A stretch of DNA of 64,000 bases from Alphaproteobacteria bacterium (GTDB lineage Bacteria > Pseudomonadota > Alphaproteobacteria > JAAXGF01): assembly GCA_963555825.3 (NCBI GenBank), contig CAUVXB020000001.1, positions 1,056,001 through 1,120,000 on the forward strand, in the 5' to 3' direction. This document shows, piece by piece, positions 1-64,000 of this stretch. Under the pieces are notes generated by a model that saw nothing but the letters and a program-made list of their open reading frames with translations, did not search any database and was not told the origin of the DNA. Made by a program: the position numbers and the translations under genes. Each line of letters begins with the position of its first letter. The first letter of the stretch is position 1.

Positions 1-1
1 C

Positions 2-1021
2 GTGATCACCGAGATGGGCCAGCTCGGCCTCTTGGGCTGCACACTCGAGGGCTATGGCTGCGCCGGCGTCAACTACGTCTCCTATGGGCTCATCGCGCGC
101 GAGATCGAGCGCGTCGATTCGGCCTATCGCTCGGTCATGAGCGTGCAGTCGAGCCTGGTCATGTTCCCGATCCACGCCTATGGCTCCGAGGCGCACCGCG
201 AGACCTACCTGCCGCGCCTGGCGGCGGGCGAGATCGTCGGCTGCTTCGGCCTGACCGAGCCCGACCACGGCTCCGACCCAGGCGGCATGACGACCCGCGC
301 GCGCTCGGTCGATGGTGGCTTCCGGCTGTCGGGCGCCAAGATGTGGATCACCAATTCGCCGATCGCCGACGTCTTCGTCGTCTGGGCGAAAAACGACGAG
401 GGTATCATTCGCGGCTACCTTCTCGAACGTGGCATGGAGGGCCTCTCGACGCCCAAGATCGAGGGCAAGTTCTCACTCCGCGCCTCGCCGACCGGCGAGG
501 TCGTCATGGAGGACGTGTTCGTGCCGGCCGAGAACGAGCTGCCCGGCGTGGCGGGCCTCAAGGGGCCGTTCGGCTGCCTCAACAACGCGCGTTTCGGCAT
601 CGGCTGGGGCGCGTTGGGCGCCGCCGAGTTCTGCTGGCACGCGGCGCGCAATTACACGGTCGATCGCAAACAGTTCGGCCGGCCGCTCGCCGCCAACCAG
701 CTGATCCAGAAGAAGCTCGCCGACATGCAGACCGAGATTTCAATCGGCTTGCAGGCTTGTGTCCGGATGGGCCGGCTGCGCGACGAAGGCCGCTGCGCGC
801 CCGAGCTGATCTCGCTGATCAAACGCAACTCCTGCGGCAAGTCACTCGACATCGCGCGCACCGCGCGCGACATGCACGGCGGCAACGGCGTGTCCGATGA
901 ATTCCATGTCATCCGCCACGTCATGAACCTCGAGGCGGTCAACACCTACGAGGGCACCCACGACGTCCACGCGCTGATCCTGGGTCGCGCCCAGACCGGC
1001 ATCCAGGCGTTCACCGGCTAG
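2..1021 (+). CDS. gcdH: Glutaryl-CoA dehydrogenase (5'-truncated by window edge)
   Basis: Acyl-CoA DH motifs [24 protein letters not shown] and C-terminal [24 protein letters not shown] typical of GcdH. Confidence 0.92.
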
Positions 1022-1024
1022 ATC

Positions 1025-1504
1025 ATGTCTCCCTTCCGGGTCCGCCGGGCGCGCCGCACCGACGTGCCGGCGGTCGTCGAGATGGCGCGCGCGCTGGCCG
1101 TTTGGCTGGGCAACAAGAAGCCGGCGATTACCGCCGAGAAGCTCACCCGCAACGCTTTCGGCCGCGCACGCTGGTGCACCTGCCTGGTCGCGACGCTGGG
1201 CGGCGAGCCGGTCGGCTATGCGATCTACTGCCCGACCTTCGAGGGCCACGTCGGCAACCGCCAGATCTATTTGTCGGACCTATACGTCCGGCCCGAGGCG
1301 CGCGGCTCGGGCGCCGGCCGCGCCCTGATGAAGGCGGTCGCCCGTGTTGCGGTCGCCAACGATTGCGTCGCCGTGATCTGGGAGCTGTGGAACGAGAACG
1401 CGCTCGCCCGTGACGTCTACGAGAAGCTCGGCGGCTGGGTCGCCGAGGACGTCAACCCGATGCGCCTCGACTCATCCGCGCTCGGGGCCATGGCGAAGGA
1501 CTAG
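1025..1504 (+). CDS. GNAT family N-acetyltransferase
   Basis: [21 protein letters not shown] acetyl-CoA binding motif A; 159 aa. Confidence 0.85.
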
Positions 1505-1810
1505 CCCGGCTTTCTCACCAAGGATAGGTGCGGCACGGCGGATATCGGTCGACAGGCTAGGAAAAGCGCGCGGCGCGATGCTTGCGCATCGGGCAAGCGC
1601 TTTGACGCGGTCCTGTCGTCCGAGATCCGCCGCCCTTAAGGGTCCGCGCCGGGCGGGCCGCCTGCGGCGTCGAAGGCCTTGCGCGTAGCCCCGGCTACGC
1701 GCGGCGGCCTTCTCCTGGCGGCTCGGCGACGCCGATCGTCCTGGTAGCCAGCCAAGCACTGGCCGCCCGACGCGATGACGCGCCTGTCCTTGGTGAGAAA
1801 TCCGGGCTAG
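1501..1810. mobile_element. MITE-like non-autonomous element, 310 bp, CTAG-bounded
   Basis: Terminal inverted repeats 1501-1532 and 1779-1810 match at 29/32 nt (CTAGCCCGG[C/A]TTTCTCACCAAGGA...); internal hairpin gcgcgtagcc-cc-ggctacgcgc 1681-1702; no credible ORF. Confidence 0.8.
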
Positions 1811-3129
1811 CCAGCCAAGCACTCGCCGATCGCCTGGTCGAGGATGGCGAGGCCTTCGTCGAGTTCGGCCTCGGCGATGGTCAGCGGCGGCGCGATGCGC
1901 CAGACGCTGGCCGCGCTCCGGTAGCCGCTGATGTTCATGCTGAGGCCCAGCTCGAGGCAGCGGTCGGTGATGCGCGCGCCGAGCTCGTGATCGGGCTCGC
2001 GCGTCTTGCGGTCGCGGACGATTTCGACGCCCCACATCAACCCGGTGCCGCGCAGATCGCCGATCACCTCGTAACGCTGCATCAGGTCACTCAGGCCAGC
2101 GCCCAAGCGTTCGCCCAGTTCGGCGGCGCGCTCGACCAGGCGCTCGCGCGCGATGACCTCGAGCACGGCGAGCCCGGCCGACGCCGGCAGCGGGTCCGAG
2201 ACATGCGAGGTCAGATGCCCGAAGCCCTTGGCGTGGCAATCCTCTTCGATGTCGGCACTGGTCACCGTCGCCGACAGCGGCAGGCCGCCGCCGAGCGTCT
2301 TCGACAGCGTCAGGATGTCGGGCACGACGCCGGCGAGGTCGAAGCCGAAGCGCGTGCCGAGACGCCCGAGTCCGGTCTGCGCCTCGTCGAGGATCAGCAG
2401 CATGCCGCGCGCCTCGCACAGTTCCTTGAGGCGCGGGAAGTAGCCCGGCGGCGGCACGATGATGCCGCCCGCCGACAGCACCGGCTCGGCGATCGCCGCG
2501 GCCAGCGCGCCGGTCGACTGGGTGTCGACCATCGCGAAGCCGGTCTCCAGACAGGTCAGGTCGCAGCGCTCGGTGCAGTGGCGGATCGGGCAGTGGTAGG
2601 CGTTCGGCGTCGGCAGCGCCATGGCGCCCGGCAGGCCCGGGCCATAGCCGCGGCGCGGCCGCGAATAGGTGCTCGAGCCGGCGCCCGCCGTCAACCCGTG
2701 ATACGAACCGGCGAGACCGACGACCTCGTATCCACCGGTCGCGATGCGCGCCATGCGCAACGCCGCCTCGTTCGATTCGCCGCCCGTGTTGAGCAGCATG
2801 ACCTTCTGCAACTTGGGCGGCAGCAGCGCCGCGAGTTCGCGGCACAGCTCGACCGTCTCGGGCGCCAGCATCCAGCTGAACAGATGCATGACGCGCTTGC
2901 CGCTCGCACTGAGCGCGGCGACGATCGCCGGGTGATTGTGGCCGATCGTCGCGCACATCTGGCCCGACGTGAAATCGAGAATCCTGCGCCCCGAGTCGTC
3001 CCAGATATAGCTCCCATCGCCGCGCTCGATGAAGAACGGGAAGAAGTCGCCGGCGTAACGGATCATGTGATCGTCGACCGCCGCCTGTAACTCGGCGCGG
3101 CGCGCCTGCCAGCCTTCCGTCGCTGTCAC
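1807..3129 (-). CDS. Class III PLP aminotransferase, 2,2-dialkylglycine decarboxylase (DgdA)-like
   Basis: Motifs ILDFTSGQM, LILDEAQTG, DILTLSKTLG, HVSDPLPA, RIAPPLT; GTG start at 3129 after GAGGGA chosen over the long ORF-track start, which overlaps the SDR. Confidence 0.85.
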   Translation of the reverse strand: MTATEGWQARRAELQAAVDDHMIRYAGDFFPFFIERGDGSYIWDDSGRRILDFTSGQMCATIGHNHPAIVAALSASGKRVMHLFSWMLAPETVELCRELAALLPPKLQKVMLLNTGGESNEAALRMARIATGGYEVVGLAGSYHGLTAGAGSSTYSRPRRGYGPGLPGAMALPTPNAYHCPIRHCTERCDLTCLETGFAMVDTQSTGALAAAIAEPVLSAGGIIVPPPGYFPRLKELCEARGMLLILDEAQTGLGRLGTRFGFDLAGVVPDILTLSKTLGGGLPLSATVTSADIEEDCHAKGFGHLTSHVSDPLPASAGLAVLEVIARERLVERAAELGERLGAGLSDLMQRYEVIGDLRGTGLMWGVEIVRDRKTREPDHELGARITDRCLELGLSMNISGYRSAASVWRIAPPLTIAEAELDEGLAILDQAIGECLAG

Positions 3130-3139
3130 GGCGATTCCC

Positions 3140-3898
3140 TCATGCCGCGGTGACGCCGCCGTCGGCGAACAGCGCCGAGCCGGTGATGAAGGTCGCATCG
3201 TCCGAGGCCAGGAAGGTGATCGCGCCGGCGATCTCGTCGGGCGTGCCGATGCGGCCCATGGGCGTCTCCTCGGCGATTTCCTTGAGCCTTTCCTCAGGGT
3301 TGTCGCGGTGGCCGACGAGCAGCGGCGTGTCGACCGGGCCGGGGCAGATTGCGTTGACGCGGATGCCCTCGCGCGCGTGGTCGATCGCCATGGCGCGGGT
3401 GAACTGCAGCACCGCGCCCTTGCTGGCGGCATAGGCGGCATTGTTGCGCGGCGCCGTGATTGCGAGCTCGGAAGCGGTGTTGACGATGACCCCGCCACCC
3501 TGGCGCTTCATGATCGGCAGCGCCCGGCGGCTCAGGAAGAACATCGCATCGAGATTGACCGCGAAGGTCAGCCGCCAATCCTCGTCGGACATCGTCTCGA
3601 CCGTTCCGCGGCGGCTGATGCCGGCATTGTTGACCAGCACGTCGAGGCACCCGAAGCGCGCCACGGTCTGGTCGATCGCCTCGTCGCAAAACGGGCGCAG
3701 GGCGAGATCGCCTTGCAGGTACGCCGCCTCGCCGCCGCCCGCCGCGATGTCGTCGACCACCGCGCGACACCCTTCCTCGTCCAGAGCACAGACCATGATG
3801 ACCCGGCCGCCCTCGGCGCCGAAGCGGCGCGCCGTGGCGGCGCCGATGCCCGAGCTCGCGCCGGTGATCAGGATTGTCTTGCCGTCGAACCGCGCCAT
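3140..3898 (-). CDS. Short-chain dehydrogenase/reductase (SDR)
   Basis: TGASSGIG, NNAG, YAASK, RVNAICPG motifs. Confidence 0.92.
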   Translation of the reverse strand: MARFDGKTILITGASSGIGAATARRFGAEGGRVIMVCALDEEGCRAVVDDIAAGGGEAAYLQGDLALRPFCDEAIDQTVARFGCLDVLVNNAGISRRGTVETMSDEDWRLTFAVNLDAMFFLSRRALPIMKRQGGGVIVNTASELAITAPRNNAAYAASKGAVLQFTRAMAIDHAREGIRVNAICPGPVDTPLLVGHRDNPEERLKEIAEETPMGRIGTPDEIAGAITFLASDDATFITGSALFADGGVTAA

Positions 3899-3901
3899 GG
3901 C

Positions 3902-4792
3902 CTACGCCCAGCTCTCGATCATCTTGATGATGCCCGAGAAGTCGACCTCCGCGTTGCCGCCCTCGCAGTAGCGCCCGTAGAGCGCTTCGGCCTGTGCACC
4001 GAGCGGGGTCGTCGCGCCGGTCGCGTTGGCCGCCTGCTGGGCCAGGCGCAGGTCCTTGAGCATCATGGCCGCCGTGAAGCCGGCCTGATAGTCGCGGTTG
4101 GCGGGTGAGGTCGGTACCGGACCGGGCACCGGGCAGTAGGTCGTCAGCGACCAGCACTGGCCCGACGCGGTCGACGCGATATCGAACAGCTTCTGAGCCT
4201 CGAGGCCGAGGCACTCGGCAAGCACGAAGGCCTCGCCGACGACGATCATCGAGGCGCCGAGGATCATGTTGTTGCAAATCTTTGCCGCCTGGCCGTTGCC
4301 CGAGGGACCGGCGTGGACGATCGTCTTGCCCATCACGGCGAGCACCGGCTCGGCGCGCGCGAAGGCGTCATCGGCGCCGCCGACCATGAAGGTGAGCGTT
4401 CCGGCCTCGGCGCCCGCCACGCCACCGGAGACCGGCGCATCGAGCATCTCGAAGCCGGCCTGGGCGGCGGCCCGGTTGACCGCGCGCGCCGTTTCGACGT
4501 CGATCGTCGAGCAATCGATCAGCAGCGTGCCGGGCGCCAGCGCCGCGATGATGCCGCCGTCACCCGTATAGACCTCGCGGACGTGCTCGCCGGCGGGCAG
4601 CATGGTGATGACGACGTCGCCCGCCGCCGCGGCGTCGGCCGCCGTCGCGGCGAGCGTCGCGCCGGCGTCGCGCGCCGCCTGGCGGGCGTCCTCGACGACG
4701 TCGAACGCGGTGACCTCGTGCCGCGCGCCGATCAGGTTGCGGAGCATCGGCCCGCCCATGTTGCCGACGCCGATGAAACCGATGCGCGCCAT
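3902..4792 (-). CDS. mmsB: 3-hydroxyisobutyrate dehydrogenase
   Basis: FIGVGNMG, DAPVSGG, AAKICNNM, YCPVPGPVPTSPANRDY signature; valine-catabolism neighbours. Confidence 0.95.
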   Translation of the reverse strand: MARIGFIGVGNMGGPMLRNLIGARHEVTAFDVVEDARQAARDAGATLAATAADAAAAGDVVITMLPAGEHVREVYTGDGGIIAALAPGTLLIDCSTIDVETARAVNRAAAQAGFEMLDAPVSGGVAGAEAGTLTFMVGGADDAFARAEPVLAVMGKTIVHAGPSGNGQAAKICNNMILGASMIVVGEAFVLAECLGLEAQKLFDIASTASGQCWSLTTYCPVPGPVPTSPANRDYQAGFTAAMMLKDLRLAQQAANATGATTPLGAQAEALYGRYCEGGNAEVDFSGIIKMIESWA

Positions 4793-4861
4793 CACTGTCC
4801 TCCCTGCCCGCTCGCGACCGTTCGACCGATATCCCGTCACGGAACGGCCGTCGCGTCAATG

Positions 4862-6046
4862 CTAGTGTCCTGATCGATAAATTGATATGATTATGTCTCT
4901 ATTTGTTTTTAGGAGGCGCGATTGATGGCGAGAGTGGCGGTGACGATCTCTTTGAGCGATGACGAGCGCGCCGAATTGGAGGCGCTGTCTCGTCGTCGCA
5001 AGACGTCGCAGGGGCTTGCGCGGCGGGCTCGGATCGTCTTGGCGGCGGCGGAAGGGTTGGAGAACAAGGAGATCGCCGTTCGTCTCGAGGCGAGCGCGGA
5101 CACCGTGGGCAAGTGGCGTCGCCGCTATGCGGCGGAGGGCCTCGACGGTCTGTACGACGAACCCCGCCCCGGCGCGCCGCGTCAAATCGGCGATGACGCC
5201 ATCGCGGAAGCGGTCCGGCTGACGCTGGAAGAGACGCCGCCGGACGCGACCCATTGGAGCCTTCGCTCGATGGCGCGGGCGAGCGGCCACGCGCCCTCGA
5301 CCATTCATCGCATCTGGCGGGCCTTCGGCTTGCAGCCGCATCGCTCGGAGACCTTCAAGCTGTCGAGCGATCCCTTCTTCGTGGAGAAGGTCCGCGACAT
5401 CGTCGGTCTGTATTTGGCGCCGCCGGATCGTGCCCTGGTTCTCTGTGTCGACGAAAAGAGCCAGATCCAGGCCCTGGACCGTTCCCAGCCCCTCTTGCCG
5501 ATGCGCCCCGGGCAGGCGGAGCGGCGCAGCCACGACTACAAGCGCCACGGCACGACCTCTCTCTTCGCGGCCCTCGACATCGCCACGGGAGAGATCATCG
5601 GCAAATGTTTCCCGCGCCATCGGGCCCGAGAGTTCCGCAAATTCCTCGACCTCGTCGAGGCGAACGTCCCTGCTGATCTCGACATCCACATCGTCATGGA
5701 CAACTACGGGACCCACAAGACCAAGGCGATCCGCGACTGGTTCGCCAAACGGCCGCGCTGGCAGGCCCATTTCACACCCACCAGCGCCTCCTGGCTGAAC
5801 CAGGTCGAGCGCTGGTTCGGGCTGCTGACCGACAAGCAGATCAGGCGCGGCGTCCATCGCTCCACCAAGGAGTTGGAGCGCACCATCCTCGACTACATCG
5901 ACACGACAAACCAGAACCCCAAACCCTTCAAATGGACCAAATCCGCCGATGACATCCTCGGCGCCATCCAGCGCTTCTGCCTCCGAACAATCGAAATCGC
6001 TGAACAGCAGGCGAAAATCATGCGAACTTCGGAATCGGGACACTAG
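4862..6046 (+). mobile_element. IS630-family insertion sequence, copy 1 (apparently intact)
   Basis: Ends CTAGTGTCCTGAT.../...ATCGGGACACTAG; TA target inside CTAG; single transposase ORF. Confidence 0.93.
4925..6046 (+). CDS. IS630-family transposase
   Basis: N-terminal HTH, DDE motifs [24 protein letters not shown]; AGGAGG RBS upstream. Confidence 0.95.
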
Positions 6047-7050
6047 AGGGTGAGGTCGCCGTCGGGGGGTGCTTGGAAATGGGCGTCTACGTCGGCCTCG
6101 GTCACGGCGGCGAGGCTCGCGGGCCGCCATCGCGGTGCATTGTCCTTGTCGATGACGACGCTGCGGATGCCTTCCGCGAAGTCGTGGTCGGCGCAGAAGC
6201 GTTGGCACAGCCGGTATTCGAGGCGCATGGCGGCGGCGAAATCGAGCGCGGCACCCGCGCGAAGTTGGCGCACCGTCACCTTGAGGCTGGTCGGCGACTT
6301 GGCGGCGAGCGTCGCGCGCGTCGCCTCGGCCCATTCGGTGCCCTCGGCCTCGAGCGCGGTGATGATCGCCTCGATCGTCGCGCCGGCGAAGCAGCGATCG
6401 ATTGCCGCGGCGAAGCCCGCCAGACAATCCTCAACCGGGCACGCGGCCAGCGCGTCGACGAGTTCACCTAGCCGCGCACGCGGCACGAAATGGGTGCCGA
6501 CACCCGCGCACATGACATCGGCGGCACGCAGACGTGCGCCCGTGAGCCCCAGATACATGCCCAGCGCGCCCGGTATGCGCGGCAGGAAATGTGTCGCGCC
6601 GACATCGGGAAACAGGCCGATGCCGGTCTCGGGCATGGCGAACAGGACGTTCTCGGTGACCACCCGATGCGAGCCGTGCACCGAGACGCCGACGCCACCG
6701 CCCATGACGACGCCGTCGATCAACGCGATATAGGGCTTCGGATAGGCATGGATACGGTGGTTCAGCGTGTATTCCTCGCGGTAGAAGGTGGCGCTGAACC
6801 GGTCGCCAGGCGTCGTCATCGAGGCATAGAGCGCGCGGATGTCGCCGCCGGCGCAGAACGCCCGATCGCCGGCGCCCTCGACGACGACTGCGGCGATCCG
6901 CTCGTCCGCCGCCCAATCGATCAGCCGCGCGTCGAGTTCGCGCGTCATGGCGAGCGTCAGGGCGTTGAGCGCCTTGGGCCGGTTGAGCGTCACCCGGCCG
7001 ACGGCGCCGACCACCTCGAAGAGGATTTCGTCCATGCTGTCTCGATCCAT
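6043..7050 (-). CDS. 3-hydroxyisobutyryl-CoA hydrolase (enoyl-CoA hydratase/isomerase family)
   Basis: [52 protein letters not shown]; start at 7050 or 7035. Confidence 0.9.
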
Positions 7051-7202
7051 TTTGCCAAGAGGTATAGGGACTTGTGGAGCACGTCCAGCCCCGAAACGCG
7101 GCCCCGAATACCTCAATTGGGCCGCCATGAAGCCTCATTCGAGCCACATTCTGGCGCTATTTCAACAGTTACCGCGATCGATTGTAGGAGGTTGGCTCGG
7201 AC

Positions 7203-7574
7203 ATGATCACAACGCTTCGTCAGGGTGTTCGCACCCTCGCCGTCATGGCGATCCCGCTTTTCGTCGGCAGCGCCGCCATCGCTGGGGGCATGCCGCCGGA
7301 GGTCGAGATCGACGCCAATGGCGTCCCGGTCACCGCCGATGAAGTGGTGCCAGGCGCCGCTGAACCCACCGTGGCGGCAACGGCCGGCGCAGCGGCCCCC
7401 CTTATTTCCGCTGCGTCGTCCGGCGATCGGCTCCAAGCGATACCCCCCGCCGAGCCGACCGTGACGGTTGCGATCGACGTCACGCCTCTCGACCCGACCA
7501 CCGCAGCATTCGATCCGGGGTCTTTTGTGGCAGGATCGGCCGTAACGCCAATCTGGGCAAAGGACCACCGCTAA
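7203..7574 (+). CDS. Hypothetical exported Ala/Pro-rich protein
   Basis: AGGAGG upstream; signal-peptide-like N-terminus ending AIA; low-complexity mature part. Confidence 0.55.
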   Translation: MITTLRQGVRTLAVMAIPLFVGSAAIAGGMPPEVEIDANGVPVTADEVVPGAAEPTVAATAGAAAPLISAASSGDRLQAIPPAEPTVTVAIDVTPLDPTTAAFDPGSFVAGSAVTPIWAKDHR

Positions 7575-7592
7575 GGCAGCAGGCGTCGCACC

Positions 7593-7658
7593 CCCGCGGC
7601 GCCCCGTTCTGCTCCCCCTCTCGACTTTGGGCGCCGTTCGCGGCACCCACTTTTTTTG
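7593..7658 (+). terminator. Possible intrinsic terminator
   Basis: GC stem (gcggcgccc...gggcgccgt) followed shortly by a T run, downstream of 7203-7574. Confidence 0.3.
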
Positions 7659-7740
7659 TGACGCAAAGCCTGCGGCTTTGCTGCGCTCAATCGCCGCGCA
7701 TGCTCTCGCCGCATTAGCGGCGGCCCGCAGTCGCGGGCTG

Positions 7741-7776
7741 GCCTAGTCCGACCGATGCCGGTCGATCGGACTAGGC
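7741..7776. repeat. REP-like palindrome adjoining IS630 copy 2
   Basis: Perfect 11-bp arms GCCTAGTCCGA / TCGGACTAGGC. Confidence 0.6.
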
Positions 7777-7777
7777 T

Positions 7778-8944
7778 CTAGTGTCCCGATTCCGAAGTTC
7801 GCATGATTTTCGCCTGCTGTTCAGCGATTTCGATTGTTCGGAGGCAGAAGCGCTGGATGGCGCCGAGGATGTCATCGGCGGATTTGGTCCATTTGAAGGG
7901 TTTGGGGTTCTGGTTTGTCGTGTCGATGTAGTCGAGGATGGTGCGCTCCAACTCCTTGGTGGAGCGATGGACGCCGCGCCTGATCTGCTTGTCGGTCAGC
8001 AGCCCGAACCAGCGCTCGACCTGGTTCAGCCAGGAGGCGCTGGTGGGTGTGAAATGGGCCTGCCAGCGCGGCCGTTTGGCGAACCAGTCGCGGATCGCCT
8101 TGGTCTTGTGGGTCCCGTAGTTGTCCATGACGATGTGGATGTCGAGATCAGCAGGGACGTTCGCCTCGACGAGGTCGAGGAATTTGCGGAACTCTCGGGC
8201 CCGATGGCGCGGGAAACATTTGCCGATGATCTCTCCCGTGGCGATGTCGAGGGCCGCGAAGAGAGAGGTCGTGCCGTGGCGCTTGTAGTCGTGGCTGCGC
8301 CGCTCCGCCTGCCCGGGGCGCATCGGCAAGAGGGGCTGGGAACGGTCCAGGGCCTGGATCTGGCTCTTTTCGTCGACACAGAGAACCAGGGCACGATCCG
8401 GCGGCGCCAAATACAGACCGACGATGTCGCGGACCTTCTCCACGAAGAAGGGATCGCTCGACAGCTTGAAGGTCTCCGAGCGATGCGGCTGCAAGCCGAA
8501 GGCCCGCCAGATGCGATGAATGGTCGAGGGCGCGTGGCCGTCGCCCGCGCCATCGAGCGAAGGCTCCAATGGGTCGCGTCCGGCGGCGTCTCTTCCAGCG
8601 TCAGCCGGACCGCTTCCGCGATGGCGTCATCGCCGTGACGCACCGTCGAGCCTCTATCTACATTCCGCCGCAAACGGCGGGCGATGATGACGCGCATGAC
8701 TTGCCCACGGTGTCCGCGCTCGCCTCGAGACGAACGGCGTGTTCTCCAACCCTTCCGCCGCCGCCAAGACGATCCGAGCCCGCCGCGCAAGCCCCTGCGA
8801 CGTCTTGCGACGACGAGACAGCGCCTCCAATTCGGCGCGCTCGTCATCGCTCAAAGAGATCGTCACCGCCACTCTCGCCATCAATCGCGCCTCCTAAAAA
8901 CAAATAGAGACATAATCATATCAATTTATCGATCAGGACACTAG
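7778..8944 (-). mobile_element. IS630-family insertion sequence, copy 2 (inverted relative to copy 1; transposase disrupted as assembled)
   Basis: Reverse complement of 4862-6046 with the same ends; 1-nt loss near 8540 and a scrambled patch at ~8634-8745 break the ORF. Confidence 0.92.
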
Positions 8945-9078
8945 ATGAGACCCCATATGAACCGCCCCAGCGCGCGACCGCGCGCCGCCGACCGTTCGGC
9001 GGAAGCAAGCGCGGCGATTGAGCGCAGGTCAGCTTTACGCGAGTCAGTGACCGCACAAAAAGTGACCACCGCCTCTAT

Positions 9079-10218
9079 CTACATTCCGAGCAAACGGCGG
9101 GCGATGATGACGCGCATGATTTCGTTGGTGCCTTCGAGGATCTGGTGGACGCGGACGTCGCGCAGGAAGCGCTCGATCGGATAGTCCATCAGATAGCCAT
9201 AGCCGCCGTGGAGCTGCAGCGCCTCGTTGCAGATGTGGAAGCCGGCGTCGGTCGCGAAGCGCTTGGCCATGGCGCAGCGCATGGTCGCGTCGGCGGCGCC
9301 GGCGTCGATCGCTGCGGCGGCGCTCAGCACCATCAACCGGGCGGCCTCCATCTCGGTCGCCATGTCGGCGAGCTTGAACTGGAGCGCCTGGAATTCGGCG
9401 ATCTTGCGGCCGAATTGCTCACGCGTCTGCATGTGTTCGCGCGCCGCCTCGAAGCACGCGCGCGCGCCGCCCAGCGAACAGGCGCCGATGTTGACCCGGC
9501 CGCCGTCGAGCGCCTTGAGCGCCATCTTGAAGCCCTCGCCCTCGGCGCCCAGCCGGTTGGCGAGCGGCACGCGGCAGTCCTCGAGGATCAGCATCGCGGT
9601 CGGCTGGCTGTGCCAGCCGAGCTTGCGTTCCTGGGCACCGAAGCTCAGGCCCGGCGTGCCGTCCTCGATGACCAGGCAGGAGATGCCGGCCGCTCCGTCG
9701 CCGCCGGTCCGTACCATGCAGAGGTAGAGGCCGCTGGCGCCGCCACCCGAGATGAACGCCTTCGAGCCATTGAGAATATAGTGGTCGCCGTCGCGCTCGG
9801 CGCGCGTGCGAAGCGCGGCGGCGTCGGAGCCCGAGCCCGGCTCGGTCAGGCAATAGCTCGCGAAGACGTCCATGGCGATCAGCCCGGGCAGCCAGCGCGC
9901 GCGCTGGTCATCGTCGCCGAAGGCATCGACCATCCACGCCGCCATATTGTGGATCGACATGTAGGCGGCGGTCGATGTGCAGCCGGCGGCCAGCGCCTCG
10001 AAGATCAGCGCCCCGTCGAGCCGGCTCACCCCGGTGCCGCCGTGCGCCTCGTTGACGAACAGGCCGGCCAGGCCGAGCGCCGCCGCCTTGCGCAACGTCT
10101 CGACCGGAAAGGTGCAACTCTCGTCCCATTCGGCGGCGAACGGCGCCATCTCGCCGGCGGCGAAATCGCTCGCCATCTGGTGGAAGGCGCGTTGCTCGTC
10201 GGAAAGCTCGAAGTCCAT
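9079..10218 (-). CDS. Isobutyryl-CoA dehydrogenase-like acyl-CoA dehydrogenase
   Basis: [49 protein letters not shown]; clustered with the hydrolase and mmsB. Confidence 0.9.
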
Positions 10219-10395
10219 CGTCGGAATCCCCCTGCTGCGGCCCGTATGGCGACTGTAACGCGGCGCCTAAGCGAAACCAATATCGTCGGACGCCAATTTC
10301 GTCGGACGAGCGACGCGGCGGAACGGAGCGCTGTTTCCGCCGAAGAAATTGTCTCGGCAACAACCTCGTCGGTGTTGGTTGCGGCTGGCCTGTAG

Positions 10396-13040
<2,645 letters not shown>

Positions 13041-13059
13041 GCAGGCGTTATACCAAGGG

Positions 13060-13923
13060 TCAGGCGCCCGCAGCGACCTCGGCGAGCCAGTCGCGGACGA
13101 CGGCGATTTGGTCGTCGCTCATCAGCGCGGGCGCGTGGCCGACGCCGGCGAACTCGACGAGGCGCGCGGTCGGTCCGCGCGTCGTCATCTCGGCGGCCGC
13201 GTCGGCCGGCAGCACGTCCGACGTTTCGCCGCGCAGCACCATGACCGGGCAACTGAGCGCGTCCCACAACGGCCAAAGCTCGACGTCGGCCTTGGGCGGC
13301 GCACTCTCGAAGGCATCGCCGATCGCCGGGTCGTAGGCGAGGCCAAAACGACCGTCCGGCTTGGGCCGCGCGCTGATTTCCGCCATATGCCGCCATTGTT
13401 CGTCGGTCAACGGGCCGAATCCGGCATAGGTCTCGCGCAGGTACGCCTCGATCCCGGCCTTATCGTCGAACGACGGATCGGCGCCGGCATAGGCGCCGAT
13501 GCGCTCGAGCGCGGCGCGCGGCAGGACCGCGCCGATATCGTTGAGCAGCAGGCTGCGTACCGGGCTTTCGGGCAACGCCGCCGCGAGCATGCCGATCAGG
13601 CCGCCCATCGAGGTGCCGATCCAGTCGACCGTCGCGATGCCAAGGTGGTTGAGGAAGGCGAGCAGATGACCGACATAAGCCGGATTTGCGTAGCCCGCCG
13701 AATCAGCGAGCCAGTCGCTCTTGCCGCGGCCGACGACGTCGGGGCAGATGACCCGCCGCTCACCGGCCAGCGCGGCGGCCAACACATCGAAGTCGCGACC
13801 GTTGCGCGTCAGGCCATGGACGCAGAGAACGGCCCGCGCGTCCGACGCCACGCCCCATTCGGTATAGGCGAGGCGCAGCACCGCGCCGTCCGTGCCCGGC
13901 GTCTCGAACCAGTTCTGCTGCAT
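13060..13923 (-). CDS. Alpha/beta hydrolase
   Basis: HGLTRN, GTSMGG nucleophile elbow, GHAP. Confidence 0.9.
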   Translation of the reverse strand: MQQNWFETPGTDGAVLRLAYTEWGVASDARAVLCVHGLTRNGRDFDVLAAALAGERRVICPDVVGRGKSDWLADSAGYANPAYVGHLLAFLNHLGIATVDWIGTSMGGLIGMLAAALPESPVRSLLLNDIGAVLPRAALERIGAYAGADPSFDDKAGIEAYLRETYAGFGPLTDEQWRHMAEISARPKPDGRFGLAYDPAIGDAFESAPPKADVELWPLWDALSCPVMVLRGETSDVLPADAAAEMTTRGPTARLVEFAGVGHAPALMSDDQIAVVRDWLAEVAAGA

Positions 13924-13938
13924 CGGGGGACCGGTCCG

Positions 13939-15096
13939 CTAGCCTTCTGCCGCTTGGAGCGCCGGCGCGCCGTCGGCGATCTCGACGAAGGTGTCGGGGA
14001 AGAAGCCGTTGAACTGGGTGCGCAGCGCGCTGCCGTAGGCGCCGATCTGGTCGATTTCGATCCAGTCGCCCTCGCGGACGTCGTCGGGCAGGCGGAACGG
14101 AAACGGCAGCACGTCGATCGAATCGCAGGTCGGTCCGCCAACCGTGAAGTCGCGCGTCGTCGCCGACGGTTCGCCGTCGAGGCGGACCAGGCGTACCGGC
14201 ATCTGGATGCGCGCCGTCACCATCTCCGACAGGCTGCCGTAGATGCCGTCGTTGATGTAGATCTGGTCGTCCTTGCGCAGCTGGACCTGGACGACCAGCG
14301 AGCAACAATCGGCGACGATCGCGCGGCCCGGCTCGCACATGACGACACAGTCGCGGCGCAGGTCGAGCGCCGCGAGGCCGGTGTTGATCGCCTCGATATA
14401 GTCCTCGAAAGGCGGCATGTTGACGCCGACGTAGGCCGCCGGAAATCCGCCGCCGACGTCGAGGAATTGCAGGTCGGTCTTGGCCGCCTCGGCGATCTCG
14501 CCGACCAGCTCGAGCGCCGTGCGGTAGGCGTGCGGGGTCAGACACTGCGAGCCGACGTGAAACGCCAAGCCGCCCTGGCAGCCTTCCTTGTGGACTTCCT
14601 TGAGCAGATCGGCGGCCATCGCGGGACGCGCGCCGAATTTCGTCGAGAGATCGTAGATCGCGCCGGCGCTGGGCGTCGCCAAGCGGACGATGATCGCGAC
14701 CCCCTCGCCGCCGGTCTCGTCGATCACCTTGGCGAGCTCGCTCGGGTGGTCGATGACGAAGTGGCGCACGCCGTAGACCTCGTAGGCGGTGTTGATCACG
14801 GCGCGGCCCTTGACCGGGTGCATGAAATAGGCGCCGGCGTCGCGGAACAGCTCGCGCACCTGGGCGATCTCGGGCAGCGACGCGGTATCGAAATGGCGGA
14901 TGCCGGCGTCGTAGAGCGCCTGCAGCACGCGCGGGTGCGGGTTGCACTTGATGGCGTACAGCACGCGGCCGGGGAACTGCTCGAGGAAGCGGCCCGTCGT
15001 CTCGGCGAGCACATGGGGTCTCAGGCAGTATATCGGATAGCTCGGCGTCATCGCCGCGACCATCGATTTCACGTCGTCGAACTTGGTTCCTGGCAT
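13939..15096 (-). CDS. Fold-type III PLP ornithine/lysine decarboxylase
   Basis: YAIKCNP, STKFG, FHVGSQ, DVGGGFP, EPGR, GPTCDS, GAY motifs. Confidence 0.92.
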   Translation of the reverse strand: MPGTKFDDVKSMVAAMTPSYPIYCLRPHVLAETTGRFLEQFPGRVLYAIKCNPHPRVLQALYDAGIRHFDTASLPEIAQVRELFRDAGAYFMHPVKGRAVINTAYEVYGVRHFVIDHPSELAKVIDETGGEGVAIIVRLATPSAGAIYDLSTKFGARPAMAADLLKEVHKEGCQGGLAFHVGSQCLTPHAYRTALELVGEIAEAAKTDLQFLDVGGGFPAAYVGVNMPPFEDYIEAINTGLAALDLRRDCVVMCEPGRAIVADCCSLVVQVQLRKDDQIYINDGIYGSLSEMVTARIQMPVRLVRLDGEPSATTRDFTVGGPTCDSIDVLPFPFRLPDDVREGDWIEIDQIGAYGSALRTQFNGFFPDTFVEIADGAPALQAAEG

Positions 15097-15216
15097 CTAT
15101 CCTCCGCGCGGGCTTGGGAGTGTCCCGCATTCAGGTTTATACGAAACCGGCGCGGTGCGCTATTCACCCATTGTCCGTCACGGCGCGGACGCTATGGTAC
15201 TTACGAGGGATTGAAG

Positions 15217-15987
15217 GTGGACATCGACTTCGGCAAGACGGCCGCCGACTTCGGCGCCTATCGCGCGGGCTTTCCCGACGCACTCAACGACAGGCTCGCG
15301 GCCTTCGGCATCGGCGGGATGAGCCAGCGCATGCTCGACCTCGGCACCGGCACTGGCGCGCTCGGACGCGGCTTCGCCCTGCGTGGCTGCGCGGTCACCG
15401 GGCTCGACCCCTCGACATCGTTGATCGAGGAAGCCAAGCAACTCGATGCCGCGGCCGGTGTCGAGACGCGTTATATCGTCGGCAGTGCCGAGGACACCGG
15501 CGAGCCGACGGCGTGCTACGATATCGTCGGCGCCGGCCAATGCTGGCACTGGTTCGACCGGCCCCGGGCGGCCGTCGAGACGCGCCGGCTGCTGGTCCCC
15601 GGCGGCTGGCTGGTGATCGCGCATTTCGACTGGATTCCCCTGTCCGGCAACGTGGTCGACGCAACCGAAAAGCTGATCGAGACACACAATCCCGCGTGGC
15701 CTTACGGCGGCCTGCCCGGCATGCACCCCGCCTGGCTCGCCGACGCCGCCACCGCCGGCTTCCGCGATATCGAGACCTTCTCATTCGATTTGGACGTTTC
15801 CTACAGTCACGAGGCATGGCGCGGCCGCATCCGCGCCAGCGCCGGCATCGGCGCGAGCCTGGCGCCCGAGGCGGTCGCGCGTTTCGACGCCGAACACGCG
15901 GCCATGCTCGCGGAACGTTTCGCCGCCGACCCGCTCGCCGTGCCACACCGCACCTTCGCCGTCGTCTGCCGCACGCCCGCCGCGTAA
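15217..15987 (+). CDS. Class I SAM-dependent methyltransferase
   Basis: LDLGTGTG, AGQCWHWF; GTG start 6 nt after GAGGGA. Confidence 0.88.
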   Translation: MDIDFGKTAADFGAYRAGFPDALNDRLAAFGIGGMSQRMLDLGTGTGALGRGFALRGCAVTGLDPSTSLIEEAKQLDAAAGVETRYIVGSAEDTGEPTACYDIVGAGQCWHWFDRPRAAVETRRLLVPGGWLVIAHFDWIPLSGNVVDATEKLIETHNPAWPYGGLPGMHPAWLADAATAGFRDIETFSFDLDVSYSHEAWRGRIRASAGIGASLAPEAVARFDAEHAAMLAERFAADPLAVPHRTFAVVCRTPAA

Positions 15988-16061
15988 CCGTAGTCGCGTT
16001 TCACATGAAAAACACGACATATCATTTTGTTTTAACTCTGTTATCCTGAACGTGTCATACC

Positions 16062-18434
16062 GTGTCTGACTCACGTTGGCGGACCTTCAAGACGTGGGTT
16101 TTGCGCGGCGTCATACTCGTTTCTCTGCTCGCCGGTACCGCGCTCGCCGTCGGCTATTGGGTGTTGCGCAGCTCGTTGCCGAACCTCGAGGGGCGACACG
16201 CGGTGGCCGGCTTGGACAGTTCGATCGAGATCGTCCGTGGCGCCTTCGGCGTGCCCCATATCTTTGCCGGCACCGCCACAGACGCCTACTTCGGCCTCGG
16301 CTTCGCACACGCCCAGGACCGGCTATGGCAGATGGAGGTACAGCGTCGCGTCGGCGCCGGCCGCCTGTCCGAGGTGCTCGGCACGGCGACCCTCGATCTC
16401 GACAAGTTCTTTCGGACCCTGGGGCTGGTCCGCGCCGCCGCACAATCGCTCGCAGCGGTCGACGATGCGACACGCGCCGTACTCGGCGCCTACGCCGCCG
16501 GCGTCAACGCCTTCCTGGCAACGCGAAAGGGTCTTCTGCCGCCCGAATTCCTGATCCTGCGCGCGCCAGCGCCGGAACCGTGGTCGGCCGTCGATTCGAT
16601 CGTCGTGCTCAAGCTGATGACCTGGCAGCTGAGCATGAACTGGCGCGACGAGCTGCTGCGCGCCCGCCTCGCCGACCGACTCGCGCCCGATCGGATCGAC
16701 GAGCTTTGGCCGCCGTACCCGGCCGATGCACCGGCCACCCTGCTCGACCTTTCGACCACGATGCTCGATGCTCTGTGGACACGAACGCCGTCCGGCGCCG
16801 GCCCGGGCACCGGCTCGAACAACTGGGCGGTCGCCGGCGCGCGCAGTGCGAGCGGCAAGCCGTTGCTCGCCAACGACCCGCATCTGGGGCTCAGCGCGCC
16901 GGGGCCGCTCTATCTCGCGCATCTCTCGGCGCCCGGGTTCGATCTCGTCGGCGCCACCCTGCCGGGCCTGCCGAACATCGTGCTCGGCCACAACGGCCGC
17001 ATCGCCTGGAGCCTGACGACGACCGGCGCCGACACCCAGGACCTGTTCGTCGAGCGACCCGATCCGGCCGACCCGGCGCGCTATCTCATGCCCGACGGGC
17101 CGATGCCGTTCGAGGCCCGCCGCGAGGTCATCGCGGTGCGCGGCGCGGCCGACGTCGAGATCACGGTGCGCGAGAGCCGCCACGGGCCGATCGTCTCGGA
17201 CGTCATCGACGACGCCGGGAACGGCGAACCGCTGGCGCTGCGCTGGACCGCGCTCGACGCCGACGACACCTCGCCGCAAGGGCTCCTCAAGCTCGACGCC
17301 GCGCAAGACTGGGACGCCTTCCTCGACGCCACGCGCGACATCCACGCGCCACAGCAGAACGTCGTCTACGCCGACGTCGACGGCAATATCGGCTTCTACG
17401 CGCCGGCGCGGGTGCCGATCCGCAAGGCAGGCGACGGCAGCGTGCCGGTCCCCGGCTGGACCGGTGATCATGACTGGATCGGCTACATTCCGTTCGACGA
17501 ACTGCCGCACAGCTTGAACCCATCGCGCGGCGTCATCGTCACCGCCAACAACCGGATCGTGCCCGATGGCTACCCCTATCTGATCGCGCGCGACTGGGCG
17601 CCACCCTACCGCGCGCGCCGCATCGAGGAACTGATCGCCGGGCAGCCCCGGCACACGCCCGAGAGCTTCCGCGTCATCCAGGCCGATGTCGTCTCGCTGA
17701 TGGCGCGCGACATGCTGCCGCATCTGGCCTCGGCCGAGCCGGGCACGGCGGCCGGTCGCGAGATCCAAGGGCTGCTCGCCGGTTGGGACGGGACCATGGC
17801 CGCGGACCGACCCGAGCCGTTGATCTTCTGGGCGTGGTATCGGGAGCTGACACGGTTGGTCTACGCGGACGAACTCGGCGATCTGTTCGGCGGCGCCTGG
17901 GGACCACGGCCGTTGTTCCTGCGTTGGGTGCTCGGCGGCGGCGGTGCGCGTTGGTGCGACGATATTGGCACCGACACGGTCGAGAGCTGCGCCGCGCGGG
18001 CCGCCACGGCCCTCGATAGCGCCGCCGCCGATCTCGCCGCGCAATACGGCGACGATCCGGCGGCGTGGCGTTGGGGCGATGCGCATGCCGCCGACCACGG
18101 CCACCCGGTGTTCCGCAATCGCGCGCTGCTCGGCGCACTGTTCGGCTACCGCCAAGGCAACGGCGGCGATCACTACACGATCAACGCGGCGGGCTTCACG
18201 CTCGGCAATGAATCCGCGCCCTTCACGCAGGTCCACGGTCCGGCGTTCCGGGCGATTTACGATCTCGCCGATCTCGAACGCTCGCTGTTCGTGCCGAGCA
18301 CGGGGCAGTCGGGCCATCCCCTGTCGCCGCACTACCGCGACACCGCCGAGCGCTGGCTGGCGCACCGGCCCTTCGCGATTCCAACCAGCCGCGAGGCAAT
18401 CGAGGGTCCACGCATCGTACTAACACCGCGTTGA
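16062..18434 (+). CDS. Penicillin acylase family (Ntn hydrolase)
   Basis: GVPHI, AQDRLWQM, GSNNWAV cleavage site, LANDPHL, GQSGH; N-terminal TM anchor. Confidence 0.93.
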   Translation: MSDSRWRTFKTWVLRGVILVSLLAGTALAVGYWVLRSSLPNLEGRHAVAGLDSSIEIVRGAFGVPHIFAGTATDAYFGLGFAHAQDRLWQMEVQRRVGAGRLSEVLGTATLDLDKFFRTLGLVRAAAQSLAAVDDATRAVLGAYAAGVNAFLATRKGLLPPEFLILRAPAPEPWSAVDSIVVLKLMTWQLSMNWRDELLRARLADRLAPDRIDELWPPYPADAPATLLDLSTTMLDALWTRTPSGAGPGTGSNNWAVAGARSASGKPLLANDPHLGLSAPGPLYLAHLSAPGFDLVGATLPGLPNIVLGHNGRIAWSLTTTGADTQDLFVERPDPADPARYLMPDGPMPFEARREVIAVRGAADVEITVRESRHGPIVSDVIDDAGNGEPLALRWTALDADDTSPQGLLKLDAAQDWDAFLDATRDIHAPQQNVVYADVDGNIGFYAPARVPIRKAGDGSVPVPGWTGDHDWIGYIPFDELPHSLNPSRGVIVTANNRIVPDGYPYLIARDWAPPYRARRIEELIAGQPRHTPESFRVIQADVVSLMARDMLPHLASAEPGTAAGREIQGLLAGWDGTMAADRPEPLIFWAWYRELTRLVYADELGDLFGGAWGPRPLFLRWVLGGGGARWCDDIGTDTVESCAARAATALDSAAADLAAQYGDDPAAWRWGDAHAADHGHPVFRNRALLGALFGYRQGNGGDHYTINAAGFTLGNESAPFTQVHGPAFRAIYDLADLERSLFVPSTGQSGHPLSPHYRDTAERWLAHRPFAIPTSREAIEGPRIVLTPR

Positions 18435-18503
18435 GACGGAGGCGCGTGCCGGCGCTGGCGATTTCGCCTATTCTCGAACGAGTTGGATGCAAGGGAGATC
18501 GTC

Positions 18504-19269
18504 ATGGACTTTACTGGTAAGCGTGTTCTCGTCACCGGCGGCACGCGGGGTATCGGCCGCGCCACCGTCGAGGGTTTCCTCGCGGCGGGCGCGCACGTGG
18601 CGGTCAATGGCTCGACGGCCGAGACGGCCGGGCGCGCCGTCGCCGAGCTCGACGCCGGCGACAACGCCTTCGCCGTGCCGGGCAACATCGGCACGGTCGC
18701 CGGCTGCCGCGCGACCGTCGCCGCGGCGATCGAGGGCCTCGGCGGGCTCGACGTGCTGGTCAACAACGCCGGCGCCGCCGAGGGCCGGGCGCTCGCCGAT
18801 TGTGACGAAGCGCAGTGGGACCGGATCGTCGATACCAACTTGAAGGGCACCTTCTTCAGCATCCAGGCGGCGGCGCCGGCGCTCAAGGAAGCGCGCGGCT
18901 GCATCGTCAACATCGGCTCGATCCTTGGCGTCCGCGGCAGCGGCCACTTCAGTTCGATCTATTGCGCCTCGAAGGGCGGCGTGGTGAACCTGACGCGCGA
19001 TCTCGCCATCGAGCTCGGCCCCGAGATCCGCGTCAACTGCCTGTGCCCCGGCGCGATCGACACCGATGCTGCAGGGCCTCGCCGCCCGACTCGGCGACGG
19101 CGATATCGAGAAAGGCTACGACGCGGCTCTGAGCGCCAAGGCGCCCTTGCGCCGGGTCGCGAGGCCGCAAGAAATGGCCAACGCCGTACTCTACCTCGCC
19201 TCGGATATGGCGAGCTTCGTCACCGGCTCGATCCACCTCGCCGACGCGGGCATGTCGGCCGGCACCTGA
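18504..19269 (+). pseudogene. SDR oxidoreductase, frameshifted near 19065 (pseudogene or sequencing error)
   Basis: TGGTRGIG, NNAG, YCASK, RVNCLCPGAIDT in one frame; C-terminus (LYLASD..SFVTG) continues in ORF 19066-19269. Confidence 0.8.
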
Positions 19270-19397
19270 GTCGGCATTTCGGGCGCTGTGAACGAGTTGC
19301 TCGACGTCGCGGCCGTCTACCCGAGCAATCTACCCGTTCGATTGGGATCCCGATATGATCACCGCTTGACCGGCCACGCGCCTTAGGAAGACCGACG

Positions 19398-20210
19398 ATG
19401 GAACTCTTCAAGTTCTCCCCGGGCACGACGCCCTTGCTGGTCAGCATGCCGCATTGCGGCACCCATGTGCCCGACGCAATCGCCGGGCGCTTCACGCCGG
19501 TCGCGCACTCGCTGACCGACACCGATTGGCACGTCGACCGGCTTTACGACTTCGCCGCCGACTTGGGCGCCGGCGTGCTCGCCGCGACCCATTCGCGCTA
19601 CGTCATCGACCTCAACCGGCCGGCAGACGATCAGCCGCTCTATCCGGGCGCCGCGGGCACCGGCCTGTGCCCGGCGACGACGTTTGCGGGCGAGCCGCTC
19701 TACCAAGCCGGCGCCGGGCCCGACGAAGCCGAGAAGGCGCGGCGGCTGGAAACCTACTGGCGGCCCTATCACGAGCGGCTCGCCGCCGAACTCGCCCGGC
19801 TCAAGGCCGAACACGGCGTGGCGCTGCTCTACGAGGCGCATTCGATCCGCTCCGAGGTGCCGCGCCTGTTCGACGGCCGCCTGCCCGATCTCAACCTGGG
19901 CAGCGCCGACGGCGCTTCGCTCGACGCCGGCCTCGCGTCGCGGCTGGAAGCCGTGTGCGCGGCGGCCGACGGTTTCACCTGGGTGCACAACGGCCGCTTC
20001 AAGGGCGGCTACACGACGCGCGCCTACGGCGACCCGGCGAACGGCGTGCACGCCGTGCAGATGGAACAGTCGCAGATCACTTACATGGTCGAGGAACCGC
20101 CGTTCGACTATCTGGCCGAGCACGCCGAGCTGGTCCGCCCGACACTGCGCGCGCTGTTGGCCGAGATGCTCGACTGGGCGGCGTCACGACAGGGAGATGA
20201 AAATGGCTGA
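19398..20210 (+). CDS. hutG: N-formylglutamate deformylase
   Basis: SMPHCG, DTDWHV, SRYVIDLNRP, AHSIRS, NGRFKGGY. Confidence 0.92.
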   Translation: MELFKFSPGTTPLLVSMPHCGTHVPDAIAGRFTPVAHSLTDTDWHVDRLYDFAADLGAGVLAATHSRYVIDLNRPADDQPLYPGAAGTGLCPATTFAGEPLYQAGAGPDEAEKARRLETYWRPYHERLAAELARLKAEHGVALLYEAHSIRSEVPRLFDGRLPDLNLGSADGASLDAGLASRLEAVCAAADGFTWVHNGRFKGGYTTRAYGDPANGVHAVQMEQSQITYMVEEPPFDYLAEHAELVRPTLRALLAEMLDWAASRQGDENG

Positions 20211-20646
20211 AACACACGAAGGCGGCTGCGCCTGCGGCGCGGTGCGCTATCGGACGACCGCTGAACCGGTTCGCGTCGCGGCCTGCGCCTGCACCTGGTG
20301 CCAGAAGCGCACCGGCAGCGCGTTCGGCATCTCGGTGTATTTCAACGACGCCGAGGTCGAGTTTCTGCAAGGCTCGCTCCGCAAGCACCGCCTCGCCTCG
20401 GATGCCGGGCGCTGGTTGGAGAGCCAATTCTGCGAGGCCTGCGGCACGACCGTCACCTGGACCCTCGAGTTGCGCCCGGGATGGACCGGCATCGCCGGCG
20501 GCACCTTCGATCAGCCGACCTTCTGGTACGACCTCGAAGCCGTCGTCTTCGCGCGCTCGATGCCCGACTGGATGGTCATACCGGACGGCCTCGACGTCCA
20601 CGACACCATGCCCGGGCGCCCGTCGGTGACGGGGTCGGGCGAATAG
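20203..20646 (+). CDS. GFA family (CENP-V) Zn-binding protein
   Basis: GGCACGAVRY, CACTWCQK, FCEACGT cysteine pattern. Confidence 0.88.
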   Translation: MAETHEGGCACGAVRYRTTAEPVRVAACACTWCQKRTGSAFGISVYFNDAEVEFLQGSLRKHRLASDAGRWLESQFCEACGTTVTWTLELRPGWTGIAGGTFDQPTFWYDLEAVVFARSMPDWMVIPDGLDVHDTMPGRPSVTGSGE

Positions 20647-20656
20647 CGCGCGGGCC

Positions 20657-22057
20657 TCAGACGCCCCGTTTCGCTTTCGTGACCATGCCGGCCGGCCCCT
20701 GGCTGGCGAACCAGCGTGTCACCGGGTCGGCCACGCGGCCCTGCTGCTGAAGGCGATCGACGCGATCGACCGCGCGGCGCACCAACGCACCGCCGACATA
20801 GCGTATCGGCTCGGGCGGGAAGTCGGGCGCCGGCCGCCGGACCAAGCCACTCGACGACCACTCGTCGTCGTGCTCCAGGACGAGCGAGGCCAGCACCTTG
20901 CCCATCAGCCGGCTGGGCCCGACGCCGTTGCCGGAAAAGCCGACGCAGAAGAATATGTTGGCGCAACCGGGCAGCGGACCGGCCATCGGCACGCCGGTCC
21001 AGTTGCGATCGATCGGGCCACACCAGCTGTGCTCGATCTCGACGTCGGCGAGCGCCGGGATACCCTGGGCCAGGTTCTCGCGCATCGCGCCCAGGCGGTG
21101 GGCGTGGCCTTCGAAGAAGTCGCCGACCCGGCCGGCGAACGCCAACCCGCCGCCGCCCTTGCCGAACTCGACGCGGCCATCGCTGGTCGGCCGATAATTC
21201 GCGATCATTACCCGGCTGTCGGTCGTGCCGGGTCCGTCGGCGAAGCCGAGATCGGCGAGCCGTTCGGGCATCGGCGGCGTGATCGCGGCTTCGGCGGCGG
21301 TGACGACGAAGGCGCGCCGCAGCTCGGGCAGCGCGGCGGCCCAGGCGTTCATGGCGATGACGACCTTGTCGGCGGTGACGACACCTTTGTCGGTGACGAC
21401 GCGGGCGGGACTTCGGCGCTCCAGCCGGGTCATCGGGCTGCTCTCGAAAATGCGCACGCCGTTCTCGAGCGCGACCCGGCGCAGGCCGCGCACCAGTTTG
21501 GCGGGTTGAACGAGCATGCAGCTCGGCTCCAGGACGCCATCGACGTGGCCCTCGATGCCCCAGCGGTCGGCGATCTCGCGGCCGGTCAGCCACTCGAACG
21601 GCGTGAGCTGGTGGCGCGCCAGCGTCGCGAGCACGTCGTCGAAGCCCTCGGCCTGGCCGCTACACGTCGCGCCCCACAGCCAGCCGGGCCGCCGCAGCGC
21701 GGCATCGATTGCGTGTCGTTCGCAGAACGCCGCGATCTCGCCGACCGCGTCGGCCGCCGCACCGGCGACGCGCACCGCTTCATCGCTCGGCATCATCTCC
21801 AGGAGCGTCGGAAACTTGGCCCACAGGTTGATGATGTAGCCGGCGTTCCGGCCGCTCGCGCCGCCGCCGCAGATGTCGCGCTCGATCACGACGACATCGC
21901 GTGATGGTTCTCTCTCCTTGATGGTCAACGCGGTCCACAGGCCGCAGAAGCCGCCGCCGACGATGACGACGTCGGCGCGTTCCTCGCCGGCCAGCGCGGG
22001 GGCCACCGCCGTGTCGGTGGCGAGGGCCTGCTTCAGCCAATGACTGCGCACATGCAC
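20657..22057 (-). CDS. FAD-dependent oxidoreductase (DAO/PuuB-like)
   Basis: VGGGFCG, GASGRNAG, GFSGNGVG. Confidence 0.88.
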   Translation of the reverse strand: MHVRSHWLKQALATDTAVAPALAGEERADVVIVGGGFCGLWTALTIKEREPSRDVVVIERDICGGGASGRNAGYIINLWAKFPTLLEMMPSDEAVRVAGAAADAVGEIAAFCERHAIDAALRRPGWLWGATCSGQAEGFDDVLATLARHQLTPFEWLTGREIADRWGIEGHVDGVLEPSCMLVQPAKLVRGLRRVALENGVRIFESSPMTRLERRSPARVVTDKGVVTADKVVIAMNAWAAALPELRRAFVVTAAEAAITPPMPERLADLGFADGPGTTDSRVMIANYRPTSDGRVEFGKGGGGLAFAGRVGDFFEGHAHRLGAMRENLAQGIPALADVEIEHSWCGPIDRNWTGVPMAGPLPGCANIFFCVGFSGNGVGPSRLMGKVLASLVLEHDDEWSSSGLVRRPAPDFPPEPIRYVGGALVRRAVDRVDRLQQQGRVADPVTRWFASQGPAGMVTKAKRGV

Positions 22058-22208
22058 CGTTCAGCCCCTACAACACTGATCCTTGGGTTTAAGGCTTGGT
22101 TCGGCACGCCGGTGGTCGACAAGCCGTGGCCCTGCGTTCTATCGCTTCAAGCCGTGCATCGGCATTCGGATGGTTCTACGCCGCGACCCCGAACCGATCT
22201 GACCCGGA

Positions 22209-22637
22209 TCACTCCGCTACCGCGTCACCGGAGCCACCGAGTTCCGCGGGAAAATCTTTCAGTTTGGGGCGACCGTCCTTCATCGGCAGAACCGTCTCTG
22301 CATAATTCACGTGAACAGCAGGCTCGAACTTCAAACTTGGCAAAATCGCGGCATAGACATCTATCAGGCCCCAATGCGGATGAACGGTCATGATGTGGCC
22401 GCCGCATTTCGTGCAGTAATGCCGCTCGCTGCGTTCGGTTTTGCCGTGTGTGCCGACATGATCGGCGCCCTTCGCGATCCGTACGGAGCCAGTCTGCCAT
22501 AACGTGAAGGCATTCACGGGTCCCGCCGACCAGGAACGGCAGGATTCACAGTGGCAATAGCCCATGGCTTCCGGCGCACCGGACACCTCGACCTCGACGG
22601 CCCCACAGAAGCAGTTTCCCTTATGATGATCGCTCAT
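22209..22637 (-). CDS. GFA family protein
   Basis: CFCGAV, CHCESCR, CTKCGG. Confidence 0.88.
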   Translation of the reverse strand: MSDHHKGNCFCGAVEVEVSGAPEAMGYCHCESCRSWSAGPVNAFTLWQTGSVRIAKGADHVGTHGKTERSERHYCTKCGGHIMTVHPHWGLIDVYAAILPSLKFEPAVHVNYAETVLPMKDGRPKLKDFPAELGGSGDAVAE

Positions 22638-22759
22638 TGAAGTACCCCCTTAATTGGAAATTTCGTGATTAACTCGCTAGCTAGGACCTCTAGATTAACC
22701 AGACGGCGCAATCTTAACCATGTTAAGCGCGCGGCCGTCGAGAACAAGCCGACAATCGA

Positions 22760-22880
22760 GCCCGACGCCGACATCGCGCCAATCGCCGTAATGCCGCGAA
22801 GCTCGCCGCCGGGGCCAACCGCGGGTACAATCGTGGCCCCGGCTCGCCATGGCGTCGCGGAATTCTCGCTGGTCGATGAC
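22760..22880 (-). pseudogene. Possible relic of a flavin-reductase-like gene N-terminus
   Basis: Minus strand reads (V)IDQREFRDAMAS then, after a frameshift, GATIVPAVGPGGELRGITA, resembling the FRDAM..F..GVTIVT..G..G...G.TA start of flavin reductases; GAGGA upstream. Confidence 0.4.
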
Positions 22881-23005
22881 CTGTCCTCGCAGGTCTTCGA
22901 TCACGCGGAGTTAACGCGCGATCTCCGGCGCCGGCAACCGTGCCAAGCATTGCCCCGGCGGCGATTTGGTCCCAGATTACACGCAGTCAACCGCGTCAGG
23001 CGCCA

Positions 23006-23506
23006 ATGGAACCGACACCGCAGAATTCCGAGATCGTCCCCGCCCGGGAGCCGGGCGCGCCGTGGCTCGACCATCTCGCCTACCCCGAGACCTATGGTGG
23101 CGTGACGATGCGGCGGCTCCTGGCCTATCTGGTCGACCTTTTGGTCATCGCGCCAACGGTTGCGGTCGTCGCGGTAATCTTCTGGATGCTCGGCGTCCTC
23201 ACCTTCGGCCTGCTGATGCCGCTTCTGGGCGTCATGCTGTTGGCCGTGCCCTTCTGCTACCACACGCTATTAATCGGCGGCACGGAATCGGCGACCTTCG
23301 GCATGCGCCTTTTCGGTCTGCAGGTGCGCCGCCTCGACGGTGGCCGCCCCGACCATATTCTGGCGGCGCTGCTGACCGCCGCGTTCTACATTTCGGTCGC
23401 GTTTACAGGCTGGCTGATCCTGCTCGTCGTCCTGTTCAACATGCGCGGCCGAGCGCTGCATGATTTCCTGTGCGGCACCGTCGTGATCAACGCGCGGGTA
23501 AGATGA
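23006..23506 (+). CDS. RDD family membrane protein
   Basis: RRLLAYLVD, TFGMRLFGL, RALHDFLCGTVV. Confidence 0.88.
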   Translation: MEPTPQNSEIVPAREPGAPWLDHLAYPETYGGVTMRRLLAYLVDLLVIAPTVAVVAVIFWMLGVLTFGLLMPLLGVMLLAVPFCYHTLLIGGTESATFGMRLFGLQVRRLDGGRPDHILAALLTAAFYISVAFTGWLILLVVLFNMRGRALHDFLCGTVVINARVR

Positions 23507-23510
23507 CGGC

Positions 23511-25328
23511 ATGGAAGCGGTGATCTTCACGCCTCACATGGCGCTCGCTTACGGTGTCATCCTCGTCGCTCTCGTGCTCTATATGCGCGAGCGGGTGCCG
23601 ATGGAGCTGACGTCGCTCGGTATCGTCGCGGCGTTCATGATCCTCTTCCATCTGTTCCCGGTGGTGGGCAGCGACGGCGCCAACCGGCTCGACGCGACGC
23701 GCCTGCTCGAGGGCTTCGCCAACCCGGCGCTGGTCGCCGTCCTGTCGTTGCTGATCATCGGCGAAGGTCTCGTGCGGACCGGCATTCTCGACCGCGCGTC
23801 GCAGATCATCTTTCGCGTCGGACGTCGCAGCCTCTTGTCGATCGGACTGGTGCTCATCGTCGTCGCGACGGTCAGCGGCTTTCTGAACAACATCCCGGTC
23901 GTCGTCATCTTCATCCCGATCATGCAGGCGCTCGCCGAGCGACTGCGCCAGCCGACCGGCGGCCTGATGATGCCGCTGAGCTTCGCCGCCATCCTCGGCG
24001 GCATGACGACGCTGATCGGCTCGAGCACCAACCTGTTGGTCTCCAGCGCCCTGGTCGAAGCCGGCGAGGCGCCCTTCGCCTTCTTCGACTTCACCGTGCC
24101 CGGCCTAGTCATGGCCAGCGTCGGACTGGTCTACGTGATGGGCATCGCGCCCCGCATCCTGCCCCATCGCGAAGGCCCCATCACACCGTCGGCCGAGGGC
24201 GCCGGCCGTCAGTTCATCGCGCAGATTACGGTATCTGAAAACTCGGCCCTGGTTGGCACCGGCCCGGTCGCCGGCATCTTCCCCAAAATGCCGGCGATGA
24301 CCCTGCGCATGATCCAGCGCGACGGCGAGATCATTCTGCCGCCCTTCGAGGACATCGTCATGCAGCCGGGCGACGCGATTGTCGTCGCCGCGACGCGCAA
24401 GACCCTGACCGAGGCACTGACCGGCGATCCGGGCCTGCTGGGCGCCGCCAACGAGGCGCGCCTGCCAGGCAACCAGACGCTCGCCGAGGCGATGGTGACG
24501 CCGTCGTCGCGGCTGATTGGCCAGACGCTCGGCGAGGCACATTTTCCGGACGCCCACCACTGCGCCGTGCTCGGCATCCGGCGCCGCTCGCGCATGATCC
24601 GCGCGCAGATCACCGACATCCACGTCGAGGCGGGCGACGTGCTGCTCGTCCTCGGCCGGAGTGCCGACGTGCGTATGTTGCGCAGCGACCCCGAAGTCTT
24701 GCTGATGGAATGGTCGGCGACCGACTTGCCGACGCCCTATTACGGCGTGCGCGCGATGCTCATCTTCCTGGGCGTCGTCGCCTGCGCCGCCAGCGGGCTG
24801 CTGCCGATCGCCGTCGCCGCGGTATGCGGCGCCGGCCTGATGGTGGCGACCGGCGTGCTGAGTATACGCGAGGCGACCCACGCGCTCGACCGCCAGATCA
24901 TCATGATGATCGGCACCGCGTTGGCGATGGGCGCCGCGTTGCAGGAGACCGGCGGCGCGGCGTTTCTGGCGCATATTTTGATCGAGGTCATGGGTGATGC
25001 TAGTCCCATGGCGGTGCTGTCGGCTTTCTTCCTGCTTGTCGCGCTCCTGTCGAACGTCATCAGCACCAAGGCCTGCGCCGTCCTGTTCACGCCGATCGCG
25101 GTCGATCTGGCGCGCAGCCTGGGTGTCGACCCCATCGCCTTCGCGGTCGCCGTGGTGTTCGCGGCCAACTGTTCCTTCGCCTCGCCGATCGGCTATCAGA
25201 CCAATCTTCTCGTGATGACGCCCGGCCAGTACCGCTTCACCGACTTCATCCGCGCCGGCACGCCGTTGATTTTTATCGTCTGGCTGGCGTTTTCGTTCTT
25301 CGCGCCGTGGTATTATGGGATATCTTGA
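23511..25328 (+). CDS. SLC13/DASS-type permease with TrkA-C domains
   Basis: LGGMTTLIGSSTNL, two RCK-C-like soluble segments, FASPIGYQTN. Confidence 0.9.
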   Translation: MEAVIFTPHMALAYGVILVALVLYMRERVPMELTSLGIVAAFMILFHLFPVVGSDGANRLDATRLLEGFANPALVAVLSLLIIGEGLVRTGILDRASQIIFRVGRRSLLSIGLVLIVVATVSGFLNNIPVVVIFIPIMQALAERLRQPTGGLMMPLSFAAILGGMTTLIGSSTNLLVSSALVEAGEAPFAFFDFTVPGLVMASVGLVYVMGIAPRILPHREGPITPSAEGAGRQFIAQITVSENSALVGTGPVAGIFPKMPAMTLRMIQRDGEIILPPFEDIVMQPGDAIVVAATRKTLTEALTGDPGLLGAANEARLPGNQTLAEAMVTPSSRLIGQTLGEAHFPDAHHCAVLGIRRRSRMIRAQITDIHVEAGDVLLVLGRSADVRMLRSDPEVLLMEWSATDLPTPYYGVRAMLIFLGVVACAASGLLPIAVAAVCGAGLMVATGVLSIREATHALDRQIIMMIGTALAMGAALQETGGAAFLAHILIEVMGDASPMAVLSAFFLLVALLSNVISTKACAVLFTPIAVDLARSLGVDPIAFAVAVVFAANCSFASPIGYQTNLLVMTPGQYRFTDFIRAGTPLIFIVWLAFSFFAPWYYGIS

Positions 25329-25362
25329 TGCTGCGACCGATTCTCAGATCACGCTCGATGTA

Positions 25363-26085
25363 ATGTCCAAGCCGATCGACCCCCCGCTCCAGTTCTTCTT
25401 CGGGACGCTCGCCCAGCCCTGCCCCTATCTGCCCGGCCGGATCGAGAGCAAGGTGGTCACCGAGCTCGCCGGCCCGGACGCCGTCGCACTCCACGACAAA
25501 CTGACGCGCGCCGGCTTCCGGCGCAGCCACACCCTGGCATACAAACCCGCCTGCCCGGGCTGTAACGCCTGCGTGCCGGTGCGCATCCCGGTCGCCGATT
25601 TCCGCTACACGCGCTCGTTCCGGCGTGTCGCGCAACGCAACGTCGGCCTGGTCGCACAAGAGCGTCGGCCGCACGCGACCGAAGAGCAATTCACGCTGTT
25701 CGCCCGTTACCAGGCCTCGCGCCACGGCAACGGCGGCATGGCCCTGATGAGCTTCGAGGATTACCGCTCGATGGTCGAGGACAGCACGGTCGATACGATG
25801 ATCGTCGAATTCCGCGACGCCGACGGCCGCCTCGCCGCGGCCGCGCTGACCGATCGGCTGAGCGACGGGTTGTCGGGCATCTACAAATTCTTCGACCCCG
25901 ACCAGGCGCGCGACAGCACCGGCACCTTCATCGTGCTGTGGCACGTCGAGCGGGCGCGCGAGCTCGGCCTGCCCTATGTCTATCTCGGCTATTGGATCGC
26001 CGACTGCCGCAAGATGGCGTACAAGACCCGCTTTCGCCCGATCGAGGCGCACGGCCCGGCGGGCTGGCAGACGATGGAGGATTAG
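25363..26085 (+). CDS. Arginyl-tRNA-protein transferase family (Ate/Bpt)
   Basis: PCPYLPG, GFRRS, CPGCNAC, YLGYWI, MAYK. Confidence 0.92.
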   Translation: MSKPIDPPLQFFFGTLAQPCPYLPGRIESKVVTELAGPDAVALHDKLTRAGFRRSHTLAYKPACPGCNACVPVRIPVADFRYTRSFRRVAQRNVGLVAQERRPHATEEQFTLFARYQASRHGNGGMALMSFEDYRSMVEDSTVDTMIVEFRDADGRLAAAALTDRLSDGLSGIYKFFDPDQARDSTGTFIVLWHVERARELGLPYVYLGYWIADCRKMAYKTRFRPIEAHGPAGWQTMED

Positions 26086-26639
26086 GTCGGCCGATAATCG
26101 TCGCGGTCGAGCACGTAGCGCACCTGCGCGACGCCATAGGCGTGGATGTCGGTGTCGAAGACGAAGCCTAGCCGTTCCATCAATGCCCTCGAGGCTTCGT
26201 TCTTCGGGTCGGTGATGGCGACCAGTCGCGCGCGGCCCCGATCGGCGAAGGCATAGTCGACGACCGGCGTCATGGCCTCCAACGCCACGCCGCGTCGCTG
26301 GAATGACGGGTGAACCGCCCAGGCAACTTCGAGCGCAACGCCGGTCGAAGTGTCGGCCTCGCCCTTCGACGGGTTGACGAACCCGCAATAGCCGACGAAA
26401 CGACCCTCGTCGCGCAGGACGATCGCCAGGAAGCCCGCGCCGTGGTCGCGCCAGCCAGCCTTGCTGTCGACAATCCGCTTCCTCGCCACCTCATGGGGGT
26501 CGTCGGGCATGCCGGGGATCGCCAGCACGTCCCACATGGCTTCCTTGCACGTGAAAATCTCAGCGACCGCGTCGACATCGCCGTCGTCGAGCGGCCTGAG
26601 CGTCAAGCGCTCGGTCTCGAGCGTCGGTGGCGCGCGCAT
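26082..26639 (-). CDS. RimJ/RimL-type GNAT acetyltransferase
   Basis: LETERLTLRP, EVAW..HP.FQRRG.A.EA, N.ASR.LMERLGF. Confidence 0.85.
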   Translation of the reverse strand: MRAPPTLETERLTLRPLDDGDVDAVAEIFTCKEAMWDVLAIPGMPDDPHEVARKRIVDSKAGWRDHGAGFLAIVLRDEGRFVGYCGFVNPSKGEADTSTGVALEVAWAVHPSFQRRGVALEAMTPVVDYAFADRGRARLVAITDPKNEASRALMERLGFVFDTDIHAYGVAQVRYVLDRDDYRPT

Positions 26640-26645
26640 CGTCGC

Positions 26646-28865
<2,220 letters not shown>

Positions 28866-28897
28866 GCCGTCGTCACGCAACCATGCAAGAATTCAAC

Positions 28898-29656
28898 TCA
28901 AGACGCCCCGTTCGCGACTATATCACCAGATGTTGTGGTCATGCGAGCGATACGATCAACAAATCGTTCGCGCGCCGGCGGCATCGCGCGACCGTCGGGG
29001 CCGAAGACATGGTCGTCGAGGAAGCGCCCGGCGAGCCGCAAGCCGGCCACCACCGCCGCGCCGTCGACCGCGCCCGCCCCGATCAGGAAGCCGGGCAACA
29101 CCAGCAACCGGTCGCGATAGGGCTCGCCGGCGGCACGGCTGACCGCCCGCCCCGTCTTGGGCGAAACATAGACCAGATCGTCGGTCCCGCCGGTCGCGGC
29201 GCAGCGCGCCAGATCGAGGCCGAAGCCCAACTCGCCGAGCAACCCGATCTCCCAGCGCACGTAATCGGTGGCCCAGCCGTCGGCGTCGACGATCGCCTCG
29301 ATCAGCGCGAATGTTGCATCGTAGAGCGCCGGATAGGGATGGCGTTCGGGCAGCGTCGCCTCGGCCACCGCGCAGGCCGACGCCAGGCCGGCCAGGCGCA
29401 GCGGATCATCGAGGATCCCCGCCGCATGCGAACGCACCAGCTCGCAGGTAAAGCTGCCGAGATGCTCGGCCAACCGGGCCCGCCACCGGGCGGCGACCAG
29501 ATTGCCCGCCTGATAGACGCCGCGCGCCCGCGACCCCGCGCCACCGCGCACCAGCCCGGCGTGCCGCCCGTGGCCGCGCGTAAAGAGCTGCACCACGGCG
29601 GACGCCTCGCCATGCTTCCGCGCCGCCAACACGATCCCGTCCTCGGTCCAGTCCAT
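28898..29656 (-). CDS. recO: DNA repair protein RecO
   Basis: MDWTEDGIVL..RKHGE, LGFGLDL..CAATG, YVSPKTGRAVS. Confidence 0.95.
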   Translation of the reverse strand: MDWTEDGIVLAARKHGEASAVVQLFTRGHGRHAGLVRGGAGSRARGVYQAGNLVAARWRARLAEHLGSFTCELVRSHAAGILDDPLRLAGLASACAVAEATLPERHPYPALYDATFALIEAIVDADGWATDYVRWEIGLLGELGFGLDLARCAATGGTDDLVYVSPKTGRAVSRAAGEPYRDRLLVLPGFLIGAGAVDGAAVVAGLRLAGRFLDDHVFGPDGRAMPPARERFVDRIARMTTTSGDIVANGAS

Positions 29657-29899
29657 GGGGGAGGTATAGCAAACGCAGACGAAGTACGGCGGATGAATTT
29701 GAGTGGTTATAGGGGTTCGTCGGAGACGCCGCGGTTATCGCCATCGGTAAGACGCGCCAGGTCTTCCTGCATTTTTCTGTAACGTCGCCCGTGCTCGCTC
29801 TCCGGGTAGCGCTCGGCATAGGGCCGCATGAGATGTATGGCCTCGTCCGTCGCCTCGATCGCCGATTCGGTTTCCCCTGCTTCTTCAAGCCTGTCCGAT

Positions 29900-30560
29900 A
29901 GAACCGAGAGGCTCAACGCCAGGTCCGGCTCGTAGCGCGCCGGACTCGCCGCCGCAAGGCGGCGAAAAATGTCCACCGCCTCGCGAACGGCCTCGAGCGC
30001 CGCCGGCGTGTCGCCGACTACGCTCATGTCAGCCGATAGGTTGTTGAGGCTCACCGCCAGGTTCGGCTCGTAGCGCGCCGGGCTCGCCGCTGCGAGGCGG
30101 CGATACAATTCCAATGTCTCACGAATGGCCTCCAGCGCCGCCGGCGCGTCGCCGACCGCGACCAAGCGGTTCGACAGGCTGTTCAGGCTCGACGCCAGGT
30201 CCTGCCCGTAGCGCGTCGGGCTCGCCTCCGCTAGACGGCGGCGTATCTCCACCGCCTCGCGAATCGCCTCCAGCGCCGCTGGCGCGTCGCCACCCTCGCT
30301 CAAGCGAATCGACAGGTTATTCAGGCTCGACGCCAGCTCCGGCTCGTAGCGCGCCGGGCTCGCCGCCGCTAGACGGCGAAATATCTCCACCGCCTCGCGA
30401 CTGGCCTCCAGCGCCGCCGGCGCATCGCCAACCGCGCTCAAACCATTCGACAGGTTGATCAGACTCCCCGCCAGGTCTGGCTCGTAGCGCGCCGGGCTCG
30501 CCGCCGCAAGACGGCGGCATATCTCCACCGCCTCGCGAATGGCCTCAAGTGCTCCCGCGT
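29900..30560 (-). repeat. About five tandem 138-bp (46-aa) TPR-like units
   Basis: cgtagcgcg anchor recurs at 29931, 30069, 30207, 30345, 30483. Confidence 0.92.
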
Positions 30561-31261
30561 TGTCTCCTACACTCGCACGAGCAACTGACAGATTGGTAAG
30601 CCGTGCGGATTTTTGAACGTCGTCGTCCACGACATCGGCCAGAGTTTTCCACACCGCGACATCCAGGGGCATTAGGCCCACCGGCAGAATTGCTTCACTG
30701 ACGAATGGGACAGCATGAAGACATCGAGCGGGATGTCCCTCAAATGCCGAGACGAGCCAGTTACTCAATCGATGCGCGTGTAGTCCAAGAACAATCTCGG
30801 TATCGTGAGTGAGCCGGCCTAACCGTTCGAGGCCCCCGGCGACATCGTCGCTAATCGCGGTCCAGAGCCAATCCGGCGCCCTTGCCGGAACGCGACCGAA
30901 CACCGTCACCACCAAAGCGGCAGCAAGGATATCTGGCGTGGGAGCAGGGAAGACATCGTTCTCTAATCGCCCGGAATTGCGCACAGCATCGACAACTTCG
31001 TTGGGTGGCGGCAAGCCTAGATCCAGCTCGGTCATTTGTGCGAGGTTCGTCAAATCCGCGCCACTCAAATCGCCTCGGATGGCCGCAAAGGAAGCTAGCC
31101 GCGGCAAAGCCTCGGAATTTAATCCAACCGCAACGCCCTCGTCCGCAAGGCGGGCGTGTTCGCGACCAACAAGCGCATCGATTACCTCCGGACCGCTCAA
31201 AGTGACTACGGAAACATCTGGGTGCAACACGCTGTGAATGGCGGCAGCCGCGATAAATAAA

Positions 31262-32902
31262 CCGACATTCCCCAGATGCCCTTCAAATTCATGGAAATCA
31301 TACCACCGTTCCACCACCAAGGGAACGGCATCCCTTCCGCAGCCATCCGATGGCTTGATTCTGGAGATTGGTCCTCGTCCGGAAGGCCATTACCCGGATT
31401 TTCCGCCATTCAGACAGACCCCTCCTGTCGTTTTCACCTGGCCATCGATTTTCCCGGCCTACACCGGAACGGGTCTTCGTCGTAGATCATCGATCAGACT
31501 CAGGATATTCCGGAACAGTTCCCTCGGCACCGCGACCTCGGCCAATTGGAACGTGACGTAGCGGCCATGGCTGACCACCTTGGCGCCGATCTTGACCAGC
31601 TTCTCCCGTAGCGTGGTCAGCGACCAGTGCTCGATCTCCTTCGGCAAGGCCAGCATCCGCATGAAGTTGGCGAGATTGTAGGCCAGGGCATGAAGCTGGA
31701 GCCGGACAGCATTGTCGCGGAACTTGCGGCACGACAATCGCGTCCATTTGATCGCGTTCTTGCCTTCCTTGATGTATTGCTCCGCCTTGCCCCGCTGATT
31801 GTAGAACCAAGTCACCCGCTCGGCGGAACGGGACAAGTTGGTGAGGATGAAGCCGACACGGGGAACCAGTTCACCGGGATGCCATTCAACCTTGGCCACG
31901 ACACGACGCTTTCTGTCCCAACTTCCAGCCCGGTAGCTGAAGCTGGCGTAATAGCGCCGCACATGGTTGGGCGGACGACCGACGGGGCGGGTCAGCAGGT
32001 GGGCAATGCTTTCCTGAAGAATTTGGTTCTTCGGCAACCGGATCGCGTAGAGAAAACCCTCACTTTCCAGGAACTCGTAGATGTCCGGTGCGGCAAAGGC
32101 GGCGTCCCCTCGGAAGTAGCGGCGCAGGTTCCGTTCCCGATAACGCTCAACGACCGGTTCCAGAACCTCACGCCAACCGTCGGCACTGTGGACATTGCCG
32201 GGGCGAAGGGAACACCGCTCCAGATCGCCGAACTGGTTGAACAGGAATAGTGGATGGTAGCAGGTGCAGCCGAAGTGACCATTGTACGCCGCTCCCTCTT
32301 GTTCGCCATGGGTCGGGCTGACGCTTGAGTCCATGTCGAGGATGATCATCTTCGGTGGGCGGCGGTCATGAACCTTGTCGATCCACGCCCCGTTCATCCC
32401 AGCCAGGACTTCGATGTTCGCATCGGTCGCCAGAAGCTCCGTCTCGAACCGCCCCATCTGGCTGGTGGACGCGGCCTGTCTGTCCACGGCCTTGCCACCA
32501 ACAATCCACCGCATGGCGGGATCACGTCCGAGACGGTCGGCGTCGTTTACGTCCTCATAACCACCAAGGCGACCAAACACCGACTGACGGAACTGCCCCG
32601 TCATGCCGTGCCATCCGTTCTTGCCGGTACGGCTGTCCTGAAAAATATCCCCGGCAACCTCGGTCAGGCCAAGGGCATCATCAAGCTCCCGATAGACCAG
32701 CAACCCGCCGTCGGAAGTGATCTGGGAGCCGTGAAATTCGAGCTTCAGGCGGCGGTCGAAATCGACCCGAAGGCCGTCCCGTTTCGATTCACCCATCGGG
32801 TGTGCCATGCAAACCACTCCATCAACGCCTCAACATATTGATTCTTATAGCAGAATCTCCATCTCAGGGCATCGAATATCGAGTTCACTTGGGAAATGGG
32901 GG
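31262..32902 (-). mobile_element. IS1380-family insertion sequence
   Basis: Ends CCGACATTCCCAG.../...TTGGGAAATGGGGG; 5-bp direct repeats ATAAA at 31257-31261 and 32903-32907. Confidence 0.9.
31459..32817 (-). CDS. IS1380-family transposase
   Basis: ITSDGGL, LDMDSS, HGEQEG, FRGDAAF, YNQRGKAEQYIKEGK. Confidence 0.93.
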   Translation of the reverse strand: MVCMAHPMGESKRDGLRVDFDRRLKLEFHGSQITSDGGLLVYRELDDALGLTEVAGDIFQDSRTGKNGWHGMTGQFRQSVFGRLGGYEDVNDADRLGRDPAMRWIVGGKAVDRQAASTSQMGRFETELLATDANIEVLAGMNGAWIDKVHDRRPPKMIILDMDSSVSPTHGEQEGAAYNGHFGCTCYHPLFLFNQFGDLERCSLRPGNVHSADGWREVLEPVVERYRERNLRRYFRGDAAFAAPDIYEFLESEGFLYAIRLPKNQILQESIAHLLTRPVGRPPNHVRRYYASFSYRAGSWDRKRRVVAKVEWHPGELVPRVGFILTNLSRSAERVTWFYNQRGKAEQYIKEGKNAIKWTRLSCRKFRDNAVRLQLHALAYNLANFMRMLALPKEIEHWSLTTLREKLVKIGAKVVSHGRYVTFQLAEVAVPRELFRNILSLIDDLRRRPVPV

Positions 32903-33089
32903 ATAAAGGGCGTTGATGGATGTCGGCGGTACCTAGCCATTCGTCGAAGGAGTCTTCGGTAATTACATTTGGTTTGATTTTCTTTTTATCTGCCAAGCGT
33001 TGCTGAGCGCTTTGGAATGCTTTATATGGCGCGTCTCCAGCCAAGAGTTGGAGCTCAACAGGCTCCCTGTCGAAGTAATACCAGTGAGC

Positions 33090-33301
33090 CTATGAAATCA
33101 CCTTCATGATCCATGGATAGGCGCAGAGGGTTCGCATACGATCCGGTTCTGCGATGAGGTCGATCCATGCTTGGCAACAGGCGTCGATGATGGCCTCGGT
33201 GTCGTCGAGGACGCGGAGCGATAGGAAGCGTTCGCGTAGGTAGAGCCAAACCCGCTCGACGGGGTTGAGTTCGGGACTGTAAGGCGGCAACAGCGCCAAG
33301 G
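33090..33301 (-). pseudogene. IS630 transposase C-terminal fragment
   Basis: LLPPYSPELNPVERVW motif; rejoins ..PDNVTL at 34639 when the IS3 is removed. Confidence 0.88.
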
Positions 33302-33363
33302 TGAGGTGGTCCCACTTTGTTGGACAGTTTGGCAGCGCGGTTAAGGTGTATTCCGTTGTTTGA

Positions 33364-34293
33364 TCATGCTGCCAAAATCCTTTTTATCACATCCTGTTGC
33401 TGTTGTTGAGCCTGTGGGGATGTGGGCAAGGCGCGAGCCTTGTCCATCATATCCACAGGTTGACCGGCCCCGTAGGCCTCGGCCGGCGTTTGACCGTCGA
33501 GGGACGAATGGGGCCGCTCGGTGTTGTAGAAGCCGATCCACTCGCCGATGACCCGTTCGGCGTGGAAGCCGTCGGTGAGCTCGTGTAGGTAGACCGCCTC
33601 ATACTTGAGAGACCGCCACAGGCGCTCGATGAAGATGTTGTCCATGCAGCGGCCCCGACCGTCCATGGAGATGCGGATGCTCGCGTTCTTGAGCACGCCG
33701 GTGAAGTCGAGGCTGGTGAACTGGCTGCCCTGATCCGTATTGAATATCTCCGGCTGGCCGTAGCGGGCCAGCGCGTCGCCCAAGGCCTCGGCGCAGAATC
33801 CAGCGTCCATGGTGTTCGACAGCCGCCAGGATAAAACGTGGCGCGTCGCCCAGTCCATGATCGCTACCAGGTACAGAAAGCCACGCTGGACGGGGATATA
33901 GGTGATGTCGGCGCACCAGACCCGATTGGGCTGGTCGATAGCCATCCCTTTGAGAAGATAAGGATAAATCCGGTGCATGGGATGCGGCACGCTGGTTCTC
34001 GGCGCCTGATAGATCGCCTCCAGGCCTATCAATCGCATCAACCTGCGAACCCGGTGACGGCCGACGCAAACGCCGTCCCGCCGCAACTGGCGGACCATCT
34101 GGCGGCTGCCGTAGAACGGGTACTTCATGAACAACTCGTCGATCCGACGCATCAGCGCCAGACTCGAAGGGCTCTCCCCCCTGGGCGCATAATAGAACGA
34201 GGACCGGCCGATCGAAAGCAGGCGGCATTGACGGCTCAAGCTCAGCTCGGGGGCGTCGCGTGTGATCATCGCCTTGCGCTCCCCCCGGCTCAT
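33364..34293 (-). CDS. IS3-family transposase OrfB
   Basis: WCADITY, FNTDQGSQF, DNIFIERLWRSLKYE. Confidence 0.93.
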   Translation of the reverse strand: MSRGERKAMITRDAPELSLSRQCRLLSIGRSSFYYAPRGESPSSLALMRRIDELFMKYPFYGSRQMVRQLRRDGVCVGRHRVRRLMRLIGLEAIYQAPRTSVPHPMHRIYPYLLKGMAIDQPNRVWCADITYIPVQRGFLYLVAIMDWATRHVLSWRLSNTMDAGFCAEALGDALARYGQPEIFNTDQGSQFTSLDFTGVLKNASIRISMDGRGRCMDNIFIERLWRSLKYEAVYLHELTDGFHAERVIGEWIGFYNTERPHSSLDGQTPAEAYGAGQPVDMMDKARALPTSPQAQQQQQDVIKRILAA

Positions 34294-34571
34294 CGCTTGA
34301 GCCCTCTGGCTAAAAAATCCCGTTCCACCGTCAGCTCGCCGATCTTGGCGTGAAGGTCGCGGACCTCGGATTCATGATCCCGGCAAGCGCGGTTGGCGCC
34401 GTTCGAAAACACTTCGCCCAGACCGTCCACCGCCTGGCGCTTCCAGGCGCTCACCTGGTTCGGATGCACCTTGTGCTTGGCCGCGATCTGCTGGATCGTC
34501 TTGTCGCCCCGCAGCGCTTCCAGCGCCACCCGGGCCTTGAATTCCGCCGTAAACCGGCGTCGATTCGTCAT
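34290..34571 (-). CDS. IS3-family transposase OrfA
   Basis: RRRFTAEFKARVALEA HTH; ATGA overlap with OrfB. Confidence 0.92.
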   Translation of the reverse strand: MTNRRRFTAEFKARVALEALRGDKTIQQIAAKHKVHPNQVSAWKRQAVDGLGEVFSNGANRACRDHESEVRDLHAKIGELTVERDFLARGLKR

Positions 34572-34638
34572 CTCGTATTCCTCCGTTATCCGGTGGAATA
34601 CACCTTAGCTCCCTGTCCGATTTTCTGGGACCACCTCA

Positions 34639-35010
34639 AGGTGACGTTGTCGGGGACGGTGAGGGCGCGCTCGTCGTGCCAACCGGCGCCGTCGCACATC
34701 ATGACGGCGTGCGCATCCTGGTCCAGGGTATCGGCGAAGTGTGCGAGAAACAGGTCCATGACCTTGGCGTTGACGCTCGGCATCACCAGGGTGACGTCGT
34801 CGCCGGTGTCCGGGCGCACGGCGGAGAAGATGTAGGCCCACTGGTAGCCGATTTGACGCGTCCCGGGGGCACGCTCGCCCCTGCGCCACCACCGGTGACA
34901 CACCCGGCCCTTGTTGCCGACGCGCGCTTCATCCTGAAACCACAGCTGTAGGCGCTTGTCGGGATGCGCCGCGGCGGTCGCCTTCAGGATGTCGCGAAGC
35001 CCCCTTTTTT
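34639..35010 (-). pseudogene. IS630 transposase DDE-domain fragment
   Basis: WFQDEARVG, MCDGAGWH; entered by a -1 shift at the AAAAAAGGGGG run near 35000-35010. Confidence 0.85.
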
Positions 35011-35496
35011 GAAGCGCTCCTGCGCTTCGGCGTCCCTTCGCGGGTGGCTCGGGCGCGCCTTCTGGCGGGAAAATCCCATCCGCCGTAGAACCCGGGTCAT
35101 GCTCGAGGGGTGGTAGGTCTTGGCGAAGCGCTCCTCCAGCCAGCGGCACAGATCGGCCCGGGTCCAGGCGCAAACCCCGTCGCGCTCAGGCTCCGGCCCG
35201 GCGATGATGACCGCCGCCAGCGCCGCTTCCTCGTCTGCCGTCAGCCGCCGCGGCGAGTAGCCCTTTGGACGGTCGTGAAGCCCCTCCAATCCCTTTGCAT
35301 TGTAACGAACAACCGCGTCGCGAAGCGTTTGGCGATCCATCCCCGCAAGCCGCGCGGCATCAGCCCGGGGCATCTCCTCCAAAGCATTCGCGATCCCATA
35401 GGCCCGCGCCGCCGCTCGACCGTACGATTCCACGCGAGCCCAGCGCCGAAGCTCCAAAGGCGTCAAATCATCCCGTATCTTGAGTGCTGATCCCAT
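34984..35496 (-). CDS. IS630 transposase N-terminal HTH ORF
   Basis: MDRQTLRDAVVRYN..GLEGL.D, WTRADL, LRRMGFSRQKARP; ends FKKGG at the slippery run. Confidence 0.85.
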   Translation of the reverse strand: MGSALKIRDDLTPLELRRWARVESYGRAAARAYGIANALEEMPRADAARLAGMDRQTLRDAVVRYNAKGLEGLHDRPKGYSPRRLTADEEAALAAVIIAGPEPERDGVCAWTRADLCRWLEERFAKTYHPSSMTRVLRRMGFSRQKARPSHPRRDAEAQERFKKGGFATS

Positions 35497-36066
35497 GACA
35501 TCCCCCACATCTGGTGGGAGACCATAGAATCACAATCCGCCATCATCCGCCATCAATGAATATCCCGAGAGTCAATTCAGGCGCTCACTGGTATAAGTTA
35601 TGGCCCCGTCGGCACGGGCGATTTCCTGTTCCCAAATATCCCAGCCCCGGCGACTTAGAAAAAGCAGCCGGATGCGATGTTTGGTCTCGACACGGCTGAG
35701 ATTCTCCAGAAGCGCTCGCACGCCTTCGCGCAGTTCCTCGGGGTAATCGATGAGAATGAGGGTTCCGGACTTATTCGCGAAATAGGCGCCGGGAGATCGT
35801 AGATTGACGAATCCGGCGGCCCACCCTTCCTTGCGAAGTTCATCGGCGATTTCGGCAGCCAGACGTGTCTTACCCACGCCGCCCTCGCCGGTGACAAATC
35901 GGGCGAGGACACCCGCTCCTTCTTGCTTCGCCCAGTCGATGACTTCCGTCTTGACGTCGTTGCGGCCTACAAAGTCGGAGAGTCGGGTCCGCCAGTTGAG
36001 CCATGCCAATTCGTGCTGGCTAGTGCGGACGGTGTCCCACCTCAGCGTAAGAGATTCCACAGTCTC

Positions 36067-36126
36067 CTGAGTGATATTGCCGTGCACATCTCCAAACACG
36101 ACCACACCGGAGATGTCGCGCGCTTT
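36067..36126 (-). repeat. Shared 20-aa motif, copy in NLR N-terminus (KARDISGVVVFGDVHGNITQ)
   Basis: 17/20 aa identical to the copy at 36302-36361. Confidence 0.9.
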
Positions 36127-36175
36127 GAGTTTCTTCAGCCACTCAAGTTTGTCGGGCGAGAGGAACCGCATCAGG

Positions 36176-36439
36176 TCATGCGAATAGTATGCTTGCAATC
36201 ACCATTACCGAGCCGGTGATCCCCAGCAGCACATTGATCAATGTCAGGATTTCCTTCCAGAGTGAGGGCTTTGGCGGAGGTTCGGGCTTTGGTTCCCGAT
36301 GCTGGGTCACGTCGCCGTGGACGTCGCCCATGACGACGACGCCCGAGATATCCCGCGCCTTGACCTTTCGGCCGACGTTGATCGCGAGAACGACGAGCAC
36401 GATCAGCCCGGCCCACAACAGGAGATTATTCTCCAGCAT
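36176..36439 (-). CDS. 87-aa two-TM protein with central amyloid-like motif; candidate effector of the adjacent NLR
   Basis: G-rich RBS; hydrophobic runs at aa ~6-22 and ~63-86; motif at aa 27-46; Pro-rich linker; stop 4 nt before the NLR ATG. Confidence 0.8.
   Translation of the reverse strand: MLENNLLLWAGLIVLVVLAINVGRKVKARDISGVVVMGDVHGDVTQHREPKPEPPPKPSLWKEILTLINVLLGITGSVMVIASILFA
36302..36361 (-). repeat. Shared 20-aa motif, copy in the small TM protein (KARDISGVVVMGDVHGDVTQ)
   Basis: See 36067-36126. Confidence 0.9.
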
Positions 36440-36470
36440 GTTGGGATTCCCCCCTACGATTGCGCGGCAA

Positions 36471-36479
36471 AGTTTAGCA
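36471..36479 (-). promoter_or_regulatory. Possible extended -10 element (TGCTAAACT) for the cassette
   Basis: TGnTAnnnT pattern ~30 nt upstream of ATG 36439. Confidence 0.35.
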
Positions 36480-36490
36480 GGGAATGGGGT

Positions 36491-36535
36491 GCGGGGCGAA
36501 GCCCCGCGAAATTGGAGCGCGAGGCGAAGCCTCGC
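36491..36535. repeat. Tandem 7-bp-stem GAA-loop hairpins (REP-like)
   Basis: GCGGGGC-GAA-GCCCCGC 36491-36507 and GCGAGGC-GAA-GCCTCGC 36519-36535. Confidence 0.7.
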
Positions 36536-36550
36536 TTGGCTTCGGTCGCC

Positions 36551-37459
36551 CTACCTCGGAAACTCCAGCCCCAGGTCGCGGTAGCGGGCCGGGTCGTCGG
36601 CCCATTTGGGGGCGACCTTGACGTGGAGGAAGAGGTGGACGCGGCGCTCCAGCGAGGCCTCGAGGTCTTCGCGCGCGGCTGAGCCGACCGCCTTGATCAG
36701 GCGGCCGCCCTTGCCGAGCACCATCGGCTTGTGGTTTTCGCGAGCGATGTAGATGATCTGGTCGATGCGCACCGAGCCGTCCTTGCGCTCGTCCCAGTTC
36801 TCGGTCTCGACGGTGAGCCCATAGGGCAGTTCCTGGTGCAGGCGCAGGAACAGCTTCTCGCGGGTCGTTTCGGCGGCCAGCAGGCGCAGCGGCATGTCGG
36901 AGATCTGGTCTTCGGGATAGTGCCAGGGGCCGGCCGGCACCCGCGCGGCGAAGAAGTCGCGCAGGTCGTCGATGCCGTCGCCGTCGAGCGCCGAGATCAT
37001 GAAGGTGTCGGTGAAGACGCCGGTCGCGTCGAGCTCGGCCGTCAGCGGCAGCAGGGCGGCGCGCTTGACCAGGTCGATCTTGTTGAGCGCCGCGATCGCC
37101 CGACGCCCGCGCCGCTTCAGGCCGTCGATGATGCGCTGGGCGTCGGAGTCGATGCCGCGTTTGGCGTCGATCAGCACGACGACGATGTCGGCGTCGCGCG
37201 CGCCGCCCCAGGCGGCGTCGACCATGGCCCGGTCGAGGCGGCGGACGGGCTGAAAGATGCCCGGCGTGTCGATGAAGACGAGCTGGGCGTCGCCCGCCAT
37301 GGCAATCCCTGTTACCCGGGTCCGCGTGGTCTGCACCTTAGGTGTGACGATCGAGACCTTGCCGCCGACCAGCGCGTTCAAGAGCGTCGACTTGCCGGCG
37401 TTTGGCGCGCCGACCAGCGCGATGAAGCCGCAGCGCGTATTCGTTGCTTCGGTGTTCAT
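36551..37459 (-). CDS. era: GTPase Era
   Basis: GAPNAGKS, QTTR, DTPG, NKID, KH domain VLGKGG. Confidence 0.97.
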   Translation of the reverse strand: MNTEATNTRCGFIALVGAPNAGKSTLLNALVGGKVSIVTPKVQTTRTRVTGIAMAGDAQLVFIDTPGIFQPVRRLDRAMVDAAWGGARDADIVVVLIDAKRGIDSDAQRIIDGLKRRGRRAIAALNKIDLVKRAALLPLTAELDATGVFTDTFMISALDGDGIDDLRDFFAARVPAGPWHYPEDQISDMPLRLLAAETTREKLFLRLHQELPYGLTVETENWDERKDGSVRIDQIIYIARENHKPMVLGKGGRLIKAVGSAAREDLEASLERRVHLFLHVKVAPKWADDPARYRDLGLEFPR

Positions 37460-38145
37460 TCCTCGCCCCTGACGCGCGCCATCAGCACGGCCGCGGCGGC
37501 CTGCTCGGCGCTGCGTTTCGAGGCGCCGGAGGCGCTCGCCGGCGCATGCCCCTCGACGCGCACCTCGATCTCGAATGTCGGACTGTGCGCCGGCCCCTCG
37601 GTGCTCACCGTGGCGTAGCGCGGCAGGGCGAGGCCGTTCGCCTGGGCCCATTCCTGCAGCGCGGTCTTGGCGTCCTTTGGCGGTCCCTCGGCGGCGCGCA
37701 TGGCGGGCGCCAAATGGCGCCGGACGAAGCGCTCGGCGATGGCCAGGCCGCCGTCGAGGTAGAGCGCGCCGATCACCGCCTCGAGGGCGTCGGCGAGGGT
37801 CGCCGGGTTCTCGCGCCCGCCGGTCTCGGCCTCGCCCCGGGTCATCTCGATGACCGCCGCGAGGCCGATGCCGTCGGCGATCGCGGCCAGCGATTCGCGC
37901 CGCACCAGGCTGGTGAAGCGGAGCGCCAGCGCGCCCTCGTCCTCGTCGGGGAACGCCGCCAAAAGCATGTCGGCGACGACCAGGCCGAGCACCCGGTCGC
38001 CGAGGAATTCGAGGCGCTCGTAACCGTGACCGCGGCCACTCGCGCTCGGGTGCGTCAGCGCCTCGGCCAGCAGGGCTGGGCGCGCGAAGTCATGCTCGAC
38101 GATGGCGGCGGCGGCGGCCATGCGGTCGGCGTCGTCCGAGTTCAA
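37456..38145 (-). CDS. rnc: Ribonuclease III
   Basis: ERLEFLGDRVLG signature, C-terminal dsRBD; start TTG 38145 or ATG 38121. Confidence 0.97.
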   Translation of the reverse strand: MNSDDADRMAAAAAIVEHDFARPALLAEALTHPSASGRGHGYERLEFLGDRVLGLVVADMLLAAFPDEDEGALALRFTSLVRRESLAAIADGIGLAAVIEMTRGEAETGGRENPATLADALEAVIGALYLDGGLAIAERFVRRHLAPAMRAAEGPPKDAKTALQEWAQANGLALPRYATVSTEGPAHSPTFEIEVRVEGHAPASASGASKRSAEQAAAAVLMARVRGEE

Positions 38146-38864
38146 TCGATGCCCCGGAAGAAGCGGCCGAAGCGCCAGTCCCACGCCTCCCATATATTCG
38201 TCTCTTTCCCGATCGAGAAGAACGTCACCTCGGCGCGGCCGATCAGGTTCTCGGCGGGCACGAAACCGACCGAGGCGCGGCTGTCGGACGAGTTGTCGCG
38301 GTTATCGCCCATGGCGAAGTAATGGCCCTCGGGCACGACATACTCAATGGTGTTGTCGAGCGAGCCGGTCGGCCGCTCGTCGAGCACGCGGTAGCTGACG
38401 CCGTTGGGCAGGGTCTCGACATATTGGGTAATCTGACGGCTATTGCCGGCATAGCCCGGCTCGACGAAATCCTCGATTTGTTCGCGGGGCACCGGCTCGC
38501 CGTTGATGTGCAACACGCCGCCGATGACCTGAATACGGTCGCCGGGCAGACCGACGAGGCGCTTGATGTAATCGATCGAGGTGTCGCGCGGCAGCCGGAA
38601 GACGACGACGTCGCCGCGTTCCGGCTCGGAGAACCAGAAGCGGTCCGACAGGGGGATGACACCCCAGGGGAAGGAGAAGCGGCTGTAGCCGTATGAGAAT
38701 TTGGCGACGAACAGATAGTCGCCGACCAGCAGCGTCGGGATCATCGAACCCGAAGGAATGTTGAACGGCTCGTAGCCGAAGGCGCGCACGACGAGAGCGA
38801 TCAAGACAGCGAAAACCACCGTCTTTATCGTCTCCATCCAGCCCGCCAATCTTTTTGAAATCAT
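38142..38864 (-). CDS. lepB: Signal peptidase I
   Basis: IPSGSMIPTL, YIKRLVG, GDNRDNSSDSR. Confidence 0.97.
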   Translation of the reverse strand: MISKRLAGWMETIKTVVFAVLIALVVRAFGYEPFNIPSGSMIPTLLVGDYLFVAKFSYGYSRFSFPWGVIPLSDRFWFSEPERGDVVVFRLPRDTSIDYIKRLVGLPGDRIQVIGGVLHINGEPVPREQIEDFVEPGYAGNSRQITQYVETLPNGVSYRVLDERPTGSLDNTIEYVVPEGHYFAMGDNRDNSSDSRASVGFVPAENLIGRAEVTFFSIGKETNIWEAWDWRFGRFFRGID

Positions 38865-38922
38865 TGTAATTTCTATCCTGTAGGGTCGCGTCGGCTCGAA
38901 CACGAAACGGCGAGACACGCGG

Positions 38923-39330
38923 TCATTCGGATGGCGTCGGTTCGGCGGAAATTAGCACGATAGCCTGCGCAATCGGGTGGTCGTCGGTGATCGTGAGGTC
39001 GATCTGGGCGGTCATGCCGGGCGGCGTAATCTCGGCCAGACGCGCCGCCGCGCCACCGGTCAACGCCATGGTCGGCTTGCCCGACGGCAGGTTGACGACG
39101 CCGAGGTCGCGCCAGAAGACGCCGCGCCGAAAGCCCGTGCCGAGCGCCTTGGAACAGGCTTCCTTGGCGGCGAAACGTTTGGCGTAGCTCGCCGCGCGTT
39201 GCGCGCGCCGGTCGCTCATTTGCTTCTCGACCTCGGTGAAGATGCGGTCGATGAAGCGCTCGCCGAAACGCTCCAACGTGCCCTCGATCCGACGGATATC
39301 GATGATGTCGTTGCCGATCCCGAGGATCAT
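38923..39330 (-). CDS. acpS: Holo-ACP synthase
   Basis: [22 protein letters not shown]. Confidence 0.96.
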
Positions 39331-39354
39331 CGCGAGCCGAACCGCGCCGCCGAC

Positions 39355-40113
39355 TCAGGCACTGCGCGCGCCATGGGCGTCGGCGCGCGCTTTGTCCATG
39401 ATCGCGCGCATGCGCTTGATCGCGCTGTCGAGGCCCGAAAAGATCGCCTCGCCGACCAGATAATGGCCGATATTGAGCTCGACGATCGAGGTGATCGCGG
39501 CGACCGGCCCGACGGAGTCATAGGTCAGACCGTGACCGGCATGACATTCGAGCCCGAGTCGTTCGGCCTCGGCCGCGGCGGTGACGACGCGCTCGAACTC
39601 GGCGCCGCGATCGGCGCCGTCGGGCGCGTCGCAATAGGCGCCGGTGTGCAGCTCGACGACCGGTGCGCCGAGCGCCTTGGCGGCGTGGAGCTGCGCGGGA
39701 TCGGGATCGATGAACAGCGAGACACGGCTGCCCGCGGTACTGAGGCGATCGACATAAGGCGCCAGATAGTCATAGCCTCCGACCACGTCAAGGCCACCTT
39801 CGGTCGTCACCTCGGCGCGTTTTTCGGGAACCAGGCAGGCCGCGTGGGGGCCGTGGCGCAAAGCGATATCTAGCATTTCGTCGGTCGCCGCCATTTCGAA
39901 GTTGAGCGGCAGGTCGATCTCGCGGATCAAGCGCTCGATGTCGTCGTCCGAGATGTGGCGACGGTCCTCGCGCAGATGCGCGGTAATGCCGTCGGCCCCG
40001 GCGGCGGCGGCGACGCGCGCGGCACGCACCGGATCGGGGTGGCCACCGCCGCGGGCATTGCGAATGGTTGCGACATGATCGATGTTGACGCCGAGACGGA
40101 GCTTTTCGCTCAT
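39355..40113 (-). CDS. pdxJ: Pyridoxine 5'-phosphate synthase
   Basis: [36 protein letters not shown]. Confidence 0.97.
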
Positions 40114-40706
40114 GTCTTTCCTGCCCTTCTCGCAGCGGGCCGCGCGTCCCGCCGCCGGCCCCGTACGTCCTTGCCCTGCGCCAGACGCTTGGCCATGCGG
40201 CGGCTGCGCAATTCATGATACTTGGTGACGATACTCAGCACCGGCCAATATGTCACCGTCCAGGCGACCAGGGCGGCCGGCACCGCGCCAACGGCCATGG
40301 GCAAAAGCACCGCGGTCGGGTTGTCGACGATATACGTCAACGTGAGCCCGTCGGGAAGGGTCGCCGAAACGTCCCAGCCGAGAATCAACGTGCCCAACCG
40401 GTAGATGCCGATCCAGATAAACGGAAACGTCCACGGGTTCCCCGCCGCCGTGCCGATCGCCGAGGCGATGATGCTGCCACCGATCAACCAAGCCACCAGC
40501 GCCGCCAGTATGAAATGCAAACCGATCAACGGTGTGAATGACGCGGCCACGCCGCAGGCGACACCGGCGGCGATGCTCTGTGGTGTCCCCGGCAGACGGT
40601 TGATGCGGTGGCTCATGTAGGCGAACGCGCGCCGCCATCCCGATCGCGGCCAGACGAAGCCGCGCGCACGGTCCCAGTAGGTGCGCTGCGCCCGGCGCTT
40701 GAACAT
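40110..40706 (-). CDS. DUF2062-like membrane protein
   Basis: [20 protein letters not shown]; conserved position between pyrE and pdxJ. Confidence 0.8.
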
Positions 40707-40716
40707 CGTCGATCGC

Positions 40717-41331
40717 CTAGACTGCCTGGCGGCTGCCGGGCTTGACGGCCGGCAGCGCGGCGAGTTCCGGTGGCAACGCGTCGGCCTGGTATACCGGAAC
40801 CTTGAGGCCCGCCAGCGCGATCAGCGGTACGCCCAGATCGACGTCGCCGTCGCTGCGGTCGATCAGGCAGCTCGCCGCGACCACCCGAGCGCCATACGCC
40901 TCGATGCAGTCGATGCACTCGCGCGACGACTTTCCCGTGGTGACGACGTCTTCGGCCATCAGCACGCGCGCGCCGGCCATTAATTCGAAGCCGCGCCGCA
41001 GCGCATGCACGCCATCGACACGTTCCGAGAAGACCGCCGGCAGGCCCAACTGGCGCCCGACTTCGTAACCGACGATGACGCCGCCCATGGCCGGTGAAAC
41101 CACGATGTCGAGCGCGTCCTCACCGAGCCGGGCGGTAATCGCCACGGCAAGCGTATGGCATAGGCGCGCGCCACGGTCGGCATCCATCATGACTCGGGCG
41201 CATTGCAGGTAGGTCGGACTGCGCAGTCCCGAGGACAGGATGAAATGACCTTCGAGCAGGGCGCCCGCCGCGCGAAATTCAGCCAGCACCGCCTCGCGCG
41301 TCATCGTCGTCCCGGTGTTCATCTGCGTCAT
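40717..41331 (-). CDS. pyrE: Orotate phosphoribosyltransferase
   Basis: [19 protein letters not shown]-binding motif. Confidence 0.95.
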
Positions 41332-41342
41332 GATCCTTGGTA

Positions 41343-43493
41343 TTAGTTGCGTGCCCGTTCAACCGTACTGATCGCCGCCGTCGCGCGCAACGCGGCGATG
41401 ATGTTGGTCAGGTGCTTGACGTCGTTGACCTCGACGTCGACAAGCATTTCGAAGAAGTCGAGCGAGCGATTGGTGATCTTGAGATTGTTGATGTTGCCGA
41501 GGTTCTTGGCGATCACCGTCGACATGGAGCCCAGACTACCCGGCTCGTTGGCCATGACGACGCTGAGCCGGCCGACGTGGGTCTCGGGGTTGTTGGGATC
41601 GGTATCCCACGACACGTCGAGCCAGCGCTCGGGCGTATCGGAGAACGAATCGAGGGTTTCGCAGTCGATCGTGTGAATCGTAACGCCCTTGCCCGTCGTA
41701 ACGATGCCGACGATTCGGTCGCCGGGTAGCGGGTGACAGCAGCCGGCGAAGTTGATCGCCATGCCCGGAATCAACCCGCGAATCGGCACTGCGTTCTTGC
41801 CCGTCTTGGCCGTTTTCGACCGTCGGCGGGCCGGCGACGGCGCGCGGGCGCGCTTGAGTTTGGTGTCGGGCAGCGCCTCCTTGATGACTTGGCGGCTGGT
41901 GATCGTCCCCTCGCCGACCGCGGTGTAGAGGTCGTCGACCGTCTTGAACCGGAGCTGGGGCAGCGCCTTTACGATGCGCTTCTCGGAGAACCGCGTTTCG
42001 ACCTCGCGAAACGCCTTCTGCATGATCGTCTTGCCGAGGTCGTGGTATTGCGCGCGGCGTTGCAGCCTGACGAAACGACGGATGTGGCTGCGCGCCTTGC
42101 CGGTAACGACAAAGCGCTCCCAGGTCGGCGACGGCGTCTGCGTTTTCGAGCACATGATCTCGACCTGGTCGCCGTTCTGCAGCTCGGTTCGCAACGGCTT
42201 CATGCGGCCGTTGATCTTGGCGCCGACGCATGTATCGCCGATCTCGGAATGGACTGCGTAGGCGAAGTCGACCGGCGTCGCGCCAGCCGGCAGCGCGATC
42301 AGATCGCCCTTGGGCGAGAAACAGAAGACCTGGTCGGGGAACATTTCGAGCTTGGTGTGCTCGAGGAACTCCTCGGGCCCCGCCGCGTGGTCGAGAATCT
42401 CGAGCAGCTCGCGGATCCATCGGTATTGGCGCCCTTCGCGCGACGTCAGCTTGCCGTCGGAGCGCTTGTAATGCCAGTGCGCGGCGACGCCGTACTCGGC
42501 GAACTCCTGCATCTCCTTGGTGCGGATCTGGATCTCGATGCGCATATTCTCGGGCCCAATCACCGCCGTGTGCAGGGATTGGTATCCGTTCGGCTTGGGC
42601 GTCGAGATGTGGTCCTTGAAGCGGCCCGGCACCATCGGATAGGCGGCGTGCACGACGCCCAACGTGGCGTAACACTGCTCGACGGTGTCGACGACGATGC
42701 GGAACGCGACGATGTCGGATAGCTGTTCGAACTCGACGTTCTTGCGCTCCATCTTGCGCCAGATCGAATAGGGCTGCTTTTCGCGCCCCGAGACCTCGGC
42801 CTCGATACCGGCCTTGGCGAGCGTCCGCTTGAGTTCCTTGATGATGCGCGGCACTTGAGTACCGCCTTCTTTGCGTAGGAATTCGAGGCGGGCGTTGAGC
42901 GATTCATGTGCCTGCGGATTAAGCTCGATGAACGACAGGTCCTCGAGCTCGTCCTTGATTTCACGCGTGCCGATGCGTTCGGCGAGGGGCGCGAAGATGT
43001 CCATCGTCTCGTTCGCGACGCGCCAGCGCTTGGTCTCGTCTTTGACGAAGTGCAGCGTACGCATGTTGTGCAAACGGTCGGCCAGTTTGACTAGCAAGAC
43101 GCGGATGTCCTCGGACATCGCGAGCAGCAACTTGCGGAAGTTCTCGGCCTGCCTGGTCTGATCGGACTGCAGTTCGAGGCGGGTAAGCTTGGTGACGCCG
43201 TCGACCAGGCGCGCGATCCCCTCGCCGAACATCGAATCAATTTCGTCGAGCGTGACGTCGGTGTCTTCGATGGTGTCGTGCAGCAGCGCGGTGATGATGG
43301 TGGCGGTGTCGAGCCGCATGCCGGTGAGAATACCGGCCACCTCGAGGGGATGCGAAAAATAGAGATCACCGGATGCGCGCTTTTGCGAGCCGTGCGCCTT
43401 CATCGCGAAAACGTAGGCACGGTTGAGCGCATCCTCGTCGGCTGTGGGGTCGTACGCCTTGACCCGTTCGACGAGTTCGTACTGGCGAATCAA
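41343..43493 (-). CDS. spoT: Bifunctional (p)ppGpp synthase/hydrolase Rsh
   Basis: HD domain [35 protein letters not shown] and ACT domains. Confidence 0.96.
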
Positions 43494-43591
43494 AGGCTAT
43501 ACCAACCGGCTATTGCCCGGCCGCTCTATAGCCGTGCTGCCGTCGATCCGCCTCCGGGCCGATTTGCCGCCGCAGGGCGCTGATACGCGCG

Positions 43592-44131
43592 CTATCCGTT
43601 GCCTTTGGCGGCATCCTCGGAATCCTCGGCGAGCGCCTTCAACATTTCCTCGGCGAGATCGCTGTCGACGTTTTCGAGGTTCACGTCGCCATCCGCCATC
43701 TCGGCGTCTTCCGTGGCGACCGATTCGACAGCGGATTGCGCCGCGGCCGGCTCACTATCGCCTTGCGGTTGCTTGTCGGTGCTGGCGGCTGGCTGTTGCT
43801 TGTCGGTGCTGGCGGCTGGCTGTTGCTCGTCGGTGTTGACGCCGGCCCACTCTTTTTCGGCCGCCGCCAGGATGGCCACGCTGTCGTCTTCGGGCTCGTC
43901 GACCTCGACATGCCGCTGCAGGCTCGAGATCAACATCTGCCTCAATTCATCGGTCTGAATCGTTTCCTCGGCGATCTCGCGCAGCGCGATCACCGGGTTC
44001 TTGTCGTTCTCGCGCTCCAGTGTGGGCTGGGCACCCGACGACAGTTCGCGCCCACGCTGGGTCGCGAGCAGCACGAGCTCGAACCGATTCGGAACCTTGG
44101 TGACGCAATCCTCAACGGTAACGCGGGCCAT
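43592..44131 (-). CDS. rpoZ: RNA polymerase omega subunit with extended acidic C-tail
   Basis: [29 protein letters not shown]. Confidence 0.95.
43768..43835. repeat. 27-bp in-frame tandem repeat (~2.5 copies) in rpoZ
   Basis: GTTGCTTGTCGGTGCTGGCGGCTGGCT x2 plus a partial copy; encodes STDKQQPAA. Confidence 0.9.
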
Positions 44132-44244
44132 ACAACTCTCTCCGATATCAGCTATCCAATTTGGCCATGTAGTAACTTGGGCGTAATTTTAAAGCAAGAA
44201 CTCAAAACCAGCCGGCCAATCGATGCAGTGGTGTTCGGAATTAA

Positions 44245-44757
44245 CTATCGAAGCGTTTCGACGGAAATATCCGACGGCAACGCCTTGATCAACTCATCGA
44301 CCGTACGGCCGAGCACCGGGTGGCGCCAGTCGGGCGCGACATCGGCCAGCGGCAGGAGCACGAAGGCGCGCTCATGCAGCCTCGGATGCGGCAGTTCCAG
44401 CGCCGAGGTCGCGCAAACAGTGCCCCGGTAGGTGAGCAGGTCGAGATCGATGACCCGAGCCGCCCAGCGCTCGCCGCGTGTCCGCCCGAGACGCATTTCG
44501 ATATCGAGCAGTCGCGTCAACAGGGCATCGGCGGCGAGCGCGGTCACGACCGAAACCACGCCGTTGACGAACCATGGTTGGGACGATGCCGGCACCGGCG
44601 CGCTGCGGTACCAGCGGGAGCATCGGTCGACCGTGATTCCCCGGTCGCCCATCATGGCAATCGCGGCCTCGCAGGTATCGCGCGGGCCGCCGGCGTCCGA
44701 CGGCAGGTTCGCCCCCAGCGCGATCAGCACCAGATCATCGTTCGTCGCGCGAGACAC
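44245..44757 (-). CDS. folK: HPPK (folate synthesis)
   Basis: IALGANL, FVNGV, RVIDLDLL, LPHPRLHERAFVL.PL. Confidence 0.95.
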   Translation of the reverse strand: MSRATNDDLVLIALGANLPSDAGGPRDTCEAAIAMMGDRGITVDRCSRWYRSAPVPASSQPWFVNGVVSVVTALAADALLTRLLDIEMRLGRTRGERWAARVIDLDLLTYRGTVCATSALELPHPRLHERAFVLLPLADVAPDWRHPVLGRTVDELIKALPSDISVETLR

Positions 44758-44887
44758 TCTTGTCGTCCCTTCCCAAAGGCCTTAAATATCCCGCTGTCAG
44801 TATCGCGACAAATGGAACTTGTTCGTCATTGGAAAACTTGCGCCGCTGGATATTTAGCGGCCAATTTCAAATTAGGGAATTAAGTCA

Positions 44888-45451
44888 ATGAGCAGTTACT
44901 CGCAAGAGCGGATCGGTTTATTCATCGACGGTGCCAACCTGTATGCCGCCGCCCGCGCCCTGGGCATCGACATGGACTACAAGCTGCTGCTGGACGAATT
45001 CGCCTCGCAGGGGCGTCTCATCCGCGCGTTCTATTACACCGCCATGATCGAAGATCAAGAGTACTCGCCGATCCGGCCCCTGGTCGATTGGCTCGACTAC
45101 AACGGTTACACCATGGTCACCAAGCCGACCAAGGAATTCACCGACGCCGCCGGTCGGCGCAAGATCAAGGGCAATATGGACATCGAGCTGGCCATCGACA
45201 TGCTGGAGATGGCCGACCATCTCGATCACGTCGTGCTGTTCTCGGGCGATGGCGATTTTCGCCGGCTGGTCGAGGCGATCCAGCGCCGCGGCGTGCGCGT
45301 CACGGTCGTCAGCACACTGCAGTCGCAACCGCCGATGGTCGCCGACGAACTGCGCCGTCAGGCCGATCGCTTCATCGATCTCTACGATCTGGCGCCGAAA
45401 ATCGCCCGCCAGCAGTCACGCGAAGAGGCCACCGTTATCGCGCGCGATTGA
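44888..45451 (+). CDS. NYN-domain protein (LabA/DUF88)
   Basis: FIDGANL, KGNMDIELAID, SGDGDF, LRRQADRF. Confidence 0.92.
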   Translation: MSSYSQERIGLFIDGANLYAAARALGIDMDYKLLLDEFASQGRLIRAFYYTAMIEDQEYSPIRPLVDWLDYNGYTMVTKPTKEFTDAAGRRKIKGNMDIELAIDMLEMADHLDHVVLFSGDGDFRRLVEAIQRRGVRVTVVSTLQSQPPMVADELRRQADRFIDLYDLAPKIARQQSREEATVIARD

Positions 45452-45487
45452 CGGTCGCGGCGACATTCGTCGCATGACCACAGTCGC

Positions 45488-46132
45488 ATGACAGCACTGG
45501 CGCCCGGGCGCGACTGCCCGCTGTGCCCGCGCCTCGTCGCCTATCGCGAGACGGCGCGCCGCGCCAACCCCGATTGGCACAATGCGCCGGTCGCAACGTT
45601 CGGTCCCACCGATGCGCGTCTGCTCATCGTCGGGCTCGCGCCCGGCATGCGCGGCGCCAATCGCACCGGCCGGCCATTCACTGGAGATTTCGCCGGCGAC
45701 CTCTTATACGAGACATTGAAGGCGCATGGTTTCGCGACCGGCGCATATGCGCGACATGCCGACGATGGCCTCCAACTCGTCGACTGCCGCATCACCAACG
45801 CGGTACGTTGCGTGCCGCCCGAAAACAAACCGATCGGCGCCGAGGCCGCCGCCTGCCGGCCCTTCCTGACGGCCGAGATCGCGGCGCTCGGGCAGCTCGA
45901 AATCATCCTCGCGCTCGGCACCGTGGCCCATGGCGGCGTGTTGCGCGCGATGGGTTTCACTGCGGCGTCGCAGCCGTTTCGCCACGGCGCCCTGCACGCC
46001 CTGCCCAATGGCCTCGTGCTCGCCGACAGCTACCACTGCTCACGATACAACACCAATACAGGGCGCCTGACACCGGCTATGTTCGATCAAGTCTTCGGCG
46101 CCATCCGCCAACGCCTCGACGCACCAATCTAG
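45488..46132 (+). CDS. Uracil-DNA glycosylase (family 5-like, Fe-S)
   Basis: CPLCPRL, GLAPG..GANRTGRPFTGD, RCVPPENKP, SYHCS. Confidence 0.9.
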   Translation: MTALAPGRDCPLCPRLVAYRETARRANPDWHNAPVATFGPTDARLLIVGLAPGMRGANRTGRPFTGDFAGDLLYETLKAHGFATGAYARHADDGLQLVDCRITNAVRCVPPENKPIGAEAAACRPFLTAEIAALGQLEIILALGTVAHGGVLRAMGFTAASQPFRHGALHALPNGLVLADSYHCSRYNTNTGRLTPAMFDQVFGAIRQRLDAPI

Positions 46133-47013
46133 ATCGGGTCGGTTGGTCCGCCCCGTTCGCGCAACAGGCCGGCGACGGCCTGACAGCCGACCGCGCCGAG
46201 CACGATGGCGCCGCCGAGCAGCGTCATCGGTGCCGGCACCTCGTTGATGAAGATCCAGACCCAGAGCGACGCCAGGATCGGTTCGAGGAGACCAAGCAGC
46301 GACACTTCGGCGGCCGGCACACGGCGCGTGCCGAGCGTGATCAGGGTAAAGCCTGCGCCGAACTGCACCGAACCCATCAGCAGCGACAGCAGAAGATCGT
46401 GCTGCGAGACCTCGATATCGCCCGCCATGAAGAAGGCGATCACGCCGCCCACCACGCCGGCCATGCAGGTCGCGGGCAGCATGTCGATCGCCTTGTTGCG
46501 CCGAATCACGACGATCATGCCGCCAAAGGTGGCGACGACGCCGAGCGCCACGAGGCTGCCGAGCATGCGCCCCGACGCCAGGCCGCTGCCGACCATCAGG
46601 CCGATGCCGCACAGCGCCACCAGCATCGCCGCCCAGCTCGATGGCCGGACCCGCTCACCGATCACGAGCCACGCCGCGACGGCGACGAACAGCGGCGTCG
46701 CGGCGATGATGAACATGGCGTTGGCGATCGTCGTCAGCAACAGCGAAAAGAGGTAGCAGATCGACCCGACGCCGAGGAACAACGCGACCAGCACTCCGTC
46801 AGTACCGGTGGTGCGGAACGCGGCCCAAAGACCGCCACGGTAACGATAGACGAGCAGCGCGAGCAGCGTTACGACGAAGGAAATCGAGCGGTAGAACATC
46901 ACCTGCCAGCCGTCGGCCGCTTCCATGTTGCGCAGGATCAGGCCGCCCAGGCTGAGGCAGAGCGTCGCGGTCAGGATCATGACCACGCCGGTCCTGTAAT
47001 GTTTGTCGTGCAT
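46129..47013 (-). CDS. DMT/EamA family transporter
   Basis: About 10 TM segments in two EamA repeats, LLEPILA. Confidence 0.88.
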   Translation of the reverse strand: MHDKHYRTGVVMILTATLCLSLGGLILRNMEAADGWQVMFYRSISFVVTLLALLVYRYRGGLWAAFRTTGTDGVLVALFLGVGSICYLFSLLLTTIANAMFIIAATPLFVAVAAWLVIGERVRPSSWAAMLVALCGIGLMVGSGLASGRMLGSLVALGVVATFGGMIVVIRRNKAIDMLPATCMAGVVGGVIAFFMAGDIEVSQHDLLLSLLMGSVQFGAGFTLITLGTRRVPAAEVSLLGLLEPILASLWVWIFINEVPAPMTLLGGAIVLGAVGCQAVAGLLRERGGPTDPI

Positions 47014-47073
47014 GGGTGGACTTACGACACGCGCGCGCCGCCACGGCGCGACGCCGTCGGAGAATGCCAAGAC

Positions 47074-47547
47074 CTAGGAATGATCACGCAGCAGGCGGCT
47101 CTTCTGCCGCTGCCAGTCGCGCTCCTTGGTGGTGGCGCGCTTGTCGTACTGGCGCTTGCCGCGAGCGACGCCGAGCCGCACCTTGGCGATACCGCGGGGG
47201 TTGAAGTAAATCTCGAGCGGCACCAGGGTGACGCCTTTGCGCTGGATCGCGCCGACGAGTCGTTCGATCTCGCGTTTTCGCAGCAAGAGCTTGCGCGGCC
47301 TGAGCGGCTCGTGATTGAGGCGATTGCCGCCGCTGTACTCGGAGATATGGGCGTTGACCAGAAACAGCTCGCCGCCCTGCGCGCTGGCATAGGCATCGCC
47401 GATGTTCGCGCGCCCCTCGCGCAGCGACTTCACCTCGGTGCCGGTCAGCATCACCCCGGCCTCGATCGTCTCGTCGATGAAATAGTTGTAGCGCGCCTTG
47501 CGGTTCCGCGCCGCGACGCGTCCCGGCGCGAGCGCCTGCTTGGCCAT
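47074..47547 (-). CDS. smpB: SsrA-binding protein
   Basis: NRKARYNY, EAGVMLTGTEVKSLR, RKLLL, GKRQYDKR. Confidence 0.97.
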   Translation of the reverse strand: MAKQALAPGRVAARNRKARYNYFIDETIEAGVMLTGTEVKSLREGRANIGDAYASAQGGELFLVNAHISEYSGGNRLNHEPLRPRKLLLRKREIERLVGAIQRKGVTLVPLEIYFNPRGIAKVRLGVARGKRQYDKRATTKERDWQRQKSRLLRDHS

Positions 47548-47569
47548 GACCCGGTATCGCCCGTGGCGA

Positions 47570-48445
47570 TCAGTTGAGCAGGCCCGCCGATCGCATGGCG
47601 CCCTCGACCCGCTCCCTGGTCGCCGAGGTCGGCGAGACCAGTGGCAGCCGAACGTTCTCGCCGCACAGGCCGAGCAGGCTGGCGGCGAATTTTACCGGCC
47701 CTGGGGACGGCTCGACGAACAGCGCGCGATGCAGCGGCATCAAGCGCTCCTGCATGGCGAGCGCCGCGTCGTGGTCGCCGCCCATCCAGGATTCGTGCAT
47801 ATCGGCGCATTGGCGCGGCGCGACGTTGGCGGTCACCGAGATGCAGCCGTGGCCGCCCTGCGCCAGCAGCGCGATGACCGCCGGATCCTCGCCCGACATT
47901 TGGCAGAAGTCGGGCCCGCAGGCCATATGCGTCTCGATCGGCCGGATGGCGTCGCCGGTGGCGTCTTTGACGCCGACGATATTGGGCAACTCGGCGAGCC
48001 GCGCCATGGTCTCGACACTCATGTCGACGATGCTGCGCGGCGGAATGTTGTAGATTAGGATCGGGATTTCGACGGCGTCGTGGATCGCCTTGAAGTGCTG
48101 ATAGAGCCCTTCCTGATTGGGCTTGTTGTAGTACGGCGTGACGTGCAGCACGGCATCGGCGCCGGCCGCCTTGGCATGGCGCGTCAGCGAGATCGCTTCT
48201 TCGGTCGCGTTCGATCCGGCACCGGCAACCACCGGAACGCGGCCCTTGGCGACCTCGATGCACATATCGACGACACGCTCGTGCTCGGCGTGGCTCAGCG
48301 TCGGCGATTCGCCCGTCGTGCCACACGGCACCAGGCCATGCGTGCCATGCTTGATCTGCCAGTCGACGAACGACTGGAAGGCGTCCTCATCGACCGAGCC
48401 ATTGGCGAACGGCGTGATGAGCGCGACAAAGGAACCCTTGAACAT
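47570..48445 (-). CDS. dapA: 4-hydroxy-tetrahydrodipicolinate synthase
   Basis: GTTGES, PYYNKP, YNIP, GVKDATGD; AGGAGG RBS. Confidence 0.96.
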   Translation of the reverse strand: MFKGSFVALITPFANGSVDEDAFQSFVDWQIKHGTHGLVPCGTTGESPTLSHAEHERVVDMCIEVAKGRVPVVAGAGSNATEEAISLTRHAKAAGADAVLHVTPYYNKPNQEGLYQHFKAIHDAVEIPILIYNIPPRSIVDMSVETMARLAELPNIVGVKDATGDAIRPIETHMACGPDFCQMSGEDPAVIALLAQGGHGCISVTANVAPRQCADMHESWMGGDHDAALAMQERLMPLHRALFVEPSPGPVKFAASLLGLCGENVRLPLVSPTSATRERVEGAMRSAGLLN

Positions 48446-48631
48446 GGTCCGATCCTCCTTGTCCCCGGCGCTTTCCCGACCCGGGGATTGGGCTGAACCT
48501 AGCGGCAACCCCGCCGCACGGCAAGCAGTGGCGGCTTGTACCCCATCGCCGGCCATGCGTAAATGCCCGCTCTTCGCCGCGTTTCGAGCCACTCGAAGCG
48601 CGCTCGTCAACCGTAGCCGAGGGGCATATCG

Positions 48632-50626
48632 GTGCTCGCATTGCGGCCTATAGCGATCGGACTGGTAGTCGCCTTCGGCCTCGCCGGCGCGCCGCGCGCC
48701 GAGGATGCGCCGCCGCCACCGAACCTCGCGACGATCTATGGCGCCGCTTTCGCCGCCGCCAAGTCGGGCAAGTGGACGACCGCCTTGAGGCTCGCCGCCA
48801 AGCGACCCGACCCGGTCGCCGACAAGCTGCTCGTCTGGCTCTCGCTGACCAGCGGTCGGGCGTCGGCAGGTTTCGCCGAGATTGCCGGTTTCATCGAGCG
48901 GAACCCGGATTGGCCCAAACAGAACGAACTGCGGCGCCGCGCCGAGGCGATGATCGACGCAGGCCTCGATGACAGGACGGTGCGCGATTGGTTCGCCGCC
49001 TATCCGCCGCTCACCGGGCTCGGTCGCGGGCGGCTCGCTGACCTCTACCTCAAGTCGGGCGATGCCAAGACGGCGGAGGCGCTGATCCGCGAGGCGTGGA
49101 TTGGCAGCAACTTCACCGCGCGCGACGAGAAGGCCTTCTACAAGCGCTACCATCACCGTTTGCGCGCCGAGGACCATGTCGCCCGGCTCGACCGGCTGCT
49201 GTGGGACCGTCGGCGCGGCGCGGCGCGGCGCATGTACCGACGCGTCGACAAGGGCCAACAGCGGCTCGCCGAGGCGCGCACGCGCCTGATCGCGTTCGCC
49301 GGCGGCGTCGACCCGGCGATCGCGCGCGTGCCCGATGCGCTGCGCGATCATCCGAGCCTATGGTACGAGCGGCTGCGCTGGCGGCGGCGAAAAGGCTTTC
49401 ACGAAAGCGCCCGCGAGATTCTCGCCGCGCCGCCCGGCGATCTGATCCGTCCGGCGGCCTGGTGGCGCGAGGCGCGCGTCGAAACCCGCCAGGCGCTGCG
49501 CGAGGGACTGATCTCGGTCGCCTACCGGTTCGCCAGCGAGCATCGGCAGACCGAGGTCCTGCCGCGCGCCCAGGCCGAATGGCTCGCCGGCTGGGTCGCG
49601 CTGCGCCATCTCTCCGACGCCAAGCTCGCCTACCCGCATTTCGAGACGCTCCACGCCATCGTGCGCTACCCGATCAGCATTGCGCGCGGCGCCTATTGGG
49701 CCGGGCGCGCGGCCGCGGCGTCGGGCGACGCCAAACGCGCCGCCGACTGGTATGGCATGGCGGCTCGCCTGCCGACGACCTACTACGGCCAACTCGGCAG
49801 CGCCGCGCTCGGCAAGGGCGGGCGGCTCGCATTGCCCGGCGACCCCAGGCCAAGCGCCGGGGACCGCTCGTTCATCTACGACCACGAGCTGGCGCGCGCC
49901 GTCGAGGTGCTCGCCGCGGCCGGCGACCGCAAGCTGACGCGGACCTTCCTGCTGCATCTCGCCGGCCTCGCCCGGACGCCCGGCCAGCACCGCGTTGTGG
50001 CGGGGCTTGCGTCAGATGTCGGCCGCGCCGATCTCGGCCTGGTCGTCGCGCGACGGTCGGCGCGCGACGGCGTGATGCTGATCGAGGCCGGCTATCCGAT
50101 CACACCCTTGCCGGCGAGCCGAGGCCAGGGCAGCAAGGCCGAACCGGCATTGCTCCAGGCCATGATGCGACAGGAAAGCGGTTTCGACATCGCCGCGGTC
50201 AGCAGTGCCGGCGCGCTCGGCCTGATGCAGCTCATGCCGGCGACCGCGCGTCTGGTGGCGAAACGCCTCGGCATGCCCTACGACAAGACGCGCCTGACCC
50301 AGGACGAGACGTACAACATGACGCTCGGGCGGGCCTATATCGAGGGCCTATTGGACAAATACGACGGCTCCTACGTGCTCGCCGTCGCCGCCTACAACGC
50401 GGGTCCGGGCCGTGTCGGCCAGTTCCTCAGAGACTTCGGCGACCCACGGACCGACGGGACCGACGGCATCGACTGGATCGAGACGATCCCGCTCGACGAA
50501 ACGCGCAACTACGTGCAGCGCGTGCTCGAAGCGGTGCCCGTCTACCGCCATTTGCTGGGCCAGCCGACGCCCGCCAACGGTCTCACTCTCGATCTCGCCC
50601 GGGGCGTCTCGACGCCGCCGAGTTGA
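48632..50626 (+). CDS. Soluble lytic murein transglycosylase (Slt70-like)
   Basis: Signal peptide; RQESGF, GLMQLMP, AYNAGP, ETRNYV. Confidence 0.92.
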   Translation: MLALRPIAIGLVVAFGLAGAPRAEDAPPPPNLATIYGAAFAAAKSGKWTTALRLAAKRPDPVADKLLVWLSLTSGRASAGFAEIAGFIERNPDWPKQNELRRRAEAMIDAGLDDRTVRDWFAAYPPLTGLGRGRLADLYLKSGDAKTAEALIREAWIGSNFTARDEKAFYKRYHHRLRAEDHVARLDRLLWDRRRGAARRMYRRVDKGQQRLAEARTRLIAFAGGVDPAIARVPDALRDHPSLWYERLRWRRRKGFHESAREILAAPPGDLIRPAAWWREARVETRQALREGLISVAYRFASEHRQTEVLPRAQAEWLAGWVALRHLSDAKLAYPHFETLHAIVRYPISIARGAYWAGRAAAASGDAKRAADWYGMAARLPTTYYGQLGSAALGKGGRLALPGDPRPSAGDRSFIYDHELARAVEVLAAAGDRKLTRTFLLHLAGLARTPGQHRVVAGLASDVGRADLGLVVARRSARDGVMLIEAGYPITPLPASRGQGSKAEPALLQAMMRQESGFDIAAVSSAGALGLMQLMPATARLVAKRLGMPYDKTRLTQDETYNMTLGRAYIEGLLDKYDGSYVLAVAAYNAGPGRVGQFLRDFGDPRTDGTDGIDWIETIPLDETRNYVQRVLEAVPVYRHLLGQPTPANGLTLDLARGVSTPPS

Positions 50627-50729
50627 TCGGCCGCCCTGTTGCGACGGGGCGGTTGCGTTTCGCGCCGCCTCGGTTACCTTCGGGGCCGGTCGGGGGCGAT
50701 GCCTCGATACCGGGCAAAGGAATGACGCC

Positions 50730-51416
50730 ATGACCCATCCGCGCTTCGACGACATCGGCGCCTGCGTGTTCGACGCGTACGGCACCTTGTTCGACGTCCA
50801 TTCGGCCGCGGCGCGCTGCCGCGCCGACCTGGGCGATGTGGCCGACGCGGTGTCGCAGACCTGGCGCGACAAGCAGTTACAGTACACCTGGCTACGCAGC
50901 CTGATGGGCCGGCACATCGATTTCTGGCAGCTCACCGGCGAGGGCCTCGATTATGCGCTCGACGCCCACGGCGTCGACGACACGGCGCTGCGCGATCGGC
51001 TGATGGACTGCTACCTCTCGCTGACCGCCTACCCCGAGGTGCCCGCGGTGCTGAAGACGCTCAAGACCGCCGGCATAAAATGCGCGATCCTCTCGAACGG
51101 CGCGCCCAACATGCTCGAGGCGGCGGTGACCAACGCCGGCATCGGCGGCGAGCTCGACGCGGTGCTGTCGATCGAGGACGTCGGCATCTACAAGCCGCAC
51201 CCGAGCGTCTACCGGCTCGCCGTCGACCGGCTCGGCGTCGCGGCCGAACGTATCTCGTTCCAGTCGTCGAACGCGTGGGACGCCAACGGGGCGGCCGCCT
51301 TCGGCTTCCGGGTCGCCTGGGTCAACCGGTTCGGTCAGCCCGCTGAGCGCCTGCCCGGACCGGCCGACGCCGAGATCACGACACTCGAGCAGTTGCCGCC
51401 GCTGTTGGGGCTGTGA
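50730..51416 (+). CDS. Haloacid dehalogenase type II
   Basis: FDAYGTLFD, LSNG, YKP, SSNAWD. Confidence 0.92.
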   Translation: MTHPRFDDIGACVFDAYGTLFDVHSAAARCRADLGDVADAVSQTWRDKQLQYTWLRSLMGRHIDFWQLTGEGLDYALDAHGVDDTALRDRLMDCYLSLTAYPEVPAVLKTLKTAGIKCAILSNGAPNMLEAAVTNAGIGGELDAVLSIEDVGIYKPHPSVYRLAVDRLGVAAERISFQSSNAWDANGAAAFGFRVAWVNRFGQPAERLPGPADAEITTLEQLPPLLGL

Positions 51417-51419
51417 GGC

Positions 51420-52283
51420 GTGTCGATTAGGGCTGCGGCGTACCGCGAACGCCGCTTCTCGACGCATGACGGGGTGTCGCTCTATTTTCGCGATTGGGGC
51501 GACCCGGTTTCGTCTCGCACGCCGGTGCTTTGCCTGCCCGGCCTGGCGCGCAACTGTCAGGATTTCGACGATCTGGCACACCGCCTGGCGGTCGAACGCC
51601 GCGTCGTCTGCCTCGACTACCGTGGCCGCGGCCGTTCCGACTACGACCGCGATTGGACGCAATACGCGCCGAGGGTCTATCTGCGCGACGCCCTCGACCT
51701 CTTGACCGCAACCGACATGCATCGCGTCGTCGTCATCGGCACGTCGCTCGGCGGCTTCCTCGCGATGGCCATGGCGGTGGCCCGGCCGACCGCGCTCGCC
51801 GGCGTCGTGCTCAACGACGTCGGCCCCGAAATCAACGGCGCGAGCCTCGGCAAGCTGATCGAATATGTCGCCACGTACCGGCCGCAACCGGACTGGGATT
51901 CGGCAGCGGCGTTCTTGAAGGAAAACTTCAAGAGAGTCGGACTAACCTCCTACGACGATTGGATGAAAATAGCCAAGAAGACCTTCCGCGAAGGCGCGGA
52001 CGGCGTGCTGCGCTACGATTTCGACCCAAACATCGCCAAGAACCTCGCGGGCGCCGCAGAGGCGGTGCGCAGCCAATGGCCGCTGTTTCGCGCCCTCGCC
52101 CACGTCCCGACGCTTGCTTTCCGTGGCGCCGACTCGGATATTCTCGGTGCCGACACCTTCGCGCGCATGGCGGCCGAGAAGCCCGACCTGATTTCCGTCA
52201 CCGTTGCCAACCGCGGCCACGCGCCGCTGCTCGACGAACCCGAATGCACCGGAGCCATCGATGACTTCCTCGCCCGCCTTTGA
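51420..52283 (+). CDS. Alpha/beta hydrolase
   Basis: PGLARN, DYRGRG.SD, GTSLGG, GHAP. Confidence 0.9.
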   Translation: MSIRAAAYRERRFSTHDGVSLYFRDWGDPVSSRTPVLCLPGLARNCQDFDDLAHRLAVERRVVCLDYRGRGRSDYDRDWTQYAPRVYLRDALDLLTATDMHRVVVIGTSLGGFLAMAMAVARPTALAGVVLNDVGPEINGASLGKLIEYVATYRPQPDWDSAAAFLKENFKRVGLTSYDDWMKIAKKTFREGADGVLRYDFDPNIAKNLAGAAEAVRSQWPLFRALAHVPTLAFRGADSDILGADTFARMAAEKPDLISVTVANRGHAPLLDEPECTGAIDDFLARL

Positions 52284-53262
52284 TCCGCCGACCATCGACG
52301 ACGTCCAATCCGCGGCCGAGCGGCTGGCGGGCGTCGCCTACCGGACGCCGCTGCTCGAATCGCCGCTGCTCAACGAGGCCTTGGGCGGCCGCGTGCTGGT
52401 CAAGGCCGAGGCGCTGCAGCGCACCGGCTCGTTCAAGTTCCGCGGCGCCTACAACCGGATCAGCCGGTTGAGCGACGACCAGCGCGCGCGGGGCGTGGTC
52501 GCCTTCTCGTCGGGCAACCATGCGCAGGGCGTCGCGGCGGCGTCCAAGCTGTGCGGCACCAAGGCGCTGATCGTCATGCCCGACGACGCGCCAAGGGTGA
52601 AGGTCGCGAACACCCGGGCGTGGGGCGCCGAGGTCATGCTGCACGACCCGGCCACGACGTCGCGCGAGGCGGTCGCCCAGGCCGCCGCCGACGAACGCGG
52701 TGCGCTGATCGTGCCGCCCTTCGATCACCCGCTGATCATGGCCGGCCAGGGCAGCGTCGGGCTCGAGCTCGCCGCTCAGGCGGCCGACGCGGGCGCCATG
52801 CTCGACGCCGTCCTGGTGCCGTGCGGCGGCGGCGGGCTGATCTCGGGCTGCGCGCTGGCGCTCGCCGCGGAAGCGCCGGGCGTCCCGGTCTACGCGGTCG
52901 AGCCCGAAGGCTACGACGACACGACGCGTTCGCTCGCCGCCGGCAGCCGGCAGCGCGCGGCGCCCGACGCCGTTACGTTCTGCGACGCGCTGCGCGTGCA
53001 GACGCCGGGTGAGCTGACCTTCACGGTCAACCGACGGCTGCTCGCCGGCGGCGTCGTGGTGAGCGATGACGAGGTTGCGCGCGCCATGCGCCTCGCCTTC
53101 CTGTACTTGAAACTGGTCGTCGAGCCGGGCGGTGCGACGGCGCTCGCCGCGCTCGCCAGCGGCAAGTTCGACGGCCGCGGCAAGACCGTCGCGCTGGTCG
53201 CCTCGGGCGGCAACGTCGATCCCGAGATCTATTGCGCCGCCCTCGCACGCGCCGCCGACTGA
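52261..53262 (+). CDS. Threonine/serine dehydratase family (PLP)
   Basis: TGSFKFRG, SSGNHAQG, PCGGGGL, EPGGA, SGGN. Confidence 0.92.
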   Translation: MTSSPAFDPPTIDDVQSAAERLAGVAYRTPLLESPLLNEALGGRVLVKAEALQRTGSFKFRGAYNRISRLSDDQRARGVVAFSSGNHAQGVAAASKLCGTKALIVMPDDAPRVKVANTRAWGAEVMLHDPATTSREAVAQAAADERGALIVPPFDHPLIMAGQGSVGLELAAQAADAGAMLDAVLVPCGGGGLISGCALALAAEAPGVPVYAVEPEGYDDTTRSLAAGSRQRAAPDAVTFCDALRVQTPGELTFTVNRRLLAGGVVVSDDEVARAMRLAFLYLKLVVEPGGATALAALASGKFDGRGKTVALVASGGNVDPEIYCAALARAAD

Positions 53263-53297
53263 TATAATATTTTCAATAAAACAAGCGGAGACACATC

Positions 53298-54593
53298 ATG
53301 GCCACCGGAACCACCCCCTCGACCGAGGCGATCGTCGCTGCGGTCGACGCGCTGCACGACGAGGCCATCGAGATGCTCGCCGATCTGGTGCGCTTCGGCT
53401 CGACGCTGGGCAACGAGACCGCGGCGCAGGACTTCATGGCGGCCGCCTTCGCGAAGCTCGGCCTCTCGGTCGACCGCTTCGAGATCGACATCGCGACGAT
53501 CGAGAACCAGCCCGGCTTCTCGCCGGTCGACTGGAGCTATGACGACAAGGTCAACGTGGTCGCGACCCACCAGGCGCGCGGCAACACCGGCCGCTCGCTG
53601 ATCCTCAACGGCCACATCGACGTCGTGCCGACCGGGCCAGAGGACATGTGGACCGACCCGCCGTTCGAGCCGGTGGTGCGCGACGGCAAGCTCTACGGCC
53701 GGGGCGGCGGCGACATGAAGGCCGGCATCGTCTGCAATTTCATGGCGTTCAAGGCGCTGCGGTCGCTTGGGCTTCAGCCCGCCGCGCCGGTCTACCTGCA
53801 GACCGTCGTCGAGGAGGAATGCACCGGCAACGGCGCGCTCGCCTGCCTGGCGCGCGGCTATACCGCCGACGCCGCGATCATCCCCGAGCCGTTCGACCAT
53901 TCGCTGATGACGGCGCAGATGGGCGTCATGTGGTTCCGCGTGCTGGTGCGCGGCAAGCCGGCGCATGTGCTCGACACCTCGGCCGGCATCAACGCCATCG
54001 AGGGCGCCTTCCACTTGGTCCAGGCGCTCAAGCAGCTCGAAGAGGAATGGAACGCCGAGGACATCCGCCACCCGGCTTACGAAGGTTTCACCCACCCGGT
54101 CAACTTCAACCTCGGCGTCATCAACGGCGGCGAATGGGCGTCGTCGGTGCCGACCGAATGCTCGTTCGGCATGCGTGTCGGCTTCTTCCCCGGCGTCGGC
54201 ACCGAAGAGGTGCGCACCGCCATCACCGAATGCATCGCCGAGGCGGCGGCCGACCATCCCGGCATGAAGGACACAGCCCCCAAGATCAGCTTCTACGGCT
54301 TCCAGGCCGAAGGCTGCACGATCGACCCGAACGGCGAGATGATGACGACCTTGGCCGAGGTCCACGAGCGCGTCGCCGGCGCCCAGCCCGCGCACCGCGC
54401 GACGACGGCGACGACCGACGCACGCTTCTTCAATCTGTATGGCAAGATCCCGGCGACCTGCTACGGCCCCAAGGCTGACAGCATCCACGGCATCGATGAA
54501 TCGGTCGACCTCGACAGCATGCGCACGGTGACCCGCGTGCTCGCCGCCTTCATGGCGGAGTGGTGCGGGCTGGAGCCGGTGGCGGAGGGCTGA
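53298..54593 (+). CDS. ArgE/DapE-family M20 deacylase
   Basis: NGHIDVVP, GRG..DMK, EEE, HGIDE. Confidence 0.9.
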   Translation: MATGTTPSTEAIVAAVDALHDEAIEMLADLVRFGSTLGNETAAQDFMAAAFAKLGLSVDRFEIDIATIENQPGFSPVDWSYDDKVNVVATHQARGNTGRSLILNGHIDVVPTGPEDMWTDPPFEPVVRDGKLYGRGGGDMKAGIVCNFMAFKALRSLGLQPAAPVYLQTVVEEECTGNGALACLARGYTADAAIIPEPFDHSLMTAQMGVMWFRVLVRGKPAHVLDTSAGINAIEGAFHLVQALKQLEEEWNAEDIRHPAYEGFTHPVNFNLGVINGGEWASSVPTECSFGMRVGFFPGVGTEEVRTAITECIAEAAADHPGMKDTAPKISFYGFQAEGCTIDPNGEMMTTLAEVHERVAGAQPAHRATTATTDARFFNLYGKIPATCYGPKADSIHGIDESVDLDSMRTVTRVLAAFMAEWCGLEPVAEG

Positions 54594-54609
54594 GGTCGAA
54601 AGCGGAAAC

Positions 54610-56264
54610 GGGTGTGGGTCTGGTATGGAAAATCTAAGTCATTGATTTAGTGCGTTTTTTGTGTCGAGACGAACGGCCGAAATCGGCTATTCGTGACAAT
54701 GGGCCGCTCCAAGGCAGGATTTTGTTACGACGGCAGGGTCGAGCAGGGGAAGGTGGGAACGCTCCGCACCGCCAGAAGCGGTACGATGCTGTGTCTCGAA
54801 ACCCAACATCGGGAGCATTCCCATGGCAGTATCCCCGCCTCCGGCGCCTTCGTCCATCGATCTTTCCGGCCTGCCTCCTCGGGTCGTCGAGGCGGCCGCC
54901 CGGGTGCTCGCACTGTGTCGCGAGGAGCTTCGTTCCGAGCCGCGCCCCGAGGCGCCCGAGGAGGTCGAGTTGCGGGTGCGTGAGGCCACGAACGAGTTCG
55001 CTCGCGATGTCATGGGCGCCGTCATCGAGAACCGGGACGATGGCGCTTCCCGGATCGAGCGGGACGGGCAGAGCTGGTTCCGGGTCGCGGTGACGCCGAA
55101 GACGATCATGACCTCGCTCGGTCCGGTGACCTACCGGCGAGCGCGTTACCGCAGCGGCGCGAGCGGGGCATCGCCGGTGCCGGTCGACGAGAGCCTGGGC
55201 CTCGTCGACGATTACCTGACGCGGCCGGCGGCCGAGCTCGGTCTGCTGATGATGGGTCACTGCACGGCCCGGGAAGCGGCGGCGTTCTTTGCGAAGACCG
55301 GCGCCATGACGCCGTCGGTGAGCACCCTGCAGCGCCTGACCCTGAGCATGCACGAATGCTGGGAGAGCCTCGGCCCGGAGACGCTGGGCAGCATCCGTGA
55401 GGCCGAGGGCATACCCGCAGGACGCGACCACCGCCTCGGTCTCCCTCGACGGCGTCATGGTGCCGCTGAGACCCGGCGAGGACGGTCGCGCCAAGGCCTC
55501 CTGGCGCGAGGCTGCCTGCGGCACGGTCTCCTTCCACGACGCCGAGGGCAAGCGCCTGAAGACCCTCTATCTCGGCCGCATGCCGGAGAGCGGCAAGCTC
55601 ACGCTGAAGGCGCAGCTTGCAAGCGAAGTCGCACACATCAGGCGAGCACGCCCCGAGATCGGGATCGTCGCTATCGCCGATGGCGCCGCCGACAACTGGA
55701 CCTTCCTGGAGACCCTGTCGCCCGAAACCGAGGTGATCGACTTCTGGCATGCTTGCGAACATCTGCAAACCGCGTCCGACCATGCCGTGGCGCCCGGCTG
55801 GTTCGAGAAGTACCGCGAGATCCTCCGTCACGATCCCCGTGGCGTCGCCAAGGTGATCCGGGCGCTGCGCCACCTTCGCGATGCCGCCGCTGCGCCGGAC
55901 CGGGCCGAGACCGAGCGGGAACTCGCCTTCTTCCGCAAGCATCGCCATCGCATGCGCTACCACGCCCTGAAGGAAGAGGGCATCGCCATCGGCTCAGGCG
56001 TGGTCGAAGCTGCCAACAAGACCCTGGTGACACAGCGCATGAAGCGCTCCGGCATGCGCTGGCGGATCGTCGGCGGACAGGCTGTTCTGACCTTCCGCGC
56101 CCTGATCAAATCCGGCCGCTTCGAGCGGGCATGGAAGGCCCTGATCAGCGCAACCGACACACCGGCCAACGACAACATCAGTCCACGTGCAGCAGCCATG
56201 GCAATCGCTGCCTGAACTCAACGAACCAAGCCGCAGACATCACTGCCATGCGAGACTCGCACCC
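54610..56264 (+). mobile_element. ISKra4-like (Mutator-type) insertion sequence
   Basis: 19-bp IRs GGGTGTGGGTCTGGTATGG / GGGTGCGAGTCTCGCATGG (15/19); 8-bp TSD GCGGAAAC at 54602-54609 and 56265-56272. Confidence 0.88.
54823..56215 (+). pseudogene. ISKra4-like transposase, frameshifted at CCC 55414-55416
   Basis: SLDG, ADGAADNW, DFWHACEHL, IGSGVVEAANK; removing one C fuses the two ORFs. Confidence 0.8.
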
Positions 56265-57073
56265 GCGGAAACTACGTCATGGCGAAGGCCGATCCAGGTC
56301 TTGGTGAGACATTACTCGCGGTGCGCGATTGGGCCCGGGGCGAGGCGGCGCCGTATCTCACCTGGTTGCCCAATTGGATAGAGCCCTACGCGGTGGACAC
56401 CGGCGCAGCCCTGGTACTGTTTGCCGCCGTCATCGCGGCGTGGCGGTTTGGGGCTGAACTCTGGGGCGCCGCGATCTGGGCGCCGCGCGGGGTTTGGCGG
56501 TGGGCCACCGGCATTCAAGCGCCGAAGAGCGAAACCGAAGAAATACGCGACGACGTCAAAAAAAATTCGCGACGACATAGAAGCGCTGGTGCGGGCACAA
56601 ATCGAGGCACAAGTCCAGGATTCGCGAGGTGAAGGTGAAGAACTAGCGATAGATGTCGTCGAACGCGCCGTCGCCGCTGCTCGTGAGGTTTTGCTTTCCA
56701 ACGATCCCTCCAAGGCCGAGGCTCAGAAAGCGCTGCGCGACGGCGACATGAAAGCGGCCGAAGATGCGCTCGAGCGCGCGTTTGCCCAGGAGGCTGACGC
56801 GGCGCTGCGCGTGAACGACGAAGCCCAACAACTCAATGCGAAAGCCGCGCGAACCGCGCGGGAGAAAGCCGCCTTGGCCGCCACACGATCGGTGGCGGAC
56901 GCGATTCATTGGTACGGAAAGGCTGCCGAATTCGAACCCGCAGATTTTTGGACGCACATCGAGTTGGCCCGTTTGCATATTGCAAAGGGCGACCTTTCAT
57001 CGGCACTACGAGCCGGCGAGGCCGGACGTGACGCCGCAAGAGATGATCGAGATGGAGCCGTTGTGTCTGATCA

Positions 57074-57528
57074 GATCGGCGACGTGCAGGTCAAGCAGGG
57101 CAATCTCACCGATGCGCTCGCCAGCTACCAGGCCTCCATTGACATCCGAGAACGACTGGCGGCGGCCGATCCGGGCAACGCCGGCTGGCAGCGCGACCTG
57201 TCGGTTTCGCATAACAAGATCGGCGACGTGCAGGTCCAGCAGGGCAATCTCACCGATGCGCTCGCCAGCTACCAGGCCGATTTGGACATTGCTCAGCGCC
57301 TTGCGGCAGCCGATCCGGGAAACGCCGGCTGGCAGCGCGACCTGTCGGTTTCGCATAACAAGATCGGCGACGTGCAGGTCCAGCAGGGCAATCTCACCGA
57401 TGCGCTCGCCAGCTACCAGGCCTCCTTGGACATTGTTCAACGACTGGCGGCGCCCGATCCGGGCAACGCCGGCTGGCAGCGCGATCTGTCAGTTTCGCAG
57501 GAAAGGATCGGCGACGTGCAGGTCCAGC
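57074..57528 (+). repeat. 144-bp (48-aa) TPR-like tandem units
   Basis: cggcgacgtgcaggtc anchor at 57077, 57221, 57365, 57509; further partial unit 58949-59052. Confidence 0.92.
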
Positions 57529-57563
57529 TGTATCGCACCCGGTTCCTTGGACACAAGTTTGTC

Positions 57564-58475
57564 TCATGCGGCGGGCCTGAGTGACATCGCGGTGTGCCAC
57601 GCCTGACGAGCTTGAGCGGGGCTCAGGTAGCCGTTCTTCTCCACGATCCACTGGGCATTGTACTGTTCGACGAACCCGCGGACGGCGTTCCGCAGCTCCG
57701 CGATGTTGCGGTAGATGCGGCCATGGATGATCTGTTCCTTGAGCGTGCGATTGAACCTCTCGGCGACGCCGTTGGTCTGGGGCTGTTCGACGAAGGCGTA
57801 GGACGGCTGGATGCCCCAGAACTTGATCTGGTTGGTGAAGTGGTCCGACAGATACTGGGAGCCGTGATCCATCCGCAAGGCCAGCCCCCGCGCCGCACCG
57901 GCGGAGGTCGAGGCATACAGCCTCGCAAGCCCCATGGAGATCGGCTGAAGGGCGGCGAAGCGGTCGCCTCGCTTGCACACATGCCAGCCGACGCACTCGG
58001 CGTTCCAATGCTCGATGGCGGTGAATATCCAGCCCCAGCCGTCGTCCACCGTGAACACCCGAACGCCGTCCGTGCCCCACATGAGGTTGGGGGCATGGGT
58101 GATGATCTCACCGACATGGGGATTTCCGCCACGGCGGCGGCAGCGATGGGGCGAGAGCAGGTTGTTCTCGCGCATCACCCGGAGCCCCCGCTTGCGGGAA
58201 ACACGGATGCCACGACAGACCCGAAGCCGAGCCCAGACCTTGCGGTGTCCCTCGCCCTCCCAGGGGGATGCCTCCAGGTCGGCCTCGATGGCCACCAGCA
58301 GAGCCTCGTCCGAGATCGAGGGCTTCGGTCCCCGGCGCTTTGCTGGTGGGCGCTCAGCGGTGGCCTGCTGCCGGGATTTCATGGCGTAGAACGAGGAACG
58401 GGCAAAACCCCAGGCCGCACAGACCCGCTGGAGGCCGTAGGCCAAACCCGTGCCGGGAGAGGTGGCGGCACTCAT
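57564..58475 (-). CDS. IS3-family transposase OrfB (integrase core)
   Basis: WGTD, RMDHGSQY, NGVAERFNRTLKE. Confidence 0.9.
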   Translation of the reverse strand: MSAATSPGTGLAYGLQRVCAAWGFARSSFYAMKSRQQATAERPPAKRRGPKPSISDEALLVAIEADLEASPWEGEGHRKVWARLRVCRGIRVSRKRGLRVMRENNLLSPHRCRRRGGNPHVGEIITHAPNLMWGTDGVRVFTVDDGWGWIFTAIEHWNAECVGWHVCKRGDRFAALQPISMGLARLYASTSAGAARGLALRMDHGSQYLSDHFTNQIKFWGIQPSYAFVEQPQTNGVAERFNRTLKEQIIHGRIYRNIAELRNAVRGFVEQYNAQWIVEKNGYLSPAQARQAWHTAMSLRPAA

Positions 58476-58903
58476 CGCCGCGACCTCCGCCGCCCCAAAG
58501 GGCCGGACGTCTCCGTCTTGGCCTCCAGCAGTTCCACCTGCATGATCAACTCCCCGATCCGCTTCATGGCGATGTCCAGTTCCGCCTTCACCGGATCGCC
58601 CTTGCGTTCCTTGAGCGAGGCATCGATCCCGGCGATCGCCTTCTCACGCCACTGCTCGAGCCGGAAAATCTCCACGCCCAACTGCCGCGACAAAAGTTCC
58701 ACCGGCTCGCCACGCAAAAGCCGCAGGGCAACCTCACGCTTGCGCGTCACCGTCCACCGCTGGCCAAGTCCCAGCGGGCCTGCCGGCGAAACCTGGCCCG
58801 GGGAAAACGTGGACGAGCCAAGCTCGCCCTCGTTTACCACAGGCCCATCAACAGCAACTTTGTTCTCAAAATTGTCGGTCATGTTCCGGTCCTCCTTGGA
58901 CAC
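58472..58903 (-). CDS. IS3-family transposase OrfA
   Basis: RWTVTRKREVALRLLRGE HTH plus coiled coil; ATGA overlap with OrfB. Confidence 0.82.
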   Translation of the reverse strand: MSKEDRNMTDNFENKVAVDGPVVNEGELGSSTFSPGQVSPAGPLGLGQRWTVTRKREVALRLLRGEPVELLSRQLGVEIFRLEQWREKAIAGIDASLKERKGDPVKAELDIAMKRIGELIMQVELLEAKTETSGPLGRRRSRR

Positions 58904-59211
58904 TTCGATTAAGCCAATTCTGTGTCCAAGGAAATCGGGTCCGACTCAACCAGGCCGATTTGGACATTGCTCAGCGCCTTGCGGCGGCCGATCCGGGCAA
59001 CGCCGGCTGGCAGCGCGACCTGTCGGTTTCGCACGAGAAGATCGGCGACGTGCTGGAGGCGCGTGGCGACATCGATGCGGCGATCGAGGCACACGAAGAG
59101 AGCCTGGTAATTGCGCAGTCTCTCGCGGACCGGTTCCCCGACCACACACAATTCCAAGCCGATGTGGCGATCACGAAACGCAGGCTTGAGGAACTCCGCG
59201 CAAATCGACCC

Positions 59212-59272
59212 TAGTGTCCCTCAGAAATTCACTTCCGACGCGACCTACGACTCAAACCTCGAGGGGACACTA
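59212..59272. mobile_element. 61-bp IS630-end-like miniature element or scar
   Basis: TAGTGTCCC...GGGACACTA, identical to the outer 9 nt of the IS630 right end near 6037-6045. Confidence 0.6.
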
Positions 59273-59662
59273 CTTGTCGTCCCGCGGATCCTCGGCGAAG
59301 CTGTGGTCGGTCGGTTGCGGGGTCGCGGTCAGCACGGTGACGCCATCGGGTGCGTGGAAGCGGTGCCAGGCGCCCTGCGGCACGACTGCGAGCATGCCCG
59401 CCGTCATGTCGAGTGCTTGCGGTCCGGCGTCGGTCAGGATGGTCAGCGTCGTGCGGCCGTCGAGAATTTGCACCAGCTCGTCGCCGTTGCGGTGGCGTTC
59501 CCACGGTGTCTCGCCCGAGAAGCCGCCGGCGAAGATCGCACCGTCGCCAAACGCCGCCAATGTCGCGAAGGCCTCGCCGGCCTCGCTTTCGGTGGCCCGG
59601 TTGCGGCCGTGCAGGAAGGTCCGCTTGGCGATCTCTTCTTGAATGTCGACGGCCTTGACCAT
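59270..59662 (-). CDS. Cupin-domain protein
   Basis: WERH..GDE and VVPQGAWH cupin motifs. Confidence 0.85.
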   Translation of the reverse strand: MVKAVDIQEEIAKRTFLHGRNRATESEAGEAFATLAAFGDGAIFAGGFSGETPWERHRNGDELVQILDGRTTLTILTDAGPQALDMTAGMLAVVPQGAWHRFHAPDGVTVLTATPQPTDHSFAEDPRDDK

Positions 59663-60739
59663 TCAGGCGACCTCCGTGCTTTCTGGGTTTTCGCCGCGTT
59701 CGACGAACAGTGTCTGGGTCGGGTAGGCGAACTCGATGCCCTCGGCCTCGAAGCGGCGCAGGATCGCGAGGTTGATCGCATGCTGGGCGTCGGCCTTGGC
59801 GGCGAAGTCGGGCACCAACATGGTGAAGACGAACTGGAAGTCGAGGGACGACGGGCCGAACGACTGGAAATGGCCGCGGTCGTAGCGCGTGTGTTCCTGG
59901 GCCTCGATGATCTCGCGCACCATGCCGGGGATCGCCTCGACCTGGTCGGCCGGCGTCTGGTAGGTCACGCCGAGCTCGAAGACGACGCGCCGCTGTTGCA
60001 TCTGCTTGTAGTTTTGGATGCGGCTCTGCAACAGATCTGAGTTCGAGAAAACGATGATCTCGCCGGAAAGGGCGCGCACGCGCGTGGTCTTCAGCCCGAT
60101 GCGCTCGACCGTGCCCATGTCTGCGCCGACGATGACGAAGTCGCCGATCTCGAACGGCCGGTCGAGGACGATCGAAAGTGACGAGAACAGATCGCCCAGG
60201 ATGTTCTGGGTGGCCAGCGCGATGGCGATGCCGCCGACGCCGAGGCCGGCGATCAGCGCGGTGATGTCGATGCCCAGGTTGTCGAGCGAGATCAGCAGGA
60301 CGAGCGACCAGACCGCAATGCGCACCGGCGTCGCGATGACGCCGATGGTCGTCGCGCGCCGGCCGCTGGTCTCGTCGGTCAACGCGGTCTGGGTCGTGAC
60401 CCATTCGGAAACCAGATAACTGACCCACAACCCAATCTGGATCAGGAAGGCGATGACGATGATCGATTCCAACGAACCGCGCATCGCCTCGGGCAGCACC
60501 AGGAACACCGAGCCGGCATAGAGGCCGACGATCAGCAGAAACAGGAACTTGGTGTGCTTGACGATGTTGAGCGCGATATCGTCGAGCCGCGTCTCGGTCG
60601 CGCCGACGAAAGACGCCAGGCGCCGCACGATAGCGCCCAGCACGACGCGCAGCCCGATCAACACGGCGATGCCGACGCCCAGCGCAATCAGCCACTCGGC
60701 GGCTGTGTTTTCGTAGAAACTGTGGTCCAGCCAACTCAT
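59663..60739 (-). CDS. MscS-family mechanosensitive channel
   Basis: ALIAGLGVGGIAIALATQNILGD, PFEIGD, GTVERIGLKTT, GIEFAYPT. Confidence 0.93.
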   Translation of the reverse strand: MSWLDHSFYENTAAEWLIALGVGIAVLIGLRVVLGAIVRRLASFVGATETRLDDIALNIVKHTKFLFLLIVGLYAGSVFLVLPEAMRGSLESIIVIAFLIQIGLWVSYLVSEWVTTQTALTDETSGRRATTIGVIATPVRIAVWSLVLLISLDNLGIDITALIAGLGVGGIAIALATQNILGDLFSSLSIVLDRPFEIGDFVIVGADMGTVERIGLKTTRVRALSGEIIVFSNSDLLQSRIQNYKQMQQRRVVFELGVTYQTPADQVEAIPGMVREIIEAQEHTRYDRGHFQSFGPSSLDFQFVFTMLVPDFAAKADAQHAINLAILRRFEAEGIEFAYPTQTLFVERGENPESTEVA

Positions 60740-60869
60740 CGCCGGTTCATCCCCCCTGGTGCAATGCTCCTGAATCAACACACAGCCGGGCACCTGGTCA
60801 ACAGGTGAAACTGGATTCCCCAGGCGGAAACCAAATTCGTCATCGGCCAGCCGATTTGCTACGCTACCG

Positions 60870-61511
60870 ATGATTTTCTGGAGCGCGCCGTCATTGACCG
60901 ATGATGAAGACGTGGCGGCGTTGATCGCGGCCGCCGAGACCGATCAAGTGGCCGCGATCGAGCGGCTGCTGGCAGACGGCGTTGCGATCGATGGGCGGGA
61001 CGCGCAGGGGCGCACCGCCTTGCTCGCCGCGACGCATCGGAACAGCGTGGCCGCGGCCCGGGTCCTGATCGCCAGGGGCGCCGACGTCAACGCCGTGGAC
61101 GCGATCCGGGACAGCCCGTACTTGTACGCCGCCGCCGAGGGGCGCCTGGAAATCCTGCGCCTCACTCTCCGGGCGGGCGCCGATTTGACCAGCACCAACC
61201 GCTATGGCGGCACCGGCCTGATCCCGGCGGCCCATCACGGCTACCCCGACGTTGTGGCCGAGTTGTTGGCGACCGAGATCGTCATCGATCACGTCAACCG
61301 GCTCGGCTGGACCGCGTTGATCGAGGCGTTGATCGAGGCGGTGATCCTCGGCGACGGCGGCCCGGTGTACCAGGGAATCGTCGACCTGCTGCTCGGTGCC
61401 GGGGCGAGTGCGGATATCGCCGACCAGAACGGCGTGACACCACTTGCCCATGCCCGCCAACGTGGCTTCACGGCGATCGTCAAGCTGCTCGACGCCGCCG
61501 ACGCCGGCTGA
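60870..61511 (+). CDS. Ankyrin-repeat protein
   Basis: Repeated G.T.L..A / GADVN units. Confidence 0.88.
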   Translation: MIFWSAPSLTDDEDVAALIAAAETDQVAAIERLLADGVAIDGRDAQGRTALLAATHRNSVAAARVLIARGADVNAVDAIRDSPYLYAAAEGRLEILRLTLRAGADLTSTNRYGGTGLIPAAHHGYPDVVAELLATEIVIDHVNRLGWTALIEALIEAVILGDGGPVYQGIVDLLLGAGASADIADQNGVTPLAHARQRGFTAIVKLLDAADAG

Positions 61512-61595
61512 CGAGTCGCCCGAGGGCATGCTTGATCACGCCATCACGCGCCGTTAGTCTTGCCGCTCCGCGCTTTACCCCTAAATACGTGAGCC

Positions 61596-62600
61596 ATGGA
61601 TATACGTGACGGATTCTGCGGTCTCGTCGGCAATACGCCGCTGGTCCGCCTGCGGCGCGCCTCGGAACTGACCGGCTGCGACATTCTCGGCAAGGCCGAG
61701 TTCCTCAATCCCGGCCAGTCGGTCAAGGACCGGGCGGCGCTCTACATCATCCGCGACGCCGTTGAGAGCGGGCGGCTTCAGCCCGGCGGTCTCATCGTCG
61801 AGGGCACAGCGGGCAACACCGGCATCGGCCTGACACTCGTCGGCAAGGCGCTCGGCTATCGCACGCTGATCGTCATGCCCGAGACGCAGAGCCAGGAGAA
61901 GAAGGACACGCTGCGCCTGTGTGGCGCCGAGCTGATGCTCGTGCCCGCCGCGCCTTACAAGGACCCGGGCAACTACGTGCGCGTGTCCGAGCGCGTCGCC
62001 GAGGAGCGCGCGGCCAGCGAGCCGAACGGCGTGCTGTGGGCCAACCAGTGGGACAACACCGCCAACCGGCAGGCGCATTACGAAGGCACCGGGCCCGAAA
62101 TCTGGCGCCAGACCGACGGCAAGGTCGACGCCTTCGTCTCGGCGATCGGCACCGGCGGTACGCTGTCGGGCACGACGCTGGCGCTCAAGGAGCGCAACGC
62201 CGCCATCCGGGCCGTACTCGCCGACCCGCCAGGTGCCGCGATGTACAATTACTTCGCCCATGGCGAGCTCAAGTCCGAGGGCTCGTCGATCACCGAAGGC
62301 ATCGGCCAGGGCCGCATCACCGGAAATATCGAGGGCCTCGAGGTCGACGATCAGTATCAGATCAGCGACGCCGAGGCGGTCGAGGTCGTGTTCGATCTCG
62401 CCGAGCACGAGGGCCTGGTGCTCGGCGGCTCGACCGGCGTCAATGTCGCCGGCGCGATCAGGGTCGCCAAGGACTTAGGTCCCGGTCATATCGTCGTGAC
62501 GATGCTGTGCGATTACGGCGATCGCTATCGGAGCAAGCTGTACAATCACGACTTCCTCAGGGAGAAGGGCCTGCCCGTGCCGGATTGGCTCGGCCAATAG
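61596..62600 (+). CDS. cysK: Cysteine synthase A-like PLP enzyme
   Basis: GNTPL, KAEFLNPGQSVKDR, TAGNTG, GTGGT, EGIG. Confidence 0.9.
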   Translation: MDIRDGFCGLVGNTPLVRLRRASELTGCDILGKAEFLNPGQSVKDRAALYIIRDAVESGRLQPGGLIVEGTAGNTGIGLTLVGKALGYRTLIVMPETQSQEKKDTLRLCGAELMLVPAAPYKDPGNYVRVSERVAEERAASEPNGVLWANQWDNTANRQAHYEGTGPEIWRQTDGKVDAFVSAIGTGGTLSGTTLALKERNAAIRAVLADPPGAAMYNYFAHGELKSEGSSITEGIGQGRITGNIEGLEVDDQYQISDAEAVEVVFDLAEHEGLVLGGSTGVNVAGAIRVAKDLGPGHIVVTMLCDYGDRYRSKLYNHDFLREKGLPVPDWLGQ

Positions 62601-62611
62601 AGAGACGCGTG

Positions 62612-63322
62612 ATGGAACTGGTCTTCCAAGACGACGCTTACGCCAAGAGCTGCGCGGCGACGGTGGTGTCGGCCGAGCCCGGCGCGATCCGGCTCGATCG
62701 CAGCGTGTTCTATCCGACCGGCGGCGGACAACCCGGCGATACCGGCGTGCTCAGGTTGGCCGACGGCCGGCAAGTCGAGATCGTCGACACCGTCAAGGGC
62801 GCGCTGCCCGGCGACATCATCCACGTCCCGGCCGACGATGCGCCCCTGCCCGCGCCCGGCGACGCGGTGACCGCCGCGCTCGATTGGCAACGCCGCCACC
62901 GCCTGATGCGCATGCACACCTGTCTGCATCTTTTGTGCGCGGTGGTCGACGGCCCGGTGACCGGCGGCCAGATTTCGGACGGCAAGGGCCGGCTCGACTT
63001 CGACCTGTCCGAGATACCGCTCGGCAAGGACGAGATCACGGCGGCGATCAACCGCCTGGTCGACGAAGACCATCCGGCCAATCCGCGCTGGGTCGATGAC
63101 GCCGAGTTCGACGCCAGCCCCGCGCTGGTCAAGACCATGTCGGTCGCGCCACCGCGTGGCCAGGGCCGTGTCCGCCTGCTCGACATCGAGGGCGTCGACC
63201 TGCAGGCCTGCGGCGGGACGCATGTCGCGCGCACCGGCGAGATCGGCAAGGTGCGGGTCGCCAAGATCGAGAACAAGGGCCGCCACAACCGGCGCGTCGT
63301 CATCGTCTTCGACGAGGCCTGA
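62612..63322 (+). CDS. Alanyl-tRNA editing protein (AlaX-M)
   Basis: FYPTGGGQPGD, MRMHTCLH, ACGGTH. Confidence 0.92.
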   Translation: MELVFQDDAYAKSCAATVVSAEPGAIRLDRSVFYPTGGGQPGDTGVLRLADGRQVEIVDTVKGALPGDIIHVPADDAPLPAPGDAVTAALDWQRRHRLMRMHTCLHLLCAVVDGPVTGGQISDGKGRLDFDLSEIPLGKDEITAAINRLVDEDHPANPRWVDDAEFDASPALVKTMSVAPPRGQGRVRLLDIEGVDLQACGGTHVARTGEIGKVRVAKIENKGRHNRRVVIVFDEA

Positions 63323-63323
63323 C

Positions 63324-64000
63324 ATGGAGCCGCTGGTCAGCACCACGTGGCTCGCCGATCGTCTCGAGGCGCCCGATATCCGGATCGTCGACGCCTCGTG
63401 GTACCTGCCCGGCGTCGAGCGTGACGCAGAAGCGGAATATGCCGAGTGCCATATTCCCGCCGCGGTCTACTTCGACATCGACGACATCGCCGATACCGAC
63501 AACCCGTTGCCGCACATGTTGCCGGCGCCTGAGAAGTTCTCGAGCCGGGTGCGCAAGCTGGGGCTCGGCGACGGCGTGCGCATCGTCGTCTATGACAGCG
63601 GCAGTTGGATGGCCTCGGCCAGGGTCTGGTGGATGTTCCACGTCTTCGGCCACGACGACGTCGCGGTGCTCGACGGCGGCTTCGCCAAGTGGCAGGCCGA
63701 GGACCATCCGGTCGACAACCGCCCGGTGATGGCGCGTGATCGCCACTTCACCGCGCGCATGAACACATTGCTGGTGCGCGATGTCGACCAGATGCTCGGC
63801 AATGTCGAAAGCCGCCGGTCGCAGGTGCTCGACGCGCGCGCCGCGGGGCGCTTCGACGCCACCATTCCCGAGCCGCGCGCCGGGCTGCGCGGCGGGCACA
63901 TACCGGGCAGCCTGAACCTGCCCTACGACCGGCTGATCGACGCCGATAACGGCGAAATGTTGCCGCCGGACGCGCTCGTCGCTGCGTTTGACGCGGCGGG
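63324..64000 (+). CDS. sseA: 3-mercaptopyruvate sulfurtransferase (3'-truncated by window edge)
   Basis: Not in the ORF track; translates MEPLVSTTWL..DASWYLP..HIPAAVYFDID..ARVWWMF..VLDGG..DAR..RF..GHIPGS. Confidence 0.92.
   Translation, partial: MEPLVSTTWLADRLEAPDIRIVDASWYLPGVERDAEAEYAECHIPAAVYFDIDDIADTDNPLPHMLPAPEKFSSRVRKLGLGDGVRIVVYDSGSWMASARVWWMFHVFGHDDVAVLDGGFAKWQAEDHPVDNRPVMARDRHFTARMNTLLVRDVDQMLGNVESRRSQVLDARAAGRFDATIPEPRAGLRGGHIPGSLNLPYDRLIDADNGEMLPPDALVAAFDAA

Follow-up and report, generated by a model that had tools for sequence, protein, structure and literature searches.

Amyloid signalling between NLRs and cell-death effectors is established in fungi; for filamentous bacteria it is a proposal, and in E. 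coli it was shown once, for the pair Bab/Agp. To our knowledge, the motif follows a folded effector domain at its C-terminal end in all of those cases. In the fungal pair NWD2/HET-S, the N-terminal motif of NWD2 templates the HET-S motif, and HET-S is activated by a refolding of its HeLo domain which exposes a TM helix; HET-s has two pseudorepeats with a flexible loop between them. The small membrane-spanning effectors of CBASS and Pycsar systems probably disrupt the inner membrane once they oligomerise. In bacteria, BASS motifs are rich in G, N, Q, V and I and poor in K, P and L, the BASS1 and BASS6 effectors carry pseudorepeats as HET-s does, and NLR-like architectures are described as rare or absent in Proteobacteria (Dyrka et al., 2020, 10.1101/2020.01.06.895854). 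For BASS11, represented by Bab/Agp, Ibarlosa et al. (2024, 10.1101/2024.11.07.622273) showed that, in E. coli, antiphage cell death can be driven by a shared motif of about 20 residues. Homotypic coupling between an NTPase or receptor and the product of an adjacent gene has also been proposed for EADs (Kaur et al., 2020, PMC7159879).

The locus described here lies in a window of 64,000 nucleotides (the whole stretch of DNA analysed) and consists of an 87-aa microprotein gene and a gene for an NLR-like ATPase. Like the BASS1-10 pairs of Bell-domain proteins and NLRs, it shows a motif, of about 20–25 residues in those systems, that occurs both at the N-terminal end of a P-loop/TPR receptor and in the protein encoded by its neighbour. 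The genes of such pairs are mostly collinear with a tiny gap or overlap, as holds for the window pair (4 nt) and its relative L006 (ATGA), the pair in G179 being the exception, and the motif shows the same compositional bias as the BASS motifs described so far (Dyrka et al., 2020). In contrast to BASS effectors, whose C-terminal motif is joined to a globular domain such as Bell, the microprotein carries its motif internally and has no globular domain. Unlike BASS1-10, the motif sequence varies here from pair to pair, and the likeness is one of composition and arrangement rather than of profile comparison. The pair also departs from the picture of Proteobacteria in the text of Dyrka et al. (2020), since the named NLR homologues of this genome are alphaproteobacterial. 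As far as Bab/Agp is described (Ibarlosa et al., 2024), the two systems have in common two genes and a motif of about 20 residues linking a TPR sensor to a small membrane-targeting executioner (109 aa in Bab/Agp); Bab/Agp produces an abortive-infection outcome in a proteobacterial host, and its function is experimental, whereas the window pair is known from its sequence alone.

As in NWD2/HET-S, an NLR N-terminal motif is combined with a membrane-targeting effector from a neighbouring gene. However, unlike HET-S, the microprotein is predicted to reside in the membrane already before its activation, which would therefore need clustering; unfolding of a helical domain as in HET-S is inapplicable because the motif is internal and a Bell or globular domain is absent. 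With EADs, as far as the source describes them, the pair shares the occurrence of one small module both in a receptor or NTPase and in the protein of the gene next to it, but EADs are folded domains fused to effectors whereas the module here is a strand-rich peptide of about 20–30 residues within a TM hairpin (Kaur et al., 2020). Two-TM effectors of CBASS and Pycsar use a sensor domain to respond to a nucleotide, in contrast to a peptide motif held in common with the receptor, and PADLOC revealed no sequence relation between them and the microprotein. The first-pass annotation had considered an effector with the motif inside a TM hairpin to be undescribed; in agreement with this, the literature texts searched describe no effector with two TM helices and a motif between them, although the supplementary tables of Dyrka et al. 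(2020) and Ibarlosa et al. (2024) could list some.

The gene pair and its interrupted receptor

The microprotein gene, taken from the list of open reading frames, occupies positions 36176..36439 (this and all following features lie on the minus strand) and encodes, in this order, TM helix 1, a basic stretch, the 20-residue motif, a Pro-rich linker and TM helix 2. The ATPase gene is collinear and starts at ATG 36171, 4 nt past the TGA stop of the microprotein gene; both reading frames and the 4-nt gap of the original annotation were confirmed. The insertion site is bounded upstream by the gene for the GTPase Era (36551..37651; MMR_HSR1 and KH_2) and downstream by recO (28898..29656; RecO_N and RecO_C). 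The pair sits amid these housekeeping genes and outside any recognised defence island, and neither a sigma-70-like promoter nor an intrinsic terminator was found in the interval between era and the microprotein gene.

In this genome the NLR-like gene is a pseudogene in three pieces; its intact form, the 766-aa protein P0011, and IS-free junctions occur elsewhere. The first piece (35593..36171) encodes residues 1–193 of 766 with the motif and the P-loop NTPase, and the second (32904..33077) residues 193–250, both with 100% identity in tblastn of P0011. The third (29707..31260) encodes residues 250–766 and the stop codon with 99.4% identity, comprising a helical middle and the repeats TPR_10 and TPR_12. 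The earlier description of a P-loop domain and TPR repeats behind the motif thus stands as regards the presence of both, but not as regards a whole gene, the 199-aa ATPase reading frame stopping at the junction with an IS and the TPR repeats being encoded about 4.3 kb downstream.

The gene is split after residue 193 by an IS630-type element (33078..35592; HTH_33/HTH_32 and DDE_3) with TA at both ends, in which an IS3-type element is nested (33297..34636; HTH_Tnp_1 orfA and rve orfB in Pfam). A third IS (31261..32903), encoding a 452-aa DDE_Tnp_1_4 transposase (Pfam E 8.9e-137) and with limits set by tblastn of P0011, splits it again after residue 250. Contigs of three of the four sequencing runs (X5, X7 and X10, not X1) join 33075 to 35594 with ends TA..TA, skipping 2518 nt, while all four runs contain the joint 33296–34637 at high depth, with 1340 nt skipped; contigs of X1, X7 and X10 extend for about 30 nt into the third IS from its NLR side. 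A broken receptor is seemingly tolerated in several populations. Because the three insertion sequences inactivate the receptor gene, the receptor/effector module is probably non-functional in this genome. The microprotein gene is intact while the receptor is destroyed, as would be expected of a harmless, unactivated effector but just as well of a protein that acts without the NLR.

Pfam matches to the repeats lie above threshold (TPR_10, E 1.7e-19; TPR_12, E 1.4e-16), whereas those to the P-loop domain are sub-threshold (AAA_16, 29.7 bits at a cutoff of 32.6; NACHT, E 0.032; NB-ARC, E 0.043), as is the nSTAND3 match to the first fragment. No Pfam STAND model matched the NTPase at gathering threshold, and phmmer of P0011 against PDB sequences returned no match. 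The NTPase does display a Walker A motif or P-loop, GEGGVGKT (35866..35889), invariant in the 8-sequence alignment A2, a Walker B of the form hhhhDYPEE and an LLFLSRR strand, and its homologues have precomputed matches to AAA_16, nSTAND3 and PF25199 (nSTAND_NTPase5). Furthermore, precomputed Pfam assigns TIR, nucleoside phosphorylase, trypsin-like or alpha/beta-hydrolase domains to homologues of the NTPase; judging from these listings, in which the domains are unmapped, they may fill the N-terminal slot held here by the motif.

A family of predicted two-helix microproteins

TM helix 1 comprises about residues 5–22 (36374..36427), a hydrophobic stretch, and TM helix 2 about residues 61–85 (36185..36259), where Asn69 is invariant in the close family. 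An AF2 monomer model built from a 10-sequence alignment places helices at residues 2–31 and 60–86 and leaves the loop disordered (pLDDT <50). Although no family in Pfam, NCBIfam or PADLOC matches the microprotein, its close homologues form 10 clusters with 54–100% identity, and a profile search against 1.84 billion representatives yielded 57 microprotein clusters. Two hydrophobic segments were detected in 52 of the 56 aligned family members by a Kyte-Doolittle scan. The proposal that the motif loop faces the cytoplasm, made originally from basic residues behind the first helix, is upheld by these 52 members, in which K and R number 93 in the first eight loop residues vs. 2 in the N-tail, and 88 in the last eight loop residues vs. 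21 in the C-tail. The charge bias supports a predicted N-out/C-out inner-membrane hairpin with a cytoplasmic loop.

One member, P0157, contains two pseudorepeats of about 24 residues separated by an 18-aa Pro/Ala/Gly linker, an arrangement resembling that reported for HET-s and the BASS1 and BASS6 effectors (Dyrka et al., 2020). Its AF2 monomer, modelled from the single sequence, consists of two helices and a disordered loop (pLDDT <50) and shows no beta-solenoid; neither monomer model is weighed here against an amyloid fold. Fusion of the two genes in relatives, which the first-pass annotation had named as evidence against its own reading, occurs once, in P0169 (1 of 57 clusters), where TM helix 1 and the motif precede the NTPase; this protein resembles the truncated product of a recombination between the two copies of the motif rather than the usual arrangement. 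P0169 emerged from the profile search; a search for longer homologues of the microprotein gave 432 candidates, none of which scored, which is weak evidence on fused forms.

The shared motif and its recurrence

The motif corresponds to residues 27–46 of the microprotein (36302..36361; KARDISGVVVMGDVHGDVTQ; alignment and hhalign) and to residues 16–35 of the NLR (36067..36126; KARDISGVVVFGDVHGNITQ; E 8.1e-6 against the microprotein). The two copies are identical at 17 of 20 residues, as first reported, and the codons of these 17 are the same in six cases and synonymously different in 11, a comparison that supports selection on the peptide and not on the DNA. The match lies beyond chance, since its local score of 98 was reached in none of 5000 shuffles of the ATPase N-terminus (best shuffle 48), and a six-frame scan of the 6.04-Mb genome revealed the motif only at these two sites. 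The claim that similarity is confined to the motif holds for the window pair, with a local alignment of 23 residues, but not at the family level, where the shared module extends over about 30 profile columns (hhalign of microprotein vs. NLR family: probability 96.8%, E 2.2e-10, 30 columns). In some homologues it continues through a Pro-rich stretch up to a conserved Trp.

Residues R29, I31, S32, V35, V36, M37, G38, G42 and V44 are invariant across 10 microprotein homologues. In 1150 motif residues from 56 proteins, G (2.5x), V (2.4x), N (2.2x), I (1.5x) and Q (1.4x) are enriched and L (0.07x), P (0.11x) and K (0.67x) depleted relative to UniProt average frequencies. The core tetrad of RHIMs is (I/V)-Q-(I/V/L)-G. 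The core found here reads V-V-V-(M/F)-G without Gln, and neither protein has a RHIM match in Pfam at E <= 0.1, so that the likeness to the RHIM core originally noted is not borne out and a RHIM kinship of the motif is not supported; at the same threshold the motif has no other motif-family match in Pfam.

Two further pairs are found at unrelated loci, each combining a homologous P-loop/TPR partner with its own matched motif. In L006, the stop codon of an 88-aa two-TM protein overlaps the NLR start (ATGA), and in G179/L131 a 93-aa two-TM protein is encoded convergently, 8 nt past the NLR stop, the pairing being kept despite the convergent gene order. Co-variation of the motif within pairs, a prediction of the initial reading, was observed in all three pairs for which genomic context is available: cognate scores were 98, 77 and 65 vs. 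19–48 for non-cognate combinations, and none of 5000 shuffles scored as high as any cognate pair. An N-terminal motif scoring at least 60 against some microprotein is present in 30 of 121 NLR homologues, the motif subtypes run parallel in the NLR and microprotein families, and in some NLR homologues a hydrophobic or amphipathic stretch lies ahead of the motif.

Searches with the NLR N-terminal alignment A2 identified 69 loci in metagenome contigs and 51 in genome contigs, and the microprotein alignment A1 gave no confirmed locus among 478 pattern matches in metagenome contigs and 96 in genome contigs. Both a pairwise scan and an hmmsearch with A4 of the 9444 ORFs in 143 loci placed a microprotein only in L006; downstream partners could be missed because the 3-kb flanks rarely pass the NLR 3' end. 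In L004, which has the complete era-NLR-recO context, a close NLR homologue occurs without a microprotein, and none accompanies the NLR homologues of L124, L126 and L127/L142 in the visible DNA, which is bounded by contig ends. The microprotein query matched 0 of 60 relatives. With A4, 400 genomes of the phylum gave three weak matches (E 2.6e-4 to 9.5e-4) inside open frames of 458–592 aa that were not accepted as family members, and in the phylum of G783 two of 401 genomes were matched, of which L138 was rejected on inspection and L139 consists of scattered fragments only; both phylum searches have low sensitivity because only 12 candidates per genome were scored. Within the order of G179, A4 matched one of 50 genomes, G179 itself, and a weak match in the same genome (G179:C5, L130) was rejected, as it falls in an alternative frame of a membrane-protein gene. 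The NLR is present in 5 of 401 genomes of the class.

Plasmids gave no match in tblastn of the microprotein. On two Rhizobium plasmids (L140 and L141) an NLR is followed by proteins of about 140 aa (N-termini MEP/MEI) that belong to no Pfam family and appeared by eye to share a motif; this match was rejected because shuffles reached the scores in 686/2000, 1273/2000 and 121/2000 cases. Overall, the distribution is sporadic, the insertion site is a recurrent one and motif diversification is rapid, a combination typical of conflict systems.

Possible functions of the pair

The pair probably represents, though we hold this with modest confidence, a two-gene BASS-like receptor/effector module with a new type of effector, a TM hairpin whose cytoplasmic loop presents the motif. 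This reading is favoured by the match beyond chance with its synonymous codon changes, the recurrence of the pairing with other motifs, the microprotein family with its two TM segments, the parallel motif subtypes, the BASS-like composition, the pseudorepeats of P0157, the effector domains assigned to NTPase homologues, the charge bias of the loop and the precedent of Bab/Agp. Against it stand the small number of three pairs with known context, the close NLR homologues that have no microprotein in the visible DNA, the internal motif with its incompatibility with HET-S-type activation, the lack of PADLOC matches, the housekeeping surroundings, the NTPase falling short of every Pfam STAND threshold and the survival of the microprotein gene beside a destroyed receptor. 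Amyloid formation, templating, toxicity, membrane damage and a role in defence are properties that we only infer, largely by analogy. The receptor would be a cytoplasmic STAND-like P-loop NTPase with TPR repeats whose first 40 or so residues hold a Gly/Val/Asn/Asp-rich strand-turn-strand motif, and the effector an 87-aa inner-membrane hairpin showing the same motif in its cytoplasmic loop. A ligand would trigger oligomerisation of the NTPase and thereby gather several N-terminal motifs, which may adopt a cooperative cross-beta (beta-arch) fold that draws in the microprotein loops or acts as a template for their motifs. The TM hairpins would then be packed in a tight array, damaging the inner membrane and leading to an abortive-infection-type cell death. 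A bolder version, which is conceivable but which we doubt, would make the microproteins the smallest executioners known to be under NLR control. Each would be a bare TM hairpin with a prion-like templating loop, and activation, instead of unfolding a domain, would zipper pre-inserted hairpins at the cross-beta spacing of about 4.8 Angstrom into a filament embedded in the inner membrane and rupturing it.

The shared motif, the gene linkage and the co-variation would suit any homotypic contact, and the motif could instead be a non-amyloid adaptor which tethers the ATPase to the inner membrane by stoichiometric beta-augmentation, the microprotein serving as anchor, co-sensor or regulator and the output lying elsewhere. 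We consider this unlikely, but it retains an appreciable chance. The fusion P0169 indicates that an ATPase anchored in the membrane can exist as a sequence, the stretch preceding the motif in some NLR homologues points the same way, the AF2 monomer models contain no beta structure, and homotypic EAD-type adaptors between neighbouring genes have been described (Kaur et al., 2020). Yet the BASS-like composition and the pseudorepeats of P0157 point to stacking rather than to 1:1 contact, and the adaptor leaves the pair with no output because the receptor is without another effector domain and the microprotein consists of TM helices and motif only.

A role outside immunity, with an NTPase/TPR switch steering a membrane process through the microprotein and with neither cell death nor antiphage activity, appears improbable. 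It would accord with the era/recO surroundings, with the apparent tolerance of a broken receptor and with PADLOC-DB 2.0, in which 0 families matched the microprotein and 0 the intact NLR P0011 at E <= 0.01. The sporadic distribution, the recurring insertion site and the fast-diversifying motifs argue against it, however, as do the homologues with TIR, phosphorylase and protease effector domains. Even less probable is a guard or decoy arrangement in which assembly of the NLR's own motif is toxic and the microprotein caps it in the manner of an antitoxin. The matched motif, the tight translational linkage and NLR homologues with similar motifs but no microprotein nearby, such as L004, could be accommodated, but two conserved TM helices would be needless for a cap, and the G179 pair is not translationally coupled because its genes are convergent. 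Retention of an ‘antitoxin’ after loss of the receptor, as in the present genome, is uninformative either way. That the small reading frame is a functionless leftover from a partial duplication of the NLR gene at its 5' end is very improbable, for although homology of the shared module spans about 30 columns, codons differ for 11 of 17 identical residues, 57 clusters retain both TM helices and the motif, and the pairing outlasts a changed gene order.

If the reading as a BASS-like module with a TM-hairpin effector is true, NLR–effector amyloid signalling would reach an unannotated family of two-TM proteins of about 90 residues with the motif inside a membrane hairpin, members of which are now annotated as ‘hypothetical’ or left uncalled. 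The same principle would extend to a genome with alphaproteobacterial NLR homologues, a group thought to be poor in NLR-like systems. With 87 residues and a 20-residue motif, the pair would provide a minimal system for templated polymerisation leading to membrane damage. In the bolder version it would also represent a distinct coupling of amyloid templating to membrane damage. The family is diverse, with at least 57 clusters and several co-diversifying motif subtypes, and the parallel subtypes of receptor and microprotein would be a natural set for amyloid-signalling specificity and cross-talk.

A motif shared between a membrane microprotein and its neighboring ATPase

The 87-aa microprotein is encoded on the minus strand at 36176–36439. 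It opens with a hydrophobic helix and a basic stretch; the 20-residue motif comes next, and a Pro-rich linker leads from there to the second hydrophobic helix. Four nucleotides past its TGA stop lies the ATG of the ATPase gene (36171), whose product carries a motif copy at residues 16–35, followed by the P-loop GEGGVGKT. The motif match reported in the first-pass annotation was confirmed: 17 of the 20 residues are identical, while the corresponding codons are the same at six positions and synonymously different at 11. The local alignment score of the pair (98) was equaled by none of 5000 shuffles of the ATPase N-terminus, the top shuffle reaching 48, and a six-frame scan of the entire 6.04-Mb genome located the motif at these two sites only. 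The shared motif is real and conserved. Ten microprotein clusters of 54–100% identity retain both helices and the motif, and the same motif type is found at the N-terminus of nine of the 20 NLR homologues examined (P0011–P0019).

Two independent loci share this architecture but carry other motifs. In the metagenomic locus L006, the gene for an 88-aa two-TM protein (2702–2968) and the start of the gene for a 976-aa P-loop/TPR protein overlap in the sequence ATGA; the matching stretches are TVSTKADNGGVAVGRDNNGVVNTGAI (microprotein) and TESTTADHSGIAIGGDNYGIASTGTI (receptor). In G179, a genome of the same class (locus L131), the two genes are convergent: that of a 93-aa two-TM protein lies 8 nt past the stop codon of the gene for an 891-aa P-loop/TPR protein, and the corresponding stretches are NISGNVIGGDARGTVTMNY and NMVGNVVLGDVTGNLTMNF. 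Alignment of each microprotein motif with the N-terminus of its own neighboring NLR yielded scores of 98, 77, and 65, none of which was equaled in 5000 shuffles, as opposed to 19–48 for the six non-cognate combinations. In the three pairs with genomic context the motif therefore co-varies, a check named in the earlier proposal, and the association outlasts a changed gene order. The 3.6-kb cassette in L131 lies between duplicated pieces of its flanking genes (3818–4364 and 7916–8085), of 47 nt (96% identity) and 87 nt (95% identity), whose order is swapped; this suggests an insertion or rearrangement at the site.

An unannotated family of two-helix microproteins

A profile built from 12 microproteins retrieved 57 clusters at E ≤ 1e-3, seven of them at E ≤ 1e-10, from 1.84 billion representatives. 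Most members are 73–125 aa long, the exceptions being P0157 (137 aa, two repeats) and P0169 (215 aa, fused). Two hydrophobic segments are present in 52 of the 56 aligned members (left out: the fused P0169, P0137, which is without a second helix, and four one-helix forms). Lysine and arginine total 93 over the first eight loop residues and 2 over the N-tail; for the last eight loop residues and the C-tail the totals are 88 and 21. This charge bias supports the predicted placement of the motif loop in the cytoplasm. AF2 monomer models render the loop disordered, which would be expected for such motifs and proves nothing. In the motif region G (2.5-fold), V (2.4-fold), N (2.2-fold), I (1.5-fold), D and Q (1.4-fold) are over-represented, L (0.07-fold) and P (0.11-fold) are almost missing and K stands at 0.67-fold, a bias also described for BASS motifs and beta-helical proteins (Dyrka et al., 2020, 10.1101/2020.01.06.895854).

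Several motif subtypes occur, and the same subtypes are found on the N-termini of NLR homologues identified independently through their NTPase domain. Thirty of 121 NLR homologues score at least 60 against the best of 67 microproteins, while shuffles, a single-pair rather than best-of-67 comparator, never exceeded 48. Profile–profile comparison of the two families gave a probability of 96.8% (E 2.2e-10) over 30 columns. Among the variants, the loop of the metagenomic P0157 contains two motif pseudorepeats of ~24 aa with an 18-aa linker of Pro, Ala and Gly between them, which resembles the arrangement described for HET-s and BASS1/6 effectors (Dyrka et al., 2020); its repeats are unfolded in a single-sequence AF2 model. 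Four members are devoid of the first helix and carry an N-terminal motif and a single C-terminal TM. The metagenomic P0169 is a direct fusion of TM1 and motif with the NTPase. It matches the free microprotein P0147 at the N-terminus and has an aberrant C-terminus; its most likely origin is a recombination, or else a mis-assembly, that joined both motif copies of a fourth pair. No microprotein family was found in Pfam, NCBIfam or PADLOC, and in the Atlas the cluster nearest to the L006 homologue is labeled only "hypothetical protein."

The receptor, its insertion site and its decay

TPR_10 and TPR_12 exceed Pfam thresholds in the receptor, and its NTPase yields sub-threshold matches only (AAA_16, NPHP3_N, nSTAND3, NACHT, and NB-ARC); a Rhizobium homologue matches nSTAND_NTPase5, likewise sub-threshold, at E 4.5e-5. 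An alignment of eight NLR N-termini shows no variation in Walker A, in a Walker B of the form hhhhDYPEE or in an LLFLSRR strand. The receptor is called STAND-like here, and is at most a candidate NB-ARC or NACHT member. Precomputed Pfam listings assign TIR, nucleoside phosphorylase, trypsin-like or alpha/beta-hydrolase domains to more distant NTPase homologues. Judging from these listings, the domains would occupy the N-terminal slot, which argues that the receptor motif stands at the place expected of an effector. Such homologues correspond to the "all-in-one" counterpart of motif-bearing NLRs in the published text of Dyrka et al. (2020). On plasmids of Rhizobium ruizarguesonis (L140, 3363–7133) and Rhizobium sp. 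SL42 (L141, 3342–6669), NLR homologues with 37–39% NTPase identity each precede a ~140-aa protein starting with MEP or MEI, reminiscent of the "MEPIS" N-terminus mentioned for Bell-like domains (Ibarlosa et al., 2024, 10.1101/2024.11.07.622273). These proteins have no significant motif in common with the NLR and no Pfam family; L141 also has a caspase-family gene in the vicinity.

The module is inserted between era (36551–37651) and recO (28898–29656). In five loci (the window, L004, L124, L126, and L127, the last three from genomes G176, G348, and G041), era is immediately followed downstream by a homologous NLR-like gene, and recO is visible on the far side in two of these, the window and L004. 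The latter presents a complete rnc-era-NLR-recO context, and the rnc-era-recO cluster looks like a recurrent insertion site. No microprotein is visible in the available DNA of L004, L124, L126, and L127, whose NLR N-termini are unlike that of the window. The module is distributed sporadically: the microprotein was not found in the 60 relatives searched, the NLR family was found in five of 401 genomes of the class, and a microprotein profile match was found in one of 50 genomes of the order of G179. Another set of close NLR homologues (P0020–P0028, L003, L005, and L124) exhibits a different conserved N-terminus, in which a hydrophobic stretch of the FNFINIE type precedes SG(I/V)V(L/V)TG, with no partner gene in the available DNA.

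In the present genome the receptor gene is inactivated, so that the module is probably non-functional. P0011, a 766-aa receptor from the protein collection, is 99.4–100% identical to three separated minus-strand pieces, corresponding to residues 1–193 (36171–35593), 193–250 (33077–32904) and 250–766 (31260–29710). The first two are split by an IS630-type element (33078–35592; HTH_33 and DDE_3), itself interrupted by an IS3-type element (33297–34636; HTH_Tnp_1 and rve), and the last two by a third IS with a DDE_Tnp_1_4 transposase (31261–32903). Contigs of three of four public runs (X5, X7, and X10; not X1) join 33075 straight to 35594 at single-copy depth; the 2518 nt that they skip have TA at either end. 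Related populations therefore lack the IS630-type insertion. Contigs of X1, X7, and X10 extend out of the NLR into the third IS. Given the three split pieces and the IS630-free contigs, the receptor is a recent pseudogene, and the microprotein ORF is intact.

One gene thus holds three IS, one nested inside another (31261–35592). Word depth in the four runs ranges from hundreds to tens of thousands over IS segments, as opposed to 6–87 over flanking single-copy DNA, so these IS types are very abundant in those samples; several runs containing the region are labeled sponge metagenome. A second TPR-repeat gene (387-aa ORF, 56421–57584) appears broken by a transposase gene (57564–58475, minus), and within the same region (56421–59189) a TPR-like stretch (58960–59169) shares 37% identity with the TPR region of the NLR.

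Proposed relation to bacterial amyloid signaling

The best-supported reading of the module is a BASS-like receptor/effector pair, in which NTPase oligomerization would nucleate a cooperative beta fold of the N-terminal motifs. This fold would in turn recruit or template the motif in the loop of each membrane hairpin, and the clustering that results may damage the inner membrane in a putative defense role. The shared motif, its conservation and co-variation, the gene linkage, the loop topology and the composition come from the sequence comparisons, and the amyloid fold, templating, membrane damage and defense role are inferred. A precedent is offered by the BASS11 antiphage system Bab/Agp of E. 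coli, in which abortive infection is driven by a shared 20-aa motif and is reported to be lost upon beta-breaker mutation (Ibarlosa et al., 2024). The main rival explanation holds that the motif is a non-amyloid homotypic tether fixing the ATPase to the membrane. The suggested resemblance to RHIM found no support: no Pfam RHIM match was obtained at E ≤ 0.1, and the core Gln is missing from the motif.

Like the module, BASS pairs as described in the published texts combine a shared motif, gene adjacency and the characteristic motif composition; unlike it, they carry a C-terminal motif beside a Bell or other globular domain. The claim that a motif within a TM hairpin is undescribed was borne out insofar as no such effector was found in the texts consulted, although supplementary tables might list such pairs. 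While the signaling principle is already known, the novelty lies in the architecture of the effector and in how large the unannotated family is.
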